From assembly GCA_963766735.1 (NCBI GenBank), contig CAVYBU010000030.1, positions 64,001 through 128,000 of the forward strand: 64,000 bases of DNA, read 5' to 3'. How positions within the stretch are numbered: position 1 is the stretch's first letter; each line of letters starts with the position of its first letter. The notes beneath the pieces are model-generated. The model was not told where the DNA came from and did no database searches. It saw only the letters and a list, made by a program, of their open reading frames with translations. Made by a program: the position numbers and the translations under genes. The stretch is from an uncultured Chloroflexia bacterium. GTDB taxonomy: Bacteria > Chloroflexota > Limnocylindria > Limnocylindrales > CSP1-4. This document shows positions 1 to 64,000 of this stretch, piece by piece.

Positions 1-808
1 CGGCGGCGAACCCCTCGTACGCCGTGACCTGCCGGTGCTGATCGGGGCCCTCGCGGGAATCCGGACGCCCGACGGCGAGGCCGTGGACCTGACGCTGACC
101 ACGAATGGCTCCGCCCTCCGGCCCCTGGCGGGCCCCCTCGCCGCCGCCGGCCTGCAGCGCGTCACGGTCAGCCTGGACTCGCTCGACGACGCCGTGTTCG
201 GGGCGATGAACGGCGTGGACTTCCCGGTGGCCCGGGTGCTGGACGGGGTTGCTGCCGCACGGTCGGCCGGCCTGGCGCCGATCAAGATCAACACGGTGGT
301 CCGGCGAGGGGTGAATGAGGCGTCGGTGCTGCCGCTCGTGCGCTGGGCACGCGACGAGGGGTTGGTGCTGCGCCTGATCGAGTACATGGACGTGGGGCAC
401 TCCAACGGCTGGAGGCTTGACGACGTCGTGCCCGCGTCCGAGATCCTGGCGCTCATTGACGCCGAGCTGCCGCTGGAACCGCTTGCGCCGGGGTACCGGG
501 GCGAGGTGGCCGGCCGGTACCGCTTCCGGGACGGGTCCGGCGAGGTGGGCGTGATCGCCTCCGTCACGCGTCCGTTCTGCGGCGATTGCACGCGCGCGCG
601 CCTGTCGGCCGAGGGGCACCTGTACACGTGCCTGTTCGCGGTGGACGGGGTTGACCTGAAGACGCCATTACGCGCCGCCGAATCGGACGCGGCGCTGGAG
701 GCCCGGATCCGCGCGGTGTGGGAAGCGCGGGCGGACCGCTACTCGGAGCTGCGGAGCGAGGCGACGGAGCGGTTGCCCAAGGTCGAGATGTTCGCGCTGG
801 GCGGGTAG
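1..808 (+). CDS. moaA: GTP 3',8-cyclase MoaA (5' end outside window)
   Basis: GGEPL at the window edge, LTTNG, VSLDSL, IEYMDVG, C-terminal cluster motif FCGDCTRARLSAEGHLYTCLF and a terminal GG. Confidence 0.95.
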   Translation, partial: GGEPLVRRDLPVLIGALAGIRTPDGEAVDLTLTTNGSALRPLAGPLAAAGLQRVTVSLDSLDDAVFGAMNGVDFPVARVLDGVAAARSAGLAPIKINTVVRRGVNEASVLPLVRWARDEGLVLRLIEYMDVGHSNGWRLDDVVPASEILALIDAELPLEPLAPGYRGEVAGRYRFRDGSGEVGVIASVTRPFCGDCTRARLSAEGHLYTCLFAVDGVDLKTPLRAAESDAALEARIRAVWEARADRYSELRSEATERLPKVEMFALGG

Positions 809-863
809 GCTCGTCCCGCGAACCGCCGCGGAGATCTCCCGCGCCGACGGCTATGCTCGACAC

Positions 864-1739
864 ATGAGCGATGCCACCGCGCCCGTCGATCGAACCCGTC
901 CGATCCCCCCGGCCGAACAGCCTGCCCGTCTCGCCGCACTCGTCGGAGCCGTCCGCGCGCGGACGGACCTGGTGCCACGGGTCGGAATCGTGCTCGGCTC
1001 CGGCCTGGGCAGCCTCGCCGACGCGGTGGAAGAGCCGGTCTCAATCCCCTTCGAGGATCTCCCGGGCTGGCCCGTGGCCACGGCCCCCGGCCACGCAGGC
1101 CGCCTGCTGTTCGGGCGGCTCGCCGGTGTCCCCGTCGCGGTGCTGCAAGGTCGCTTCCACCTCTACGAGGGCAACGACCCGGGCCTCGTGGTCCAGCCCG
1201 TGCTCCTGTTCCGCCAGCTGGGGGCTCAACTGGTCATCCTGACCAACGCGGCGGGCGGCACAAACCCGGCGTTCGGTCCCGGGACGCTGATGGTCATCGC
1301 GGACCACATCAACCTGACGGGCAGGACGCCGCTCCTGGGCGAGAACGCGGACGAGCTGGGCCCACGGTTCGCGGACATGACCGACGTGTGGACCCCTGCC
1401 CACCGGGCGGCCCTCATCGCGGCGGGTGTGGCGGAGGGCGTCGAGCTTGAGGAGGGGGTCTACGTGGGCCTGCTCGGTCCCACCTACGAGACCCCGGCCG
1501 AGGTCCGCATGCTGCATGCGCTGGGCGCCGATGCCGTCGGCATGTCCACGGTCCTCGAGGCGGTCGCGGCCCGCTGGGTCGGTCTCGAGGTCTGCGGCGT
1601 CTCGCTGGTGAGCAACGCGGGCGCGGGGTACAGCGGCCAGCCGCTGACCCACCAGGAGGTCCTCGAGGCTGGTGCGTCGGCGGGTCCGAGGCTGGCCCGC
1701 GTGCTCCGCCGCTTCATCGCGGGGCTCGGCTCGGACTGA
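864..1739 (+). CDS. punA: Purine nucleoside phosphorylase (trimeric PNP type)
   Basis: VLGSGLG, GHAG, QGRFHLYEG, LTNAAGG, DHIN, GPTYETPAE, AVGMSTV motifs. Confidence 0.93.
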   Translation: MSDATAPVDRTRPIPPAEQPARLAALVGAVRARTDLVPRVGIVLGSGLGSLADAVEEPVSIPFEDLPGWPVATAPGHAGRLLFGRLAGVPVAVLQGRFHLYEGNDPGLVVQPVLLFRQLGAQLVILTNAAGGTNPAFGPGTLMVIADHINLTGRTPLLGENADELGPRFADMTDVWTPAHRAALIAAGVAEGVELEEGVYVGLLGPTYETPAEVRMLHALGADAVGMSTVLEAVAARWVGLEVCGVSLVSNAGAGYSGQPLTHQEVLEAGASAGPRLARVLRRFIAGLGSD

Positions 1740-1799
1740 CTCCACGCACGGTCCGCGGCTCAGGCCGTCGGGCCGATATACCCGGAGGTGACCCCGCTG

Positions 1800-2012
1800 C
1801 TACCGGCCCCCGCCGCCGGCGGCGTTCCGCGCCGCCCGATCCAGGATCACGCCCAGGGCAAGGATCCCGAAGAACACGCCGAGGAACAGCAGGATCATGC
1901 GGTCGTACCCGGACCACGCGGTCCCGGAGAGCCCGGCCAGCCCGGTGATGGCCGCCGCGATGACGAAGGCCACGACGCCGATCGAGGTGACGGTCTTGTT
2001 CGGTCGCTTCAT
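1800..2012 (-). CDS. Small two-TM membrane protein (70 aa)
   Basis: ATG at 2012 preceded by AGGAG; MKRPNKTVTSIG followed by two hydrophobic helices. Confidence 0.65.
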   Translation of the reverse strand: MKRPNKTVTSIGVVAFVIAAAITGLAGLSGTAWSGYDRMILLFLGVFFGILALGVILDRAARNAAGGGGR

Positions 2013-2208
2013 GCAGCTGATGTCTCCTGGTTGCGGTGGATCCTGGCGCGAATGCGGCGATGGGTCGGGGCAAGAGTACCGGGGGGAACGGTGGTCCGCG
2101 CGATGCCCGGACATGCCGACACCCCGCCACGAGGGCGGGGTGTCGGGGATGGAGGAGCCAGACCGCCGGGATGGAGGTTCGCCCCGGCGGAGGATCGGTG
2201 CCGGTTGC

Positions 2209-2733
2209 CTACGGGAGCAGGACGGAACCGATGACGTGGATCACGCCGTTGGACGCGGAGATGTTGGTCTCCAGGATGCCGGCAGCACCCAGCTCTCCCC
2301 GGGAGAGCTTGTCCCCGTTGAGCATCTGGTAGCGCGGCGCGGCGAGCACGGACGTGGCCTGCCGGCGCCCGGGGGTCACGTGGTAGAGGAGGATGTCGGC
2401 CAGGGCTCCGTTGCCGAAGGCAGCGTCGACACCACCGGCATCGATGAAGTCGATGACGTCCTGCTCGCTGAGGTCAGTCTGCAGGATGCCCTCGAACGTG
2501 GTCACGAAGGCAGCGTCCGTCGGGGCGAACACCGTGAGCTGGCGGGTGCCGTCGAGCGCACCGGCGAGGCCGGCCTCGATGACCGCAGCCTGGAGGACGT
2601 CGAACTCGCCGTCGTTGACGAGGACGATGTCCGTGATGGTCATGTCGCCGGGCTTGTTGGATGCCAATGCCGGGGCGGCGATGGTGGTGACCGCGATGGC
2701 GGCCGCGGTGATGCCGAGAGCGATGCGGCGCAT
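2209..2733 (-). CDS. Secreted fasciclin (FAS1) domain protein
   Basis: Signal peptide; FAS1 motifs TVFAPTDAAF, ILLYHV, NGVIHVI; AAAGGAG RBS. Confidence 0.92.
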   Translation of the reverse strand: MRRIALGITAAAIAVTTIAAPALASNKPGDMTITDIVLVNDGEFDVLQAAVIEAGLAGALDGTRQLTVFAPTDAAFVTTFEGILQTDLSEQDVIDFIDAGGVDAAFGNGALADILLYHVTPGRRQATSVLAAPRYQMLNGDKLSRGELGAAGILETNISASNGVIHVIGSVLLP

Positions 2734-2783
2734 TGGGTTGACTCCTTTCGGTCAGGTGGCTGGTTGTCCGAGATCTGGGGTGG

Positions 2784-3599
2784 CTAGCGGCGGGCGCGGC
2801 TGGTCGCGAGGCGCATCGCGCCCACGAACGAGGCAATACCGGCCACGAGCAGGAGGAGCGCGAAGGATGTCGTGGTCGTGCTGGTCTCGGTGGCGCCGAC
2901 CGTGTCTGTTGCAGGGGCGGCGACGCCGTCCACGCCCACGGCGGCGGTCAGCGTCTCGCCTTCCAGCGAGCCGATAGCGAACACGCTGTAGGACGTGGCG
3001 GCCTCAAGGGCGAGCGGGCCCGGATCGAGCGGGCAGACCGTGTTGTCGGCGGTTGCGCAGACCTTCAGGTCGTAGCTTCCGGGCGCAAGAGTCAGGTAGT
3101 CGGTCTTGTCGGGGTAGGAGAGGTTCTCAACCACCTTGGCCGAGCCGTCCTGGGTGAGAACGTCGACCGCGGGCGTGTCGGCCGAGAAGTGGACGACGCG
3201 GACCTGGGTCTTGCCGGCCTTCGGGGACGGGGTGTCGGTGATGATCTGGGCCTCGATCGAGGCGAGCACGTTTGTGGCGGCGATCGTGTAGTGGGTGCCG
3301 GCGGCGAGCGCGACGCCATCAGCAACGATGGGGCAGACGGTGGCGTCGGCGGTGGCGCAGACCTTGAGGTCGTACGTGCCCGCGGGCAGCTTCACATAGG
3401 CGGACAGGTCGCCGAACTCGAGGCCGGCGAGCGGGTCGCCCACCTTGTCTCCGTTGACGTAGACGTCCACCGCCGGAGCGTCCGGCGATGCGTGGAGCAC
3501 GCGCACCATCGCGTCATCGGCTGCGCCGACGGGGCTCGCGATGGCGGCGAGCGCAAGGGCGGCGACGATCGCCGCAGGTCGAGAGAGTCTCTTGGACAC
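2784..3599 (-). CDS. DUF4397-like secreted protein with two repeat domains and a C-terminal TM anchor
   Basis: GTG at 3599 after AAGGAG; repeated VRVLHASPDAPAVDV / VRVVHFSADTPAVDV; C-terminal hydrophobic helix and RARR tail. Confidence 0.85.
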   Translation of the reverse strand: MSKRLSRPAAIVAALALAAIASPVGAADDAMVRVLHASPDAPAVDVYVNGDKVGDPLAGLEFGDLSAYVKLPAGTYDLKVCATADATVCPIVADGVALAAGTHYTIAATNVLASIEAQIITDTPSPKAGKTQVRVVHFSADTPAVDVLTQDGSAKVVENLSYPDKTDYLTLAPGSYDLKVCATADNTVCPLDPGPLALEAATSYSVFAIGSLEGETLTAAVGVDGVAAPATDTVGATETSTTTTSFALLLLVAGIASFVGAMRLATSRARR

Positions 3600-3682
3600 C
3601 TGGGTTCTCCTTGTGGTCTGCCGGCCGGGGTCCACGTCTGGGAGCCGAGCCGTGTGGCAACCTTTGTCTAAGGTCTGCGCAG

Positions 3683-3711
3683 AGAATAGACACACCGGAG
3701 AAGGTTGTCAA
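3683..3711 (-). promoter_or_regulatory. Sigma70-type promoter for the DUF4397/fasciclin genes
   Basis: Minus strand TTGACA (3711-3706), 17-bp spacer, TATTCT (3688-3683). Confidence 0.7.
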
Positions 3712-3864
3712 GTGTTTGTTCAAACGTCTGGGGCGGACCCGTCTACAGATACTGGACGAGCACGGGCAGCGCACCCTCCGGTCGGTGGCGGCCCGGGGAA
3801 GACCGGCTCGGACAGATGGCGGACCGGCTGCACCGCGCGCCGGACCGCCTGCACTGCGGGGAGG

Positions 3865-4722
3865 TCAGCGAACGGGCAGGTTCCGCCCTGGGGCCCTGGT
3901 CTCTTCGCGCTTCTGGGCCCAGGCGGCGAGCACGTTGTCCTTGTGGGGACGGATCGGGCAGTGCTCGTCGCGGTTGTTGAACTCGTCGCAGTAGCCCAGC
4001 GGCACGCACTTGGGAGCGAGGAACGACCCGAGGAACGGCGACACGCCGAAGACCTCGTGGCGGATCAGCTGGAACAGCCGACGGATCTCCCACTGGGCCA
4101 TCGTGCACAGGCGCAGGCCGGACATGTGGATCAGTGCCCGCAGATTCGTCGTCATGACGAGGTTCGTCCGGGTGGCGTTCGGGAACACGAAACGCGCGTC
4201 CTCGCCCGGCACGCCGGCCTCCAGCAGCTCGCCGTAGAGGCCCAGGGCTCCGTCGACCTGCTCCTCGAAGCGGGCACGCAGGCCCGCGTCTCCCTCCGCG
4301 ATCGTCGCCGGGAGCATGGTGGCCGCCCCCTTGAACTTCACGTACCGCTGGCTCTGCTGGTCGAAGGCAACGCCCGCGCGATGGCGCACCAGCTGGTGCG
4401 ACAGCGTGCGTGACACGCCCGACAGCGCAAACGTGAACACGATGTGCTCGATGGTGGAGCCGTGGCCGGACTCGATGACGTTGGAGATCAGCCGCTGCAT
4501 CGACTCCGGCGCGACTTCGCCGGCCACCGCGCGCCGGAAGATCTCCTGGGGATCCAGCTCCGAGTAGCAGGTCCGACAGGCCGTGTAGACCAGCGGTACG
4601 TAGAAGCGCTCCACGATCTCCCGGTCCGGGAACAGGAGCGTTGCCTTCATCCCAAGCTCGTGGCGGCCGGGGTTGCGCGGGATCCCGGACTTCGTGCGCT
4701 GGGGCGCGGGGGCGTCTGCCAT
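3865..4722 (-). CDS. thyX: FAD-dependent thymidylate synthase ThyX
   Basis: GHGSTIEH, SRTLSHQLVRHR, QQSQRY, EDARFVFPN, AQWEIR motifs. Confidence 0.95.
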   Translation of the reverse strand: MADAPAPQRTKSGIPRNPGRHELGMKATLLFPDREIVERFYVPLVYTACRTCYSELDPQEIFRRAVAGEVAPESMQRLISNVIESGHGSTIEHIVFTFALSGVSRTLSHQLVRHRAGVAFDQQSQRYVKFKGAATMLPATIAEGDAGLRARFEEQVDGALGLYGELLEAGVPGEDARFVFPNATRTNLVMTTNLRALIHMSGLRLCTMAQWEIRRLFQLIRHEVFGVSPFLGSFLAPKCVPLGYCDEFNNRDEHCPIRPHKDNVLAAWAQKREETRAPGRNLPVR

Positions 4723-4741
4723 GGGCAAAGTCTATGCGGCC

Positions 4742-6067
4742 CTACGCTGCGGCGCGCGTTTCAAGGACCCGGCGGTCGACCTCGCGGAACCACACCCAGT
4801 ACAGGATCGTGGCGATGGTGTACAGGGTGATGATCGTGATGAAGCTGACCGTGTAGCCGGCCTCGAACCCCAGCGTGGCCTGGAGGGAGGCGTACCAGAG
4901 GCCGCCGATGATCCACCCCACCTGCCACAGCACGCTCATCGCCGCGGACAGTGTCGCCCGCTCGCCCGGCGACACACGCTCCATCGCGAACGCGTTGAAG
5001 ATCGGGTTGCCGGCGTTCATCAGGGAGTTCCGCACCGCCATCGCGGCAATCACCATCCACAGGACAGGGGAGAACCCGAGGACCACCAGGAACGGGATGC
5101 TGGCCCCCTGGACCAGCACGACGGACGTGATCTGGCCGAACCGCCGGGCCAGCCGGGGCTGGAAGAGGATCGCCGCGAGCGTCCCGAGCGAGGTCAGGGC
5201 AAAGACGGCATTGAGCGATGCCAGGTTGAGCCCGAACTTCACCTGCACGAACAGGTTGAGGAAGGGGATCACCTGGCCGGCCCCGATTGAGATGAGCAAC
5301 CCCGGGAACAGCAGCCTGGCGAACAGAGCCCGGTCGCGGACCGTGATCCCGAGCCATGTCCGCGAGCGGCGAGGATGGTCCGGGAGGGCGGCCGGATCTG
5401 CGTGTGGCCCCAACTGCTGCCGCAGCCTCGCCCTCGGCCGATCGTCGGACAGCAGTCCCACGGTGGCCAGGCCGGCTGCAGTGAGCAGGGCCATGATGAT
5501 CAGGATGATCCGGTACGTGCCCGACCCTGCCGGGTCCAGCCCGAGAGAGATCGCGATCAGCCCCGCGACCAGGCCGCCGAGGACGGCCGCGACGATGTTG
5601 GTGAAGCTCTGGATCGCAAACTGCATGGCGAACAGCTCGTTCCGGTGCGATGGCTCGCTGTGCTCCGTCAGGTATGGCGCGATGACCACCTGCATGGCCT
5701 GGCTCCCGGCCGTGAACAGGCAGGCGGAGACCACGATCACCGGCAGGGCCTCACTGGCGATCAGGCCGAGCAGGGCGACCAGCCCGACGGCCATCCCGCC
5801 GCCGATGACCATCCGCCGCCCGACCCGGTCGGACGCTGCGCTGGCTGGAAAGGCGACCAGCGCGCCCGCCACCGAGGAGACGGTCGACACCAGCCCGATG
5901 GTGGCGGGCGAGAGCCCCAGCGAGGCCAGGTAGAGGTTGAAGTCGATCCAGTACAGGCTCATCGCCGCGCCGGCGACGAGGGTGGTGACGAGGATGATGC
6001 GCGCATCGCGATGGAAGCGGCCCCACGCCCCGTGGAGGAACGGTCCGAGCCGACCGGAACCGGTCAC
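4742..6067 (-). CDS. MFS transporter
   Basis: About 12 TM segments; motif A-like SDRVGRR and ARRFG; probable GTG start at 6067. Confidence 0.88.
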   Translation of the reverse strand: MTGSGRLGPFLHGAWGRFHRDARIILVTTLVAGAAMSLYWIDFNLYLASLGLSPATIGLVSTVSSVAGALVAFPASAASDRVGRRMVIGGGMAVGLVALLGLIASEALPVIVVSACLFTAGSQAMQVVIAPYLTEHSEPSHRNELFAMQFAIQSFTNIVAAVLGGLVAGLIAISLGLDPAGSGTYRIILIIMALLTAAGLATVGLLSDDRPRARLRQQLGPHADPAALPDHPRRSRTWLGITVRDRALFARLLFPGLLISIGAGQVIPFLNLFVQVKFGLNLASLNAVFALTSLGTLAAILFQPRLARRFGQITSVVLVQGASIPFLVVLGFSPVLWMVIAAMAVRNSLMNAGNPIFNAFAMERVSPGERATLSAAMSVLWQVGWIIGGLWYASLQATLGFEAGYTVSFITIITLYTIATILYWVWFREVDRRVLETRAAA

Positions 6068-6125
6068 GCTTCTGCCGGCGCGTTGGGGAGGTCGCCCCGG
6101 CGCCGCTCCGGACCCAGGGTCATCG

Positions 6126-8205
6126 TCACACCAGGATGCGCGGGATCCGCTCCGACCACGCACGGGCGAAGAAGGGCTCGTCGTCCAGCCGAACGTCCAG
6201 ATCCACCCGCACGTCGAACGCCGTCTCGTCGGACGCGATCCCTCCGGTCGCCCGGATGTCCACGTCGAAACCGGGCCCTGTCCAGTGGTATGCGACCACC
6301 GTGTCGAGGTGGGTGTTCGCAGGGTCCGGGTCCGAGGCCGTGAGGACCAGCCGCTCCGAGGAATAGACCCGGGATCCATCCTCGAGGAGTACCGCGCCGC
6401 CCTCGCCGATCGTGACGGCCACGGCGCCGTTGATGACGTCCTCCTCGATCCGCCAGACCGCCGGCTCCTCATCGCCCCCACCCACGTCGCGCAGGCCCGC
6501 CGGCGTCAGCTTGAACGGCGTCGGCGTCCAGGGTTGGGGCCGCCGGAGGGAGGACCGGCAGCATGAGCCGGGACGGGGCGAGATGCCCGTGGTGGACGCG
6601 GAGGTCGCCCGACAGCGGGGAGGGCCAGAGGACCGGCCAGTAGCTCGTGAGGACGGTCAGGCGGATGCGGTGGCCCGGGGTGAACCGGTAGCCCGTGGCG
6701 CGGAGCGGGATCCGGACCTCCTCGGAGTGCTCGCTCCCGGCGGGCTCGACGGGCATCGGCTCCGGATCCGTGTCCGACCGGCGGTGGGTGAGGTTCAGGA
6801 CGCCGGTTGCCACGAGCGAGGAGACGCCCGCGGGCGAGACCTCGGACAGGCGCACGACGCAGGTCGCCACCGGCATGGATGCCGAGACGTGCAGGACCAC
6901 CTCCGGGATGCCGATGACCGAGATGCCCTCTCCCAGGGGCGGCGAGGTGTAGGTGAGGCCCCGCATCTCATCGGGGCGCAGGTCCCGGGCCAGGCCGTTC
7001 GGGTGCCAGCCGGCGCCCCAGGAGAGCGCGCCGGAGGTGCCAACCGTCGCGCGGTGCCTGATGGCGCGCACCCCGCCGGCTGATGGGGGCCCGTCGCTCA
7101 GCGAGCCATCGCCCAGGAAGAGCTCCTTTGCCGCCGTCCCGGGCACGGGCAGCGCTTCGGCCGCCCGCCATCGGCCCGGCCACGCGGCGGGGAATGCTTC
7201 GGGCTCGGCCCACGTGTGCTCGAACCAGGTCACGGCGGGCTCTCGCTCCCAACCGTTGTCGATGCCCTTCAGGTAGCGGTCGAAGAAGCGGACCATCTCG
7301 TGGAGCCAGTCCAGGTTCGGCCCCGGATAGGCGTCGTCCGGGTAGGAGTGGATCCAGTTGCCCACGAGCGTCCTGCGCGGGGCATTTACGCAGCGCTCCT
7401 GGATCCGGAACGCGGGGTCCACGTAGGAGTCGTTCCAGCCGGCGACCTGGAAGACGGCACAGCCGAGGGCCTCGTAGTCGGGGGCCAGGGACCCGGAGCG
7501 CCAGAACGGTCCGTCGGTCTGCTCGCGGATCCAGGGGAACAGCCACGGCGGGGTCTGCTCCAGGCGCTGTCGCCACTCGTCGCGCCACCCGTCGCCGCGG
7601 AAGGCGGGCAGCGGCGGCATCGCGTTCATCCCCAGCTGGCTGACGGCGTACTGGCACTTCTCGCTGGCCGTGACGCAGCCGCCGCGCATGTGGACGTCGT
7701 CGCGGTAGCGGTCATCCGTGGCGTACATCGGCAGGATCGCGCGCAGGTGGGGCGGACCGAGCTTCGCGACCTGGATGGAGGTGAAGCCGCCCCAGCTGAT
7801 GCCCCACATGCCGACGTTGCCGCTGCACCAGGGCTGCCCAGCCAGCCACTCCACGGCGTCGTACCCGTCGAGCGTCTGCTCATCGGTGTACTCGCCCTCC
7901 GCGATCCCGGGGGAGCTGCCCGTGCCCCGGACGTCCAGCCTGCACAGGGCGAACCCGCGGGCCGCGAGCCACTCTCCGCGAGCCACGTCCGCGTTGCGTC
8001 GCCAGTTGTCCTTGCCGTACGGGATCATCTCGAGGATGACCGGGAACCGCTCACCTGGTGCATTCGCGAGGGGTCGCGGGAGCCAGAGGTTCGCGCTCAG
8101 CTCGAGGCCGTCCCGGACCGGGACGCGGACATCCCAGCGGACGTCGTGGTGGTACCGGGGCTGCGAGGCGGGGCGCAGGATCTCTGCAGGGTCGTGGTCG
8201 GGCAT
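6126..8205 (-). CDS. CocE/NonD family serine hydrolase (X-Pro dipeptidyl-peptidase-like), frameshifted near 6530
   Basis: PYGKD, DVRGTGSS, GISWGG nucleophile, GWNDSY; the C-terminal part continues in another frame (TPFKLTPAGLRDVGGG...WSERIPRILV). Confidence 0.85.
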
Positions 8206-8289
8206 CTCCCTGCGAGTCTATGCGCGCGGCGCCCGGGATGCCCATCGGTCTGCCTGTCGAGCTCCTGGATCCTGTGGCGCCCCGAGCAG

Positions 8290-9315
8290 CTACGGTGCCC
8301 CGAGCGCCCCGGCGAAGAACTCGATCAGGCGGGACTCGTACCCCGCGGGATCCACGTAGACGCCCTGCGTGTGGCCCGCCCCCGGCACGATCCAGGCGTC
8401 CGGCGTGGTTGCACCAGCGGCAACCGCGCGGTCGTGCAGCTCGACGGCCATGGTTGCCGGCAGCACCGCATCGTCCGCGCCGTGGACGAAGGCGATCGAC
8501 CGGCCGGCGTACTCCTCCACCTGGTCGATTGGGTCGAACCTGGTGAGATCGTCGCCCGCGATGATCCGTGCCCAGAGGAGCGCACCCGGCACGAGGATGC
8601 CGGTGATCCCCGAACCGTCCTTCATCTGGTCCTTGAGGAAGAGCCGGATCCCCTCGTACATCTCGGTGGGCGAGGAATCCGCCCACACCGCTGCCACCTG
8701 CGGCTCCTGGCCGCCGGCGACGATCGCGTTGACCGACCCGAACGAGAACCCGAGCAGGCCGATGCGCTCGGCGGGAACGCCCTGCGACCGGACCCAGTCC
8801 CAGCCGCCCAGGACGTCCAGGTACTCCTCGCTGCCGCCGGCGAAGCGGGCATCATCGCCCTCGGAGTCCCCGTGGTCGCGGATGTCCATCAGGAACACGG
8901 AGAAGCCGTTCCGGTGGAGCATCCCGGCCGCGAGGAGCACGCTCGCCTCCCTGCGGCACGACTGGACCCCGTGCACCAGGACCACCGCCGGGGCATCGGC
9001 CGACTCGGCGGGGATCCACCAGCCGGCCAGCTGCGCGTCCGGGATCTGCGGGTCCCGTGACGTGAAGCTCACGTCCTGCGGGGCCGGCATCGGGTTGGCC
9101 GCGGGGAGTCCCTGGTCAAACTCCTTCGGCACCGTGTATCCGGTCGGCGTGTTCGCCACGTCCCCGGGCCAGCACGCCCGCGGCGCCTTGCCGACACCGT
9201 CGTAGACCATGAACGAGACGGCTCCGTAGCCCAGGACCGCGATGACGGCGATCACCGCCAACGCGATCAGGACCCATCGTCGTCGTCGGGAAGGACGCGA
9301 TGCGGTTGTGCTCAT
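8290..9315 (-). CDS. Membrane-anchored alpha/beta hydrolase
   Basis: N-terminal TM; LVHG, DIRDHGDS, GFSFG nucleophile, HGADD, GAGH. Confidence 0.88.
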   Translation of the reverse strand: MSTTASRPSRRRRWVLIALAVIAVIAVLGYGAVSFMVYDGVGKAPRACWPGDVANTPTGYTVPKEFDQGLPAANPMPAPQDVSFTSRDPQIPDAQLAGWWIPAESADAPAVVLVHGVQSCRREASVLLAAGMLHRNGFSVFLMDIRDHGDSEGDDARFAGGSEEYLDVLGGWDWVRSQGVPAERIGLLGFSFGSVNAIVAGGQEPQVAAVWADSSPTEMYEGIRLFLKDQMKDGSGITGILVPGALLWARIIAGDDLTRFDPIDQVEEYAGRSIAFVHGADDAVLPATMAVELHDRAVAAGATTPDAWIVPGAGHTQGVYVDPAGYESRLIEFFAGALGAP

Positions 9316-9413
9316 GGCGCAGGCCCCCTGTTCCGTGTTGCACTGAGAGCGGTTGCTGCCCGTTGCGGGCGGACAGCGACGACTGCCTGCCCCGAAGACG
9401 CTACCTTCCCCCA

Positions 9414-9986
9414 ATGCGTGACATCAGCCGCCAAGCGCGCACGGTTGGCCCCTGGCGCCGCAGGAGCCGCCGCCTCGCCTACTCCAACCCCTGGCTGGAG
9501 GTCTACCACGACGAGGTCGACCGCCCCGACGGCAGCGAGGGCATCTACGGCGTCGTCCATTTCCGGACGCGGGCCGTGGGCGTGGTGGCCGTCGCGGACG
9601 ACGGACTGCTGCTTCTCGTGGGTCAGTACCGGTACACGCTCGACGAGTACAGCTGGGAGATCCCCGAGGGCGGCGTGGAGGACGGGGAGGCGCTGCTCGA
9701 GGGCGCGCAACGGGAGCTCCGCGAGGAGACGGGCTACGACGCGGCGGAGTGGCGGCAGCTGTGCCGGATGACGGTGTCCAACTCCGTGACCGACGAGCGC
9801 GGCGCGATCTTCCTGGCGACGGGCCTGCGCGCCGGTGAGGCGGCTCCGGAGCCGACCGAGGACCTCACCCTGCGCTGGGCGACGCTGGACGAGGTCCTGG
9901 CAGAGATCGGTTCGGGCGCGATCCACGACGTCATCACGCTCGCGGGCGTGAGCCGATACGCGCTGGAGCTGGCACGCCGCGCCTGA
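9414..9986 (+). CDS. NUDIX hydrolase (ADP-ribose pyrophosphatase-like)
   Basis: QYRY and WEIPEGG..AQRELREETG Nudix box. Confidence 0.92.
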   Translation: MRDISRQARTVGPWRRRSRRLAYSNPWLEVYHDEVDRPDGSEGIYGVVHFRTRAVGVVAVADDGLLLLVGQYRYTLDEYSWEIPEGGVEDGEALLEGAQRELREETGYDAAEWRQLCRMTVSNSVTDERGAIFLATGLRAGEAAPEPTEDLTLRWATLDEVLAEIGSGAIHDVITLAGVSRYALELARRA

Positions 9987-10153
9987 TGCAACGCAGGCTC
10001 GCTGGGATCCGTCCGGCCCCCGCGTCGCATCCATCGGCAGTTGAAGTGGGGCGGTCTGTTGTATAACGGTTACACCATTCAGCGCCGAGCGCGGCATGGA
10101 GGACGTCCCTGGATGGGCTGACAGCAGCCCGCGGACACTGGAGGAGACACCTG

Positions 10154-12058
10154 ATGCAACAGACTCCGCGCCTGCGCGCAGCGCGGCCGCTTGCGGCACT
10201 CGCCCTCGCCGCCGCCATGCTGCTGCCGGCGGCTGCCCCCGTTGCCGCCGCCGATCCCGTCGTCCTCACCGTCGGGACGACGCAGGACTTGGACTCCACG
10301 AACCCGTGGAACACGTACCTGGTCGTCGGCTACGAGGCGTTCCAGCTGACCTACGACCTGCTCACCAACTTCGCCCAGGACACGTCCCCGGCTCCGGGCT
10401 TCGCCGACTCCTGGGAGCGCTCCCCGGACAAGGTGACCTATCACATCCGGGACGGGATGAAGTGGTCCGACGGCACGCCGGCGACGTCGCAGGACGTCTG
10501 CTTCTCGTGGGGCCTGGCCATGGCGGCCATCGCCGACGAGACGAACGTCGGTGCCGGCTACCTCGACCCGAACCTCGTGGACAGTGGCGTCACCAAGATC
10601 GAATGTCCTGACGACAGCACGTTCATCGCCTACACCACGGACCAGTCGGACCGGATCTTCCAGACCTACATCCCGATCCAGCCGAAGCACATCTTCGGTG
10701 ACATCGACTACAAGCAGATGGCGGAGGAGAAGTTCGAGGCGCCGCTCGTGGGTACCGGCCCCTACCAGCTCGTCGAGTGGAAGACCGGCGAGTACGCGCG
10801 GTTCGTGCGGAACCCCAACTACTGGGGGCCGCAGGGCTTCCAGGACGAGGTCGTCATCCGCTTCTTCCCCGACAACACCGACGGCATGTTCCAGGCGCTC
10901 AAGAACGGCGAGCTGGACTACGCCCACAACGTGAACGCGGACCAGTTCAAGCAGCTCCAGGCGGATCCGGCCTACACGACCGTCGCCGGCAGCGCGAACG
11001 GCTGGACGCAGCTCGCCTTCAACACGTACGGGACCGGAACCGGCAAGACGATCAAGGACGGCGGTCCGTCCACACAGGCGCTCCTGGACCCGGCCTTCCG
11101 CGACGCGCTCGGCTACGCCGTCGACCGGCAGGCCCTCGTGGATCGCGTCCTCGGCGGCTTTGGCGACGTCGGCACGACGGCCGTGCCGCCGGTGCTCGAG
11201 CAGTGGCACGTCACCCCGGACAACCTGCGCACCTTTGACATCGAGCTCGCCAAGTCGAAGCTGGATGCCGCGGGCTACAAGCTCGACGGCAGCGGCAACC
11301 GGCTCGACAAGGAGGGCAAGCCGATCAAGCTTCGCCTGTACGCGCCGGACTCGGACGGCAACTATGCCAAGGTCGCGGAGTTCGTCAAGGACTGGTACGG
11401 CCAGCTGGGGATCGGGGTGTCCACCCAGGTCCTGACCAGTGCCGCGCTCGGCGAGCTGGTCCTGCCGCCGCCCGACGCCAAGGCCAAGTACGACATCGAG
11501 CTGTGGGGCTGGGCCGGCAACCCCGATCCCAACGCCCTGCTCCAGATCTTCACCTGCGACGCCATCGGCAGCACCTCCGACAGCCAGTACTGCAATCCCG
11601 AGTACGACAAGCTGTACGCGCTCCAGCTCACCCAGGCTGGTGAGGAGCGAAAGGCGACCCTCGCCCAGATGCAGAACCTGCTCTACGACGAGGCGCCCTA
11701 CGACATCCTGTTCTACGACGCCAACCTCGACGCCTACCGGACGGACCGCTTCGCCGGCTGGCAGAACATGCCGGACAGCGGCACGCCGATGTTCACTTAC
11801 GGCGACCTCGGCTACTCCCTGCTGACGGACGCTACGGCCGTCGCCACCCCGGCGCCGACCGAGCCCGCGGGCGCAACGGCCGAGCCGGGGGCGACGGCAG
11901 CGCCGGCCACGCCGGCACCCGATTCCGGGGGTACCTCGAGCGATGACTCGAGCTCCACGCTCATCCTCGGGCTGGGCGCCGTCATCTTGATCGTGATCGT
12001 CGGTGGCCTGATCCTCAGCCGCCGCCGCAAGACAACGCCTGCCGACGACGACGAGTAA
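10154..12058 (+). CDS. Peptide/oligopeptide ABC transporter substrate-binding protein (family 5)
   Basis: Signal peptide; IRDGMKWSDGTP, VGTGPY, RNPNYWG; GAGGAG RBS; C-terminal TM. Confidence 0.93.
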   Translation: MQQTPRLRAARPLAALALAAAMLLPAAAPVAAADPVVLTVGTTQDLDSTNPWNTYLVVGYEAFQLTYDLLTNFAQDTSPAPGFADSWERSPDKVTYHIRDGMKWSDGTPATSQDVCFSWGLAMAAIADETNVGAGYLDPNLVDSGVTKIECPDDSTFIAYTTDQSDRIFQTYIPIQPKHIFGDIDYKQMAEEKFEAPLVGTGPYQLVEWKTGEYARFVRNPNYWGPQGFQDEVVIRFFPDNTDGMFQALKNGELDYAHNVNADQFKQLQADPAYTTVAGSANGWTQLAFNTYGTGTGKTIKDGGPSTQALLDPAFRDALGYAVDRQALVDRVLGGFGDVGTTAVPPVLEQWHVTPDNLRTFDIELAKSKLDAAGYKLDGSGNRLDKEGKPIKLRLYAPDSDGNYAKVAEFVKDWYGQLGIGVSTQVLTSAALGELVLPPPDAKAKYDIELWGWAGNPDPNALLQIFTCDAIGSTSDSQYCNPEYDKLYALQLTQAGEERKATLAQMQNLLYDEAPYDILFYDANLDAYRTDRFAGWQNMPDSGTPMFTYGDLGYSLLTDATAVATPAPTEPAGATAEPGATAAPATPAPDSGGTSSDDSSSTLILGLGAVILIVIVGGLILSRRRKTTPADDDE

Positions 12059-12085
12059 GTCACTCGTGGCCCAGGGCATGCACCA

Positions 12086-12119
12086 GGGGGTAGGGGTCGC
12101 TCACGGCGGCCCCACCCCC
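12086..12119 (+). terminator. GC-rich hairpin between the binding-protein and permease genes (mRNA stabiliser or partial terminator)
   Basis: GGGGGTAGGGGTCGC-TCACG-GCGGCCCCACCCCC imperfect inverted repeat with no U-tract. Confidence 0.5.
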
Positions 12120-12141
12120 ACGCCCGCCTGACCGCACGCCC

Positions 12142-13113
12142 GTGAACGCTCACTACCTGGCCAGGAAGCTGGCCCAGGCATTCGTGACGATCGTCGCGAT
12201 CATGATCCTCAACTTCCTGATGTTCCGGATGATGCCGGGCTCGCCCGACCGCGTCATCAAGAACCCCAACCTCACGCCCGAGACGATCGCGGCCACCCGC
12301 GCCCGCTGGGGCCTCGACAAGCCGCTCCTCCCCGACCAGCTGATCGCGTACATGGGCGCGACCGCGACGGGGGACCTGGGCTATTCGATCTTCTACCGCG
12401 GGCGGCCCGTGACCGACGTGCTGGCGGCCAAGGTCGGACCCACGATCCTCCTTGTGGGCCTGGCCGAAGCCTTCGCGATCTTCGGCGGCCTCAGCATCGG
12501 CGCCTATGCCGGCTGGCGACGGGGCGGGAAGGTGGATTCGATCGGCACCGGCGCCAGCCTGATCCTGTACTCGATGCCGTACTTCGTGATCGGCATGCCC
12601 CTGATCATCGTGTTCGCGGCCGGGCTCGGCTGGTTCCCGACCTCGGGCATGACCACGCCCGGAATGTCGGACCAGCCACTGGTCAACCAGGCCTGGGACC
12701 TGGGCCGGCACCTGGTGCTGCCGCTGGCCGCGGTGAGCCTCGGCCTCCTCGGCGGCTACTCGATCCTCATGCGGTCGTCCATCATCGACACCCGCAACGA
12801 GGACTACGTCACGACGGCCCGGGCCAAGGGCCTGCAGGACGGCTACGTCCTGCGCCACCACGCGTTCCCCAACGCCCTCCTGCCCATGGTGACGCTCATC
12901 GCCATCAACCTCGGCTACGTGGTGGCCGGTGCCATCACCGCCGAGATCGTGTTCAACTGGCCTGGCCTCGGCACCCTGACGATCCAGGCGCTGAGCGCCC
13001 GTGACTACCCGGTGCTTCAGGGGATCTTCCTGCTGGTGGCCGTGTCGGTCGTCATCGCGAACCTGATCGCCGACATTGTCTACGGCTTCCTTGACCCGAG
13101 GGTCGGCGTATGA
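12142..13113 (+). CDS. Peptide ABC permease (DppB/OppB-like)
   Basis: GDLGYS, EAA loop DYVTTARAKGL, FNWPGLG, RDYPVLQG, LDPR. Confidence 0.94.
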   Translation: MNAHYLARKLAQAFVTIVAIMILNFLMFRMMPGSPDRVIKNPNLTPETIAATRARWGLDKPLLPDQLIAYMGATATGDLGYSIFYRGRPVTDVLAAKVGPTILLVGLAEAFAIFGGLSIGAYAGWRRGGKVDSIGTGASLILYSMPYFVIGMPLIIVFAAGLGWFPTSGMTTPGMSDQPLVNQAWDLGRHLVLPLAAVSLGLLGGYSILMRSSIIDTRNEDYVTTARAKGLQDGYVLRHHAFPNALLPMVTLIAINLGYVVAGAITAEIVFNWPGLGTLTIQALSARDYPVLQGIFLLVAVSVVIANLIADIVYGFLDPRVGV

Positions 13114-14063
13114 CGTCGGCGACGGCGCCGGTCCCCGCGGCAGCGCCGATGTCTCGGCCCTTGACGTCCGTCGATCGCGCACGCGACTTCGCCGGCAAGT
13201 TCCTGTCCCGGAACGACGGCCGGTTCGGTCTGGCGATCCTCCTCATGTTCGCGGTCCTCGCGATCTTCCCCGACCTGTTCGTGGGCAAGCTCGAGACGGT
13301 GACCACGGCGACCGGCCAGTCCCTCCAGGGCCCGGGCGGCGGCTTCCTGTTCGGCACGGACGAGCTTGGCCGGGACCTCCTCAACATGACCGTCCACGGC
13401 GCGCGGATCTCGATGACGATCGGGCTCATGGCGACGCTGATCACCGTCTTCTTCGGTGCGGTCGTGGGCATCGTCGCGGGGTATGTCGGGGGCAAGACCG
13501 ACCTGGTCCTGATGCGGATCTCGGACTTCTTCCTGGTGCTCCCGACCATCGTCCTCGCGATCATCCTGGCCCCGGTCATCCTCGACATCGTGGGCGCCGA
13601 CGCCGAGCTGTTCGGCATCCGGGCCACGATGCTCGTCATCATCGTCGTCATCGGCCTGACGAGCTGGGCGACGACGGCCAGGATCATCCGCTCCCAGGTG
13701 CTCTCGATCAGGATGCGCATGTTCGTCGATCGAGCCCGGGTGGTTGGTTCGGGGCCGGGGCGGATCATGCGCCGCCACGTGCTGCCCAACGTCATCAACC
13801 TGATCGTGGCCCAGGCGGTCCTGACCTTCGCGGTCGCCGTGTTCACCGAGACGACCCTCGCCTTCATCGGGCTCGGCGACCCGTTTGCGCCGTCGTGGGG
13901 CCAGATCCTCAACAACGCCCAGGGGGCCGGTGCCCCCGGCCTCGGGGCCTGGTGGTACATCGCGCCCCCGGCGATCTGCGTCGTCCTGGTGGTGCTCGCG
14001 TTCACGCTCGTCGGCAATGCGCTCGACGACATCCTCAATCCGAAATCGGGGATCCGGCGATGA
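13110..14063 (+). CDS. Peptide ABC permease (DppC/OppC-like)
   Basis: FGTDELGRDL, ARIIRSQVLS, RHVLPN, PSWG; ATGA overlap with the upstream gene. Confidence 0.94.
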   Translation: MTSATAPVPAAAPMSRPLTSVDRARDFAGKFLSRNDGRFGLAILLMFAVLAIFPDLFVGKLETVTTATGQSLQGPGGGFLFGTDELGRDLLNMTVHGARISMTIGLMATLITVFFGAVVGIVAGYVGGKTDLVLMRISDFFLVLPTIVLAIILAPVILDIVGADAELFGIRATMLVIIVVIGLTSWATTARIIRSQVLSIRMRMFVDRARVVGSGPGRIMRRHVLPNVINLIVAQAVLTFAVAVFTETTLAFIGLGDPFAPSWGQILNNAQGAGAPGLGAWWYIAPPAICVVLVVLAFTLVGNALDDILNPKSGIRR

Positions 14064-15184
14064 CGGTGAATCCGGACATCCGGGGCCAGCGCCAGTGGCC
14101 GATGCCCAAGCTCGCCGACCCGAATGCCCCGCTCCTGAGAGTCGAGGATCTCGCCGTCCGGTTCCGGATGCCCAACGGCAGCGTCAAGGCCGTGGACGGC
14201 GTCAGCTTCGGGCTGGACGACGGGGAGGCGTTGGGGATCGCGGGTGAGTCCGGCTGCGGCAAGACGACGACCGCCCTGTCGCTCCTGCACCTGCTGCCGG
14301 CCAACGGCTACATCAAGCGGGGCAAGGTTGAGCTGTTCGGGATCGACCTCGTGCCCAAGACCGAGCGCCAGATCGCGCGGTACCGCTGGCGCGAGATCTC
14401 GATGGTGTTCCAGGGCGCGATGAACGCGCTCAACCCGGTCCAGCGGATCGGTGCCCAGATCGCCGAGCCGATCGAGATTCGCCTGGGCCAGCCGAGGGAG
14501 GCGTCCCTCAAGCGCGCGGGCGAGCTGCTCGAGCTGGTCGGCATCCCCAAGCAGCGCGCGAATGCCTACCCCCACGAGCTCTCGGGCGGGATGCGGCAGC
14601 GGGCGATCATCGCGATGTCGCTCGCGTGCGACCCTGCGATCGTCATCGGGGACGAGCCGACCACGGCCCTGGACGTCATGGTCCAGGCGCAGATCCTGCA
14701 GTTGCTCGAGCAGCTGCGGCGCGACCTGGGCCTGTCGCTGATCCTGATCACGCACGATCTCTCGGTGATCGCGGAGACCTGTGATCGGGCGATGATCATG
14801 TACGCCGGTCGCGTCGCGGAGGAGGGGGCCGCTCGCAAGCTGTTCACGGCCCCGAGGCACCCCTACACGCAGAAGCTGCTGGCGGCGTTCCCCAACATCG
14901 AGACCGACCGGCGAACGCTGGACGTCATCCCAGGGATGCCACCCGACCTGCGCCACCCGCCGCCCGGGTGCCGGTTCGCGCCGCGCTGTTCGTTCGCCAT
15001 GCCGGTGTGCACGGAGGTCGTGCCGCCCGAGGTCCGCTTCGCCGATGGCGTCCGAGTCGCCTGCCACCTGTACCCGAACTCGGACGCACCGATGGCGGGC
15101 TCGGGTGTACTGGGATCGGCGGACGGCCCGGGCCTGGCCGGCGCCGCAGGCGCCGCCGCCTCGACCGGGGAGACCGCGGCATGA
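14060..15184 (+). CDS. Peptide ABC ATP-binding subunit (DppD/OppD-like)
   Basis: [40 protein letters not shown]. Confidence 0.94.
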   Translation: MTVNPDIRGQRQWPMPKLADPNAPLLRVEDLAVRFRMPNGSVKAVDGVSFGLDDGEALGIAGESGCGKTTTALSLLHLLPANGYIKRGKVELFGIDLVPKTERQIARYRWREISMVFQGAMNALNPVQRIGAQIAEPIEIRLGQPREASLKRAGELLELVGIPKQRANAYPHELSGGMRQRAIIAMSLACDPAIVIGDEPTTALDVMVQAQILQLLEQLRRDLGLSLILITHDLSVIAETCDRAMIMYAGRVAEEGAARKLFTAPRHPYTQKLLAAFPNIETDRRTLDVIPGMPPDLRHPPPGCRFAPRCSFAMPVCTEVVPPEVRFADGVRVACHLYPNSDAPMAGSGVLGSADGPGLAGAAGAAASTGETAA

Positions 15185-16302
15185 CCGCGCAGCGCGGCGT
15201 GCCCGAGTCCGAAGGGGTGACGCTGCCCGCATCTCCCGCCCCGTCGACCGCTGAGCCGGCGCCTGCGTCCGGGGAGGAGCTGCTCCGGCTCGAGGGCCTC
15301 GAGGTCTTCTTCCCGATCCGCGGCGGCCTGCTCGACCAGGTCCGCCGCATTCCGCGCGGCTACGTCCGCGCCGTGGACGGGATCGACCTCACCATCAAGC
15401 GAGGCGAGATCCTGGGTCTCGTCGGTGAGTCCGGCTCCGGCAAGACCACCACCGGACGCGTCGTCGTCAAGCTCACCCGGCAGACCGGCGGACGGGTGGT
15501 GTTCGGTGGCGATGACGTCACGACCCTCTGGGGGTCGAGGAACCTCGGCGACTATCGACGCCGGGTCCAGCTGATCTTCCAGGACCCGTACGAGACGCTC
15601 AACCCGAAGCACTCCATCGGCGAGTTCGTCCGGGAGCCGCTGGAGGTCAACGGGATCGGGACCTCGCGCAAGGATCGCGACGAGCGTGTCCTTGCCGCGC
15701 TCGAGGCTGCGGGCCTGCGTCCCGCCGCGGACTACGCCGCCCGATACCCCCATGAGCTGTCGGGTGGCCAGCGGCAGCGGGTGGTGATCGCGGGCGCCCT
15801 CGTGATGAGCCCGGACCTGGTGGTCGCCGACGAGCCGGTGTCGATGCTGGACGTGTCCATCCGGACCGAGCTCCTGCGCCTGATGCTCGACCTGCGCCGG
15901 GAGCGGGGCCTGGCGTACCTGTTCATCACCCACGACCTGTCGGTCGCCTGGGTCCTTGCCGACCGTATCGCGGTCATGTACCTGGGCAAGATCCTGGAGA
16001 TCGGTCCCGCCGAGCAGGTCATCAAGTCGCCACGCAACCCGTACACCCAGGCGCTCGTCTCCGTGAGCCCGTCCCCGGACCCGCCCGAGACAGGATCGCG
16101 CGCCAACCGCACCATCCTGCAGGGCGAAACCCCCGACGCCGCCCACATCCCGCCCGGGTGCAGGTTCCATCCCCGGTGCCCCGTTGTCTTCGACCGTTGC
16201 CGGACCGAGGAGCCGCCGTTGTTCGACGTCGGCGGCGGGCAGCAGGCTGCCTGCTGGCTGGTGCAGGAGGCATCGGCCGACGCGGCTTCTGCCGGCGCCT
16301 GA
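15181..16302 (+). CDS. Peptide ABC ATP-binding subunit (DppF/OppF-like)
   Basis: [36 protein letters not shown]. Confidence 0.94.
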
Positions 16303-16373
16303 ATCGCCGACGCCCCGGCGGGCAGCCGAGGCGTCGGACGTTGTGCGGGCGCGCTGTCCGCGCCTGTGGTCGG

Positions 16374-17039
16374 TCAGGCGGCCTCGTCGGCGCCACCGTC
16401 GACGGCCTTCCAGGCCAGCCAGCCGAGGACCGCGCCGACGACCGGGGCCACGATGTAGATCCAGATCACGGACACGTCCCCGCCGACGATGGCGGAGCCG
16501 AGCGACCGGGCCGGGTTCACCGAGGCGCCACTCAGGGAGGCGATGCCGAAGTGGATGGCGACAAGCGTGAGCGGGATAGCCAGGGCGGCCAGGGCGGGCG
16601 CACGCTTGGTTGCTGCGAGGATCACGGCGATGAAGCCGGCGGTCGCCACGACCTCGATGATCAGCGCACCCATGTCCGTGATCCCGGCAGCCGTGTTCGG
16701 CGCGGTGATGCCGGCCTTCACTGCGTCCTGGCTGACGGCGACCATCACCAGCACGCCGGCCCCGATCGCGCCGATCACCTGGGCCACGATGTACCCGACC
16801 GCGTCCACCGGAGTGGTGCGCCTGTCGAGGACCATCGCCACCGTGACGGCCGGGTTGAAGTGGCCGCCCGAGACGTGGCCGAAGGCGAAGATCGCGGCCA
16901 GCAGGCCGAAGCCGAACGCGAATGGCACGACGAGGAGCCCCGAGGCGCCGGCCGCTCCGAACGCAGCCACCGACAGGTAGCCGATCGAGAAGAACAGGAA
17001 CGAACCCAGCAGCTCTGCTGCGTACTTGCGGAAATCCAT
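16374..17039 (-). CDS. aqpZ: Aquaporin (MIP family, AqpZ-like)
   Basis: SGGHFNPAVT and ASVNPARS double NPA motifs. Confidence 0.9.
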   Translation of the reverse strand: MDFRKYAAELLGSFLFFSIGYLSVAAFGAAGASGLLVVPFAFGFGLLAAIFAFGHVSGGHFNPAVTVAMVLDRRTTPVDAVGYIVAQVIGAIGAGVLVMVAVSQDAVKAGITAPNTAAGITDMGALIIEVVATAGFIAVILAATKRAPALAALAIPLTLVAIHFGIASLSGASVNPARSLGSAIVGGDVSVIWIYIVAPVVGAVLGWLAWKAVDGGADEAA

Positions 17040-17154
17040 CGCCGTCTCCAACCTCCCGGGGCGGCGGCGTCCCTCGGCGCCGGCTCTACCCTACCGGGCA
17101 GTATGCCGTCTGCGGTGCCTGTCGCGTGCGGGATCGCGGGCCTGTGTCCGGACG

Positions 17155-17340
17155 TCAGGCCGCGCTGGCCAGCTCGGGCGGCAGGGGATCGTCAGCGAGG
17201 TCGAAGCGGATTGCGCAGGCCGGGCAGTCCAGGGCACCGGACTCGAGGTCCAGCGGGGCGGGTTCGTCGCACAACGGGCAGTCGGCGAAGAGCATCGTGG
17301 GGGTCTCCAGGAACGGCGGGAACGGTGGGTGCGCGTGCAT
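17155..17340 (-). CDS. Small zinc-ribbon protein (46-61 aa depending on start)
   Basis: CPLC-x14-CPAC pair in an acidic small ORF; alternative ATG at 17295. Confidence 0.6.
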   Translation of the reverse strand: MHAHPPFPPFLETPTMLFADCPLCDEPAPLDLESGALDCPACAIRFDLADDPLPPELASAA

Positions 17341-17416
17341 CACGCCCGGATCGTCGCGGAGGCTCGTGACACCTAGCCTGTCACGGGGTGAGCGCGGATC
17401 GTCCGTCGAGGTGAGA

Positions 17417-18328
17417 ATGGCAACCATGACCGCTGCCGCCATCGAGACCGAGGGTCTCCGCAAGGCGTACGGGGGAACGCTCGCCCTGGATGGACTGGAC
17501 CTCAGCGTGGCCCGGGGCGAGGTCTTCGGCTTCCTGGGTCCCAATGGGGCCGGCAAGACGACCGTCGTCAAGCTGCTCCTGGGCCTCACCCGGGCGAGTG
17601 GCGGCGGGGGCACCGTTCTCGGCCGCCCCCTGGGCGATCGCGACGCGCGCCGTCGCATCGGCTACCTGCCCGAGCTGTTCCGCTACCAGGCCTGGCTCAC
17701 GGCAGCCGAGGTCCTGGAGCTCCACGCGACGCTTGCCGGCCTGCCCGCCGCCGGCCGGAAGGCAGAGATCGGGCGCGTCCTCGAGCTGGCGGGGATTGCG
17801 TCGCGCTCCGGGGACCGGACCGGCGGCTTCTCCAAGGGAATGCAGCAGCGGCTGGGCCTGGCCGTGGCCCTGCTGGGTGACCCGGAGCTCGTGATCCTGG
17901 ACGAGCCCACGTCCGCACTGGACCCGGTGGGACGTGACGACGTGCGCACGATCATCCGGGAGGCGCGAACCCGGGGCTCCACGGTGCTCCTCAACTCGCA
18001 CCTGCTGGGCGAGGTCGAGCGGCTCTGCGACCGCGTCGCGGTGGTCCACCGGGGTCGCGTCATTGCCGATGGGACGCTGGGTGACCTGCTCGGCGAGCCC
18101 GCGGTGCGCCTCCGGGTCACGGGCCTGCCCGACGACCGCTCGTCGCTGGATGCGTTCGGCACCGTCACCGAGGACGAAGGCTGGCTGGCGATCCGGCCGG
18201 TGGACCCGGCGCGCGTACCGGACATCGTGGCGACCGTGGTCGCCCTCGGGGGGCGGGTCCATGCCGTGGATCCCGGGCGCCGCTCGCTGGAGGATCTGTT
18301 CCTGGACCTGGTCCGGGAGGCCCCGTGA
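17417..18328 (+). CDS. ABC-2 type exporter ATP-binding protein
   Basis: GPNGAGKTT, FSKGMQQR, LDEPTSALD, NSHLL. Confidence 0.93.
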   Translation: MATMTAAAIETEGLRKAYGGTLALDGLDLSVARGEVFGFLGPNGAGKTTVVKLLLGLTRASGGGGTVLGRPLGDRDARRRIGYLPELFRYQAWLTAAEVLELHATLAGLPAAGRKAEIGRVLELAGIASRSGDRTGGFSKGMQQRLGLAVALLGDPELVILDEPTSALDPVGRDDVRTIIREARTRGSTVLLNSHLLGEVERLCDRVAVVHRGRVIADGTLGDLLGEPAVRLRVTGLPDDRSSLDAFGTVTEDEGWLAIRPVDPARVPDIVATVVALGGRVHAVDPGRRSLEDLFLDLVREAP

Positions 18329-19191
18329 CGCCGCGGCTCATCCTCGCGATCGCCGTGCTCACGATCCGCGAGATCGCACGGAGGCGGATCCTGTGGGTGA
18401 TGCTCGGGCTGTCGGTTGCCAGCGTCATCCTGGTGGGCTGGGGCGTGGAGCGGCTGGTCTCGCTCGCGCGCGAGCAGGGTGCCGACGAGCTGGAGATCCG
18501 CATCGGCGTCAGCCAGGTCCTGATCATGATCGCGTTCATGTTCAGCTTCGTGCTCGCGATGTCGGCCGCGTTCCTCGGGGCGCCGGCCATCGCCTCGGAC
18601 GTTGAGACCGGCACCATCGCGGCGCTGCTGGCGAGGCCGCTGCGTCGCGGAGACCTGCTGCTGGGGCGCTGGCTCGGCCTGGCGATCGTGATCGCCGGCT
18701 ATGCGGCCCTCTCCGGTGCGCTCGCCATCGCCGTCGTGCGCCTGGTGAGCGGCCACGAGCCACCCGAGCCCGTGCTGGCGATCGCGTTCCTGTCCTTCCA
18801 GGCCGTCACGGTGCTGAGCGTTGCGCTCACGCTGGGAACCCGATTGCCGGCGATCGCGGCAGGTGCGGTGACCGTCGTCCTGTTCGGCCTCGGCTGGTTC
18901 GCGGGCGTACTGGGCAACGTCGCGGTGGCTTTCGGGGCGGGGCCGCTGGCCGGCGTCGGGGATGTCGCCCGGGTCCTGATGCCCAGCGACGGCCTGTGGC
19001 GGGGTGTGATCTATGGGCTGGAGCCGCCCGTGGTCCTCCTTGTGGCCGCCGGGCGCAACGCGAGCGCCATGCAGGCCAACCCCTTCTTCGCGAGCGCACC
19101 GCCGCCGGCCGCGTTCCTGGCCTGGAGCGTCGCGTGGGTGGTCCTCGTCCTCGCCGCGGGTATCGTGCTCCTCCGTCGCCGTGAGCTCTGA
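18325..19191 (+). CDS. ABC-2 type exporter permease
   Basis: Six TM segments; SDVETGTIAALLARPLRR motif; GTGA overlap. Confidence 0.9.
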   Translation: MTPRLILAIAVLTIREIARRRILWVMLGLSVASVILVGWGVERLVSLAREQGADELEIRIGVSQVLIMIAFMFSFVLAMSAAFLGAPAIASDVETGTIAALLARPLRRGDLLLGRWLGLAIVIAGYAALSGALAIAVVRLVSGHEPPEPVLAIAFLSFQAVTVLSVALTLGTRLPAIAAGAVTVVLFGLGWFAGVLGNVAVAFGAGPLAGVGDVARVLMPSDGLWRGVIYGLEPPVVLLVAAGRNASAMQANPFFASAPPPAAFLAWSVAWVVLVLAAGIVLLRRREL

Positions 19192-19201
19192 CGGTCCCCG
19201 C

Positions 19202-19759
19202 ATGGTGCGTGTCTACCTTGGTCATGGGGCGTCCGGCCGGGCCGCGTCCATGGCGCCCTGGGTGGACGGGCTGCGCGCCCGAGGGTTCGAGGCGTTCGCG
19301 CTGGACCTGCCGCGCCGCAGGGCCGAGGACGCGGTGGCCGCCTTCGAGGCCCAGGTGCCCGACGAGCCTGGCGTGGTGGTGGGCGGCCACTCGTACGGCG
19401 GACGCGTCGCGTCGCTCGCCGTGGCCGGGGCGGGCTCGGGTGGATCGGGTGCGACGGGCATCCAGCCCGGTAGGTACGCCGGCCTCGTCTGCCTCAGCTA
19501 CCCGCTCCACCGTCCTGGCGCCCCGGAGACGGCGGCCGCCCGGACGGCCCACTGGCCCGCGATCACGGTCCCGGCCCTGCTGCTGTCGGGAACTTCGGAC
19601 CCGTTCGCGCGGCTCGACCTGCTGGAGGCGGCGATGCCGGCGCTCGTCGCCGGACGGTTGGTGACCTATCCGCGCCTCGGGCATTCGCTCAAGCCGGTCC
19701 TCGACGACGCGCTGGACCGGGTGGCGGCGTTCCTCGCCGGGCTCGAGGCAACCGGGTGA
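19202..19759 (+). CDS. Small alpha/beta hydrolase (KANL3/Tex30-like)
   Basis: GHGASG, GGHSYGGR, LSYPLH, GTSDPF, GHSL. Confidence 0.85.
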   Translation: MVRVYLGHGASGRAASMAPWVDGLRARGFEAFALDLPRRRAEDAVAAFEAQVPDEPGVVVGGHSYGGRVASLAVAGAGSGGSGATGIQPGRYAGLVCLSYPLHRPGAPETAAARTAHWPAITVPALLLSGTSDPFARLDLLEAAMPALVAGRLVTYPRLGHSLKPVLDDALDRVAAFLAGLEATG

Positions 19760-19794
19760 GCGTCACGTAAGGCGCCCCGGCTAGGATCCCCGTC

Positions 19795-20400
19795 ATGGAC
19801 AACCTGCCCGCCGCCATCACGGAGGACCGATACCGCTGCCGATGGGGCGACAGCCCCGATCCCGAGTACCGCGCCTATCACGACCTCGAATGGGGCGTCC
19901 CGGTGCGGGACGAGCGCCACCTGTTCGAGCTGTTGATCCTCGAGGGCGCCCAGGCCGGCCTCTCCTGGTCCACGATCCTCCACAAGCGCCCCGGGTACCG
20001 GCGCGCGTTCGACGGGTTCGACGCGGCGACGGTCGCCACCTACGGCGACGAGGACGCGGCCCGGCTCCTGGCCGATCCCGGCATCGTGCGCAACCGGGCC
20101 AAGGTTGCCGCAGCCATCGGCAACGCCCGGGCGACGCTGGCGCTGCACGAGGCCGGGTCGTCGCTGGTGGACCATCTGTGGTCGTTCGTGGACGGGCGCC
20201 CCGTCGTCAACACCTTCGGCTCGCTCGCGGAGATTCCGTCCGAGACCGAGGTGTCCCGGGCCATGAGCACGGATCTCCGACGTCGCGGCTTCAGGTTCGT
20301 GGGGCCCACGATCTGCTATGCGCTCATGCAGTCGGCCGGGCTCGTGAACGACCACGAGACGGCATGCTTCCGCTGGGCGGAGGTGCAGGTCCCCGCGTGA
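19795..20400 (+). CDS. tag: DNA-3-methyladenine glycosylase I
   Basis: RCRW, YHDLEWG, LEGAQAGLSW, GIVRNRAK, FVGPTICYALMQSAGLVNDH. Confidence 0.96.
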   Translation: MDNLPAAITEDRYRCRWGDSPDPEYRAYHDLEWGVPVRDERHLFELLILEGAQAGLSWSTILHKRPGYRRAFDGFDAATVATYGDEDAARLLADPGIVRNRAKVAAAIGNARATLALHEAGSSLVDHLWSFVDGRPVVNTFGSLAEIPSETEVSRAMSTDLRRRGFRFVGPTICYALMQSAGLVNDHETACFRWAEVQVPA

Positions 20401-20469
20401 GGGAGGCGGCCGTGATGGCCCTGGCGACGGCCGGGCCAGCGCGACGCCGCGGGGCCAGCGCTGCAGACG

Positions 20470-21621
20470 TCAGCGCGAGGCGCGCCAGGCGTCCCGGAGC
20501 CGGATCCGCCCGCCCGTCTGGAGAACGGCGCCCGAGTAGACGCGCCCGCCGATCACGAACAGGATCCAGATCGCCACCAGCATGATGGCCACGCTGAGCA
20601 CGGTCTCCCATGCCTCGATCCTGCCCAGGGCGGCACGCATTGGGACGACCATCGGCGCGGACGGCGGCAGGAACGTCATCACCCGCGCCAGGATGCCGTC
20701 CGGCTCCTGGGTCACGAAGACGATCGACAGGAAGTAGGCCAGCGTCGCCACCATGGTCACCGGCAGCGAGGCGTTCGACGCGTCCTCGACGCGGGACGCC
20801 AATGCCCCCAGGAACCCCATCGCGGTCGAGTAGAACGCGAACCCGAGGATGAACCAGCCGAGGAGCTGGATGACTGCCCCGGTGGTGGTGGCAGGCAGGG
20901 TGAGCCTGCCGCTCAGCTGGGCGATGGTGATCCCGGCGAGCACCAGCACCGCCAGCTGAGCCAGCGCCAGGACTCCGATGCCGAGGACCTTGCCCATGAG
21001 CAGGTCCCGCGGATTGACGGTGGCGAGGATGACCTCCACCACCCGGCTCTGCTTCTCCTCGACGACGCCGTTCAGGACCCAGGACCCGTACGAGAAGATG
21101 CCGATGAACATGAGGATGATCCCGATGTTGGCGAAGATGATCGCGGTCATGTCCTCGGCGCTCGGCGGCTCGAGGACCGTCGTGGCCGGCGGCAGCGCGC
21201 CTGCACCGGCACGGAGAGCGATGACGGCCTGGCCGGCGATGCCCTGAAGGGTGGCGCTCGCGGCCTCGAGGACGATCAGCTCACCCGGGCCCGACAGGTC
21301 CGCGGGGACGTCCAGGGCTGCGTCGATCGTCTCGTCCTGCAGGGCGGCCTCGGCCGCAGCTCGGTCCGGCAAGGCCGAGATCACGAGGTCCGCCTCGAAC
21401 GCAGGCGCCAGCGCCTGGAGCGTCGACTCGAGCCCGGCGGGCGTGTTCCCGACCAGGGCAAGCTTGATCGCGTCGGGGCTGCCCAGGAACATCGACGGCA
21501 GGATCACCCCGCCGACGATCAGGACGAGGGTGATCAGCAGCGAGCCGACGTAGCCCTTGCTGCGGCCGCGTTCGATGATCTCGCGCATCGCCACCAGGCG
21601 GACGGAGCGCACCCGGCTCAT
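20470..21621 (-). CDS. ABC-2 permease (NatB/YhaP-like)
   Basis: VVEEKQSRVVEVILAT, LLMGKVLG, multiple TMs. Confidence 0.9.
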   Translation of the reverse strand: MSRVRSVRLVAMREIIERGRSKGYVGSLLITLVLIVGGVILPSMFLGSPDAIKLALVGNTPAGLESTLQALAPAFEADLVISALPDRAAAEAALQDETIDAALDVPADLSGPGELIVLEAASATLQGIAGQAVIALRAGAGALPPATTVLEPPSAEDMTAIIFANIGIILMFIGIFSYGSWVLNGVVEEKQSRVVEVILATVNPRDLLMGKVLGIGVLALAQLAVLVLAGITIAQLSGRLTLPATTTGAVIQLLGWFILGFAFYSTAMGFLGALASRVEDASNASLPVTMVATLAYFLSIVFVTQEPDGILARVMTFLPPSAPMVVPMRAALGRIEAWETVLSVAIMLVAIWILFVIGGRVYSGAVLQTGGRIRLRDAWRASR

Positions 21622-22535
21622 CGGGCGTCCATCGCGGCAGGTTGCGGCTCGGTCACCGCTTCGAGGAACAGCTCGGACAGCTTCGGCGGCTCGTAGCTGA
21701 ACCGGCGGACCTCACCGGCGGCAATGGCCTGGGCCAGCAGCGCCCCCAGGTCCGCGCCATCGTCTACCAGCAGCTTGAGCCGGTCGCCCTCGCGGCCGAG
21801 GATCGTGTTGCCCGTCGACGCATCCAGCCAGGTCCCTCCGGAGCCCGCGACCTCGACCTCCAGGTGACGGCGACCGGACCTGGCCTTGAGCGCATCGATG
21901 CCGCCGGCTGCCACCACACGGCCGCGGCTGATGATCACAACGTCCTCGCAGACCTCCTCGACCAGGTCGAGCTGGTGCGAGCTGAAGACGACGCCGACGC
22001 CAGCGGCCGCGCGCTCGCGCAGCACCTCGGACATGGTGGCGATGCCCAGGGGGTCCAGCCCCGAGAACGGCTCGTCGAGGACCAGCAGGATCGGGTCGTG
22101 GACGAGCGCGGTCGCCAGCTGGACCCGCTGCTGGTTGCCGTGCGAGAGGTCCTCCAACTTGGACTTCGCTCGATCTGCCAGGCCGAAGCGCTCCAGCCAG
22201 CTGCCGGCGCGGGTCCGGGCGTCCCTGGCCGAGAGGCCATGGTGCTGTGCGAAGTAGCTGAGCTGGTCGCCGACACGCATCCGCGGGTACAGGCCGCGTT
22301 GCTCTGGCATGTAGCCGAAACGGAGACGGGCTCTCGCGTCGATCGCCTTGCCGTCCCACAGGGTCTCGCCCGTGTCGGGCACGGCGAGCCCGAAGACGCA
22401 GCGCATGGCGGTCGTCTTGCCGGCGCCGTTCGGACCCAGGAACCCCACCAGGCGTCCCGGGCTGGCGGCGAACGAGGCGTCGTCGAGGGCGGTGACGGGG
22501 CCGTAGCGCTTGGTGAGGTTGCGGATCTCGAGCAT
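21618..22535 (-). CDS. ABC transporter ATP-binding protein (YhaQ-like)
   Basis: GPNGAGKTT, LSHGNQQR, LDEPFSGLD, SSHQL. Confidence 0.92.
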   Translation of the reverse strand: MLEIRNLTKRYGPVTALDDASFAASPGRLVGFLGPNGAGKTTAMRCVFGLAVPDTGETLWDGKAIDARARLRFGYMPEQRGLYPRMRVGDQLSYFAQHHGLSARDARTRAGSWLERFGLADRAKSKLEDLSHGNQQRVQLATALVHDPILLVLDEPFSGLDPLGIATMSEVLRERAAAGVGVVFSSHQLDLVEEVCEDVVIISRGRVVAAGGIDALKARSGRRHLEVEVAGSGGTWLDASTGNTILGREGDRLKLLVDDGADLGALLAQAIAAGEVRRFSYEPPKLSELFLEAVTEPQPAAMDAR

Positions 22536-22653
22536 CGGGCTCCCGGGCGCGAGCGGGTGGCGCGTGATCCCAAAACGATACTCCGGCACGCACATCGCGC
22601 GAGAGAGATGCTGCGGACGAGCGTAGGATGGTGCCCTGCCCGGAGGACATCCG

Positions 22654-23487
22654 ATGACCACGCCCGATCCGGCCGATCCCGTCCGCGACGACTCGCCGAC
22701 CACCCCCGTCGACCCGCCGCCGATCCCGCCCGTGACTCCCTCCCAGCCCCCGACCAACGCCTCGCCGCCAGCCGGCGCGGCCCCGTGGGACGTTCCCGCC
22801 CAGACTTCGGCGCCGCCCTCCTGGGCCGCAAGCTCCGGCCCAACCCAGCAGACGCAACCGCAGCCGCCCCCGCATCCGCATCCGCAGTCGCCCCCGCAGA
22901 CGCAGATGCAGCCGCCCCCGCAGACGCAGACGCAGCCGGGTCTCGTGGCCGGCATCGTGCTGGTCGTGATCGGCGTCGTCGTCCTGCTGATCCGCTTGGT
23001 GGACACGACCCTGGGATCGAGCTCGTGGCCGCTCTGGATCATCGTCCCGGGCCTCGTGATGCTCATCGGCTCGCTCGCAATTCCGCCCCGTGGCGGCCTG
23101 GGTCTCGCCATCCCCGGCACGATCCTCGCCATGGTCGGCGGCATCCTCTGGGTCCAGGACGCATACGGCCTGTACGGGACGTGGGCCTACGCGTGGGCGC
23201 TCGTCGCCCCGACGGCACCCGGCCTCGCGATGCTCGTCTACGGCCTCGCCCGGGGCGACCGCGATCTGGCCGCCGACGGCTTCCGGACCACGCTCGTGGG
23301 CCTTGGCCTGTTCCTCGGGTTCGGGTTGTTCTTCGAGGGCGTGGTCGGCATCTCGGGGCACCGGATCGCGAACCTCGATGAGGTGCTCCCGTACGTCGTG
23401 ATCGGCTTCGGGGCGCTGCTCGTGGTGGCCTCGCTGTTCACCGGCCGGCGCAACCGCCGCGATCCGGGCGGCACCGGCGGCGCCTGA
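22654..23487 (+). CDS. Membrane protein with a Pro/Gln-rich N-terminus (LiaF/DUF5668-like TM region)
   Basis: About 90-aa low-complexity N-terminus, then about 6 TMs with WPLWII and WAYAWAL motifs. Confidence 0.75.
   Translation: MTTPDPADPVRDDSPTTPVDPPPIPPVTPSQPPTNASPPAGAAPWDVPAQTSAPPSWAASSGPTQQTQPQPPPHPHPQSPPQTQMQPPPQTQTQPGLVAGIVLVVIGVVVLLIRLVDTTLGSSSWPLWIIVPGLVMLIGSLAIPPRGGLGLAIPGTILAMVGGILWVQDAYGLYGTWAYAWALVAPTAPGLAMLVYGLARGDRDLAADGFRTTLVGLGLFLGFGLFFEGVVGISGHRIANLDEVLPYVVIGFGALLVVASLFTGRRNRRDPGGTGGA
22843..22937 (+). repeat. Coding tandem repeat of about 24 bp (QTQPQPPP-like units)
   Basis: cagacgcaaccgcagccgcccccg / catccgcatccgcagtcgcccccg / cagacgcagatgcagccgcccccg. Confidence 0.75.
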
Positions 23488-23490
23488 TCG

Positions 23491-24708
23491 CTACTCGAGC
23501 TCCAGGATCTCGTACCGGATCTCGCCGCCCGGGGTCACGATCGTCACGGCGTCCCCGACGCGCCGGCCCATCAGGGCCGCGCCGACCGGCGAGATGCTCG
23601 AGATCCGTCCCTCGCGGGAGTTCGCCTCCGCGGAGCTGACGACCTGCATGACGGACTCGTCACCATCCACCTCCACGCGGACGCGCGACCCGAGCCCGAC
23701 CACGGCACCGCGCTCTGCAGGCGCGACGACGACCGCGATCTTGAGCTTGGCCTCGAGCGCCTTGATGCGTCCTTCCAGGAACCCCTGTTCCTCGCGGGCC
23801 GCGTGGTACTCCGCGTTCTCCTTGAGATCTCCGTGCTCGCGCGCGGTGGCGATCCGCTTGATCACGCCCGGCCGTTGTGCATGCAGCTCAGCCAGCTCCG
23901 CCTCGAGCCTCTCCATGCCCTCCGGCGACAGGATGATCGGCTCGTGGACCTTCCGGGGCGACCCCTGGGCGGCATAGGCGGCGGCCGAGGCGATCCGGCC
24001 GGTGCCTCTGCCGGGCGCCGGACGGCGGCCGCGCTTCGCCTCGTCGCGGGCGCCATCGGCCTCGGCGGGCGGCAGGTCCACGATCCGGGTGACGGGCGGC
24101 GGCTCCGGGACCTTGGCCTCCGGGATCAGCGCGTTGGTGATGCCCGTCTCCTTGCGGGCACCCGTCTCTGCCCGCAGCACTCCCCAGGGCAGCACCGGGT
24201 CGGGTGCGTGCAGCGCAGCACGCTCGGCCGCAGGCACCCAGGCGGCGAAGGCATCCAGCAGCCCGTCCTCGTACTCCTCGGGCGCATCGGTCGCGGCCCA
24301 CCAGATCCGCAGGTCACCGAGGTTCCGCAGGAAGTGGAGCCACAGCCCGGACCACGCGGGCTTCCGGTCGCCCGGGACGGTCTTGATGATGCCGGCGATC
24401 CGCCCGGACACCGATCCGGTCGAGGACCCGATGAAGATCACCTGCTGGGACGGCAGCCAGAACCGGTTCAGGCGCAGCTGGAGGTCCCGCGATACCGGTC
24501 GCTCGCCATCCAGCCGGAGGTCCGGCACCCGCTCCAGCCACTTGCCGATCAGCGAGAGGTCCAGCGGCGGCGACGGCAGGGGGGCCTTGAGCTCCACCAC
24601 GAACACGCCGGGCGCCTGGTGCCGGACCTGGCGGCCCCACTGAGCTGGGCCGTCGGCCATCAGGCCGACCTCTCGGAGGAGGGCGGGGGCGCTGCGGTCA
24701 TCGGGCAT
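23491..24708 (-). CDS. greA: Transcription elongation factor GreA with a long N-terminal GIY-YIG-like extension (405 aa)
   Basis: C-terminal ~150 aa has AREHGDLKENAEYHAAREEQ and ISSISPVGAALMG; one uninterrupted ORF from ATG 24708. Confidence 0.88.
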   Translation of the reverse strand: MPDDRSAPALLREVGLMADGPAQWGRQVRHQAPGVFVVELKAPLPSPPLDLSLIGKWLERVPDLRLDGERPVSRDLQLRLNRFWLPSQQVIFIGSSTGSVSGRIAGIIKTVPGDRKPAWSGLWLHFLRNLGDLRIWWAATDAPEEYEDGLLDAFAAWVPAAERAALHAPDPVLPWGVLRAETGARKETGITNALIPEAKVPEPPPVTRIVDLPPAEADGARDEAKRGRRPAPGRGTGRIASAAAYAAQGSPRKVHEPIILSPEGMERLEAELAELHAQRPGVIKRIATAREHGDLKENAEYHAAREEQGFLEGRIKALEAKLKIAVVVAPAERGAVVGLGSRVRVEVDGDESVMQVVSSAEANSREGRISSISPVGAALMGRRVGDAVTIVTPGGEIRYEILELE

Positions 24709-24790
24709 CGGGTGTTCACACGCTCGTGGTGGGGGGCGGTCCGGCCGGGCGACGGCCGTCGCGAGCCGGGGGGCGTATCGTCGCACCATC

Positions 24791-26290
24791 ATGCCGAACA
24801 CACCGCAAGAGCGCGAGCCGGACCCCACGGGGGCCCCGGTCGGGCGACGACGCTGGCCACGGCTCGCCGTCGTCGGCCTGGTGGCGGTGTTTGCGTTCAC
24901 CGTGGCCGTCGCGGGAGGCGGGATCGCGGGCGGAGGGCCCGGCGCGCCGGCCGACGCGGCTCCATCCGCTGCCACCTCTCCGCTCCCCATCGATACTGCC
25001 TCGCCCCCGGTCGCACCGGCCGGACCAACTGCGCCGCCCCCGACCTCGCCTCCGTCCGCCACGCCGGCACCGACCGCCGGGGCGTCGGCCTCTCCCGCCC
25101 CAGGACCAGCCCAGGTCGCGGACGCGCTTGCAGCACGGCTGGACGCCCGTCTGGCGCAGCTCCGCAAGAGCTCGGCCATCCCCGGGGTCTCGGTCGCGAT
25201 CGCCTGGGATGACGGGCGCCTCTGGCTCGGTGCCGCCGGCATGGCTGACATCGCGGCCAAGGAGCCGGTGACGATCGACACGGCCTTCGCGCTGGCCTCG
25301 GTGTCCAAGACCCTGACCGCCGCAGTGGTGCTGCAGCTGGTGGGGGAGGGCTACCTGGCGCTCGACCAGCCGGTGGCATCACTCCTGCCGGCGTACGAGC
25401 TGGATCCACGGATCACCGTCCGGATGCTGCTCGACCACACCAGTGGCCTGCCGGACTACTTCCTGAACCCGAAGATCGAGAAGCCGCTGCGGGCCGAGCC
25501 AGACGACGCCTGGACGCCGGAACGAGCGTGGACCTACGTCCGTACCAAGCGCCCCGTCCCGGGAACGGTGTGGAGCTACTCCAACACGAACTACATGCTG
25601 TTGGGCGAGGTTGTGGAGGCCGTGACCGGGAGGACGATCGCGCTCGAGGTGCGGACCCGCCTGCTGGATCCGTTGGGACTGCAGAGCTCGTGGTACCAGG
25701 TCGTGGAGGAGTCGCGGGCGGAGGGCGCGACGGGATACCGGCGCGTGGCGAAGGACGGCGGCGGCTCCCGGTACGTCCGGGTGGCCCCGCCGAGCGACGT
25801 CATGCCGTTCCGGTCCGTGGTGACGGCGGCGGGCGGAGCGGGCTCGATCGCGGCGACCGCCGTGGACGCTGCTCGCTGGATGGGCGCCTTCGCCCGGGGC
25901 GAGGTCCTGCCTGCCGCCGTCCAGGCGGCGATGGTGGCGGACGCGGAGCTGACGCAGGCGATGGCGGCGGGCGTCGGATACGGGCTGGGGATCAGGGTCT
26001 TGTCGCTCGACGGCCGCCGCGCGCTGGGACACTCGGGCCGGTTCCTGGGGTTCAGGAGCGTGGTGGCGTACGTGCCTGAGGCGGGTGTCTCGATCGCGGT
26101 CCTGACCAACCAGGGCAGCTACGACCCGGCGAAGATCGCCACCAGGCTCCTGAAGGTCGCGGCGCCCCGCGCGGACATCACGCCGCCCCCGCCCTTCACG
26201 CCCTCGCCGTCGTCGTCGGCAGGACCGGGTGCATCGGCGCCCGCATCTGCATCGCCGTCCGGCTCCTTCTCACCCGCCTCGCCGGGCTAG
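24791..26290 (+). CDS. Serine hydrolase, beta-lactamase/D-Ala-D-Ala carboxypeptidase family, membrane-anchored or secreted
   Basis: ASVSK (SxxK), LLDHTSG, YSNTNY, GHSG; Pro/Ala linker. Confidence 0.9.
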   Translation: MPNTPQEREPDPTGAPVGRRRWPRLAVVGLVAVFAFTVAVAGGGIAGGGPGAPADAAPSAATSPLPIDTASPPVAPAGPTAPPPTSPPSATPAPTAGASASPAPGPAQVADALAARLDARLAQLRKSSAIPGVSVAIAWDDGRLWLGAAGMADIAAKEPVTIDTAFALASVSKTLTAAVVLQLVGEGYLALDQPVASLLPAYELDPRITVRMLLDHTSGLPDYFLNPKIEKPLRAEPDDAWTPERAWTYVRTKRPVPGTVWSYSNTNYMLLGEVVEAVTGRTIALEVRTRLLDPLGLQSSWYQVVEESRAEGATGYRRVAKDGGGSRYVRVAPPSDVMPFRSVVTAAGGAGSIAATAVDAARWMGAFARGEVLPAAVQAAMVADAELTQAMAAGVGYGLGIRVLSLDGRRALGHSGRFLGFRSVVAYVPEAGVSIAVLTNQGSYDPAKIATRLLKVAAPRADITPPPPFTPSPSSSAGPGASAPASASPSGSFSPASPG

Positions 26291-26417
26291 TCCCCCAGGA
26301 CCCGGCCTTCTTCGAGGGATTCGACCCGCCAGGACCGTCGAGGGCGACCGCCTGCGAAGGAGCGCCCCTGCCAGCTTGCCAGGCTTCCGGCCGGCAACCG
26401 GCACGGCAGATGCCGGC

Positions 26418-27680
26418 CTAGGAGCGGCGCCGGCCACCGCCCGAGCTGGAGCCGGCTGGGCGACCTCGCCCGCCGCCACCGGACGACGAGCCGCCGGTCC
26501 CGCGCGGCGCGCGCAGCGGTTGCGCCTCCGCGTCACGACGCGGCACGAAGCCGTCGGCGACCTCCCAGGGGATCGCGGTCTGGAGCAGGCGCTGCACGCC
26601 GCGCAGCAGGTCCGCCTCGTCGATCGTGACCAGGCTGATCGCGTCGCCCGTGGCCCCGGCCCGGCCCGTGCGGCCGATGCGATGCACGTAGTCCTCCGGG
26701 TTCCACGGCAGCTCGTAGTTCACGACGTGGGGGAGGTCCTCGATATCCAGCCCGCGAGCGGCGACGTCCGTCGCGACCAGGACCCGGATCTCACCCGCCT
26801 TGAACGCCTCGAGCGCCTTCGTCCGGTCGGACTGCGCGCGGTCGGAGTGGATGGCCGTGGCAGGGACGCCATGGCGGTCGAGCCACGAGGCCAGGCGAGA
26901 GGCGGCCAGCTTCGTGCGGGTGAAGACAAGCACCTGGCGCCAGTCGCCCTCGATGATCAGGTGGGCGAGCAGCTCCTCCTTGCGGTCGCGGTCGACCGGG
27001 TAGACCAGCTGGCGGACGGCCTCGGCGGCGGTTCCGTGGCGGGAGACCTCGATGGTCTCGGGGTTCGTGAGGATCGAGCCCGCGAGGCGCTTGATCTCGT
27101 CCGAGAACGTGGCCGAGAACAGCAGGTTCTGCTTGCGGTTGGGCAGCAGGTCCAGGATCCGGCGGATGTCGGGCATGAACCCCATGTCCAGCATCCGGTC
27201 CCCCTCGTCCAGCACGAGGATCTCGACCTGGGTCAGGTTCGCGGCGCGCTGGCCGACCAGGTCCAGGAGGCGGCCCGGCGTGGCAACGAGGATCTCGATG
27301 CCCGCGAGCAGCTCCTTGATCTGCGGGTCGAGCGGGACTCCGCCGTACACCACGGAGGCGCGGAGCGGGATCTTGCGGCCATAGGTCCTGATGGCCTCGG
27401 AGACCTGGACGGCCAGCTCCCGCGTGGGCGTCAGGACGAGACAGCGGACGGGGTGACGCGCGGGCGAGAACGACGTGTTCGCGTACGGGCGAAGGCGGTC
27501 GAGGATCGGCAGCGTGAACGCGGCCGTCTTGCCGGTGCCGGTCTGGGCGGCGGCGAGGACGTCCCTCCCGGCCAGGATCAGGGGGATCGCCCGTTCCTGG
27601 ACGGGCGTCGGCTCCTCGTAGCCTTCCTCGGTCACGGTCTGAAGGAGGTCGGCTGAGAGCCCCAGCTCTTCGAAGCGCAA
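26418..27680 (-). CDS. rhlE: DEAD-box RNA helicase (RhlE-like)
   Basis: AQTGTGKT, PTRELA, DEGD, FSAT, ARGLD, HRIGRTGRAG; TTG start after GGAGAAG. Confidence 0.88.
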   Translation of the reverse strand: MRFEELGLSADLLQTVTEEGYEEPTPVQERAIPLILAGRDVLAAAQTGTGKTAAFTLPILDRLRPYANTSFSPARHPVRCLVLTPTRELAVQVSEAIRTYGRKIPLRASVVYGGVPLDPQIKELLAGIEILVATPGRLLDLVGQRAANLTQVEILVLDEGDRMLDMGFMPDIRRILDLLPNRKQNLLFSATFSDEIKRLAGSILTNPETIEVSRHGTAAEAVRQLVYPVDRDRKEELLAHLIIEGDWRQVLVFTRTKLAASRLASWLDRHGVPATAIHSDRAQSDRTKALEAFKAGEIRVLVATDVAARGLDIEDLPHVVNYELPWNPEDYVHRIGRTGRAGATGDAISLVTIDEADLLRGVQRLLQTAIPWEVADGFVPRRDAEAQPLRAPRGTGGSSSGGGGRGRPAGSSSGGGRRRS

Positions 27681-27829
27681 GGTGTTTCGTCTTCTCCGGT
27701 ATCGGCCGCTGGGCGGCGGCCGGCGTCTGCGATGGCCCGGCGCGGCGCCCGCGTGGTGCGCATGAGGCACCGGTGCGCGAGGGCGGCGGCGACCGCCGGA
27801 CTGTGGGGAGCATACTCGACAATGGGCGC

Positions 27830-28330
27830 ATGAGCGCACGGGGCACGCGGGCGATCGATGTTGTACGGCGCGCGGGCGCCGCGCATACGGTGCATGAATA
27901 TGCGCACGACGCACGGTCGGCGCGACACGAGGGCGGGTCCGGGTATGCGCTCGAGGCGGTCGAGGCCCTGGGGATCGAGGCCGCGCGGGTGTTCAAGACG
28001 ATCGTCGTGAGCGTGGACGGACGCCCGGGCCTGGCGATCGTGCCGGCCGACGCCGAGGTCGATCTCAAGGCGGTGGCGTCCGCGCTCGGCGGGCGCCGTG
28101 CGGTCATCGCGCCGCCGGCCGACGCCGAGAAGGTGACGGGCTACGTTCTCGGTGGCATCAGCCCGCTCGGGACCCGGCGCCCGCTGCCGACGGTCCTGGA
28201 CGCCAGTGCGGCTGGTTTCCCCACGATCCACGTTTCGGCCGGACGGCGCGGGCTGGAGATCGAGCTGGCCGCCTCGGACCTGGTCGCGCTGGCCAGGGGT
28301 TCCATGGCACCGATCGCGAGGCGGGGCTGA
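27830..28330 (+). CDS. ybaK: Cys-tRNA(Pro) deacylase YbaK/EbsC
   Basis: VFKTIV, TGYVLGGISPLG, VSAGRRGLEIEL. Confidence 0.92.
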   Translation: MSARGTRAIDVVRRAGAAHTVHEYAHDARSARHEGGSGYALEAVEALGIEAARVFKTIVVSVDGRPGLAIVPADAEVDLKAVASALGGRRAVIAPPADAEKVTGYVLGGISPLGTRRPLPTVLDASAAGFPTIHVSAGRRGLEIELAASDLVALARGSMAPIARRG

Positions 28331-28479
28331 TCGGGCGTCATGGCGCACCGGAGCAGGTGGTGCTGCGGGCGGGCTCCGATAGGCCGGTCCCGCCCGCGGC
28401 GCGCCCCGTGACGCCGGACGAGATTCGTCGACCTGGACTTTTCGGGCCGTTCGGCCCTCGGTGCGCCCCCGCCGCCCTC

Positions 28480-28580
28480 TGACATACTCCGCGGGACCCA
28501 ACGGGGTCGGAAACGTCCGAACGCAGACAGGCCGACAACCGAAGAGCCGTCCCCCGGCAGGCACCCTGTCGCTCTCAGGT
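28480..28580 (+). promoter_or_regulatory. Extended -10 element followed by a putative structured 5' leader RNA
   Basis: TGACATACT at 28480-28488; hairpins GACCC-AACG-GGGTC and TCGGA-AACG-TCCGA; possible GACAGG/CCTGTC pairing. Confidence 0.35.
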
Positions 28581-28742
28581 GGGCCGCCACGCTGCACCGG
28601 ACCCCCGGCGGTCCCCCGGTCCGCCGTGCGGACGAACGTGCCGCGCCCGCCCCTCGCCACCCATGTCCAGCCGCCGACGGCCACAACTCCAACCGTCGTC
28701 CCGCCCCAGGCGTGGCGTTCTGGCCGAAGGGAGGCAAGAGGA

Positions 28743-29588
28743 TTGCTGCACACCCACCAAGGCGCCCAGAGGGCGTCCTCCAGGAGGATCCGGTCGCTGC
28801 TGACCGGCATCCTCGCCGCACTCGTCATCGTGACCGCCTCGACCGCGGGAGCCCCTGAGGCTCGCGCAGCGACCGCCAAGGTCGTGATCGTCGTCGGTCC
28901 GGTCGGCAGCAGCACCGCCAGCTACAAGCGCAGCGCCCGCTCATTGGCAAGCCTCGCCCGCGGCTACGGCGCGTCGGTGACCGAGGTCTACTCCCCGTAC
29001 GCCACGTGGTCGAAGGTGTCCGCGGCCGCCAAGGGCGCGAACCTCCTGATCTACCTGGGTCACGGCAACGGCTGGCCCAGCCCGTACGGGCCGTTCGCCA
29101 GGAAGTCCAAGGACGGCATGGGCCTGAACTCGACGTCGGGCAACGGCAACCGCAACAGGAAGTATTACGGCGAGTACTACATGGCGCGTCTCGGTCTTGC
29201 GCCCAACGCCGTGGTCGTCCTCAATCGTCTGTGCTACGCATCGGGCAACTCCGAGTGGGGCGCTGCCAACCCCTCGAAGTCCACGGCCATCAAGCGGGTG
29301 GACAACTACGGCGCCGGGTTCCTGCGTGGGGGCGCCAAGGCGGTGTTCGCCAGCGGCATCACGAGCGTGTCGTACGTGGTGAAGGGCCTGTTCCGCGGCT
29401 CCGCCTCGATGACGATGTCGCAGCTGTTCTGGAAAGACCCCAGCCGGACCGGCCGGTACAAGTTCTCGTTCGCCTCGACGCGCACGCCAGGGGCAACGGC
29501 TCGGATGGACCCGTACGCGCGCAGCCGCTACTACCGCTCGGTGATCGGCAGGCTGAGCACCACGGTGGGAGAGTGGCGCGGGGGCTGA
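28743..29588 (+). CDS. Secreted basic protein with a caspase/CHAT/gingipain-like His-Cys fold
   Basis: Signal peptide ending ARA-A; IYLGHG, VVVLNRLCYASG, GFLRGGAKAVFAS; TTG start after GGAGG/AGAGG. Confidence 0.75.
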   Translation: MLHTHQGAQRASSRRIRSLLTGILAALVIVTASTAGAPEARAATAKVVIVVGPVGSSTASYKRSARSLASLARGYGASVTEVYSPYATWSKVSAAAKGANLLIYLGHGNGWPSPYGPFARKSKDGMGLNSTSGNGNRNRKYYGEYYMARLGLAPNAVVVLNRLCYASGNSEWGAANPSKSTAIKRVDNYGAGFLRGGAKAVFASGITSVSYVVKGLFRGSASMTMSQLFWKDPSRTGRYKFSFASTRTPGATARMDPYARSRYYRSVIGRLSTTVGEWRGG

Positions 29589-29681
29589 CCCGAAGCTGCT
29601 CGCAGACACGCGGACGGCGCCGGTCGGATCGACCGGCGCCGTTCAGGTTCGAGGCGGTGTGGCCCGGGCCCGAGGTGTCCC

Positions 29682-30707
29682 CTACGCCGTGACGAAATCG
29701 TCCGGCGCGGACCAGGAGTGCAGCGTGGCCAGGTAGTTGGCACGCTCGAAGGCCGTCGGGTCCTTGATCGTCGCGGCGCTCGCGCTGCCCCGCAGCTGGT
29801 TGACCGACTCGTACTCCCGCTCGGTCATCCAGGCGACCAGCTGATCCTGTACGGTCCGGATGTGATCCGGGCCGTCCCGAAGCACGGCCGATGCGACCAT
29901 GGCGACATCCGCACCGACCAGCAGCACCTTGAGCGCGTCGCTGCCCGAGTGCACGCCTGACGTGGCAGCCAGCCCCACGCCCGTGCCCAGCTGCGGGCGG
30001 AGGATGGCGATCCACCGCAATGGCATGCGCAGCTCCGAGGGGTGGCTCAGGGCAACCCGGTTGACAACGTCGAACGTGTCCAGGTCCAGGTCCGGCTGGT
30101 AGAAGCGGTTGAACAGCACGAGGCCGTTCGCCCCGGCCGCCACCGCCCGGCCCGCGAAGTTCGCGAGGGCGGAGTACGACGGTCCGAGCTTCACGGCCAG
30201 CGGGATGTCCACCGCCGCACGCACGGCCGCGATGAGCTGGAGGTCCATGTCCTCGCGGTCCACGGCCGTCATGCCCGGGTTCGCGGCCAGGTGGTACAGG
30301 TTGAGCTCCAGGGCGTCCGCCCCGGCATCCTGCATCAGGCGGGCGTAGCGGACCCAGCCGCCGGTGGTCGCCGCGTTCAGGCTGGCGATCACCGGGATCG
30401 TGAGGCTCTGCTTCGTCTTCTCGAGGCGCGTGAGGTAACGGTCCCCGATGCCCTTGAACGTGTCGATGCCCGGGAAGTAGCTCAGCGCCTCGGCGAAGGC
30501 CTCGGTGCCGGCTTCGAGGGCGCGGTTGAGCTCGATCTCCTCGTTGAGGATCTCCTCCTCGAACAGCGACGGCAGCACGACGGCGCCGACGCCGGCGTCC
30601 TCGAGCTGCTTCGCCGACACGGGGTCCCCCGTCAGGGGCGACGAGGAGGCGACGATCGGGGAGCGGAGCTCGAGCCCGAGGTAGCGGGTGCTCAGGTCGG
30701 GGGTCAC
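29682..30707 (-). CDS. Dihydroorotate dehydrogenase-like flavoprotein (nifJ-associated)
   Basis: SLFEE, PVIASLN, ELNLY, LFNRFYQPD, TSGVH, FERANY. Confidence 0.9.
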   Translation of the reverse strand: MTPDLSTRYLGLELRSPIVASSSPLTGDPVSAKQLEDAGVGAVVLPSLFEEEILNEEIELNRALEAGTEAFAEALSYFPGIDTFKGIGDRYLTRLEKTKQSLTIPVIASLNAATTGGWVRYARLMQDAGADALELNLYHLAANPGMTAVDREDMDLQLIAAVRAAVDIPLAVKLGPSYSALANFAGRAVAAGANGLVLFNRFYQPDLDLDTFDVVNRVALSHPSELRMPLRWIAILRPQLGTGVGLAATSGVHSGSDALKVLLVGADVAMVASAVLRDGPDHIRTVQDQLVAWMTEREYESVNQLRGSASAATIKDPTAFERANYLATLHSWSAPDDFVTA

Positions 30708-33700
30708 GCCTCGTCTCCCTTCTCGCCGGCGCCGAGCGCGGCGACCAGATCCGCGTTCGCGTCAACGGCATTGACGTGGGGCACGCTGCGGCGCATGCCC
30801 GCCAGCTGCTCGTAGTAGCGCCATCGCTCGTCGGCGTCGGCCTGGGCGAGCTCCGCGAGCTGCGCGGCACGCTCCGGGTCTGTGCGCTCCAGGATGGCGA
30901 ACCGCGTCTCGGTGGCCACGAACTCCCGGATGGGAATGGACGGCTTGGCGGAGTCCAGCTTGAACGGCTGTCCGTCCTCCACCTCGCTGGGCTGGAACCG
31001 GTAGAGCGGCCAGTAGCCGCTCTTGACGGCGTCCTTCTGGTGCGACATCGAGCGCGACATGTCGATGCCGTGGGCGATGCAGGTCGAGTAGGCGATGATC
31101 AGCGAGGTGCCCGGCCAGGCGTCCGCCTCGAGCAGGGCCTTGGTCGTCTGGGCATCGTTGGCACCCATCGAGACCTGCGCCACGAATACGTTGCCGTAGG
31201 CCCGGGCGATCGCACCCAGGTCCTTCTTGCCGGTCGACTTGCCGGCAGCCGCGAACTTCGCGACCGCGCCCCGCGGCGTGGCCTTGGAGGCCTGGCCGCC
31301 GGTGTTGGAGTAGACCTCGGTGTCGAGGACCAGGATGTTGACGTTCCTGCCCGACGAGAGGACCTGGTCCAGCCCTCCGAAGCCGATGTCGTAGGCCCAC
31401 CCGTCGCCACCGACGATCCAGACGCCCTGGCGGACGAGATCCGCGCTGAGCGCGAGGAGCTGGCGGGCGTCCTCGCCGTGGTCGCCGTCGATGCCCTCGA
31501 TCAGCTCCCGGAGGCGGTCCACACGGGCGCGCTGGGCGATGATCTCGGGCTCGGTCTCCTGCGGGCTGTCGAGCAGCTCGCGCACGAGGTCGTCGCCCAC
31601 GATGGGGGCCACGCGCTGGAGCAGGTCGCGGGCGAAGGTCGTCTGCGCGTCGAGCGCGAGGCGCATGCCCAGGCCGAACTCGGCGTTGTCCTCGAACAGG
31701 GAGTTCGCCCAGGCGGGACCCCGGCCCTGGGCGTTGACCGTCCACGGGGTGGTCGGCAGGTTGGCACCGTAGATCGACGAGCAGCCGGTGGCGTTGGCCA
31801 CGATCATCCTGTCGCCGAACAGCTGGGTCACGAGGCGCAGGTAGGGCGTCTCGCCGCAGCCGCCGCAGGCGCCGGAGAACTCGAACAGCGGCTCGAGGAC
31901 CTGGGAGCCCTTGACCGTGTCGTGCGGGATCAGGCTGCGGTCGAGCGGGGCGATCGCCGTGAAGGCGTCCCAGCGCTCGCGCTCCGCGTCCCGGTGATCG
32001 AGGTAGGCCTCCATGTTGATGGCCTTGTGACCCACGTCCGTCTTGCTCTTGGCGGGGCAGACGTCAACGCACACGCCGCACCCGGTGCAGTCGTCCGGGG
32101 CGACCTGGATGGTGAGGCGGTGGTCCAGGAGCTCGCGGGACTTGAACTCCTTGCTGGCGAACCCGACGGGGGAGGCGGGGAGCGCCGCCTCCGGGTAGAC
32201 CTTCATCCGGATTGCCGCGTGCGGGCAGACCATCGCGCACTTGCCGCAATCGATGCAGATCGCCTCGTCCCAGATCGGGATGAGCTGGGCGATCGCACGC
32301 TTCTCGTACCTGGTCGTGCCGGTGGGGAACGTGCCGTCCACGGGCAGCGCACTCACCGGCAGCAGGTCGCCCTCGCCGGCCATGAGGCGGGCCGTGACGT
32401 CGCGGATGAAGTCAGGCGCCGTGTCGGGGACGAGGGACCGGATCGGCCGGGCCTCTCCGACCGGCCGCAGGGCCACCTTGCCCAGTCGCTCGATCGAGAG
32501 GTCGATCGCAGCGTAGTTGCGCTTGACGACGGCATCGCCGCGCTTCGCATAGGTCTTCTTGACGAAGTCCTTGATCCGCTCGACTGCCTCCTCGGCCGGC
32601 AGGACGCCGGAGAGGTGGAAGAAGCAGGGCTGCATGATCGTGTTGATGCGGTTGCCCATGCCGGTCTCGGCCGCCACCGCCATCGCGTCGATCACCCACA
32701 GGCTGATCTGCTTCTCCACCAGCTGGTGCTGGATCTCGACGGGAAGGTGATCCCAGACCTCGTCGGGGCCGTACGGCGAGTTGAGCAGGAATGTGGCGCC
32801 CCGCTTGGCGTGCTCCAGGACCTTGACGGTCTGGAGCAGGCCGAACTGGTGGCAGGCCACGAAGTCCGCGTCGTCCACGAGGTACGTGGAGCGGATGGGC
32901 TCCGGCCCGAAGCGCAGGTGCGAGGCGGTGACGCTGCCGGACTTCTTGGAGTCATAGACGAAGTAGCCCTGGGTGTAGAGATCCGTCCCCTCTCCGATGA
33001 TCTTCACCGACGCCTTGTTCGCGCCGACGGTCCCGTCCGAGCCGAGGCCGTAGAACAGGGCCTGCACCTCACCTGCCGGCCGCGGGTGTCCGAACGACGT
33101 CGCGATCGGAAGGCTGAGGTTGGTGACGTCGTCGTAGATGCCGACCGTGAAGTGGCGCTTCGGCTTCGCGGCGAGCATCTCGTCGAAGATCGGCTTGATC
33201 ATCGACGGCGTGAACTCCTTGGAGGAGAGGCCGTAGCGGCCGCCGATGACGCGCGGGATCGTCGCGAACGGCGGGTCGTCGCGGTCCATCGCCTCGGCCA
33301 GGGTGGCAACCACCGCCTGGTACATCGGCTCGCCGACGGCGCCCGGCTCCTTGGTGCGGTCGAGCACGGCGATCGCGCGGACCGTCTTCGGGAGTGCGGC
33401 CACGAGCTGCTCGCTGGGGAACGGCTGGAAGAGCCGGATGGTGATCATCCCGATCTTCTCACCGGCGGCGACCAGGGTGTCCACGGTCTCCTCGACCGCG
33501 CCCGCCCCGGAACCCATCACCACCACGACGCGGTCTGCGTCCGGAGCGCCGTGGTACTCCGCCAGCGAGTAGCGGCGGCCTGTCTGGGCGGCCAGCTCGT
33601 CGAAAACCTCCTGCACGATCCCGGGCACCGCGTCGTGGTACGGGTTGCACGCCTCGCGGGCCTGGAAGAACACGTCGGGGTTCTGCGCGGTACCGCGCAC

Positions 33701-34342
33701 GACCGGCGTCTCGGAGGTGAGGCCGCGGCGGCGGAACGCGAGGAGGTCTTCCTCGCGAATCAGCGCGCGGATCTGCTCGTAATCCAGGACCGAGATCTTG
33801 TTGACCTCGTGGCTCGTCCGGAAACCGTCGAAGAAGTGGAGGAACGGCACCCGGGCCCGCAGCGTGGCCGCGTGGGCGACCAGCGCGAAGTCGTGCGCCT
33901 CCTGGACCGAGCCCGCCGCCATCATCGCCCATCCCGTCGCACGGGCATGCATGACGTCGCTGTGGTCGCCGAAGATCGAGAGGGCGTGGGTCGCGAGCGT
34001 CCGCGCCGCCACGTGGATCACCGAAGGCGTGAGCTCGCCGGCGATCTTGAACATGTTCGGGATCATCAGGAGCAGGCCCTGCGACGCGGTGAACGTCGTC
34101 GCGAACGCGCCCTTCTGCAGCGCCCCGTGCATCGCGCCGGCGGCGCCGGCCTCTGACTGCATCTGGGCCACGGCGGGCACGGCGCCCCAGAGGTTCGGAC
34201 GGCCGGCCGCGGACCAGTCATCGCAGTACTCGGCCATCGGCGAGGCCGGGGTGATCGGGTAGATCGAGATGACCTCGCTCACGGCGTAGGCAACGCGGGC
34301 GGCAGCCTCGTTGCCATCGAGGCACTCCCAGTGCTGATCCAT
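30704..34342 (-). CDS. nifJ: Pyruvate:ferredoxin (flavodoxin) oxidoreductase
   Basis: YPITPAS, QSEAGAAG, GLGSDGTVG, two CxxCxxCxxxCP motifs, GACGGCGE, GGDGWAYDIG. Confidence 0.96.
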   Translation of the reverse strand: MDQHWECLDGNEAAARVAYAVSEVISIYPITPASPMAEYCDDWSAAGRPNLWGAVPAVAQMQSEAGAAGAMHGALQKGAFATTFTASQGLLLMIPNMFKIAGELTPSVIHVAARTLATHALSIFGDHSDVMHARATGWAMMAAGSVQEAHDFALVAHAATLRARVPFLHFFDGFRTSHEVNKISVLDYEQIRALIREEDLLAFRRRGLTSETPVVRGTAQNPDVFFQAREACNPYHDAVPGIVQEVFDELAAQTGRRYSLAEYHGAPDADRVVVVMGSGAGAVEETVDTLVAAGEKIGMITIRLFQPFPSEQLVAALPKTVRAIAVLDRTKEPGAVGEPMYQAVVATLAEAMDRDDPPFATIPRVIGGRYGLSSKEFTPSMIKPIFDEMLAAKPKRHFTVGIYDDVTNLSLPIATSFGHPRPAGEVQALFYGLGSDGTVGANKASVKIIGEGTDLYTQGYFVYDSKKSGSVTASHLRFGPEPIRSTYLVDDADFVACHQFGLLQTVKVLEHAKRGATFLLNSPYGPDEVWDHLPVEIQHQLVEKQISLWVIDAMAVAAETGMGNRINTIMQPCFFHLSGVLPAEEAVERIKDFVKKTYAKRGDAVVKRNYAAIDLSIERLGKVALRPVGEARPIRSLVPDTAPDFIRDVTARLMAGEGDLLPVSALPVDGTFPTGTTRYEKRAIAQLIPIWDEAICIDCGKCAMVCPHAAIRMKVYPEAALPASPVGFASKEFKSRELLDHRLTIQVAPDDCTGCGVCVDVCPAKSKTDVGHKAINMEAYLDHRDAERERWDAFTAIAPLDRSLIPHDTVKGSQVLEPLFEFSGACGGCGETPYLRLVTQLFGDRMIVANATGCSSIYGANLPTTPWTVNAQGRGPAWANSLFEDNAEFGLGMRLALDAQTTFARDLLQRVAPIVGDDLVRELLDSPQETEPEIIAQRARVDRLRELIEGIDGDHGEDARQLLALSADLVRQGVWIVGGDGWAYDIGFGGLDQVLSSGRNVNILVLDTEVYSNTGGQASKATPRGAVAKFAAAGKSTGKKDLGAIARAYGNVFVAQVSMGANDAQTTKALLEADAWPGTSLIIAYSTCIAHGIDMSRSMSHQKDAVKSGYWPLYRFQPSEVEDGQPFKLDSAKPSIPIREFVATETRFAILERTDPERAAQLAELAQADADERWRYYEQLAGMRRSVPHVNAVDANADLVAALGAGEKGDEA

Positions 34343-34622
34343 CAGTCTTCTGCATCCTTTCGGGCGGCGCGAGCCACCCGGGTCCTGGTGGCGGCGGGGA
34401 CGGGAATCGGCAAGGCGCGGAGCCTTCGATGCCAGCACCAAGTTTGCGCCACCCGAGCCGCGCGCGGGCAGGCGATCGGAACTGTCCAGGCGGCCCCCCG
34501 GTCACCGGATTACGTGCGCTCAGGGGGCCGTTTGGCCCTCGAAGCGCCCGGCCGGGCCCGCCGCGGGCCGGTGCCCCCTGCACGGCTCCCGGCGAGCGGC
34601 GATTCAGGGCACCATAGCGTCC

Positions 34623-35459
34623 ATGCCAGCCCGTGATGCCGCCCGCGACGATGCCTGGCGCGCCGTCCGCGCGGCCTCGCCGCCCGGCTCCGCAGGCCCA
34701 AAGCGCGCGAGGCTCACGTTCCTCGGCCACTCCACGGTGCTCATCGAGGTTGACGATCTCCGGATCCTCACCGACCCGGTGCTTCGCCGGGGTCTCGGCC
34801 CGGTCCGCCGTCAGGTGCAAGCGGTCCTGCCCGAGCTGTTCGCGGATCTCGACGCGGTGTTCATCAGCCACGGTCACCACGACCACCTCGATCCGCCGTC
34901 GCTCCGCAGGATCCCCGGCCGGCCCACGGTGATCGTGCCGCGTGGCTTCGGGCGGACCGTGGCCAAGATCGGGCTCGGCCCGGTGGAGGAGGTTGAGCCG
35001 GGCGACCGCCTGACCATCGACCAGGTCCATGTCGAGATCGTCCGTGCCGAGCACTCCGGCCGGCGTGAGCCGCTCGGACCGGAGGGTCCCGCGCTGGGCT
35101 GCGTGGTGGCGGGCTCGCGCACGATCTACTTCCCCGGAGACACCGACGTCTTCCCCGAGATGGCCGCCCTGGCCGGACGCCTGGACGCGGCGTTGCTGCC
35201 GGTCTGGGGCTGGGGCCCGACGATCGGGCCAGGGCACATGAACCCGGAGCGGGCGGCGGAGGCAGCCGCGATCCTGCGCCCCGCGCTCGCGGTCCCGATC
35301 CACTTCGGGACGTTCTACCCAGCGGGCTTGCGGCGATTCGTGCCGGAGCCGTTCGAGACGCCGGGCTCGGCCTTCGTCGAGGCCGCGGCCCGCCTGGCGC
35401 CCGGGATCCCGGTCCGGCTCCTGACGCCCGGCGAGGCCATCGACCTGCCAGCCCGGTAG
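34623..35459 (+). CDS. MBL-fold metallo-hydrolase
   Basis: LGHST, LTDP, SHGHHDH, GDT, PIHFGT. Confidence 0.88.
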   Translation: MPARDAARDDAWRAVRAASPPGSAGPKRARLTFLGHSTVLIEVDDLRILTDPVLRRGLGPVRRQVQAVLPELFADLDAVFISHGHHDHLDPPSLRRIPGRPTVIVPRGFGRTVAKIGLGPVEEVEPGDRLTIDQVHVEIVRAEHSGRREPLGPEGPALGCVVAGSRTIYFPGDTDVFPEMAALAGRLDAALLPVWGWGPTIGPGHMNPERAAEAAAILRPALAVPIHFGTFYPAGLRRFVPEPFETPGSAFVEAAARLAPGIPVRLLTPGEAIDLPAR

Positions 35460-35557
35460 CCGGGCTGGCAGGGCACGCAGACGTAGACTGACTCGGAACC
35501 CAACGCGACCGGGCGCCCGCCCAGGTCTCGACCCACAAGCCCGCGTGGAGACCGCAC

Positions 35558-36428
35558 ATGCATCGACAACTCCTCGCCAAGCGCGCCACGCTGCGCCTCG
35601 TGGCCCCGCTCGCCGCCGTGGCCGTGGTCCTCGCTGCCTGCTCGACGGGCGGCGGCTCAACCGGAGCTGGCGCGGCATCTCCGACCGCCGTCGCCGAAGT
35701 GCCGTCCGAGGCACCAGGGGGCGCCTCCGCCCTCGAGGGCACGAACTGGCAGCTGACTGGCTACGCGGGGCCGCAGGGAAACGCGGTCCCGGTCCCCGAG
35801 CTGGTGGCTGCTACCGCCGTGTTCGAGGGAGGGACGGTCTCCGGCAACGCCGGCTGCAACTCCTTCACCGGCAGCTACACGCTGGACGGCGATACGCTCA
35901 CGGTCGGCCTCCTGGGGATGACCAAGATGGCCTGCCCCGATGTCCAGATGGCCCTCGAGTCGGCCTTCACGACCGTGCTGGGCAACGTGGTGACGTGGTC
36001 AATCAGGGGTGACGTCCTGGAGCTCCATGACCGAGGACGGCAAGGTCGGTCTCACGTTTGTCGCGGTTGCGAATCCTGCGCTCACCGGTACGCGGTGGGT
36101 CGCGACCGGGATCAACAACGGCAAGGGTGCCGTCACGAGCGTCGTGGGCGGCGTCGAGGTGACCGCTGTCTTTGCCGAGGACGGCAACGTGGCGGGCTCG
36201 GGCGGCTGCAACGGGTACAGCGCCACCTACACCGTCGACGGATCGAGCATCAGGATCGGTCCGACCGCGGGGACGATGATGGCCTGTGAGGACGACGTCA
36301 ACACCCAGGAGACCGCGTACTACGCGGCGCTGGCGGCGGCCACCACATTCGGTTTCCGTGACGGCAACCTTGAGCTGCGGGACGACGGTGGCGCGCTCCA
36401 GGTCTCGTACCGGGCCACGATCCCCTGA
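35558..36428 (+). CDS. Lipoprotein with two META/HslJ domains, frameshifted near 36026
   Basis: Lipobox LAAC; domain 1 GNAGCNSF..TKMAC; domain 2 (another frame) GSGGCNGY..TMMAC. Confidence 0.8.
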
Positions 36429-36495
36429 CCTCATCCCGGCCACTCCAGCCCGACTGCCACGCTGCGAGGCGCGGATGTCGGCAGCGACCCCGTGG

Positions 36496-37173
36496 CTACC
36501 CGGGTCGCGCGGAACCGTCGACCGCCACCGGGACTTCAGGCTCGGTTGGCGCCTCCACCTCCGCGGGCGCCTCCGCCTCGACGGGAAGCACCTCCGGATC
36601 GGGGATCCCCGCTGTGGCCGGCTGGATCGGCTCGTCCGGCAGTGTCTCCACGGGGCCACGCCCGGCTGCGACGCCGCGCGCCCGTTCCGACGTGCCCTTG
36701 AGGGCACCGCCGACTCTCTCACCGAGCCCTTGGGTCAGGCTGCTGGTCCTGGCCGCGATCCGTTCGCGCCTCGCCTTGCCTCGCCTGGGATCGAGGAGCA
36801 CGGCGGCCACCAGGCCCACACCGATGCCCGCTGCAAACCCGACAGCGAGGTGGGCGGTCCGGCTCTGGGCCCAACCCCGGGAATAGGCGCGGTCGTAGCG
36901 GTCACGGTCCGTCCCCGGCCAGTCGCGCTCCAGACGTGCGACGAGCGCCTGCAGACGGGGCGTCGAAGCCGCGCCGCGGATGCGCCCGCCGATCTCGTCC
37001 ATGCGGTCGTCGAGGCGCAGGTCGCCGCCGGCCTTCACCAGGTCGCGCCGGACGTTGCGCGCGAGCTCGGTCGCATGATCGAGGCGAGCCTTGGTCGCGC
37101 CGGGTTCGTCGGCGAGCAGGGCGGTGTCGATGCGGACGGGAAACGCTTCTCGCGCGCGGTCGAGGATGGTCAC
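36496..37173 (-). CDS. Hypothetical protein with a YtxH-like TM segment
   Basis: GIGVGLVAAVLLDPRRGKARRE resembles YtxH; GGAGG RBS before the GTG. Confidence 0.7.
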   Translation of the reverse strand: MTILDRAREAFPVRIDTALLADEPGATKARLDHATELARNVRRDLVKAGGDLRLDDRMDEIGGRIRGAASTPRLQALVARLERDWPGTDRDRYDRAYSRGWAQSRTAHLAVGFAAGIGVGLVAAVLLDPRRGKARRERIAARTSSLTQGLGERVGGALKGTSERARGVAAGRGPVETLPDEPIQPATAGIPDPEVLPVEAEAPAEVEAPTEPEVPVAVDGSARPG

Positions 37174-37327
37174 GTGGCGGGCCCTCCGTCTGGCTTCTCC
37201 GCATCAACGTGTGAGCGGGATCGTGGTGCACCGGCTGACGGTCCGGGGCGAGCATCACGGATCCACAGGATAGCCCGGGCCGGCGCCGTGCGGCAATCCT
37301 GACCGGTCTTCGTGACGCACATCCCAA

Positions 37328-37358
37328 CGTCCGTCCGCCGTCCCGTCCGTCCGTCCGC
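37328..37358. repeat. Short (CGTC)n-type imperfect microsatellite
   Basis: cgtccgtccgccgtcccgtccgtccgtccg. Confidence 0.55.
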
Positions 37359-37528
37359 CGCCCCCGCCGCTCGTCCATCGACCTGGTGACACATAGCGGA
37401 ACCGCGGGTGCGGGGTGCGACGTGGCGGGACGGGGCCGGTGGCGCGAGAACGGGGTCGGGACGGGAGGAAGCCCCAGCGCTGAGGATGGAGCAGATGCGC
37501 CCCCTTGGTTCACGATCTGAATTGGGAC

Positions 37529-37557
37529 TTGACATAATGGTAAACAGGACTTATAAA
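37529..37557 (+). promoter_or_regulatory. Near-consensus sigma70 promoter of the DUF2089 operon
   Basis: TTGACA (37529-37534), 17-bp spacer, TATAAA (37552-37557) in an AT-rich patch. Confidence 0.8.
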
Positions 37558-37591
37558 ACCGAAAGCAATCTACGCTTTATGGGGTTCGGTC

Positions 37592-38029
37592 GTGCTCTAT
37601 GACATCATCGCCACCTGTCCCGTCTGCACGGGTGAGCTCGCGGTGACGCGGCTGCGCTGCGGCAACTGCGGGACGACCATCGAGGGGGAGTTCGGGGTGG
37701 GGCGGTTCGCCAGCCTCACCCGCGAGCAGACGCAGGTCCTGGAGAGCTTCCTGCGCAGCCGCGGCAACCTCCGCGACATGGAGCGGGAGCTCGGGATCAG
37801 CTACCCGACGGTTCGCGCCCGCGTGGAGGCGCTGATCCGCGCCCTCGGGTTCGGGCCCCGGGACGAGGCGGATCCGGCCCCGAGCGGCGGGGCTCAGCCG
37901 GGCGCCGCCCCCACCGCAGATGAGAGCCAGGCCGCCCGGCGCGACATCCTGGAGCGCCTCGCCGCGCACGAGCTGAGCGCCGAGCAGGCCGCCGAGGCCA
38001 TTCGCGCGCTGGGAGGGAACGCCAAGTGA
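37592..38029 (+). CDS. DUF2089 family zinc-ribbon/HTH protein
   Basis: CPVC..CGNCGTTIEGEF, SRGNLRDMERELGISYPTVRAR, C-terminal SHOCT-like helix pair. Confidence 0.9.
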   Translation: MLYDIIATCPVCTGELAVTRLRCGNCGTTIEGEFGVGRFASLTREQTQVLESFLRSRGNLRDMERELGISYPTVRARVEALIRALGFGPRDEADPAPSGGAQPGAAPTADESQAARRDILERLAAHELSAEQAAEAIRALGGNAK

Positions 38030-39120
38030 CAGCGAACGCAGCCATCATCTCCCACGCCCGCGAGCTGCCGCTGGACCCGGGTGGGTCCGTGGAGATCGTC
38101 CTCGCGGCCAGCGACCTGAGGATCCGCGGGATCGACGGTGACCGGGTGGTCGTCAGGGCCCGGGACGGCAAGCCCCTGGACGATCGCGTCCACTTCGAGA
38201 CCGCCCCCGGCGTCGTCCGCATCCGGGACGGCGAGGGCGGCTTCCGGGACGGCGAGGGCGGGTTCAAGCTGGGACCGGTCCAGGTGCGCATTCGTCGTTC
38301 CCCGGACCTCGACATCGAGCTTCCCCGGACCGCCGTGGTCTCGCTCCGCACGACGAGCGGTGACGTGGAAGCCCTCGGGATCGGCGGCGCCAGCCGATGG
38401 GCGTCGGCGTCGGGTGACCTGCGGGTCTCCGTGTCTGCCGGTCCGGTGCACCTGGACACGATGGCGGGCGATGCCGTCCTCGAGTCCTCGGTCGATATCG
38501 CCCTGACGGCTCGGACGGTGTCCGGTGACCTGAAGGTCCGGGCGCCGCGCCTGGAGACCCTCGACGCCAGCACCACCAGCGGGGACATCCGGGTGGAGGG
38601 GGACCTCGCCCAGGGCGCCCGCCACAGCATCAGCTCCGTCTCGGGCGACGTCGACATCATCACGGGCAGCCCGGTCCGCCTGGAGGCCCAGACCATCGCC
38701 GGCGACATCCGGGCGACCGGGCCGCACGCCACGGAGGGTGGCCAGGGACGCCGCACGCTGGTCGTGGGCAAGGGATCCGTTCCGCTGTCCGTGCGCACGA
38801 CCTCGGGCGACGTTCGGCTCCGGATCGTGAGCGGACCCGGGATCCTCGCCCCGCAGCCTCCGGTGGTCGCCGTGGCGCCGGCCCCGCCCGAGCTCACCGC
38901 CCAGCCGCCGGCGCTCGACCCAGCCAGTGAGCCCCGACCTCTCAACGAGGAGGACACCCAGGCCTGGAACGCCCCTGAGCCGGCGATCGACCGGCGCGAG
39001 GCCGATCGCCTGGATGTGCTCCGGGCCCTCGAGCGCGGGGACGTCGACATCGAGACGGCCTCCCGTCACCTCGAGGCGCTGGACGAAGCCGGCCCTCGCT
39101 CCTTCCGGGGGTGGTGCTGA
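38026..39120 (+). CDS. DUF4097 beta-strand repeat protein (YvlB/LiaX-like) with a C-terminal SHOCT-like motif
   Basis: Repeated T-x-SGD-I/V units; GTGA overlap with the upstream gene. Confidence 0.87.
   Translation: MTANAAIISHARELPLDPGGSVEIVLAASDLRIRGIDGDRVVVRARDGKPLDDRVHFETAPGVVRIRDGEGGFRDGEGGFKLGPVQVRIRRSPDLDIELPRTAVVSLRTTSGDVEALGIGGASRWASASGDLRVSVSAGPVHLDTMAGDAVLESSVDIALTARTVSGDLKVRAPRLETLDASTTSGDIRVEGDLAQGARHSISSVSGDVDIITGSPVRLEAQTIAGDIRATGPHATEGGQGRRTLVVGKGSVPLSVRTTSGDVRLRIVSGPGILAPQPPVVAVAPAPPELTAQPPALDPASEPRPLNEEDTQAWNAPEPAIDRREADRLDVLRALERGDVDIETASRHLEALDEAGPRSFRGWC
38222..38263 (+). repeat. 21-bp in-frame tandem duplication (RDGEGGF x2)
   Basis: tccgggacggcgagggcggct followed by tccgggacggcgagggcgggt. 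Confidence 0.8.
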
Positions 39121-39548
39121 TGGCCACCGATCCGCTGGAGCAGGTCCTCAGACTCGTCGCCGACGGCACTGTCAGCGCCGAGGAAGCCGCTTCGATCCTT
39201 GCCGCGCTCGACGCCCGGTCCGGGCACACCGCGACGGCCGGCACCGGGGACACCCGGAAGGCCCCGCCCCGCGACGTGCCGCCCGCCGGCTCCAGCCACG
39301 GCTCCCAGCCCGACGTCGACGCCGGCGGTCGAGCGGCGGTGTCGCTCCGGCTCGAGGTCAGCGAGGGCGGCCGCCAGATCGTGAACCTCCGCCTGCCGAT
39401 CGCCGTCGGCCGCCTGGCCCTGGACCGCGTGCCCGGGCTTTCCGGGGACCAGGTTGACCGCGTCCGCGAGGCGCTCAACAGCGGCATGCGAGGTCCGGTC
39501 CTGGAGGTCGACGACGGCGACAACGTGGTCCGGATCGTCCTGGAGTGA
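39120..39548 (+). CDS. SHOCT-like domain protein
   Basis: N-terminal VLRLVADGTVSAEEAASILAAL; C-terminal VNLRLPI..GPVLEVDDGDNVVRIVLE. Confidence 0.8.
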   Translation: MATDPLEQVLRLVADGTVSAEEAASILAALDARSGHTATAGTGDTRKAPPRDVPPAGSSHGSQPDVDAGGRAAVSLRLEVSEGGRQIVNLRLPIAVGRLALDRVPGLSGDQVDRVREALNSGMRGPVLEVDDGDNVVRIVLE

Positions 39549-40912
39549 ACTCTCTGGCGGGGGCCCGCTCCCTGCCGATGTGGCGGGCGTTCGGGGTCCG
39601 CGACTTCCGCCTCCTGTGGGCGAGCGAGGCCATCTCCGTCCTCGGCGACCAGTTCCACTACATCGCCCTCGCCTGGCTGGTGATCAGCCTCACCAGCTCC
39701 GGCCTCGCGCTCGGCGCTGTGCTGATCGCTGTCGCCGTGCCCCGGGCAGTCCTCATCGTGCCGTTCGGCGTCCTCGCCGACCGCCGTCCGGCCAGAGGGT
39801 TGATGGTCGCCGCCCACGTTGCGCGGGGCGTCATCGTCGGCGTCATTGCCGCCCTGGCGATGAACGGCATGGCCTCCGTTCCTGCCCTGATGGTCCTCGG
39901 CGTCCTGTTCGGTGCCGCGGACGCCCTGTACATGCCCGCCCAGCAGGCGTTCCTGCCGCGAGCAGTGGAGGCGGATCGCCTGCCGTCGGCGAACGCGCTG
40001 CTGCAGGGCACCCTCCAGCTCTCATCGATGGTGGGCCCGCCGCTTGCCGGGATCGTCATCGCGATCGCCGGCACGGGGACAGCGTTCGCCGTTGACGCTG
40101 TCTCCTTCTTCGTCGCGGCCCTCGTCATCCTGCTCATGGGGCCGGCCACGGCTCACCGGATGGCGGACCCAGCAGCCGGTGTGGCGGCGCCCGCTGGGAC
40201 CACGCAAGTTGCGACCGCGCCCGTTGAGACCGCGCCTGTTGGGACCCCGCCCGCGCCAACGGGCCGGTCGTTCAGGGCGGAGCTGGTGGACGGCATTCGC
40301 TACGTCGCGGCCGACCCCGCGGTTCGCACCCTGCTGCTGCTGGCCATGGTGCTGAACTTCGCTCTCAACGGGCCCGCGGGTGTCGGGATTCCGTGGCTGG
40401 CGCAGCGGCGTTTTGACGCGGGTCCCATGGGTCTGGCTGCCATGGAGGCGGGCTGGGCCGCGGGCGCCCTCGTGGGGATCATGCTGGCCGGCAACGTGCG
40501 GCTTGAGCGCCAGGGCCGCGCGGTCGTCGCGGCCGTTGCCGTCGCCGGCGTGATGATGGTCGCCGTCGGATTGCTGGGCTCGCTGCCGGGCGTCGTCGTG
40601 GCACTCGCCGCGGCGGGCGCCACGATCGGCTACGTGAACGTCGTCGCGGTCTCGTGGCTGCAGGGCCGCATCCAGCCCGCGATGGTCGGTCGGGTCATGA
40701 GCATCGTGATGCTCATGGGGTTCGGGATCTCGCCCCTGTCGCTGGGGCTATCGGGCGCCCTGATCGACATCGACGCGACCGCCCTGTTCGTCGGGGCCGG
40801 TGTGCTGACGGTCGCCAGCGCCGTGTTCGCGGTCGCGGTGCGCCTGCCAGCGATGCTCGACGAGAGGCCCGCTCTCGCTCAGGTGGGTGCGGCGGGCGCG
40901 GCCGGATCCTAG
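39545..40912 (+). CDS. MFS transporter (MFS_3 / macrolide-efflux-like)
   Basis: RDFRLLW, GVLADR, PAQQAFLP, GRVMS; about 12 TMs. Confidence 0.9.
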   Translation: MNSLAGARSLPMWRAFGVRDFRLLWASEAISVLGDQFHYIALAWLVISLTSSGLALGAVLIAVAVPRAVLIVPFGVLADRRPARGLMVAAHVARGVIVGVIAALAMNGMASVPALMVLGVLFGAADALYMPAQQAFLPRAVEADRLPSANALLQGTLQLSSMVGPPLAGIVIAIAGTGTAFAVDAVSFFVAALVILLMGPATAHRMADPAAGVAAPAGTTQVATAPVETAPVGTPPAPTGRSFRAELVDGIRYVAADPAVRTLLLLAMVLNFALNGPAGVGIPWLAQRRFDAGPMGLAAMEAGWAAGALVGIMLAGNVRLERQGRAVVAAVAVAGVMMVAVGLLGSLPGVVVALAAAGATIGYVNVVAVSWLQGRIQPAMVGRVMSIVMLMGFGISPLSLGLSGALIDIDATALFVGAGVLTVASAVFAVAVRLPAMLDERPALAQVGAAGAAGS

Positions 40913-40953
40913 CCAGGCTCGCCGCATGACGGCGGACGACCCTCTGGCCGACC

Positions 40954-41778
40954 TCAGCCTGCGTTGGCCGCCGGAGTTTGCCCGGCGACGCCGGGCAGCG
41001 TCACGCTGAACCGGGCGCCGCCGCCGGCCGGGGAGTCGGCGCGGATGGTCCCGCCGTGTGCGTCGACGATCCGGCGCGCGATGGCGAGACCCAGGCCCGT
41101 GCCGCCGGACCCGTGCCGGGTCGTGCCCGACAGGCGGGTGAACGGCTCGAAGATCCGCTCCCGTTCGGCAGGTGGGATGCCAGGCCCTCGATCGTCCACC
41201 TCGATCACGGCATTCCCGTCGACGCCTCGCACTCTCACCGTGACGGTCTCCCCGGGCGGCGAGTGGTCGATCGCGTTGTCGATCAGGATGAGCAGCAGCT
41301 GCACCAGGCGGTAGCGGTCGACGGTCGCCGGGACCGGCATGGGCGCGTCCATCTCGAGGCGCACGCTCCGCTCGGCGGCCAGCGCCGTGGCGCCGCGGAC
41401 GGTGTCGGCGGCGAGCGCGGCCGCATCGAGACGAACTGGCTCGACGGTCAGCCGGGTCTCGTCCCAGGCGGCCAGCTGGAGCAGCTCACCCACGAGGCCG
41501 CCCAACCGGTCCGCCTCGCCGATGATGTCGGTGAGCAGAGCATCCCCGTCGCCGGTGACCAGCGCCTCGCGCTCCAGCACCTCGGCGTTGGCGCGGATCA
41601 GCGCGGCGGGCGTGCGGAGCTCGTGCGAGGCATCCGCGACAAACCGGCGCTGGGCCTCGAAGCTCTTCCTGATCGGGACGAGCGCGCGGCCCGTGACCAC
41701 GTAGGCGATCGCCGCCGCCCCGATCAGTCCCAGCGCGCCCACGATGAGGACGGCGAGCCGGCGGCCCGCCTGCACCAC
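40954..41778 (-). CDS. Sensor histidine kinase (short N-terminus, single TM)
   Basis: H-box FVADASHELRTP, N-box LIDNA, DDRGPGIP, GGTGLGLAI; start uncertain. Confidence 0.85.
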   Translation of the reverse strand: MVQAGRRLAVLIVGALGLIGAAAIAYVVTGRALVPIRKSFEAQRRFVADASHELRTPAALIRANAEVLEREALVTGDGDALLTDIIGEADRLGGLVGELLQLAAWDETRLTVEPVRLDAAALAADTVRGATALAAERSVRLEMDAPMPVPATVDRYRLVQLLLILIDNAIDHSPPGETVTVRVRGVDGNAVIEVDDRGPGIPPAERERIFEPFTRLSGTTRHGSGGTGLGLAIARRIVDAHGGTIRADSPAGGGARFSVTLPGVAGQTPAANAG

Positions 41779-41866
41779 CCCGCCCGATCTCGGTCCGCGA
41801 CGGCGTACGCCTGCGCCGGAACCCCGTGGCCTGAGTGCGAGTGCCGGCCCGGCCTGAGTCCGATCC

Positions 41867-42625
41867 TCAGGCGGCCGGGGCGCGGAGCCACCGGAGACCG
41901 AAGCGGACGAGGTCCAGCGGCGGCGTGCCCGGCTCGGCCTGGAGACGCACGATCGGCAGATCACCCGGGGCGCCCGCCCACAGCGAGAGGGCCTGCCCGC
42001 CGACCGAACCGCGCCACCCGTCTGAGAACGCGAATCCAAGGACGCGCCGATAGGCCTCCGCTGTCGCGACGGGGTCAGGCACCGGCAGCTCCAGCGAGGT
42101 CATCCGGAGGCGCCCTCCGCCCGGATGGCGGAACGCCGCGCGGACAGCCCTCGCCTCGCCACCCCACTCGGCACCTGCATACTCGTGCTCGATCAGGAAC
42201 GGCGGCTCGGACGGGCCCAGCGGCGGGAAGGCCGTGACCCAGCGGACCACGCCACCATCCGGTCGGATCCGCGACCCCGCGACCGGCTCTCCGATCGGCG
42301 AACCGCCGGCCCGCAGGCGCCCCGCATCGCCTGTCACGTCGTCGGTGGCGAGCGCGAACGTCGCCAGCCCCTCACGGCCCTCGTCCAGCAGCGCCATCGA
42401 CGCCCGGCCCACGGCGAACGTCGTCGACGATCGGACGAGCTCCCGGTCAAACACGCCGATCAGCTCGAGGTACGTGTCGCCCAGGAAGGCGAGGCGGTTG
42501 AACGTTCCCATCGCCTCGTGGCATCCGCCGCCCGTGAACGCGAGACCGACGTCGTGCTCCAGATCGGCCGCGGCGGCATCCGGGTCCCGGACGGCGATGA
42601 CGAGGTGGTCGATCCCGAGGAGCAT
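41867..42625 (-). CDS. VOC/glyoxalase-like domain protein
   Basis: GIDHLVIAV, GGCH..GTFN..YLELI, GSRIRPDG, PFLIE. Confidence 0.85.
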   Translation of the reverse strand: MLLGIDHLVIAVRDPDAAAADLEHDVGLAFTGGGCHEAMGTFNRLAFLGDTYLELIGVFDRELVRSSTTFAVGRASMALLDEGREGLATFALATDDVTGDAGRLRAGGSPIGEPVAGSRIRPDGGVVRWVTAFPPLGPSEPPFLIEHEYAGAEWGGEARAVRAAFRHPGGGRLRMTSLELPVPDPVATAEAYRRVLGFAFSDGWRGSVGGQALSLWAGAPGDLPIVRLQAEPGTPPLDLVRFGLRWLRAPAA

Positions 42626-42642
42626 CCGCGAACGCGCCTCGC

Positions 42643-43905
42643 TCAGCCGGCCCGCTGGTCCAGGACCCGGCGGCCGCCCTTGAGCACCACCGCCGGCCGC
42701 TCCAGCACCGTGATGTCCGCCAGCGGGTCCCCGGCCACCGCCACCAGGTCCGCGTGCCGGCCCGGCGCCAGCGTCCCGACCCGGTCCGCCCAGCCCATGC
42801 ACTCCGCCGCCACGATCGTCGCGGAGCGGATCGCAGCCAACGGAGTCATCCCGAACCGGACGTAGGTCTCGAACTGCCTGGCGACCTCCTCGTGGGGGTA
42901 GACGCCGCTGTCCGTGCTGTACGTGATCCGCACCCCGCGCTCCACCGCCATCCGGAAGGCGGCCACGCCCGTATCCATCGTCTCGGCCAGCTTGCGCATC
43001 GTGTCGGCAGGCCAGTGGTCGGCTTCGCCGTGCTCCAGCGCCCACTCGCCGTCGTACAGGTCGACGCCCAGGAAGGTGCCCGAGTCCGCGATCAGGTCGA
43101 TGGTCTCCGCATCCAGCATCGAGCCGTGCTCCACGGACCGGGCGCCGGCACGGACAGCCCGCCGGGCGCCCCTGGCGCTGTGCGCGTGGACGGCGACGAA
43201 GGTGTCGTAGTGCGCCGCCTCCTTGACCGCAGCGCGCATCTCGCGCTCGGAGAGCTCCGGGGCGCCGGGGACGCCGCCGCGGGTGAGGACCGCGCCTGTT
43301 CCGATGCACTTGATGACGGTGGCGCCGCCGATCAGCAGGCGCCGGACGCGCTCCCGCACCTGCTCGGGGCCACTGACCACACCGAAGCGGAGGTCGTCCG
43401 GGAGAACGATGTCGTGGGCCAGGCCCACCACGTCTCCACCGCCCCAGGGAGCCGTGATGAATGCGCCCGCACACTGCATGCGCGGGCCTTCGATCTCGCC
43501 GGCATCGATGGCATCCCGCACGGCAATGTCGGTGAAGGCACGGAAGGGGCCCAGGTCGCGGACGGTGGTGAAGCCCGCCTGCGCCGTGACGCGCGCATTC
43601 CGAACGCCGAGCATCGCCTCCTGCGCGGCGGAGGTGGTGGTGCCGGGAACGCCGGCCGTCTGCACCTCGCCGACAAGGTGGCCGTGGGTGTCGATGAGCC
43701 CCGGCAGGACGGTGAGGCCGCCCAGGTCGATGACGGGCGTGCCGTCCGGGAGGCCGTCGTCATCCCCGAGGACAGCCTCAATTCGACCGTCGTCGACGAG
43801 CAACGTCCGGTCCGGGGTCGTCCGGCCGGTCTCGACATCCAGCAGCCGGCCGGCGCGGACCGCCAGGCGGCCGCGCGCATCGGCAAAAGGAGCGGCGATC
43901 GTCAT
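42643..43905 (-). CDS. Metal-dependent amidohydrolase (Xaa-Pro dipeptidase-like)
   Basis: PGLIDTHGH, GFTTVRDLG, VAVHAH, SVEHG, STDSG, ADLVAV. Confidence 0.9.
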   Translation of the reverse strand: MTIAAPFADARGRLAVRAGRLLDVETGRTTPDRTLLVDDGRIEAVLGDDDGLPDGTPVIDLGGLTVLPGLIDTHGHLVGEVQTAGVPGTTTSAAQEAMLGVRNARVTAQAGFTTVRDLGPFRAFTDIAVRDAIDAGEIEGPRMQCAGAFITAPWGGGDVVGLAHDIVLPDDLRFGVVSGPEQVRERVRRLLIGGATVIKCIGTGAVLTRGGVPGAPELSEREMRAAVKEAAHYDTFVAVHAHSARGARRAVRAGARSVEHGSMLDAETIDLIADSGTFLGVDLYDGEWALEHGEADHWPADTMRKLAETMDTGVAAFRMAVERGVRITYSTDSGVYPHEEVARQFETYVRFGMTPLAAIRSATIVAAECMGWADRVGTLAPGRHADLVAVAGDPLADITVLERPAVVLKGGRRVLDQRAG

Positions 43906-44129
43906 GATCGAATCGTAGCCCGGCGCCCGCAACGCCGCCCGTCTGGTCAGTGCCCGACGTGGCTGGGCGCAATTCCTAACGAACAGGTAGATCATGCATG
44001 ACGAATGCCTACGGAACCGTGGCCATTGGTGACTTGCGCCAACGATCCGAATAGGCGACGATGGAGTCGTGCAACTAGCAGCCGGCCGCCCGCGGCTGGC
44101 TTGAACCCTCAATTCCCTGGCAGGTAACC

Positions 44130-44249
44130 ATGATCCTCGAAGGCCTCATCCTCATCGCCGCATCCGCGCTGCTCCTCGCTGGTCTTGCTGCCAGCAGGAG
44201 CCCGTACGACAGGCTCGATCCCAAGCTGTGGCCCCACGTCCACCACTGA
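44130..44249 (+). CDS. Putative 39-aa single-TM small protein
   Basis: MILEGLILIAASALLLAGLAASRSPYDRLDPKLWPHVHH*; below the ORF-track cutoff; mostly GC3-rich codons. Confidence 0.5.
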   Translation: MILEGLILIAASALLLAGLAASRSPYDRLDPKLWPHVHH

Positions 44250-44356
44250 TCGATGCTGCCGACGTGTCGGTGATACCGGCGCCGTTGCGCGGCGCCGTCA
44301 GGGCCATGTAGCAGTCGGCCGCGACGACCACGACGAATGGCGCATACGATGCCGCC

Positions 44357-44935
44357 ATGAGCCTTTCTGTTCCGCCTGACCACCTCCCGTTCACCGGCAA
44401 CGATGATGCCGACCGCCTCCTCGCGACCGATCCGCTCGCTCTGCTGATCGGCTTCGCGCTTGACCAGCAGGTCACCGTCCAGAAAGCCTTTGCCGGGCCG
44501 CTCGAGCTGCGGACGAGGATTGGGTCGCTGGACGCGGCGACGATCGCGGCGATGGACCCCGAGGCACTCGATGTCGCCTTCCGCACCCCGCCGGCGCTGC
44601 ACCGCTTCCCGGGCAACATGGCCAGGCGGGTGCGCGACCTGTGCGCCGTCATCGCGGACGGCTACGGCGGCGACGCCTCGCGGGTCTGGTCCGAGGCTGC
44701 CGACGCCCAGGACCTTCACGTGCGTCTCATCGCGCTGCCGGGGATCGGCGAGATGAAGGCCGGGACGATCGTGGCGCTGCTCGCCAAGCGGTACGGCATC
44801 CGACCAGTGGGCTGGGAGGATGCCATTCCCGACTACCCCACCCTGGGAGACGTGGACTCGGCGGAGGCGCTGGCCGCCTACCAGGCCGGCAAGCGAGCAC
44901 GCAAGGCACAGCTGAAGGCCGAGGGCAAGGCCTGA
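44357..44935 (+). CDS. HhH-GPD-type base excision repair protein
   Basis: LLIGFALDQQV..KAF.GP, PALHRFPGNMA, LPGIGEMKA. Confidence 0.88.
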   Translation: MSLSVPPDHLPFTGNDDADRLLATDPLALLIGFALDQQVTVQKAFAGPLELRTRIGSLDAATIAAMDPEALDVAFRTPPALHRFPGNMARRVRDLCAVIADGYGGDASRVWSEAADAQDLHVRLIALPGIGEMKAGTIVALLAKRYGIRPVGWEDAIPDYPTLGDVDSAEALAAYQAGKRARKAQLKAEGKA

Positions 44936-45294
44936 TGTCCGATACCCAGATCCTCGCCGTCCTGGCGACCCTGGCCGGCGTGCTGATGGCGATCTCGCCG
45001 ATCCTGCAGATCCGGCGGATGCGGCGCACCCGGTCCAGCAACGACGTCTCGTTGCTGTACCTCTCCCTGCTGTGTGCCGGCTTCGTTGCATGGCTGGCGT
45101 ACGGCTGGTCGCTGGGCAACCCGGCGATGATCATCTCGAACACGGCCGCGCTCGCGTTCATGTTGATCACGATCAGCGTGGCGCTGAGGTTCCGGCGCGG
45201 CGGCGCGAAGCGGGCCGCCGCGGGCGCGGTGGCCCTGAACCCCCCGGTGCCCGACGAGATCGTCCCGGGACCGGCGACGCCGCCGGCCGAGTAG
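44935..45294 (+). CDS. SemiSWEET/PQ-loop family small transporter
   Basis: Three TMs; PILQI..RSSNDVS, WLAYG, IISN; TGATG overlap with the upstream gene. Confidence 0.82.
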   Translation: MSDTQILAVLATLAGVLMAISPILQIRRMRRTRSSNDVSLLYLSLLCAGFVAWLAYGWSLGNPAMIISNTAALAFMLITISVALRFRRGGAKRAAAGAVALNPPVPDEIVPGPATPPAE

Positions 45295-45325
45295 GAGGGG
45301 CGGGACGCAGCCGTTGGGCGGAGAC

Positions 45326-46003
45326 ATGGCATCCCCACTGAACGATCCGAAGCTCCAGGCGTTGCTTGATCGCCTGCATGCGCAAAGCGACCTGCAGGTC
45401 GAGGAGACGAACGCGTTCTTCGCCCGACGGGACCAGGAGCACCCGATCGACCAGGAGGGCTACTACACCGAGGAGATGTACCGGTTCCTCTCGGACAAGA
45501 TGGTGGCGCTCGACCGGGAGAAGGCGGAGTTCTGCTACCTGCTCTGCCGCTCGCTGGGTGCAAGGCGCGTGGTCGAAGCGGGTACCTCGTTCGGGGTCTC
45601 GACCCTCTACCTGGCGGCAGCCGTGCGCGACAACCAGGTCGAGAACGGGGTGGTGATCGGAACGGAGTACGAGCCGGCCAAGGTGGAGATCGCGCGCGCG
45701 AACTTCGACGAGGCTGGGCTGAGCGAGTTCATCGACCTCCGCGAAGGTGACCTGCGACAGACGCTGCAGGATGTCGGCGGCCCGGTGGACTTCATGCTTG
45801 TCGACATCTGGGAAGTTGCCCTGCCCGCCCTCGCGCTGGTATCCGCACACCTGCGACCCGGCGCCATCGTGGTGTGCGACAACACCGCGGTGGACATTGC
45901 CGAGTACCGCGACTACTTCGCGTTCGTGAATGATCCGGTGAACCGCTTCCGGACCATGACCGTCCCGTTCAGGGGCGGCTTCGAGCTGACCGTGCGCGTC
46001 TGA
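45326..46003 (+). CDS. Class I SAM-dependent O-methyltransferase
   Basis: VEAGTSFGVST, TEYEP.K, EGDLRQTL, VDIW, LRPGAIVVCDN. Confidence 0.9.
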   Translation: MASPLNDPKLQALLDRLHAQSDLQVEETNAFFARRDQEHPIDQEGYYTEEMYRFLSDKMVALDREKAEFCYLLCRSLGARRVVEAGTSFGVSTLYLAAAVRDNQVENGVVIGTEYEPAKVEIARANFDEAGLSEFIDLREGDLRQTLQDVGGPVDFMLVDIWEVALPALALVSAHLRPGAIVVCDNTAVDIAEYRDYFAFVNDPVNRFRTMTVPFRGGFELTVRV

Positions 46004-46042
46004 GCCACAGCACCAGCCCCGCCGAGGCGCCCCCCGAGTGCC

Positions 46043-46447
46043 TCAGCGGCGGACCAGCGTCCGGAACAGGTGCTCCAGCGTCGCCGCGGGATCGGCGGTC
46101 AGGCCCGTGTGCACGGCAGAGGGCTGGATGATCGTGGACGAGGGCGACACCAGCCAGTGGAACCGCTCGGGCGCGGCGAGCGCGGCGATCGGGCCGGCCC
46201 CCGGGTCGCCCTGCGCGATGGCCGCGATGGACAAGAGGTGCTCGCGGACGATCTCGGGGTCGCAGTCCGGCCACATGACCGCCAGCAGCTCGACGTCCAG
46301 CTCGACGCGGGCGCCCAGGAACCGGCGCGCCCGCGACATCAGCACGATCCCGGCGTTGAACGCCTCGCCCCGCTCCACTCGTGGCACCACTCGCACGATG
46401 GAGTATTCGAACGGGCTGCGCGCGACGGCCTCAGGCGGCTCGACCAC
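46043..46447 (-). CDS. DUF3037 domain protein
   Basis: FEYSIVRVVPRVERGEAFNAG, ERFHWLVSPSSTIIQPS.VHTG. Confidence 0.9.
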   Translation of the reverse strand: MVEPPEAVARSPFEYSIVRVVPRVERGEAFNAGIVLMSRARRFLGARVELDVELLAVMWPDCDPEIVREHLLSIAAIAQGDPGAGPIAALAAPERFHWLVSPSSTIIQPSAVHTGLTADPAATLEHLFRTLVRR

Positions 46448-47207
46448 GATCGGCCTCCTCCACGAATGCGCGCCGCGCCTCCAGGCGGGTGACGATGTAG
46501 TCCACGTAGGCGCGACGGTGCGCGCCGGGATCCGGCAGACCCGGTTCGGCCGGTAGCCAGTCATCGGGGATCGACGCGGCCATCTCCTCCAGCACCGCCC
46601 GATCCAGCCTCCCCGCCAGGCGTGCGTCCGCGTCCGCGATGGAGCCTGCGAACGGGAGCAGGACGTGGTCCCGGATCTGGACGAACGGCCGCCGGGCGTG
46701 TGCGTCCGGGTCCTGCCAGCTGTGATGGACATAGAGAGCGGAACCGTGGTCGATGAGGTGCAGACGGCGGTGCCAGACGATGAGGTTGGGGTTCCGCGGG
46801 GTGCGGTCCACGTTGGTCGTGAGGGCGTCCAGCCAGACGACGTCCGCGGCCAGTGCCGGATCCGGGCGCGGTCCGACGGCGGGGGCGAAGGGCAGTGCGC
46901 CGGGGAGGAAGTCCAGGCCGAAGTTCGTCCCTGCCGATCGCTCAAGCAGCTCCTGGATCTCCTGGTCGGGCTCCGCCTTCGCGAGCTCGGCGGCCAGCTC
47001 CACCAGCACGAGGTCCGGGACCGGCAGGTCCAGGTGTCGCGCGATCTCGCCGGCCAGCAGCTCCGCCACCAGCGCCTTCCGGCCGTGGCCGGCGCCCAGG
47101 AGCTTGACGACGTACAGGCCGTCGTCGTCCGCCTCCACGAGCGCGGGCACGGAGCCGCCCTCGCGCAGGGGCGTGACGTAGCGGGTGGCGATCACGGTGC
47201 GGAGCAT
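46431..47207 (-). CDS. HipA-like kinase (HipA_2 type)
   Basis: PLREGGSVP, YVVK, NVDRTPRNPNL, LIDHG. Confidence 0.9.
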   Translation of the reverse strand: MLRTVIATRYVTPLREGGSVPALVEADDDGLYVVKLLGAGHGRKALVAELLAGEIARHLDLPVPDLVLVELAAELAKAEPDQEIQELLERSAGTNFGLDFLPGALPFAPAVGPRPDPALAADVVWLDALTTNVDRTPRNPNLIVWHRRLHLIDHGSALYVHHSWQDPDAHARRPFVQIRDHVLLPFAGSIADADARLAGRLDRAVLEEMAASIPDDWLPAEPGLPDPGAHRRAYVDYIVTRLEARRAFVEEADRGRAA

Positions 47208-47322
47208 CACGGGGAGTGTAGGCCCGAGGCTGCGGCAGTTGTCCACGCGCAGCGTTCCGACATATGGTTGCATGTGCAACTAAAATCCGGGACGAGAGCC
47301 CCTCCGGACACTGGAGCGTTTC

Positions 47323-47703
47323 ATGGACGACATCATCCGCGCCGCCTTCGGGCACGACCAGGTGATCGACATCACCACCACGGGCCGCGTCACGGGCGAG
47401 GCACGGCGGATCGAGATCTTCATGCACAACCTGGGCGGGCGCCTGGTGATCAGCGGCATGCCGATGCCGGGCCGGACGCGCGCATGGCTCCGCAACCTGG
47501 AGGCGGATCCCGCGCTGACGATCCACCTGAAGGGTCCTGGCGCAGAGGCAGATATCGCGGCGACGGCACGCGTGATCACGGATCCGGTGGAGCGCCGGGA
47601 GCTGCTGGCCGGCGTCGCGGCGAACTGGAAACGGACGGACCTGGACGTGATGATCGAGCACAGCCCGCTGATCGAGGTCACGGTTCCGGGCTACCCGGCC
47701 TGA
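47323..47703 (+). CDS. Nitroreductase-family deazaflavin-dependent oxidoreductase (split-barrel)
   Basis: DITTTGRVTGEARRIEI, WLRNLEADP. Confidence 0.8.
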   Translation: MDDIIRAAFGHDQVIDITTTGRVTGEARRIEIFMHNLGGRLVISGMPMPGRTRAWLRNLEADPALTIHLKGPGAEADIAATARVITDPVERRELLAGVAANWKRTDLDVMIEHSPLIEVTVPGYPA

Positions 47704-47721
47704 GGTCGTCGGGCGCGGCTT

Positions 47722-47801
47722 GGCCGGGGTAGGTTCGACCCGGGTGGGCTCGGCCGGGGTAGGTTCGACCCGGGTGGGCTCGGCCGGGGGTAGGCTCGGC
47801 C
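47722..47801. repeat. Intergenic tandem repeat with a 15/30-bp period
   Basis: (ggccggggtaggttc gacccgggtgggctc)x2 then ggccgggggtaggctc ggcc. Confidence 0.85.
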
Positions 47802-47967
47802 CATCGATTCCGCTCCGCCTGCGAGCCTGCTTCGTGCACCTGGTCGATCTGCCCGGGATTCGAGGCCCGGCGCCTGCCCCGCGCCAACTCCGCCGCAGGG
47901 CCAGCTCGCACCCCCGCGGCAGGCAGGCGCCCTCCGCCCGCACGCGCTGGATGTGTGCGCGCTCCGA

Positions 47968-48408
47968 TCAGCCGGGCTCTTCGTCCATCAGCGCGCGAAA
48001 CCGTTCCATGGCGCCCGGCAGCTCCGTGGCGATCCGCCGCTCCGCCTCCTTGACGATGAACCCGAGGAATGGCGGCGCCGAGAGGTCCAGCTCCAGGGTG
48101 ATGCGCGTGGTCGCGGCATCGAGCGCAGCGAGCAGCACCCGGACGTTCACCTTGAGTGGCCCGCCGGACCCGGCAATGACCAGGGAGACGGGCTCCCTCA
48201 ATTCCTTGACCGTGCCGGTGATCTCGGCCCCACCGGTGGCGGGCCCCAGCTTGAGCCGCACGCGGCTGCCCGCGTGCAGCCCCGGATCCAGCAGCTCCGC
48301 CTCCACGACCTCCGGCAGCCAGCGGGGGAGATCCGGGATGCGGGTGGCGACGCGGAAGACGTCGCCGACGGGGTAGGGGAGTTCGACGGCCGTGGTGATG
48401 GTGCCCAT
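47968..48408 (-). CDS. SRPBCC (polyketide cyclase/CoxG-like) protein
   Basis: PVGDVF..IPDLPRWLPEV, C-terminal helix MERFRALMD. Confidence 0.8.
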   Translation of the reverse strand: MGTITTAVELPYPVGDVFRVATRIPDLPRWLPEVVEAELLDPGLHAGSRVRLKLGPATGGAEITGTVKELREPVSLVIAGSGGPLKVNVRVLLAALDAATTRITLELDLSAPPFLGFIVKEAERRIATELPGAMERFRALMDEEPG

Positions 48409-48480
48409 CACCGGATGGTACGGGCGCCTGCGTCTTCCCGCCTCCCGCGCCCGGCCGGGACTCCCGCCTCCGTCCCGCCG

Positions 48481-49203
48481 TCAGGCCGGGTCGGGCTCCG
48501 TCAGCAGGTCCACGAGCACGTCCAGCTCCCGATCCGTGACGTCCTGGCCCCGGAGCAGGCTCCGCGCCCCGCCGTGCTCCGTGTCCAGGTGCTCCAGGGC
48601 GCTGGCGATGAACTCCGGCGGGCTGTCCACGATCAGGCTGCCGTGGCGCCAGTCGTCGAGCTCCATGTGGGCGACCGGCGAGGCGAAGAATGCGGCGGAC
48701 ATCGCGTAGTCCTCCACGATGATGTCTCGCGGCACGCCGCACAGGTCCAGGAGGAGCGCGATGCTCACGCCGGTCCGGTCCTTGCCAGCCGCGCAGCCGA
48801 TCACGGCCGGGAGGCCCTCGTCCGCAAGCATGGCGCGGACAACCTGGGCGAGCTGAGGGGCGCGGGCGTCGAGCACGTGGCGGTACATCCCGGCCAGGCC
48901 TGCGTGCGGCGTGGGATCGTCGGCGAGGAGCGGGATGCTCGTGTAACGCACGATCGGTGAGCCCACGAAGGCATTCGGCGATATGACCAGCTCCTCTGGC
49001 CAGCGGAGATCGATGACCTGGCGGAGGCCGAGGTCCACGAGAGCGTCGTACGTCCGGTCCGGGAGCCGGGTCAGCTCGTCCGACCGCAGGAGCGTGCGCC
49101 AGCGCATCCGCCGGCCGTCGGCGGCCGGGTAGCCACCGACATCGCGGACATTGCGGGTGCCATCGAGGGGGAGGTGTCGGGCGGGATCGGTGAGGTTCGT
49201 CAT
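48481..49203 (-). CDS. Tyrosine-protein phosphatase (Y_phosphatase3 family)
   Basis: NVRDVGGY, VIDLR, CAAGKDRTG P-loop, EDYAMS. Confidence 0.92.
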   Translation of the reverse strand: MTNLTDPARHLPLDGTRNVRDVGGYPAADGRRMRWRTLLRSDELTRLPDRTYDALVDLGLRQVIDLRWPEELVISPNAFVGSPIVRYTSIPLLADDPTPHAGLAGMYRHVLDARAPQLAQVVRAMLADEGLPAVIGCAAGKDRTGVSIALLLDLCGVPRDIIVEDYAMSAAFFASPVAHMELDDWRHGSLIVDSPPEFIASALEHLDTEHGGARSLLRGQDVTDRELDVLVDLLTEPDPA

Positions 49204-49507
49204 CGGGGCAAGGGTATCCCGGAGAGCCTTCGGGGAGCCGCCTGGCAAGTGAACGTGCCGGTCCGCCGACGCGGACCAACCATACCGACCGGTACGGCCC
49301 AACTCGCCGCCAATGCCGCCCGGGGGGTGGGTACTAGTCCGTTTGGTGGATCGACGACCCGCCCGGCAGAGGCGTACGGTCTGGGCATCGAACGGACCGC
49401 CAACATTCGGACCCATTCGGGCGGCGCGTCTTCCCTCCGGCGGGATGCCGGGCGGCGGCGGAGCCCGAAACCTTGTCCTCCAAGGCGGTCCGTTCTCGAT
49501 TCCCCGT

Positions 49508-49717
49508 TCAGGCTCCGTTCCGGCGGGTCCATGCCCCGTACAGCATTGCGCCGCCCAGGGCGATCACGAGCAGCGGCCAGATCTGGTCCCAGTTGAGGTC
49601 CGGGATGTCCAGGCCGAGCGTCGTCTGGAGCAGGTAGTAGATCCCGACGATCAGCAGGATCACGCCGAAGATCAGGCTGCCGGCATCGCGTCTGCGGTGT
49701 ACGCCACGGCCGTCCAT
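49508..49717 (-). CDS. Small two-TM DUF5668/LiaF-like protein
   Basis: GGAGG RBS; LIFGVILLIVGIYYLL..WDQIWPLLVIALG. Confidence 0.8.
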   Translation of the reverse strand: MDGRGVHRRRDAGSLIFGVILLIVGIYYLLQTTLGLDIPDLNWDQIWPLLVIALGGAMLYGAWTRRNGA

Positions 49718-49911
49718 GGACACCTCCCGCCGCGAGCCGGCGATCCCCGCCCCGAACAGCTTCGGTGTGCGCGGGCGCGATCCACCACGACTGATCACGC
49801 CTGGCGTTCTCTCGCCGCTCCGGCAACGCCCGAAGTCTCGGATCGGGCGCGCCTCGCGACCAGAGCCGACCGGTGTCCCGAAGGGGGCCGGATCGCACTG
49901 CTCCGTCCCAG

Positions 49912-50361
49912 CTAGCGCGGGGGATTGCCCTCGAACGCCCGTTTCGCCCCCGCTGCCGAATCCCGCACGGTCCACCACACCGGGATCGCCACCAGCGCCT
50001 CGTGCAACCACCCGAACGGTCCCCAAAACCCGGATCGCAGCTCCGTCGCCTGGTGGACCAGCGTCCCGGATCCACGAGCCTCGAAGCGCAGCACGAGGCG
50101 GACCTCCAGGCCCAGGACGATCGCTTCGTGCACCTGCAGCGATTGCCGCCGGTACTCCACGATCTCCCACTGTTGCGTGGTCGGCAGCCCGGCCAGCCGG
50201 CCCCGTTCCCGGTAGACCGTGCCAACCCGGGACGGCCCGGAGACATAGACGATCTCCCGCACGTGCGGCACCCAGCGGGGCAACCCCGGGATGTCGTCGT
50301 ACAGGTTCCAGACCTCGTCGCGCGAGGCGCCCACGAGCGCCTCGGCCTCCACGTGCCGCAT
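49912..50361 (-). CDS. SRPBCC family protein
   Basis: ASRDEVW..DIPGLPRWVP, C-terminal AKRAFE. Confidence 0.8.
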   Translation of the reverse strand: MRHVEAEALVGASRDEVWNLYDDIPGLPRWVPHVREIVYVSGPSRVGTVYRERGRLAGLPTTQQWEIVEYRRQSLQVHEAIVLGLEVRLVLRFEARGSGTLVHQATELRSGFWGPFGWLHEALVAIPVWWTVRDSAAGAKRAFEGNPPR

Positions 50362-50833
50362 CGGGACCAGTATCCCGCGCTCGGCGCCGGCTGGGAACCC
50401 CGATCGGATTCAGACTGGCGCTCTGGGGTGAGGACCCGCGCCGGTACTCCACGACGACGCGCCGCTTCATCGGCCGCGACGAGCACGTGACCGGGCTCGA
50501 GATCCCGCACATCACGCAACGTTGTCCTGCGGCATCTGGAGCCGGCCACCGCGGGTCGCCACGCAGCACAAGTCGCCGCGACTCGGCTATGTGTCGCAAA
50601 CGCCGTTGCCAGGCGTGACTCGCGCCCCGAACCCGAGGTTCGGCCGTCGAGCCGAGCGTCAGAACCCCGCTGCTGACACATGCTCGAGTCGCAGGTGCCC
50701 ACAAGCCGGGGCTCGACCGCATCGGACGGTGGCGGATCGGCCGCTTCCGGTGAGCTGCGCAGGACGAGGTTGTCATCGGCCGTCCGGGGCATCCTCGCCG
50801 GGCGGGTTTGCGGATCGGGGCTACCCTCTAGGC

Positions 50834-53164
50834 GTGAACGAAGAGAACCCCGAGCCCGCCGAGGCTCCCGAATCTACCCCCGACCCGACCCCCGCCGACC
50901 CGGCGCCCGAGCCTGAACCCGCACAGGCGCTCGAGCCCGCACAGGCGCTCGAGCCCGCTCTCGATTCCGCGCCCGAGCCCGCTCAGGCGCTCGAGCCCGA
51001 CCCGGCGCCCGAGCCCGAACCCGCACAGGCGCCCGAGCCCGAACCCGCGCAGGACCCCGCCGACCCGGAACCCGAGCCCGACCCCGTCGGTTTCGCCGCC
51101 CTGGACCTGGACGAACGGCTGCTGCGCACCCTCACCGGCCTCGGCTACGAGGAGCCCACGCCCGTGCAGGAGGTGGCGATCCCGCCCTTGCTCGCCGGCC
51201 GCGACCTGCTCGCCGAGGCGCCGACCGGCACCGGCAAGACCGCTGCGTTCGCCCTGCCGATCCTCCAGCACCTCGCCCGCCGCATGGACGAGGCCCGCGC
51301 GGCCGGCCGCCCCGTCGACGGCCGCGGCGTTCCCCGCGACGGCCGCGGCAGCCGCCCGTCATCGCTCGTGCTCGCGCCCACGCGGGAGCTCGCGATGCAG
51401 GTTGCCGAGGCCATCCACCGCTACGGTCGAGACCTCGGCGTGCGCGTGATCCCCATCTATGGGGGCCAGCCGATCACCACGCAGCTCGCCCGCCTCGCCC
51501 GCGGCGTGGACGTCGTCGTGGCCACCCCCGGTCGGGCCGTGGACCACCTCGACCGCGGCACGCTCCGCTTCGACGAGGTCCAGACCGTCGTCCTGGACGA
51601 AGCAGACGAGATGCTCGACATGGGCTTCGCGGACGACCTGGACAAGATCCTGGGCGCCCTGAGGAAGGATCGCCAGACCGCGCTCTTCTCCGCGACGATC
51701 GCGGGGCAGATCGCCCGCCTCGCCGAGAGGCACCTCAACGACCCCGTCCGCGTCCGCGTCCACGAGACGCCCCAGGCAAAGGGCGAGGACGCCCGCGTTC
51801 GCCAGGTGGCGTACGTCGTGCGGCGCGCCGACAAGCTCGCCGCGCTGGGCCGCATCCTGGACCTGGAGGACGGCGCCGCGACCCTCGTGTTCGCCCGGAC
51901 CCGGGGCGAGGTTGACGACCTGGCCGAGGCACTCTCCGGCCGCGGCCGGGACGCGGCGGCGCTCCACGGCGGCCTCTCGCAGGAGCAGCGCGACCGGATC
52001 ATGGGCCGCTTCCGCGATGGCGCGCTGGACGTGCTCGTCGCGACCGACGTTGCCGCACGCGGGCTCGACATCGGCCACATCAGCCACGTCGTCAACTACG
52101 ACGTCCCGTCCTCGACCGACGTCTACGTCCACCGGATCGGCCGGACCGGGCGCGCCGGGCGCGAGGGCGTGGCGATCACCCTGGTCGAGCCGCGCGAGCA
52201 CCGGCTGCTGCGCGACATCGAGCGGGCGATGGGCCAGCCGCTGGAGATCGCCGGCCTGCCGACCATCTCCGACGTGCGCGAGCACCGCATGGATGCCCTC
52301 CGCGCACAGCTGCGCGAGGCCCTCGTCGCCGCTGACTTCGACCGGTACCGCGCAGTCGTCGAACCCCTGTCCGGCGAGTTCGACCTCGTTGATATCGCGC
52401 TCGCGGCCATCAGCCAGGCCGATGCCGAGGGGCGCGGCGCGGAGGACACCGCCGAGCTGGCGCAGGCGACCCTACCCTCGTTCGATCGGCCGGGCGCACG
52501 CGGGCCGGCAAGGCGGCCGTTCAACCAGGACCGGGGATACGGCCAGGATCGCCAGGGTCCCCGCGGGCCGTACAACGCGCCGCCGCGGTACCCGCAGCAG
52601 GGCCAGTACCCCCAGCAGGGGCACCAGCAGCAGCCGAACCGCGATCCGCGCTTCCGCCCGGGTCCTCCCGGCCCCGGCCTCGGCGCCCCGCCCCCATTCG
52701 GGGCTGACCAGGGCCAGTATCCGCAGCAGGGCCAATTCCAGGGCCAGGATCAGCAGGTCCAGCAGCGCCCGGGCCAGGGGCGCCAGTACGAGCCGCGCCC
52801 CGGTCAGGATCGTCCCATGCGTCCCGGCGAGCACGCAGGACCCCGCCGTGGGTTCCGCCTCTCCGGCTGGCACGATCCGGAGGGCCGCCCCGTGATGAGG
52901 GCACCCAACATTGGCTCGGGTGGCGGTGGTATCACCCGGCTGTTCGTGGGTGCGGGTCGAGCGGCGGGCATGCGCCCGGGCGACCTCGTCGGCGCGATCA
53001 CCAACGAAGCCGGCCTGCGCGGCGGTGACATCGGCGCGATCCAGATCGCCGACGGGTTCTCGCTCGTGGAGGTCCCGGAGGACGCCGCGGACCACGTGAT
53101 CCGTGCCTTGCGCGCGGCCACGATCAAGGGCCAGAAGGTGAACGTCCGCCGGGAGCGCTTCTAG
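50834..53164 (+). CDS. deaD: DEAD-box RNA helicase (DeaD/CsdA-like) with a C-terminal DbpA RNA-binding domain
   Basis: APTGTGKT, PTRELA, DEAD, SAT, HRIGRTGR; C-terminal RLFVGAG..RPGDLVGAI..IGAIQI. Confidence 0.9.
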   Translation: MNEENPEPAEAPESTPDPTPADPAPEPEPAQALEPAQALEPALDSAPEPAQALEPDPAPEPEPAQAPEPEPAQDPADPEPEPDPVGFAALDLDERLLRTLTGLGYEEPTPVQEVAIPPLLAGRDLLAEAPTGTGKTAAFALPILQHLARRMDEARAAGRPVDGRGVPRDGRGSRPSSLVLAPTRELAMQVAEAIHRYGRDLGVRVIPIYGGQPITTQLARLARGVDVVVATPGRAVDHLDRGTLRFDEVQTVVLDEADEMLDMGFADDLDKILGALRKDRQTALFSATIAGQIARLAERHLNDPVRVRVHETPQAKGEDARVRQVAYVVRRADKLAALGRILDLEDGAATLVFARTRGEVDDLAEALSGRGRDAAALHGGLSQEQRDRIMGRFRDGALDVLVATDVAARGLDIGHISHVVNYDVPSSTDVYVHRIGRTGRAGREGVAITLVEPREHRLLRDIERAMGQPLEIAGLPTISDVREHRMDALRAQLREALVAADFDRYRAVVEPLSGEFDLVDIALAAISQADAEGRGAEDTAELAQATLPSFDRPGARGPARRPFNQDRGYGQDRQGPRGPYNAPPRYPQQGQYPQQGHQQQPNRDPRFRPGPPGPGLGAPPPFGADQGQYPQQGQFQGQDQQVQQRPGQGRQYEPRPGQDRPMRPGEHAGPRRGFRLSGWHDPEGRPVMRAPNIGSGGGGITRLFVGAGRAAGMRPGDLVGAITNEAGLRGGDIGAIQIADGFSLVEVPEDAADHVIRALRAATIKGQKVNVRRERF
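50890..51085 (+). repeat. Coding tandem repeats (EPAQAL / PEPEPAQ units) in the helicase N-terminus
   Basis: Repeated gagcccgcacaggcgctc and cccgagcccgaacccgc units. Confidence 0.8.
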
Positions 53165-53182
53165 GCATCCCGCCCGGCCAAC

Positions 53183-54028
53183 CTAGGTCGCGCCGCCGCT
53201 CTGGTCGCGCAGGAACCGCTCGATCTCGGTGATCAGATCGTCGCCCTCCGGCTGGCGTGACTCGTCCACCATCGCCTCGAGGCGGACCACGTAGGCCTGT
53301 GTCGTCTCGTCGGCGGCCGTGGCCGAGTCCAGCCGCACAAGCAGGGCACGCGCCTCCTCCGACAGGTCGCCACGCGGTAGCTCCAGGTCCAGGTGCCGCT
53401 CGACCGCTCGCAACAGCGCCACCGCGGCCGTGGCGTAGGGCCCGCTGACGTAGTGGGGGATCTGCGCGAAGTACCCGACCGCCGGAATGCCGCCCGCCGC
53501 CGCGGCCATCTCGAGCATCGAGAGCGCCGCCGCAGGCACCTTGAGCAGCCCGGTGGGACCCGCCTCCACCCCGCCGCGCAGCAGGCCGGGGCTCGACTCG
53601 GTTCCGAGGATCGGAACCGATCGCGTGTGGGGGACCGCGGCCGGGATGGCGCCCAGGCTGATCCAGCCACTGACGTCGAGGCGGCCGAGCAGCTCCACGA
53701 TCGCGTCGGCCAGCGCGTGCCAGCGGTCGTCGGGTTCGGAGCCGGTGAGCGTGAGCAGATCGCGTTCGCCGAACCGGGCGTAGCGGAGGACCAGCTCCGG
53801 CCAGGCGAGGGACGCGGGCCGGCCGTCACGGATCTCCAGCGTGGGCCGGCGGGAGCGGTAGTCGAACAGCTGGTCGGGGTCGAAGGTGGCGATGGTCGTC
53901 GCCCGGTGCACCAGCGTGGCGACCGCGCTGGTCGCGGCGGATCCCGCGTCCACCCACCCGTCCATGGCGACGACGACGACGGGATCGTCCAGGGGCGGCA
54001 GCGGGCCTTCGAGTCGATAGAGGGACAT
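53183..54028 (-). CDS. PAC2 (proteasome assembly chaperone-like) family protein
   Basis: GWVDAG.AA, FDYRSRRP, G.EPD.RW, VPHTR, IPHYV. Confidence 0.9.
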   Translation of the reverse strand: MSLYRLEGPLPPLDDPVVVVAMDGWVDAGSAATSAVATLVHRATTIATFDPDQLFDYRSRRPTLEIRDGRPASLAWPELVLRYARFGERDLLTLTGSEPDDRWHALADAIVELLGRLDVSGWISLGAIPAAVPHTRSVPILGTESSPGLLRGGVEAGPTGLLKVPAAALSMLEMAAAAGGIPAVGYFAQIPHYVSGPYATAAVALLRAVERHLDLELPRGDLSEEARALLVRLDSATAADETTQAYVVRLEAMVDESRQPEGDDLITEIERFLRDQSGGAT

Positions 54029-54149
54029 GTGCACAGGATACGGTCCCTGCGTCGCGAGGTCTGGACCGCCTGTCTGCGCCTGTCGGCCGATCCGGGCTAC
54101 TCCCGCGCCATCGCGGTTGGGCGGCGTCGGCCGGGAAGGCTCGTGGCCC

Positions 54150-54809
54150 TCAGGCCCGGCCCCGTTCCCTCCGTTCCGCCCGCACCGAGAGGTAGTGGTG
54201 CCACAGGATCCGGGCGGCGACGGCGCGCCACGGCCGCCATTCCTCGGCCAGCGCCAGCATCTCGCCCGCGGCGGGCCGCCGGTCAAGCCCGCGCACCTCC
54301 GCGATGGCCTGGGCGAGGGCGATATCGTGGATCGGCCACGCGTCCGGTCGCAGCAGCACCATGAGCCTGTAGATGGTCGCGGTCCACGGCCCGATCCCCG
54401 GGACGGCCGTGAGGGCGGCGTCGACCGCGTCGTCATCCATCGCCGGCAACGCGTCCACATCCAGCGATCCATCGAGCATCGCCGCCGCGAGCGCCCGCGA
54501 ATACCTGGCCTTCTGGCGGCTGAACCCGATCGCGAGCAGCTGGGCGTCGTCCAGGTGCAGGAGGCCGGAGGGGGTCAGCGGATGGACGACCGCCTGCAAC
54601 CGCTGGAAGGCGGCCAGCGCCGAGGCGAGTGAGACCTGCTGTTCGAGGACCAGGTGCACGAGCGTCGGGAAGCCCGGCTCGCGGGCCCACATGGGCGGCA
54701 CCCCATAGCGGGCGACGATCCCACCCAGGTCCGGGTCGCGCGTGCTCAGCTCCTCGACCGCGGCCGCGAGCGTGGAGTCCGTGAGACCGGTCGGTGCCCG
54801 GACGCGCAT
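54150..54809 (-). CDS. alkA: DNA-3-methyladenine glycosylase II (AlkA-like)
   Basis: LEQQVSL, GFSRQKARY, VPGIGPWTA, PIHDIA, WRPWR. Confidence 0.88.
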   Translation of the reverse strand: MRVRAPTGLTDSTLAAAVEELSTRDPDLGGIVARYGVPPMWAREPGFPTLVHLVLEQQVSLASALAAFQRLQAVVHPLTPSGLLHLDDAQLLAIGFSRQKARYSRALAAAMLDGSLDVDALPAMDDDAVDAALTAVPGIGPWTATIYRLMVLLRPDAWPIHDIALAQAIAEVRGLDRRPAAGEMLALAEEWRPWRAVAARILWHHYLSVRAERRERGRA

Positions 54810-54845
54810 CCCCAGATCATCGCCGACCCGACGTCCGCGCGGACC

Positions 54846-55928
54846 TCAGGAAGCCCTGCCCGCCCCCGACTCCCGTCCGGCCGCGAGGAAGGCGGCGACG
54901 TTGGCCCACGGGATGTCGGGCTCATCGATGTCGTACGCGGGGCAGAGGACGAGACCGGCAGGTCCCAGCGTCTCGATCCGCTCGCGCACCTCGCGCCGGA
55001 TCTCAGCCGGTGACGCGAACGAGAACGTGGTCTGGCGACCGACCGTCCCCCACAGGGCGAGCTGCGGGCCGTAGCGGCGCCGGATCCGGATCGCATCCAT
55101 GTGCTCGGCCTGCAGCGGGTTGATCCCGTTGACGCCGATCTCGACGAGGTCGTCCAGGATCGGCTCGAAATAGCCGTCGCTGTGGTAGATGACGCGCAGT
55201 GCGGGCGCGGTCTCCCGAGCGGCCTCGATGATCTCCGCCAGGCGCGGCCGGAAGAACTCGCGCCAGGTCGCCGGGCCGATCATCATCGTGCCTGGCATGC
55301 CCACGTCGTCGTCGAGGGCAAGGACGTCGATGCCGGCGCCCGCGAGCGCGACGGCGTTGCGCCGTGCGAGCTCGGCGAGGCGGTCCAGCAGGAAGTGCGC
55401 CATCTCCTTCCGTTCGACGAGATCGAGCAGGAACTGCTCAAGCCCCCGCAGGCGCCACGCCGCCTCAAATAGCTCGCCGCCGAGATGGGGCGTGTTGCCA
55501 CCGGCGGCGAGGCCGAGCGCGTGGAGGTCCGCGACCTGGGCGGCGAGCCCGTCCGCGACGTAGGGTCCGTCCACGGCCGGGAACGGGAAGCGTTCGAGAT
55601 CGTCCAGGGAACGCGCAGCCTCCAGCGGGTTGCCGCCCGGCGCCTGCTCCGGGTGGTATCCCCAGCTGGCGTAGCGCGCCGCCTGGGAGACGCTGCCGAT
55701 GCGCGTGTTGCCATCGAAGGGCATCGCCAGGCGCCTCAGCTCCGCTTCCTCCGGCGAAACGGGGAACGCGACGAAGGCAACGTCCACCAGGTCGTCCTGC
55801 CACGCGCCGGGCGGCGCCAGGGCCCGGCCGTCGACCTCGTAGAAGCTGAGGGCGAGCGGGATCCGGTCCGGGATCCGGCCGTCGAGCGCGGCGAGGACCC
55901 GCGCCCTCCCGTCCTCCACGGCCGTCAC
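54846..55928 (-). CDS. Uroporphyrinogen decarboxylase (URO-D) family protein
   Basis: DRIP, FEAAWRLRGLE, DDVG, YHSDG, NPLQ, WGTVG.Q, IPWANV. Confidence 0.87.
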   Translation of the reverse strand: MTAVEDGRARVLAALDGRIPDRIPLALSFYEVDGRALAPPGAWQDDLVDVAFVAFPVSPEEAELRRLAMPFDGNTRIGSVSQAARYASWGYHPEQAPGGNPLEAARSLDDLERFPFPAVDGPYVADGLAAQVADLHALGLAAGGNTPHLGGELFEAAWRLRGLEQFLLDLVERKEMAHFLLDRLAELARRNAVALAGAGIDVLALDDDVGMPGTMMIGPATWREFFRPRLAEIIEAARETAPALRVIYHSDGYFEPILDDLVEIGVNGINPLQAEHMDAIRIRRRYGPQLALWGTVGRQTTFSFASPAEIRREVRERIETLGPAGLVLCPAYDIDEPDIPWANVAAFLAAGRESGAGRAS

Positions 55929-55937
55929 CGACTCGTC

Positions 55938-57377
55938 CTACAGGACCGAGGAGGGACCGTCGATGACGGCGTCCGTGACCATCCGCCTCAGCACTCGCGC
56001 CGTGGCCGAGCGCCGGTATGCGGCCGTCGAGCGAAGGCCATCACGTGGGTGAATGTCCAGGAGGATGGCCTCGGCAGCACGGGCGGCCACGTCGGTGCCC
56101 GGGACCGCACCCTCCAGGACAGCCTCGGCGCTGGGCGCCCGGATCGGCACTTCGGTGATCGTGCCGACCGCGACGCGGACGTCATGCCAGGCCAACGACC
56201 CGGGATCCTGCCGCCACGCCACCGCGAGCGCGACCTTGGCGAGCGCGAGGGCCCGACGGGTGCCGATCTTGCGGTAGCGCAGCTGCCGACCGGCCCCCAG
56301 CGGGAACTCCATCCGGAGCAGCAGCTCGCCCGGCCGGAGCGCCGTCCGCCGGTAGCCGATGAAGAACGACGCCGCCGGGATCTCCCGCTCGCCGTCCGGT
56401 CCGCCGGCGACCAGGACGGCTTCCGCGGCCAGCACCAGCGGCAGGCTGTCGCCCGCCGGCGAGGCGTTCACCACGTTGCCACCCAGGGTCGCCATGTTCT
56501 GGAGCTGTGTTGCCCCGAACGCGGACGCCATCTGCGCCAGCGCCGGGAGGTGGGCCCGGACAAGCTCCGACCCGCGCAGGTCGGCATAGGTTGCCGTCGC
56601 GCCGACCACGAGCCGGTCGCCCTCGATCCTGATCCCGCGGAGCTCCTCGATCCCGGTCAGGTCGAGCAGCGCCTTGTCGGCCGCCGAGGCGTCGCCCGCG
56701 AGCTCGACCATGACGTCGGTTCCGCCGGCGATCGGTCGCCAGGGGCCCGTTGCGAGGAGCGCATACGCGTCGGTGAGCGTCGTCGGGCGCACGAAGACGG
56801 GCCCGGCCCGCACATCCGCCCCGGCTTCCACGTTGGCGCGGACCGCGGCGCCGCCGAGCTCGCCCGACACCTGCGGCAGCCCGCCCGGCACCTCGCGCGG
56901 CGCCATCGTGGCTGCGTTCGCGATCGCGTCGATGATCTTCATGTACCCGGTGCATCGGCAGAGGTTGCCGGCGATCACCTCGCGGATTGCGGCGTCCGTC
57001 GGTTCGGCGCCGGAGTCGAGGAATGCCCGCGCCGACATCAGGATGCCGGGGGTGCAGATGCCGCACTGCACGCCGCCGGAGTCCACGAAGGCAGCCTGGA
57101 TCGGGTCCAGCCGCCCGTCGCTGGCCAGCCCCTCGACCGTGCGGACTTCGCGGCCCTCCACCTGGCCCATCGGGACCAGGCAGCTGACCACCGGGGTCCC
57201 GTCCACCAGGACCGTGCAGGCGCCGCACTCGCCCTCCCCGCAGCCCTCCTTGGTGCCGGTGAGACCGAGCTCGATGCGCAGGGCATCCAGCAGGCGCAGC
57301 CCGCCGGGTCCGGCGACCTCGACCGGGTTGCCATTGACCGTGAAGCGGGTTGTCCGGGCAGGCGCGGCGGTCGTCAT
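55938..57377 (-). CDS. Xanthine dehydrogenase-family fused 2Fe-2S + FAD-binding subunit
   Basis: GCGEGECGAC, QCGICTPG, NLCRCTGY, then AGGTD, ATLGGN..NASPAGD. Confidence 0.92.
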   Translation of the reverse strand: MTTAAPARTTRFTVNGNPVEVAGPGGLRLLDALRIELGLTGTKEGCGEGECGACTVLVDGTPVVSCLVPMGQVEGREVRTVEGLASDGRLDPIQAAFVDSGGVQCGICTPGILMSARAFLDSGAEPTDAAIREVIAGNLCRCTGYMKIIDAIANAATMAPREVPGGLPQVSGELGGAAVRANVEAGADVRAGPVFVRPTTLTDAYALLATGPWRPIAGGTDVMVELAGDASAADKALLDLTGIEELRGIRIEGDRLVVGATATYADLRGSELVRAHLPALAQMASAFGATQLQNMATLGGNVVNASPAGDSLPLVLAAEAVLVAGGPDGEREIPAASFFIGYRRTALRPGELLLRMEFPLGAGRQLRYRKIGTRRALALAKVALAVAWRQDPGSLAWHDVRVAVGTITEVPIRAPSAEAVLEGAVPGTDVAARAAEAILLDIHPRDGLRSTAAYRRSATARVLRRMVTDAVIDGPSSVL

Positions 57378-59688
57378 GACCGGACCTCCTCTGCGTCGCG
57401 GTCGGCCGCGTCGAGCGCCGCGAGGATCCGCTCCGGCGTGGCGGGCAGCTCGTGGATCCAGACGCCGGTCGCGTCGTGGATGGCGGCGACGACCGCCGGC
57501 GCCACGACGTCCATCGGCAGCTCGCCGAGCCCCTTGGCGCCGTGTGGCGCGTCCGAGAAGGGGTTCTCCACCAGGACGGCCGTGATCTTCGGCGCGTCGA
57601 GCGAGGTGGGGATCAGGTACTTCGATAGCCGGTCGTTGAGGAACCGGCCGTCCTTGAGCTTCATCTCCTCGATCGTGGCATAGCCGACCGCCTGGAGCGA
57701 ACCGCCCTCCACCTGGCCGGCGGCCATCAGCGGGTTGATGACCGTGCCGCAATCGTCCGCGGAGACGACGTGCCTCACGGCCACCTCGCCGGTGTCGAGG
57801 TCCACCTCGACCTCGACCGTGGCAGCCGCCCAGGAGAACGCCGGGTAGGCGTCACCGACGTAGGTCGCGTCGTCCCAGGTGATGTCCGGGTAGCCGGTGA
57901 ACTGCTCGTCGAAGCGGAGGGCGCCATGGGTCCGGGCGACGTCGCCGTAGACCGCCGAGAACGGCCCGCGGCGCGTTCCTCGACGGCAGCCCGGAGCCGA
58001 TCGGATGCAAGGGCGAGGAGGCCGCCGACGACCATCGTGCTGCGCGAGGCGACGGTCGGGCCGCTGTTGGGGACGACGGAGGTGTCCTGGCGAACGATGC
58101 CCACGTCCTCGAACGGGATGCCGAGCCGGTCCGCCACGATCTGGGCGAAGACGGTCCGCACTCCCTGACCCATCTCGGTCTGGTTGGAGACGGCGAGGAC
58201 GCGCCCGTCCGCCGTCAGCTCCACCGCGGCGATGCTGGCGAGGTACTTCTCGCCACCGCCCGTGAAGCCGGCTCCATGCCAGCCCATCGCGACCCCGATC
58301 CCGGGCGCGCTGCGCGCCCTGCCGGCCGCGCGGTCGACGGTGCGAGCGGCGGCGAAGGTGCTCCGGCGGGTCTCGAAGTCGCTCGCCTCGAGCGCAGCCG
58401 CCAGGGTCTCCCGGGCCGACACGCTGTCCTTCAGCACCTGCTGGGTCGGGGTCAGGTCCCCGAGCTGGTAGGCCCAGCGCGCCCGCAGCTCCGCCGGCGA
58501 GACGCCGAGCGCATCGGCGATCCGGTTGACCTGCATCTCGGCGGCGAACTCCGTCTGGGGTGCGCCGAAGCCGCGGAAGGCGCCCGTGGGCGGCGTGTGG
58601 GTCTGCACTGCTCGCGCGTGGATGCGCACGTTCGGGCAGGCGTACGGGCCGGCCGAGTGGAGGGTCCCGCGGGAGAGCACCACCGACGAGAGGGTCGCGT
58701 AGGCGCCGCCGTCGAAGGTGATGTCGATGTCCTGGGCGATCAGCCGGCCGTCGCGCGTGACGCCGGTGCGATGGGTGATCACCGCCGGATGGCGCTTCGT
58801 GGTGACCGAGATGTCCTCGTGACGATCGTAGATCAGGCGGACCGGGCGACCGACCGCGAGGGCGAGCATGGCGGCATGGATGGCCAGCCCGGACGGGAAC
58901 TCCTCCTTGCCGCCGAAGGCACCGCCGGTGTCCTCCTGGACGACCACGCACCGCTCGCCGTCGAGGCCGAGGGCCCGCTTCATGGCCGCGTGGACGTAGT
59001 ACGGGCACTGCAGCGAGCCGTGGACCGTGACGCCGCCGTCCGGCCGCGGCACGGCGATCATGCCCTGGGTCTCGATGTAGAGCTGCTCCTGGTGGCCGAC
59101 GCGGTAGGTCCCCTCGATGACCAGGTCCGCCTCGGCGAACCCCGCCTCGAGGTCGCCGCGGGCGATGTTGTACTCGGTGAAGACGTGGTCGGACGCGAGC
59201 ATGTCGGTGACGGCCGGGAGCGGCTCCGTACGAAGCCGGATGTGGTCGCGCGCGGCGTGCGCCAGCGCAAGCGTGGGGGCCGCGACGAGGGCGACCGCCT
59301 CGCCGATGTGGCAGATCTCGTCCACCGCGAGGACCGGCTGGTCGTCCTTCATCAGGTGGATGACGTTCTCGCCCGGCACGTCGGCTGCCGTGAGCACCAC
59401 CACCCGGCTCCAGTCGAAGGCGGGGTCGCGCTCGATCCCGAGCAGGCGGGCATGCGGCTCGGTGGCCCGGACCGTGGCGCCGTGCCATGCCCCGGGTACG
59501 ACGAAGTCGTCGGTGTACCGCGTGGCGCCGAGCAGCTTGGCAACGGCATCCACCCGGGGCACGGACCGCGGGTCGGCTGCGGGATCGCGGATCCAGGTGG
59601 CCGGCGACGCCTCTGGTGGGACCGCCACGGGAGGCGCGGTCAGGACAGGCGTCGCGTGGGGGGTGCGGATCGGCGCCTGCGTCGTCAT
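57374..59688 (-). CDS. Xanthine dehydrogenase-family molybdopterin-binding subunit, frameshifted near 57968
   Basis: GGAFGGKE, FRGFGAPQ, EMGQG, TVASR; C-terminus in another frame with GQVEGG and AKGLGELP. Confidence 0.9.
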
Positions 59689-59693
59689 GGCTG

Positions 59694-60644
59694 CTACTCG
59701 TCCTTCACGATGTGGGTCCCGGCCTTGCCGCGGACCGCGCCCAGGAGGTTCTCCGGGTCCGTGATGATGGCTTCGCGGCCACCCCGCTCCAGGAACCAGA
59801 TGCATGCCTCGATCTTGGGCGCCATGCTGCCCTTTGCGAAGTGCCTGCCCTCGGCAAGATACGTCCTGGCCTCGGACAGCGTCATCCTGTCGATGAACCG
59901 CTGCTCAGGCGTGCCGAAGTCAAGGGCGACCCGGTCCACGGCGGTGGCGATCACCAGGAGGTCGGCCCCGAGATCGCTGGCCAGCAGGGAGCTGGCGAAG
60001 TCCTTGTCGATGACCGCGGGAGTGCCGTGCAGGTTTCCGCCCGCGTCCGCCACGACCGGGATCCCGCCGCCACCAACCGTGATGACGATGAAGCCGGCGC
60101 CAACCAGGGTCCTGACGGCGTTGAGCTCGACGATCCGCATCGGCCTCGGCGAGGCGACCACGCATCGCTTGCCTCGACCGGCATCCTCGACGACCGTCCA
60201 GCCGTCGGCCTGCCGCTTCGCCGCAGTCTCGTCATCGAGGAACGAGCCGATCGGCTTGGTCGGGTTGGCGAACGCCGGGTCGTTCCGGTCCACCTCCACC
60301 TGGGTCACGACGGTGACCGCTTCCTTGTCCAGCCCGAGGCGGGCGAAGTCGTGGCCCAGCGCCTGCTGAAGCTCGTACCCGATTGCGCCCTGCGAGTCGG
60401 CGCCACAGACGTCGAGCGGCACCTCGTGCAGCTCGTGGGCGGCGAGCTCCGAGCGGCGCAGGATGAAGCCGACCTGGGGCCCGTTGCCGTGCCCGATCGC
60501 CATCCGCCAGCCATCCGCGATGAGGGCCGCCAGGTGGTGGCTGGTCTGCTCGAGCGCCGCGATCTGGTCCGGCACCGACTGGTGCTGCTTGTCCTTGATC
60601 AGCGCATTGCCGCCGATCGCGACAACCATGAGGGGACTCGTCAT
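59694..60644 (-). CDS. arcC: Carbamate kinase
   Basis: VAIGGNAL, HGNGPQVG, PTKPIG, VVASP.P, GGGGIPV, VIDKD, GSMAPK. Confidence 0.95.
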   Translation of the reverse strand: MTSPLMVVAIGGNALIKDKQHQSVPDQIAALEQTSHHLAALIADGWRMAIGHGNGPQVGFILRRSELAAHELHEVPLDVCGADSQGAIGYELQQALGHDFARLGLDKEAVTVVTQVEVDRNDPAFANPTKPIGSFLDDETAAKRQADGWTVVEDAGRGKRCVVASPRPMRIVELNAVRTLVGAGFIVITVGGGGIPVVADAGGNLHGTPAVIDKDFASSLLASDLGADLLVIATAVDRVALDFGTPEQRFIDRMTLSEARTYLAEGRHFAKGSMAPKIEACIWFLERGGREAIITDPENLLGAVRGKAGTHIVKDE

Positions 60645-60747
60645 CCCATTCCTCCCCGACCCGTGGGCCGGTTGCAGATACGGTCGATTCCGGGGTTCGG
60701 CCGCGACCCGGACGGGCCACGGCCGAGAGTCAGACGCAGCGTGACTC

Positions 60748-61725
60748 TCAGCGCATCGTGAGCGCCATCACCGCCTTCTGGGCGTGCAGCCGGTTCTCGG
60801 CCTCGTCGTACACGACCGAGTGCGGGCCGTCGATGACGGCGTCCGCGACCTCGATGTTCCGGTCGGCCGGGAGTGGGTGCATATAGATCGCGTCGTCGGC
60901 GGCGAGGGCCATGCGGCGCTCGTCGGTGATCCAGTCCGTGTACTTCCTGCCGATCTCGGCACCCTCCTCGTCGCTCTTCGCGACGAGGAGCGGGCCCCAG
61001 CTCTTGGCGTAGATCACGTCGGAGCCCTTGAAGCCGGCGTCGAAGTCGTCCATCAGCTCGAGGCTGCCGCCCGACGCACGGGCGTTCTCGGCTGCCTGGT
61101 CAACGTACTCCTGGGGCAGCCTGTACTCGGGTGGATGCACCAGGCGCACGTTCATCCCGAAGCGGGTGGTGGCCAGGGTCAGGTCGAGCGGCACGGAGAG
61201 CGGCTTCTGGTAGCTGGCCGCGTACGCCCAGCTGACCGTGATCGTCTTCCCGCGCAGGTCGCTCTTCTTCTCCTTCATCGTCAACAGGTCGGCGAGGATC
61301 TGGTGCGGATGGAAGAGATCGCACTGCATGTTCAACACGGGAACGCGGCTCGCCTGGGCCACGGCGCGCTGGTAGGCGTTGCCCTCGCCCCAGGTGACGT
61401 GGCGGATGGCGATCCCATCGTTGTAGCGGCCCAGGATCTCGCCGATCTCCTTGGGGGTGTCCCCGTGGGCGATCTGCGTCGTCCGGCTCTCGATGAACTG
61501 GGCGTGGCCGCCCAGCTGGGCCATCCCCGCCTCGAACGACGCGCGGGTGCGCGTGCTCGAGAAGAAGAAGAGCATGGCCAGCACCTTGTTATCGAGCAGG
61601 GGGTGCTGGATGCCGAGGGCGCGCTCCATCTTGAGACGGGCGGCGACCTCGAGGATGGAATCGACCTCCTCCCTCGTCCATTCCTGGAGCGAGATGAGGT
61701 CGCGGCCGCGAAGGCCGGTCTGCAT
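60748..61725 (-). CDS. Carbamoyltransferase, YgeW-like (knotted) ornithine carbamoyltransferase family
   Basis: SSTRTRASF, QIAHGDT, NMQCD..HP.Q, SWAYAASYQKPLSVP, YAKSW, HPLPADR. Confidence 0.85.
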   Translation of the reverse strand: MQTGLRGRDLISLQEWTREEVDSILEVAARLKMERALGIQHPLLDNKVLAMLFFFSSTRTRASFEAGMAQLGGHAQFIESRTTQIAHGDTPKEIGEILGRYNDGIAIRHVTWGEGNAYQRAVAQASRVPVLNMQCDLFHPHQILADLLTMKEKKSDLRGKTITVSWAYAASYQKPLSVPLDLTLATTRFGMNVRLVHPPEYRLPQEYVDQAAENARASGGSLELMDDFDAGFKGSDVIYAKSWGPLLVAKSDEEGAEIGRKYTDWITDERRMALAADDAIYMHPLPADRNIEVADAVIDGPHSVVYDEAENRLHAQKAVMALTMR

Positions 61726-61752
61726 GATGCGGACTCCTTCCGGGTGCTCGGG

Positions 61753-62706
61753 CTACTCGGCCGCGCCGAGGATGAGCGTGAGGAGCGACATCTTCAGGGC
61801 GACGCCGTTGAAGGCCTCGGCCCAGTAGCGCTGGTGGCGGGTGGCGTCCACGTCGGGCAGCAGCTCGTCCATGCGCGGCAGGGAGTGCAGGATCATCGAG
61901 CTGCGCTTCGCCTTCTCCTTGAGAAGCTGGCGGGTGATGCAGTACTCCGGCGGCGTGAGGCCCACCTGGTCACCGCGCTCCACCCGCGACGAGGTGTAGT
62001 CGGCCTGGACCACCGGCTCCATGTAGATGACGTCGGCCTCGCCGATCACGTCACGAACGTCGCCCGCTTCGACATAGTCGACGTTCAGTTCGTCGATCTC
62101 GGCCTTGAACTCGGGCAGGAGCGACATGTCGGGCGGGCCGACCACGATCGCCTTGGCGTCGAACTGGCTGAGCGCGTAGAGGATCGAATGCATGGTCCGC
62201 ATGCGCATGTCGCCGACCAGGAGCCAGGTCAGCCCGTCGAGGGTGCCCTTCTCGAGCAGCGTGGTGTAGAGGTCGGTCAGAACCTGGGTCGGGTGCTCAC
62301 CCCAGCCGTCGCCGCAGTTGATGATCGGCACGGAAGACCACTTCGCGGCCTCTGCCGGCGCGCCCTGCTGGAAGTGGCGGATCGCGATCACGTCCGCGTA
62401 GTACTCCAGCATGTGGAAGGTGTCCTTGATCGACTCCTGGTAGAAGTCGCCGGCGCGGGTCATCTTCGAGTCCGCGAAGCCCAGGACGTGCCCGCCAAGG
62501 CGATGCATGGCGGCTTCATGGGACAGGCGCGTCCGGGTGCTGGGCTGGTAGAACGCCGTCAGCAGCGTCTTGTGCTTCAGGAGATCCGTGTTGCGCCGGT
62601 CGCGGGCGAAGGGACGCAGGTCGTCGGCGACCTGGAACACGCGGAAGTACTCATCGCGACTGAAGTCCTTCAGGGACAGGATGTCGCGGCCGGCGAAGCT
62701 CCTCAT
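61753..62706 (-). CDS. Aspartate carbamoyltransferase-like protein with a divergent acceptor site
   Basis: PSTRTRLS, IRH, NCGDG..EHPTQ, HSLPR; AAGGAGG RBS. Confidence 0.85.
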   Translation of the reverse strand: MRSFAGRDILSLKDFSRDEYFRVFQVADDLRPFARDRRNTDLLKHKTLLTAFYQPSTRTRLSHEAAMHRLGGHVLGFADSKMTRAGDFYQESIKDTFHMLEYYADVIAIRHFQQGAPAEAAKWSSVPIINCGDGWGEHPTQVLTDLYTTLLEKGTLDGLTWLLVGDMRMRTMHSILYALSQFDAKAIVVGPPDMSLLPEFKAEIDELNVDYVEAGDVRDVIGEADVIYMEPVVQADYTSSRVERGDQVGLTPPEYCITRQLLKEKAKRSSMILHSLPRMDELLPDVDATRHQRYWAEAFNGVALKMSLLTLILGAAE

Positions 62707-64000
62707 GACCTGGTGTCCTCCTTGGGACTATGACGACGACCATCCGGGTCCGGGGACACCTGGCCGTCCGGTTCTCGCTGGACGCCGCTGAAGACAACGG
62801 CGACCGTTTCGTCTGGATCGAGCGCGCCTGCGCGCGCCAGGTGGAGCAGCCCGGCGAAGCCGGAGGAGCCCGTATGGTCGACAAGGATCCCGGTTGCCGC
62901 GCGGGCGAGGCTGTTGGCCTCTTCCAGCGTCGGCTCGTCGACCACGATAGGCGTTCCTCCCGTCAGGAGCATGCCCCGCACGACGGCCTGCCAATCGTAG
63001 GTCTCGTCGTCCAGTATGCCGTGGGCGATGCTGTGAGGAGCCTCTTCCCACGGCCACATGAATTCGGCGCGGTGGCGTGCCGCATAGGCAAGCGCCGCGT
63101 CCACGCTCTCACCCGCGACCACGCGCGCGGCCACGCGCTCGTGGGCCCGTGCGAGCGGGAAGGCACCCTGGGTCTGCACGGTATCGAAGCGCGGCAGCGG
63201 GATGTCCATCCCGGCAGCGGGGGCGTTCTCGAACCCGGCCATGATCGACGATGCGAAGGCGCCGCCGCCCACCTGGATCACCACGCGGTCGATTCGCTCC
63301 GGCCCGTTCGTCTGGCCCACAGCCGCCGCCATCTCGAGCCCCAGGGTCTCGCCGCCTTCCACCGCGAACGCGTTGAGGTTGCCCTGACAGGTGAACGGTG
63401 CCGCCCCGGCCGCGATCGCGTCCAGGAGGCGCAGGTACGTCGGGTCGCCGGCCACGCCCGGTTGCCGTTCGCAGATCTCCAGCTCGGCGCCCAGGGTGCG
63501 CAGCCGGGTGACGACCGCCTCGTCTGCATCGGGCGGGATGAAGACGAGGAGCCGTCGCTCCGCGGCCCGCGCCACGACCGCAGCCGCGAGTGCCGCGTTG
63601 CCGCAGCTGGCGATCGCCAGCGGTGTGTCGCCCGTCACGGTGCCCGCAACCTCGAGCTCGACCAGCGAACCGAAGAGATGACGGGCCTTGTGCGAACCCG
63701 ACACGTTGCCGGTTTCGTCCTTGACCCACACCCCGCCACGTGCAGAGAAGCCGAGGCGCTCCGACAGCACCGCACTGCGCGCGAATGGCGTCACCCGGAA
63801 GCCGTGGTCGGCCACGCGGGCGACCGCGGCGTCCAGGCGCTCCACCAGGGCGACATATCGCTCGTCCGTCCAGCCCGCGGCCAGGGCCGCATGCCAGGCG
63901 TGGAACAGGCGTCGGTAGGCGACGAACGGATTCTCAGAGGGTGCCGGCGTCATCGGCGAAGCCGCCGGGTCCAGCAGTCGCACCAGGATGTGATCGATGC
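62703..64000 (-). CDS. PLP-dependent fold-type II enzyme (threonine synthase/ammonia-lyase-like), 5' end outside window
   Basis: KDETGNVSGSHKARH (PLP Lys), ASCGNA, QVGGGA, SIAHG; ORF is open to the window edge. Confidence 0.87.
   Translation of the reverse strand, partial: IDHILVRLLDPAASPMTPAPSENPFVAYRRLFHAWHAALAAGWTDERYVALVERLDAAVARVADHGFRVTPFARSAVLSERLGFSARGGVWVKDETGNVSGSHKARHLFGSLVELEVAGTVTGDTPLAIASCGNAALAAAVVARAAERRLLVFIPPDADEAVVTRLRTLGAELEICERQPGVAGDPTYLRLLDAIAAGAAPFTCQGNLNAFAVEGGETLGLEMAAAVGQTNGPERIDRVVIQVGGGAFASSIMAGFENAPAAGMDIPLPRFDTVQTQGAFPLARAHERVAARVVAGESVDAALAYAARHRAEFMWPWEEAPHSIAHGILDDETYDWQAVVRGMLLTGGTPIVVDEPTLEEANSLARAATGILVDHTGSSGFAGLLHLARAGALDPDETVAVVFSGVQREPDGQVSPDPDGRRHSPKEDTRS

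Follow-up and report, generated by a model that had tools for sequence, protein, structure and literature searches.

A Chloroflexota gene cluster that may encode a two-carbamoyltransferase variant of the reductive urate pathway

The seven genes at the end of the window (the whole 64,000-nucleotide stretch of DNA analysed), together with the genes that adjoin them, on balance probably form a variant of the reductive urate (2,8-dioxopurine) pathway whose lower half relies on two carbamoyltransferases. This variant looks undescribed: two carbamoyltransferases and two unusual PLP enzymes appear to replace four known enzymes, and the main texts of PMC12507026 and bioRxiv 10.1101/2025.04.24.650524 are silent on any ATCase-like transferase and on the two PLP enzymes. 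It is plausible, as the preliminary description of this DNA proposed, that the two transferases, CTotc and CTatc, each perform a phosphorolytic ureido cleavage. If so, two ATP would be obtained per urate and the ATP gain may double relative to E. coli, where YgeY hydrolyses the second ureido group, leaving one ATP per urate.

The seven co-oriented genes listed in a preliminary description of this DNA are all present between 54846 and 64000, on the minus strand, with the families assigned to them and at essentially the same coordinates (Table 1). Their tight packing was borne out at the junctions measured, which are gaps of 6-28 nt or 4-nt overlaps: 10 nt between the URO-D-like and FeS-FAD genes, 6 nt between carbamate kinase (CK) and the Mo gene, 28 nt between CTotc and CTatc, and 4-nt overlaps of FeS-FAD with Mo, of CTatc with PLP1 and of PLP1 with PLP2, the last formed by the PLP1 start and the PLP2 stop as ATGA. 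The 604-aa open reading frame of the FeS-FAD gene is too long; the ATG at 57377, with GAGGAGG just ahead of it, is the likely start and yields 479 aa. In the Mo gene, a frameshift at 57967/57968 puts the C-terminal 192 aa into another frame, while relatives have the gene in a single frame. Since the nearest relative (G245) and contigs from four of four public metagenome runs, two of them with no other difference from the window, carry one base more at this site, the break is most likely an assembly indel, a 1-nt gap. The first 142 nt of PLP1, including its conserved N-terminal Cys motif, lie past the window end.

Table 1. Genes of the cluster located in the window, with supporting family matches
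Product	Position	Strand	Family or domain
URO-D/MtaA-superfamily protein, 360 aa	54846..55928	-	PF01208, 74.5 bits
XDH small subunit (two [2Fe-2S] + FAD; XdhA-like), 479 aa	55938..57377	-	Fer2, Fer2_2, FAD_binding_5, CO_deh_flav_C
XDH molybdopterin (Mo) subunit, ~771 aa	57374..59688	-	Ald_Xan_dh_C, MoCoBD_1, MoCoBD_2
Carbamate kinase (CK), 316 aa	59694..60644	-	TIGR00746, NF009007
CTotc, YgeW-related carbamoyltransferase, 325 aa	60748..61725	-	OTC/YgeW-like
CTatc, ATCase-derived carbamoyltransferase, 317 aa	61753..62706	-	TIGR00670
PLP1, fold-II PLP enzyme, 479 aa	62703..64000 (start ~64142, outside the window)	-	PF00291

The cluster continues beyond the window, as had been supposed. PLP2, a second PLP enzyme where the preliminary description had counted one, is followed by a divergent operon encoding a TIGR03311 selenium-type Mo hydroxylase, SsnA and YgfK, and then by a LysR gene and a BMP/PnrA-type ABC transporter; the full locus spans about 24 kb (contig C30 of the source genome G000, ~118849-143257). 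Mo hydroxylase, YgfK and SsnA are marker enzymes of the reductive urate pathway published in 2025 (main texts of PMC12507026; bioRxiv 10.1101/2025.04.24.650524). The hydroxylase scores 952.9 with Se_dep_XDH (cut-off 830.45) and is 26% identical to E. coli XdhD; YgfK scores 873.3 (cut-off 835.3) and is 35% identical to its E. coli namesake. SsnA is the top family for its reading frame, at 258.4 bits with a cut-off of 444; the protein has a short N-terminus and 32% identity to the E. coli enzyme. The XDH small subunit reaches 311.2 bits with TIGR02963 (cut-off 467). The genome, which is 93.85% complete, yielded no YqeB, the marker of the selenium cofactor, and no UacT-type urate transporter was identified.

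Of the homologues suggested for a search in the adjacent DNA, SsnA and YgfK were thus found, along with the hydroxylase, but hydantoinase (HyuA) and YgeY were not detected in the cluster. YgeX is likewise absent from it. In the whole genome, no match exceeded the cut-off for YgeY (best 95.9 against 321.5) or YgeX (best diaminopropionate ammonia-lyase match 32.4 against 274), and tblastn with E. coli YgeX gave no match. The genome's single dihydropyrimidinase, on contig C17, scores 581.3 (cut-off 393.25) and is 42% identical to E. coli HyuA. Because this hydantoinase lies in a pyrimidine-type cluster and, being present in 264 of the 301 genomes of the class, is near-universal there, its recruitment to the urate pathway is a guess. 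A hydantoinase gene is found in or beside the cluster in G146 (within it), L071, L072, L083, L091, L108 and L115, and near only one of 29 CTatc loci compared; the locus itself thus does not account for ring opening.

Both transferases depart from biosynthetic enzymes in their substrate sites. CTatc passes the TIGR00670 cut-off (242.2 against 236.95), falls below that of NF002032 (209.6 against 263) and has P. abyssi ATCase as its top PDB match (229.9 bits). In E. coli ATCase numbering it keeps S52-R56, R105, H134, Q137 and R167; five changes (R229 to P, Q231 to V, K83 to D, K84 to Y and E50 to Q) occur in 22 of 22 sequences each, and nine residues are inserted after position 232. The carbamoyl-phosphate site is intact and the second-substrate pocket altered, as read from the alignment. 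In a quick tree CTatc forms its own clade (SH-aLRT 96), apart from E. coli PyrB and from that of its own genome, which retains R229 and Q231. This PyrB (374.8, cut-off 263) is encoded in a separate pyrR-pyrB-pyrC operon on C17, and a separate OTC lies beside arginine deiminase (arcA) on C7, so the two transferases are not the genome's sole PyrB and ArgF.

CTotc stays below every NCBIfam cut-off (AOTC 253.6 against 288, OTC 250.5 against 280.85, YgeW 187.5 against 453); in the PDB it matches AOTCase with 211 bits, P. furiosus OTC with 205 and E. coli YgeW with 170. It retains STRTR, lacks the OTC motif DxxxSMG (0 of 23 sequences) and has HPLP in place of HCLP (23 of 23). The earlier label "YgeW-like" is fair: CTotc has 35% identity to E. 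coli YgeW, shares the KSW and QCD motifs with it and groups in a quick tree with YgeW and YgeW-like genes of other urate clusters. The adjacent CK (NF009007 393.7, cut-off 266; TIGR00746 361.5, cut-off 358.25) shares 50% identity with E. coli YqeA and, with one tblastn match in G000, is the only carbamate kinase found in the genome.

The PLP lysine and glycine loops are kept in both PLP enzymes. PLP1 (PF00291, 116.1 bits) has an N-terminal C..C..C..H motif and an invariant Lys in GSHKARH and an invariant HGILDDETYDW stretch; its AF2 model (pLDDT 86.6) has threonine synthase, serine racemase and threonine deaminase as nearest folds. Those of PLP2 are CBS, CysK and beta-cyanoalanine synthase, all aminoacrylate-forming beta-replacement enzymes, and its sequence weakly matches CysK and SbnA-type enzymes. 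In proteobacterial loci PLP2 is also encoded next to a bona fide diaminopropionate ammonia-lyase (505.3, cut-off 276), hence it is probably not simply a substitute for YgeX. Co-folding of PLP1 with PLP2 gave a median score of 0.51 (three runs: 0.60, 0.51 and 0.00; best control 0.01), with contact agreement of at least 0% and partner pLDDT of at least 83; 58 of 80 solved complexes attained the mark, as did 2 of 110 mismatches, but at scores up to 0.60 only 7 of the 80 complexes did so, plus both mismatches that passed. The predicted pairing receives only weak support from this model and, as fold-II PLP enzymes dimerise, the score may merely reflect fold-II likeness.

The neighbourhood is conserved. 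PLP2, PLP1, CTatc and CTotc are contiguous in all ten relatives examined, accompanied by the hydroxylase in ten, SsnA in seven and CK in seven. Among 29 CTatc loci from two phyla (12 picked by CTatc, 17 by PLP2), PLP1 is present in 28, the hydroxylase in 28, SsnA in 25, a second transferase in 25 and CK in 19. Since, within the DNA fetched, four loci lack a second transferase and ten lack CK, the module does not require two phosphorolyses. Next to SsnA, the reductase is YgfK in 6 loci, DHO_dh/UacX-like in 9 and of the luciferase-like F420 type in 11, these being the three reductase alternatives named in the main text of PMC12507026. Across 301 genomes of the class, 38 carry both hydroxylase (a TIGR03311 match of at least 720 bits) and CTatc, five CTatc only and none the hydroxylase only. 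XdhAB, adenine/adenosine deaminases and BMP nucleoside-type transporters recur across the loci.

The URO-D-like gene, previously counted as a member of the cluster, is a genus-specific accessory or passenger outside the conserved module. Four of the 29 CTatc loci contain it, and 7 of the 301 genomes contain its orthologues, all within its own genus; two of these seven lack CTatc. PF01208 covers only its C-terminal half (residues 161-353), MtaA models give 44-49 bits with cut-offs of 235-400, and in the top PDB match (MtaA 4ay7, 37.5 bits) the H-x-C motif corresponds to H-S-D here.

The pathway that we favour would run as follows. By homology and context, the XdhAB-like dehydrogenase would convert (hypo)xanthine to urate, and hydroxylase, YgfK and SsnA would act like their E. 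coli and Clostridium homologues, which reduce urate to 2,8-dioxopurine, abolish the aromaticity of this product and open its pyrimidine ring, leaving ureidomethyl-hydantoin or 5-ureido-dihydrouracil (main texts of PMC12507026; bioRxiv 10.1101/2025.04.24.650524). The C17 dihydropyrimidinase might then open the hydantoin or dihydrouracil ring to 2,3-diureidopropionate. A diureido intermediate had already been guessed in the preliminary description, and this compound is a published pathway intermediate (main texts of PMC12507026; bioRxiv 10.1101/2025.04.24.650524; PMC12990295). CTotc would phosphorolyse one ureido group, probably the 3-ureido group by analogy with N-acyl-ornithine transferases, and CTatc, with its aspartate beta-carboxylate site rebuilt, the 2-ureido (alpha) group. 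Carbamoyl phosphate from each cleavage could yield ATP through CK. For YgeW itself, the main text of PMC12507026 reports a small product peak of phosphorolysis, taken as thermodynamically less favourable. Finally, the translationally coupled CysK/CBS-like PLP2 and PLP1 may produce pyruvate and ammonia from 2,3-diaminopropionate or from a mono-ureido form of it, replacing YgeX. All in all, the earlier observation is confirmed and its interpretation partly supported.

The same pathway might have another lower half, which we regard as unlikely: a transferase would remove the exocyclic ureido group from ureidomethyl-hydantoin or 5-ureido-dihydrouracil before ring opening, and a PLP enzyme would open the ring or beta-eliminate urea. 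This would dispense with a hydantoinase and may release urea in place of a second carbamoyl phosphate. Such a route would suit the 28 of 29 CTatc loci without hydantoinase, the four without a second transferase and the fold of PLP2, as well as the fact that PLP2-PLP1 adjoin hydroxylase-SsnA in 13 of 14 loci devoid of CTatc, several of them devoid of any transferase. However, the STGN loop of PLP2 aligns with the substrate-binding loop of CysK, which binds the substrate alpha-carboxylate, and so favours a free amino acid over a cyclic amide; two transferases in 25 of 29 loci and hydantoinase genes in or beside the cluster of some lineages also argue against this route. Degradation of another N-heterocycle (another oxopurine, a pteridine, or a pyrimidine such as orotate) seems still more doubtful. 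The divergent, N-terminally short SsnA, far under its cut-off, the low identity of the hydroxylase to XdhD and the lack of an identified UacT-type transporter would fit it, and an ATCase scaffold suits N-carbamoyl-aspartate derived from orotate. Yet CTatc is devoid of the residues that hold the aspartate beta-carboxylate, hydroxylase and YgfK exceed the curated cut-offs of urate-cluster families, and the recurring XdhAB, deaminases and BMP transporters also speak against it.

It is very improbable that the minus-strand operon is biosynthetic, its PLP enzymes making 2,3-diaminopropionate and its transferases carbamoylating this to an albizziin-like product. Synthesis is the direction in which carbamoyltransferases normally operate, and the weak CysK and SbnA-type matches of PLP2 agree with such a role, but an SbnB-like partner, NRPS and export genes are not conserved (the sole NRPS seen, in G242, is not shared) and co-occurrence with CK and the catabolic hydroxylase-SsnA-reductase genes is strict. 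Hardly credible at all is the reading of the two transferases as ordinary PyrB and ArgF/ArcB, either biosynthetic or of the arginine deiminase type, that simply adjoin purine genes, even though CTatc passes TIGR00670, public records label its relatives aspartate carbamoyltransferase, and CK next to an OTC-like gene resembles the arginine deiminase pathway: the genome has pyrR-pyrB-pyrC and an arcA-adjacent OTC elsewhere, the aspartate- and ornithine-binding motifs are gone, CTatc accompanies the hydroxylase in 38 of 38 genomes, and the synteny extends over two phyla.

Compared with the pathway of E. coli and C. sporogenes (xdhD-ygfM, ygfK, ssnA, hyuA, ygeW, yqeA, ygeY, ygeX), the Chloroflexota locus shares the Mo hydroxylase, YgfK, SsnA, a YgeW-related transferase, CK, XDH and purine transport, and would follow the same logic of ureido group to carbamoyl phosphate to ATP. 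It differs in the additional ATCase-derived transferase, two novel fold-II PLP enzymes, the absence of HyuA, YgeY and YgeX from the locus, a hydroxylase of clostridial TIGR03311 type with low identity to XdhD, and a free-living host rather than a gut organism. Clostridioides difficile uses UacX for YgfK and the hydrolase UacY for YgeW/YqeA (main text of PMC12507026); the reductase module is likewise interchangeable here, but that variant is fully hydrolytic and forms no carbamoyl phosphate, the opposite of a two-transferase design. An F420/luciferase-like variant is noted for Chloroflexota in the same text, and such reductases, like DHO_dh/UacX-like ones, take the place of YgfK in sister loci with the two-transferase module. 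Among the transferases, CTatc has the fold, carbamoyl-phosphate site (STRTR, R105, HPTQ) and R167 of the PyrB catalytic chain, while R229, Q231, K83, K84 and E50 are replaced and the pyr gene context is absent. CTotc resembles the knotted transcarbamylases (YgeW and N-acetyl- and N-succinyl-ornithine transferases) in KSW and QCD-x-x-HP, but has about 70 residues fewer than YgeW, scores far under the YgeW cut-off and carries HPLP rather than HCLP. With the arginine deiminase pathway, whose arcA-OTC pair lies on another contig of this genome, the locus would have ureido phosphorolysis coupled to ATP through CK in common, with a different substrate and different transferases.

The preliminary description reported seven co-oriented genes running from 54846 to the window end; both the ORF listing and family scans bear this out and put them on the minus strand. 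The window corresponds to C30:64001-128000 of the source genome, whose near-identical homologues carry names pointing to Chloroflexota, 'Candidatus Limnocylindrales'. At a G+C content of about 72%, the window DNA yields many long spurious ORFs; gene models were fixed by codon-position G+C, homology and start-codon context. The gene of the xanthine dehydrogenase (XDH) molybdopterin subunit is interrupted by a frameshift. One more base is found at this site in a 94%-identical relative (G245) and also in contigs from all four public metagenome runs compared there; two of these contigs are otherwise identical over 296 and 150 nt, at low depth. Given the extra base in G245 and in all four runs, a pseudogene was rejected and an assembly indel is the most likely cause of the break. 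The ornithine carbamoyltransferase (OTC) gene on contig C7 (C7:433413-434394; L149:4613-5407 plus downstream) is frameshifted in the assembly (3.6 Mb, 35 contigs, 93.85% complete) as well, which likewise points to assembly indels. The locus is bordered by an HhH-GPD glycosylase gene on the left and a nitroreductase gene on the right. The glycosylase ORF (54153-54809, minus strand) has good coding statistics and overlaps the over-long 429-aa PAC2 ORF call (53183-54472), the real start of which is probably a later one.

Genes of the cluster and of the adjoining divergent operon (scores are given against model cut-offs)
Feature	Position	Strand or operon	Basis and remarks
URO-D-superfamily protein	first of seven genes, from 54846	-	family scan
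XDH [2Fe-2S]+FAD subunit	start 57377 (corrected)	-	family scan; 479 aa, against 604 in the ORF call
XDH molybdopterin subunit	57374-59688	-	family scan; frameshift at 57967/57968
Carbamate kinase	one of seven genes	-	TIGR00746, 361.5 bits against 358.25; NF009007, 393.7 against 266
CTotc, OTC/YgeW-like transferase	one of seven genes	-	family scan
CTatc, ATCase-like transferase	one of seven genes	-	family scan
PLP1, fold-II PLP enzyme	begins at about 64142, outside the window	-	family scan
Fused FeS+Mo hydroxylase (predicted activity)	L002:2900-5560	divergent operon	TIGR03311 'selenium-dependent XDH', 952.9 against 830.45
SsnA	L002:5627-6649 (C30:132627-133649)	divergent operon	best family, 258.4 against 444; short N-terminus
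YgfK		divergent operon, third after hydroxylase and SsnA	TIGR03315, 873.3 against 835.3

The cluster had been expected to continue past the window, and indeed the operon goes on into PLP2, a PLP enzyme of 499 aa resembling CysK/CBS, with its stop overlapping the start of PLP1, and is followed by the divergent operon. In the latter, YgfK is the dearomatising reductase adjoining SsnA in this genome; genes of a LysR regulator and a BMP/PnrA-type ABC transporter come next. Among the homologs proposed for inspection in the adjacent DNA, SsnA and YgfK are thus present, but HyuA and YgeY are absent from the cluster. Two enzymes of oxidative urate breakdown were searched for by model, urate oxidase with TIGR03383 and HIU hydrolase with TIGR02962, and neither turned up in the 93.85%-complete source genome. 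We conclude with high confidence that the locus is a reductive-type cluster for purine/urate catabolism. SelD is encoded at C8:176131-176943 (300.3 bits), but a search of the genome for YqeB, a marker of the selenium cofactor, found none, although the hydroxylase matches a 'selenium-dependent XDH' model. SsnA proteins of YgfK-type loci (the source genome, G245, G297 and G062) are about 340-362 aa long and lack the usual N-terminal 55 residues; those of UacX-type loci are full length (455 aa, 438 bits against a cut-off of 444).

It was not until 2025 that two papers, on gut bacteria, established the reductive urate pathway (PMC12507026; bioRxiv 10.1101/2025.04.24.650524). As given in their main texts, urate is converted to 2,8-dioxopurine by XdhD or DOPDH, dearomatised by YgfK or UacX, and cleaved in the ring by SsnA, whereupon HyuA opens the hydantoin to 2,3-diureidopropionate. 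YgeW takes one ureido group as carbamoyl phosphate, from which ATP is gained through YqeA; YgeY hydrolyses the other, and YgeX turns diaminopropionate into pyruvate. Which ureido group is the target of YgeW is a point on which the two papers disagree, according to PMC12990295, which treats it as unsettled.

Next, we examined conservation among 301 sampled genomes of the class; these tallies include 12 unpublished genomes, none of them positive for CTatc, the hydroxylase or the URO-D-like gene. CTatc is present in 43 genomes at 75-99% identity, with a patchy distribution: two of five families have it, and of the 12 members of the source genome's genus, 7 do. Non-conservation of the neighbourhood had been named as an argument against the proposed cluster; instead, CTotc, CTatc, PLP1 and PLP2 are adjacent in the loci of all ten relatives. 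These loci also contain the hydroxylase (10/10), SsnA (7/10), carbamate kinase (7/10) and XdhAB (4/10), and in four that are devoid of YgfK, a DHO_dh+4Fe-4S (UacX-like) gene follows SsnA. TIGR03311 matches of at least 720 bits were obtained in 38 of the 301 genomes, all CTatc-positive, and in no CTatc-negative genome; five CTatc-positive genomes, G179 among them, have no such match. Because related genomes are not independent, this co-occurrence should be read as a strong association rather than as a statistic. In G179, a single-contig genome, the hydroxylase gene is recovered in three tblastn pieces (L047, G179:C1, 13072-15744) and YgfK is partial, which suggests either indel errors or decay.

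The URO-D-like gene, counted as a cluster member in the preliminary description, does stand beside the cluster in the source genome but does not belong to its core. Its orthologues occur in 7 of the 301 genomes, all of its own genus. They adjoin the cluster in the source genome, G245, G062 and G188, and also in locus L069, and lie on another contig in G295. A role as core pathway member was rejected; the gene is found in only one of the ten relatives' loci and is present in G098 and G272, both without CTatc. PF01208 matches just the C-terminal half of the protein, MtaA models score 44-49 bits against cut-offs of 235-400, and H-S-D stands at the position of H-x-C, the zinc motif of MtaA.

The objection that the two transferases might simply be the genome's only biosynthetic PyrB and ArgF fails, since a separate PyrB (374.8 against 263) lies between PyrR and PyrC and an OTC gene adjoins that of arginine deiminase. 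The carbamate kinase of the purine cluster is the only one found in the genome and may therefore serve the arginine deiminase pathway too. CTatc itself exceeds one ATCase model (TIGR00670, 242.2 against 236.95) and falls below another (NF002032, 209.6 against 263). When 22 CTatc sequences were mapped on E. coli PyrB numbering, S52, T53, R54, T55, R56, R105, H134, Q137 and R167 proved to be kept in all of them. S52-R56, R105, H134 and Q137 form the carbamoyl-phosphate site of ATCase, and R167 is presumably the alpha-carboxylate arginine. Equally uniform are the replacements R229 to P, Q231 to V, K83 to D, K84 to Y, E50 to Q and P266 to S (22/22), while the genome's own PyrB retains R229 and Q231. 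In ATCase, R229, Q231 and K84 hold the aspartate carboxylates. Their loss, with the alpha-carboxylate arginine kept, is consistent with a monocarboxylate substrate, for instance one derived from diaminopropionate. The name 'aspartate carbamoyltransferase', given to CTatc relatives in public records, is probably wrong for this family.

CTotc keeps the STRTR motif, has HPLP in place of HCLP in 23 of 23 sequences and the DxxxSMG motif of OTC in none of them; with E. coli YgeW it shares KSW and QCD-x-x-HP. It scores below the cut-offs of the OTC model (TIGR00658, 250.5 against 280.85) and of both YgeW models (NF005538, 187.5 against 453; TIGR03316, 175.3 against 500), and in a PDB search it matches YgeW with 170 bits versus 133 for E. 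coli OTC. In a quick tree of 63 sequences with few outside references, for which the careful search is incomplete, CTatc forms one clade apart from both PyrBs (SH-aLRT 96), and CTotc groups with YgeW-like genes (SH-aLRT 96), OTC falling outside. N-acetyl- and N-succinyl-ornithine transferases serve as analogues for the regiochemistry of YgeW-type enzymes. On this analogy, the expected target of a YgeW-type enzyme would be the omega (3-) ureido group on a substrate carbamoylated at N-alpha; for an ATCase scaffold it would be the alpha (2-) ureido group.

Both PLP1 and PLP2 keep the PLP lysine and glycine-rich loops, and PLP1 has in addition a conserved N-terminal C-C-C-H motif. Their AF2 models are confident (pLDDT 86.6 for PLP1 and 92.3 for PLP2). 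By these models, the nearest solved folds are threonine synthase, serine racemase and threonine deaminase for PLP1, and CBS, CysK and beta-cyanoalanine synthase for PLP2. No diaminopropionate ammonia-lyase model was among the family matches of either protein, ESM Atlas look-ups of both returned generic PALP clusters only, and homologue searches for CTatc and PLP2 returned only close relatives with at least 71% identity. 'Cysteine synthase', the name of PLP2 relatives in public records, is probably also wrong for the family. Three co-folding runs of PLP1 with PLP2 scored 0.60, 0.51 and 0.00 (median 0.51, best control 0.01), with contact agreement of at least 0% and partner pLDDT of at least 83. 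Among 80 solved complexes 58 reach the mark applied, as against 2 among 110 mismatches, and scores of 0.60 or under account for 7 of those 80 and for both mismatches that passed. The result lends weak support to pairing of the two modelled enzymes, and may reflect mere likeness because fold-II enzymes dimerise.

On a wider scale, a search of 1.84 billion representative proteins gives 2440 relatives of PLP2 at E <= 0.001. At least 593 loci were located in species-representative genomes of Chloroflexota, Actinomycetota, Acidobacteriota, Gemmatimonadota, Myxococcota, Planctomycetota and Pseudomonadota. The best 80 of these at least 593 loci, together with 12 loci of the class (92 in total), were compared with the cluster proteins. 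PLP1 directly follows PLP2 in 68 of the 92, the hydroxylase is present in 42 and SsnA in 44. CTatc was detected in 29 loci, all from Chloroflexota or Actinomycetota, 12 of them having been selected by CTatc itself. These 29 contain PLP1 (28), the hydroxylase (28), SsnA (25) and carbamate kinase (19), as well as a second transferase in 25 cases, 23 of which are at least 60% identical to CTotc. As reductase, 6 of them have YgfK, 9 a UacX-like protein and 11 a luciferase-like one (PF00296), and purine deaminases recur. Not one of the 29 has a YgeX-like gene, and a hydantoinase is encoded in a single one (G146).

Fourteen further loci, from Acidobacteriota, Gemmatimonadota, Myxococcota, Planctomycetota and others, have the hydroxylase and no CTatc; PLP1 and SsnA are each found in 13 of them. 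Some encode YgeW-like and YgeY-like proteins, for instance L075 (369.6 against 453 and 182.2 against 321), or pyrimidine-type PydB/PydC, as L108 does. A sister system is seen in 12 proteobacterial or Bacteroidota loci (including L133, L102 and L111), where the genes after PLP2 encode two CoA-transferase-like subunits and a luciferase-like oxidoreductase; in these PLP2 loci the CoA-transferase and PLP1 exclude each other. In L133 (Xanthobacter sp. VNH20), PLP2 is also accompanied by a true diaminopropionate ammonia-lyase (505.3 against 276), by an M20 peptidase and by genes for F420 biosynthesis. In L146 (Desertimonas flava SYSU D60003, a cultured carrier), L124 and many Acidimicrobiales loci, the 10 kb around PLP2-PLP1 contain neither hydroxylase nor SsnA nor transferases, so that the pair also occurs outside recognisable purine clusters.

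How the lower half of the pathway might work can be read from this gene content. We lean slightly towards a scheme in which both ureido groups would be phosphorolysed by the two transferases, as the preliminary description had supposed, and would feed a single carbamate kinase, the PLP2-PLP1 pair would take the place of YgeX, and hydantoinase would act in trans, from outside the cluster. More tentatively, and with less than even confidence, we suggest that PLP2-PLP1 together with CTatc may represent an unrecognised lower branch of reductive purine degradation, operating without HyuA in the cluster, YgeY and YgeX and widespread in free-living bacteria. In Chloroflexota and Actinomycetota, both ureido groups of diureidopropionate would then end as carbamoyl phosphate, yielding two ATP per urate. 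If true, this requires a new activity, alpha-ureido phosphorolysis on the ATCase scaffold, as well as one or more new reactions of fold-II PLP enzymes.

Neither the full-text literature covered nor the main texts of the 2025 papers describe a variant with two transferases or with PLP2/PLP1, though cluster variants may be shown in Figure 3 or the supplementary tables of the latter. With its lower half built differently in lineages abundant in soil and sediment, the pathway would be an environmental nitrogen and energy route as well. Two substrate-level phosphorylations per urate, if true, matter for the engineering of uricolytic strains. Since a YgeW relative is here paired with an enzyme on the alpha-amino-specific ATCase scaffold, the question of which ureido group YgeW takes becomes testable. 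For annotation, the public names of CTatc and PLP2 are probably misleading across a large family.

Finally, comparison with E. coli K-12 shows where the known pathway and the source genome part. YgeX has no match in the genome, where the best hit to the diaminopropionate ammonia-lyase model TIGR01747 reaches 32.4 against 274. YgeY finds 29% identity at best, over 312 aa, and nothing in the whole genome exceeds the cut-off of its family (best 95.9 against 321.5). An M20 peptidase in L081 was rejected as a stand-in for it, being a PepD-type dipeptidase (464.6 against 343.75). HyuA matches, at 42% identity, only a gene on contig C17, the genome's sole copy (C17:198691-200052; D-hydantoinase, 581.3 against 393.25), which lies inside a pyrimidine-type cluster. 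Co-occurrence of hydantoinase with the purine cluster is uninformative, because 264 of the 301 class genomes have one. An amidohydrolase at 42646-44112 of the window is Xaa-Pro dipeptidase-like (426.7 bits) and was discarded as the missing hydantoinase. The neighbours of this dihydropyrimidinase in the region C17:194000-205000 (L150) are genes for an F420-dependent LLM oxidoreductase (TIGR03842, 427.8 bits), a CN-hydrolase and an aminotransferase. The region resembles a cluster for reductive pyrimidine breakdown in which the F420 enzyme replaces dihydropyrimidine dehydrogenase. The other E. coli proteins compared have counterparts in the source genome: YqeA at 50% identity, YgfK at 35%, SsnA at 32%, XdhD, matched by the hydroxylase, at 26%, and YgeW, matched by CTotc, at 35%.
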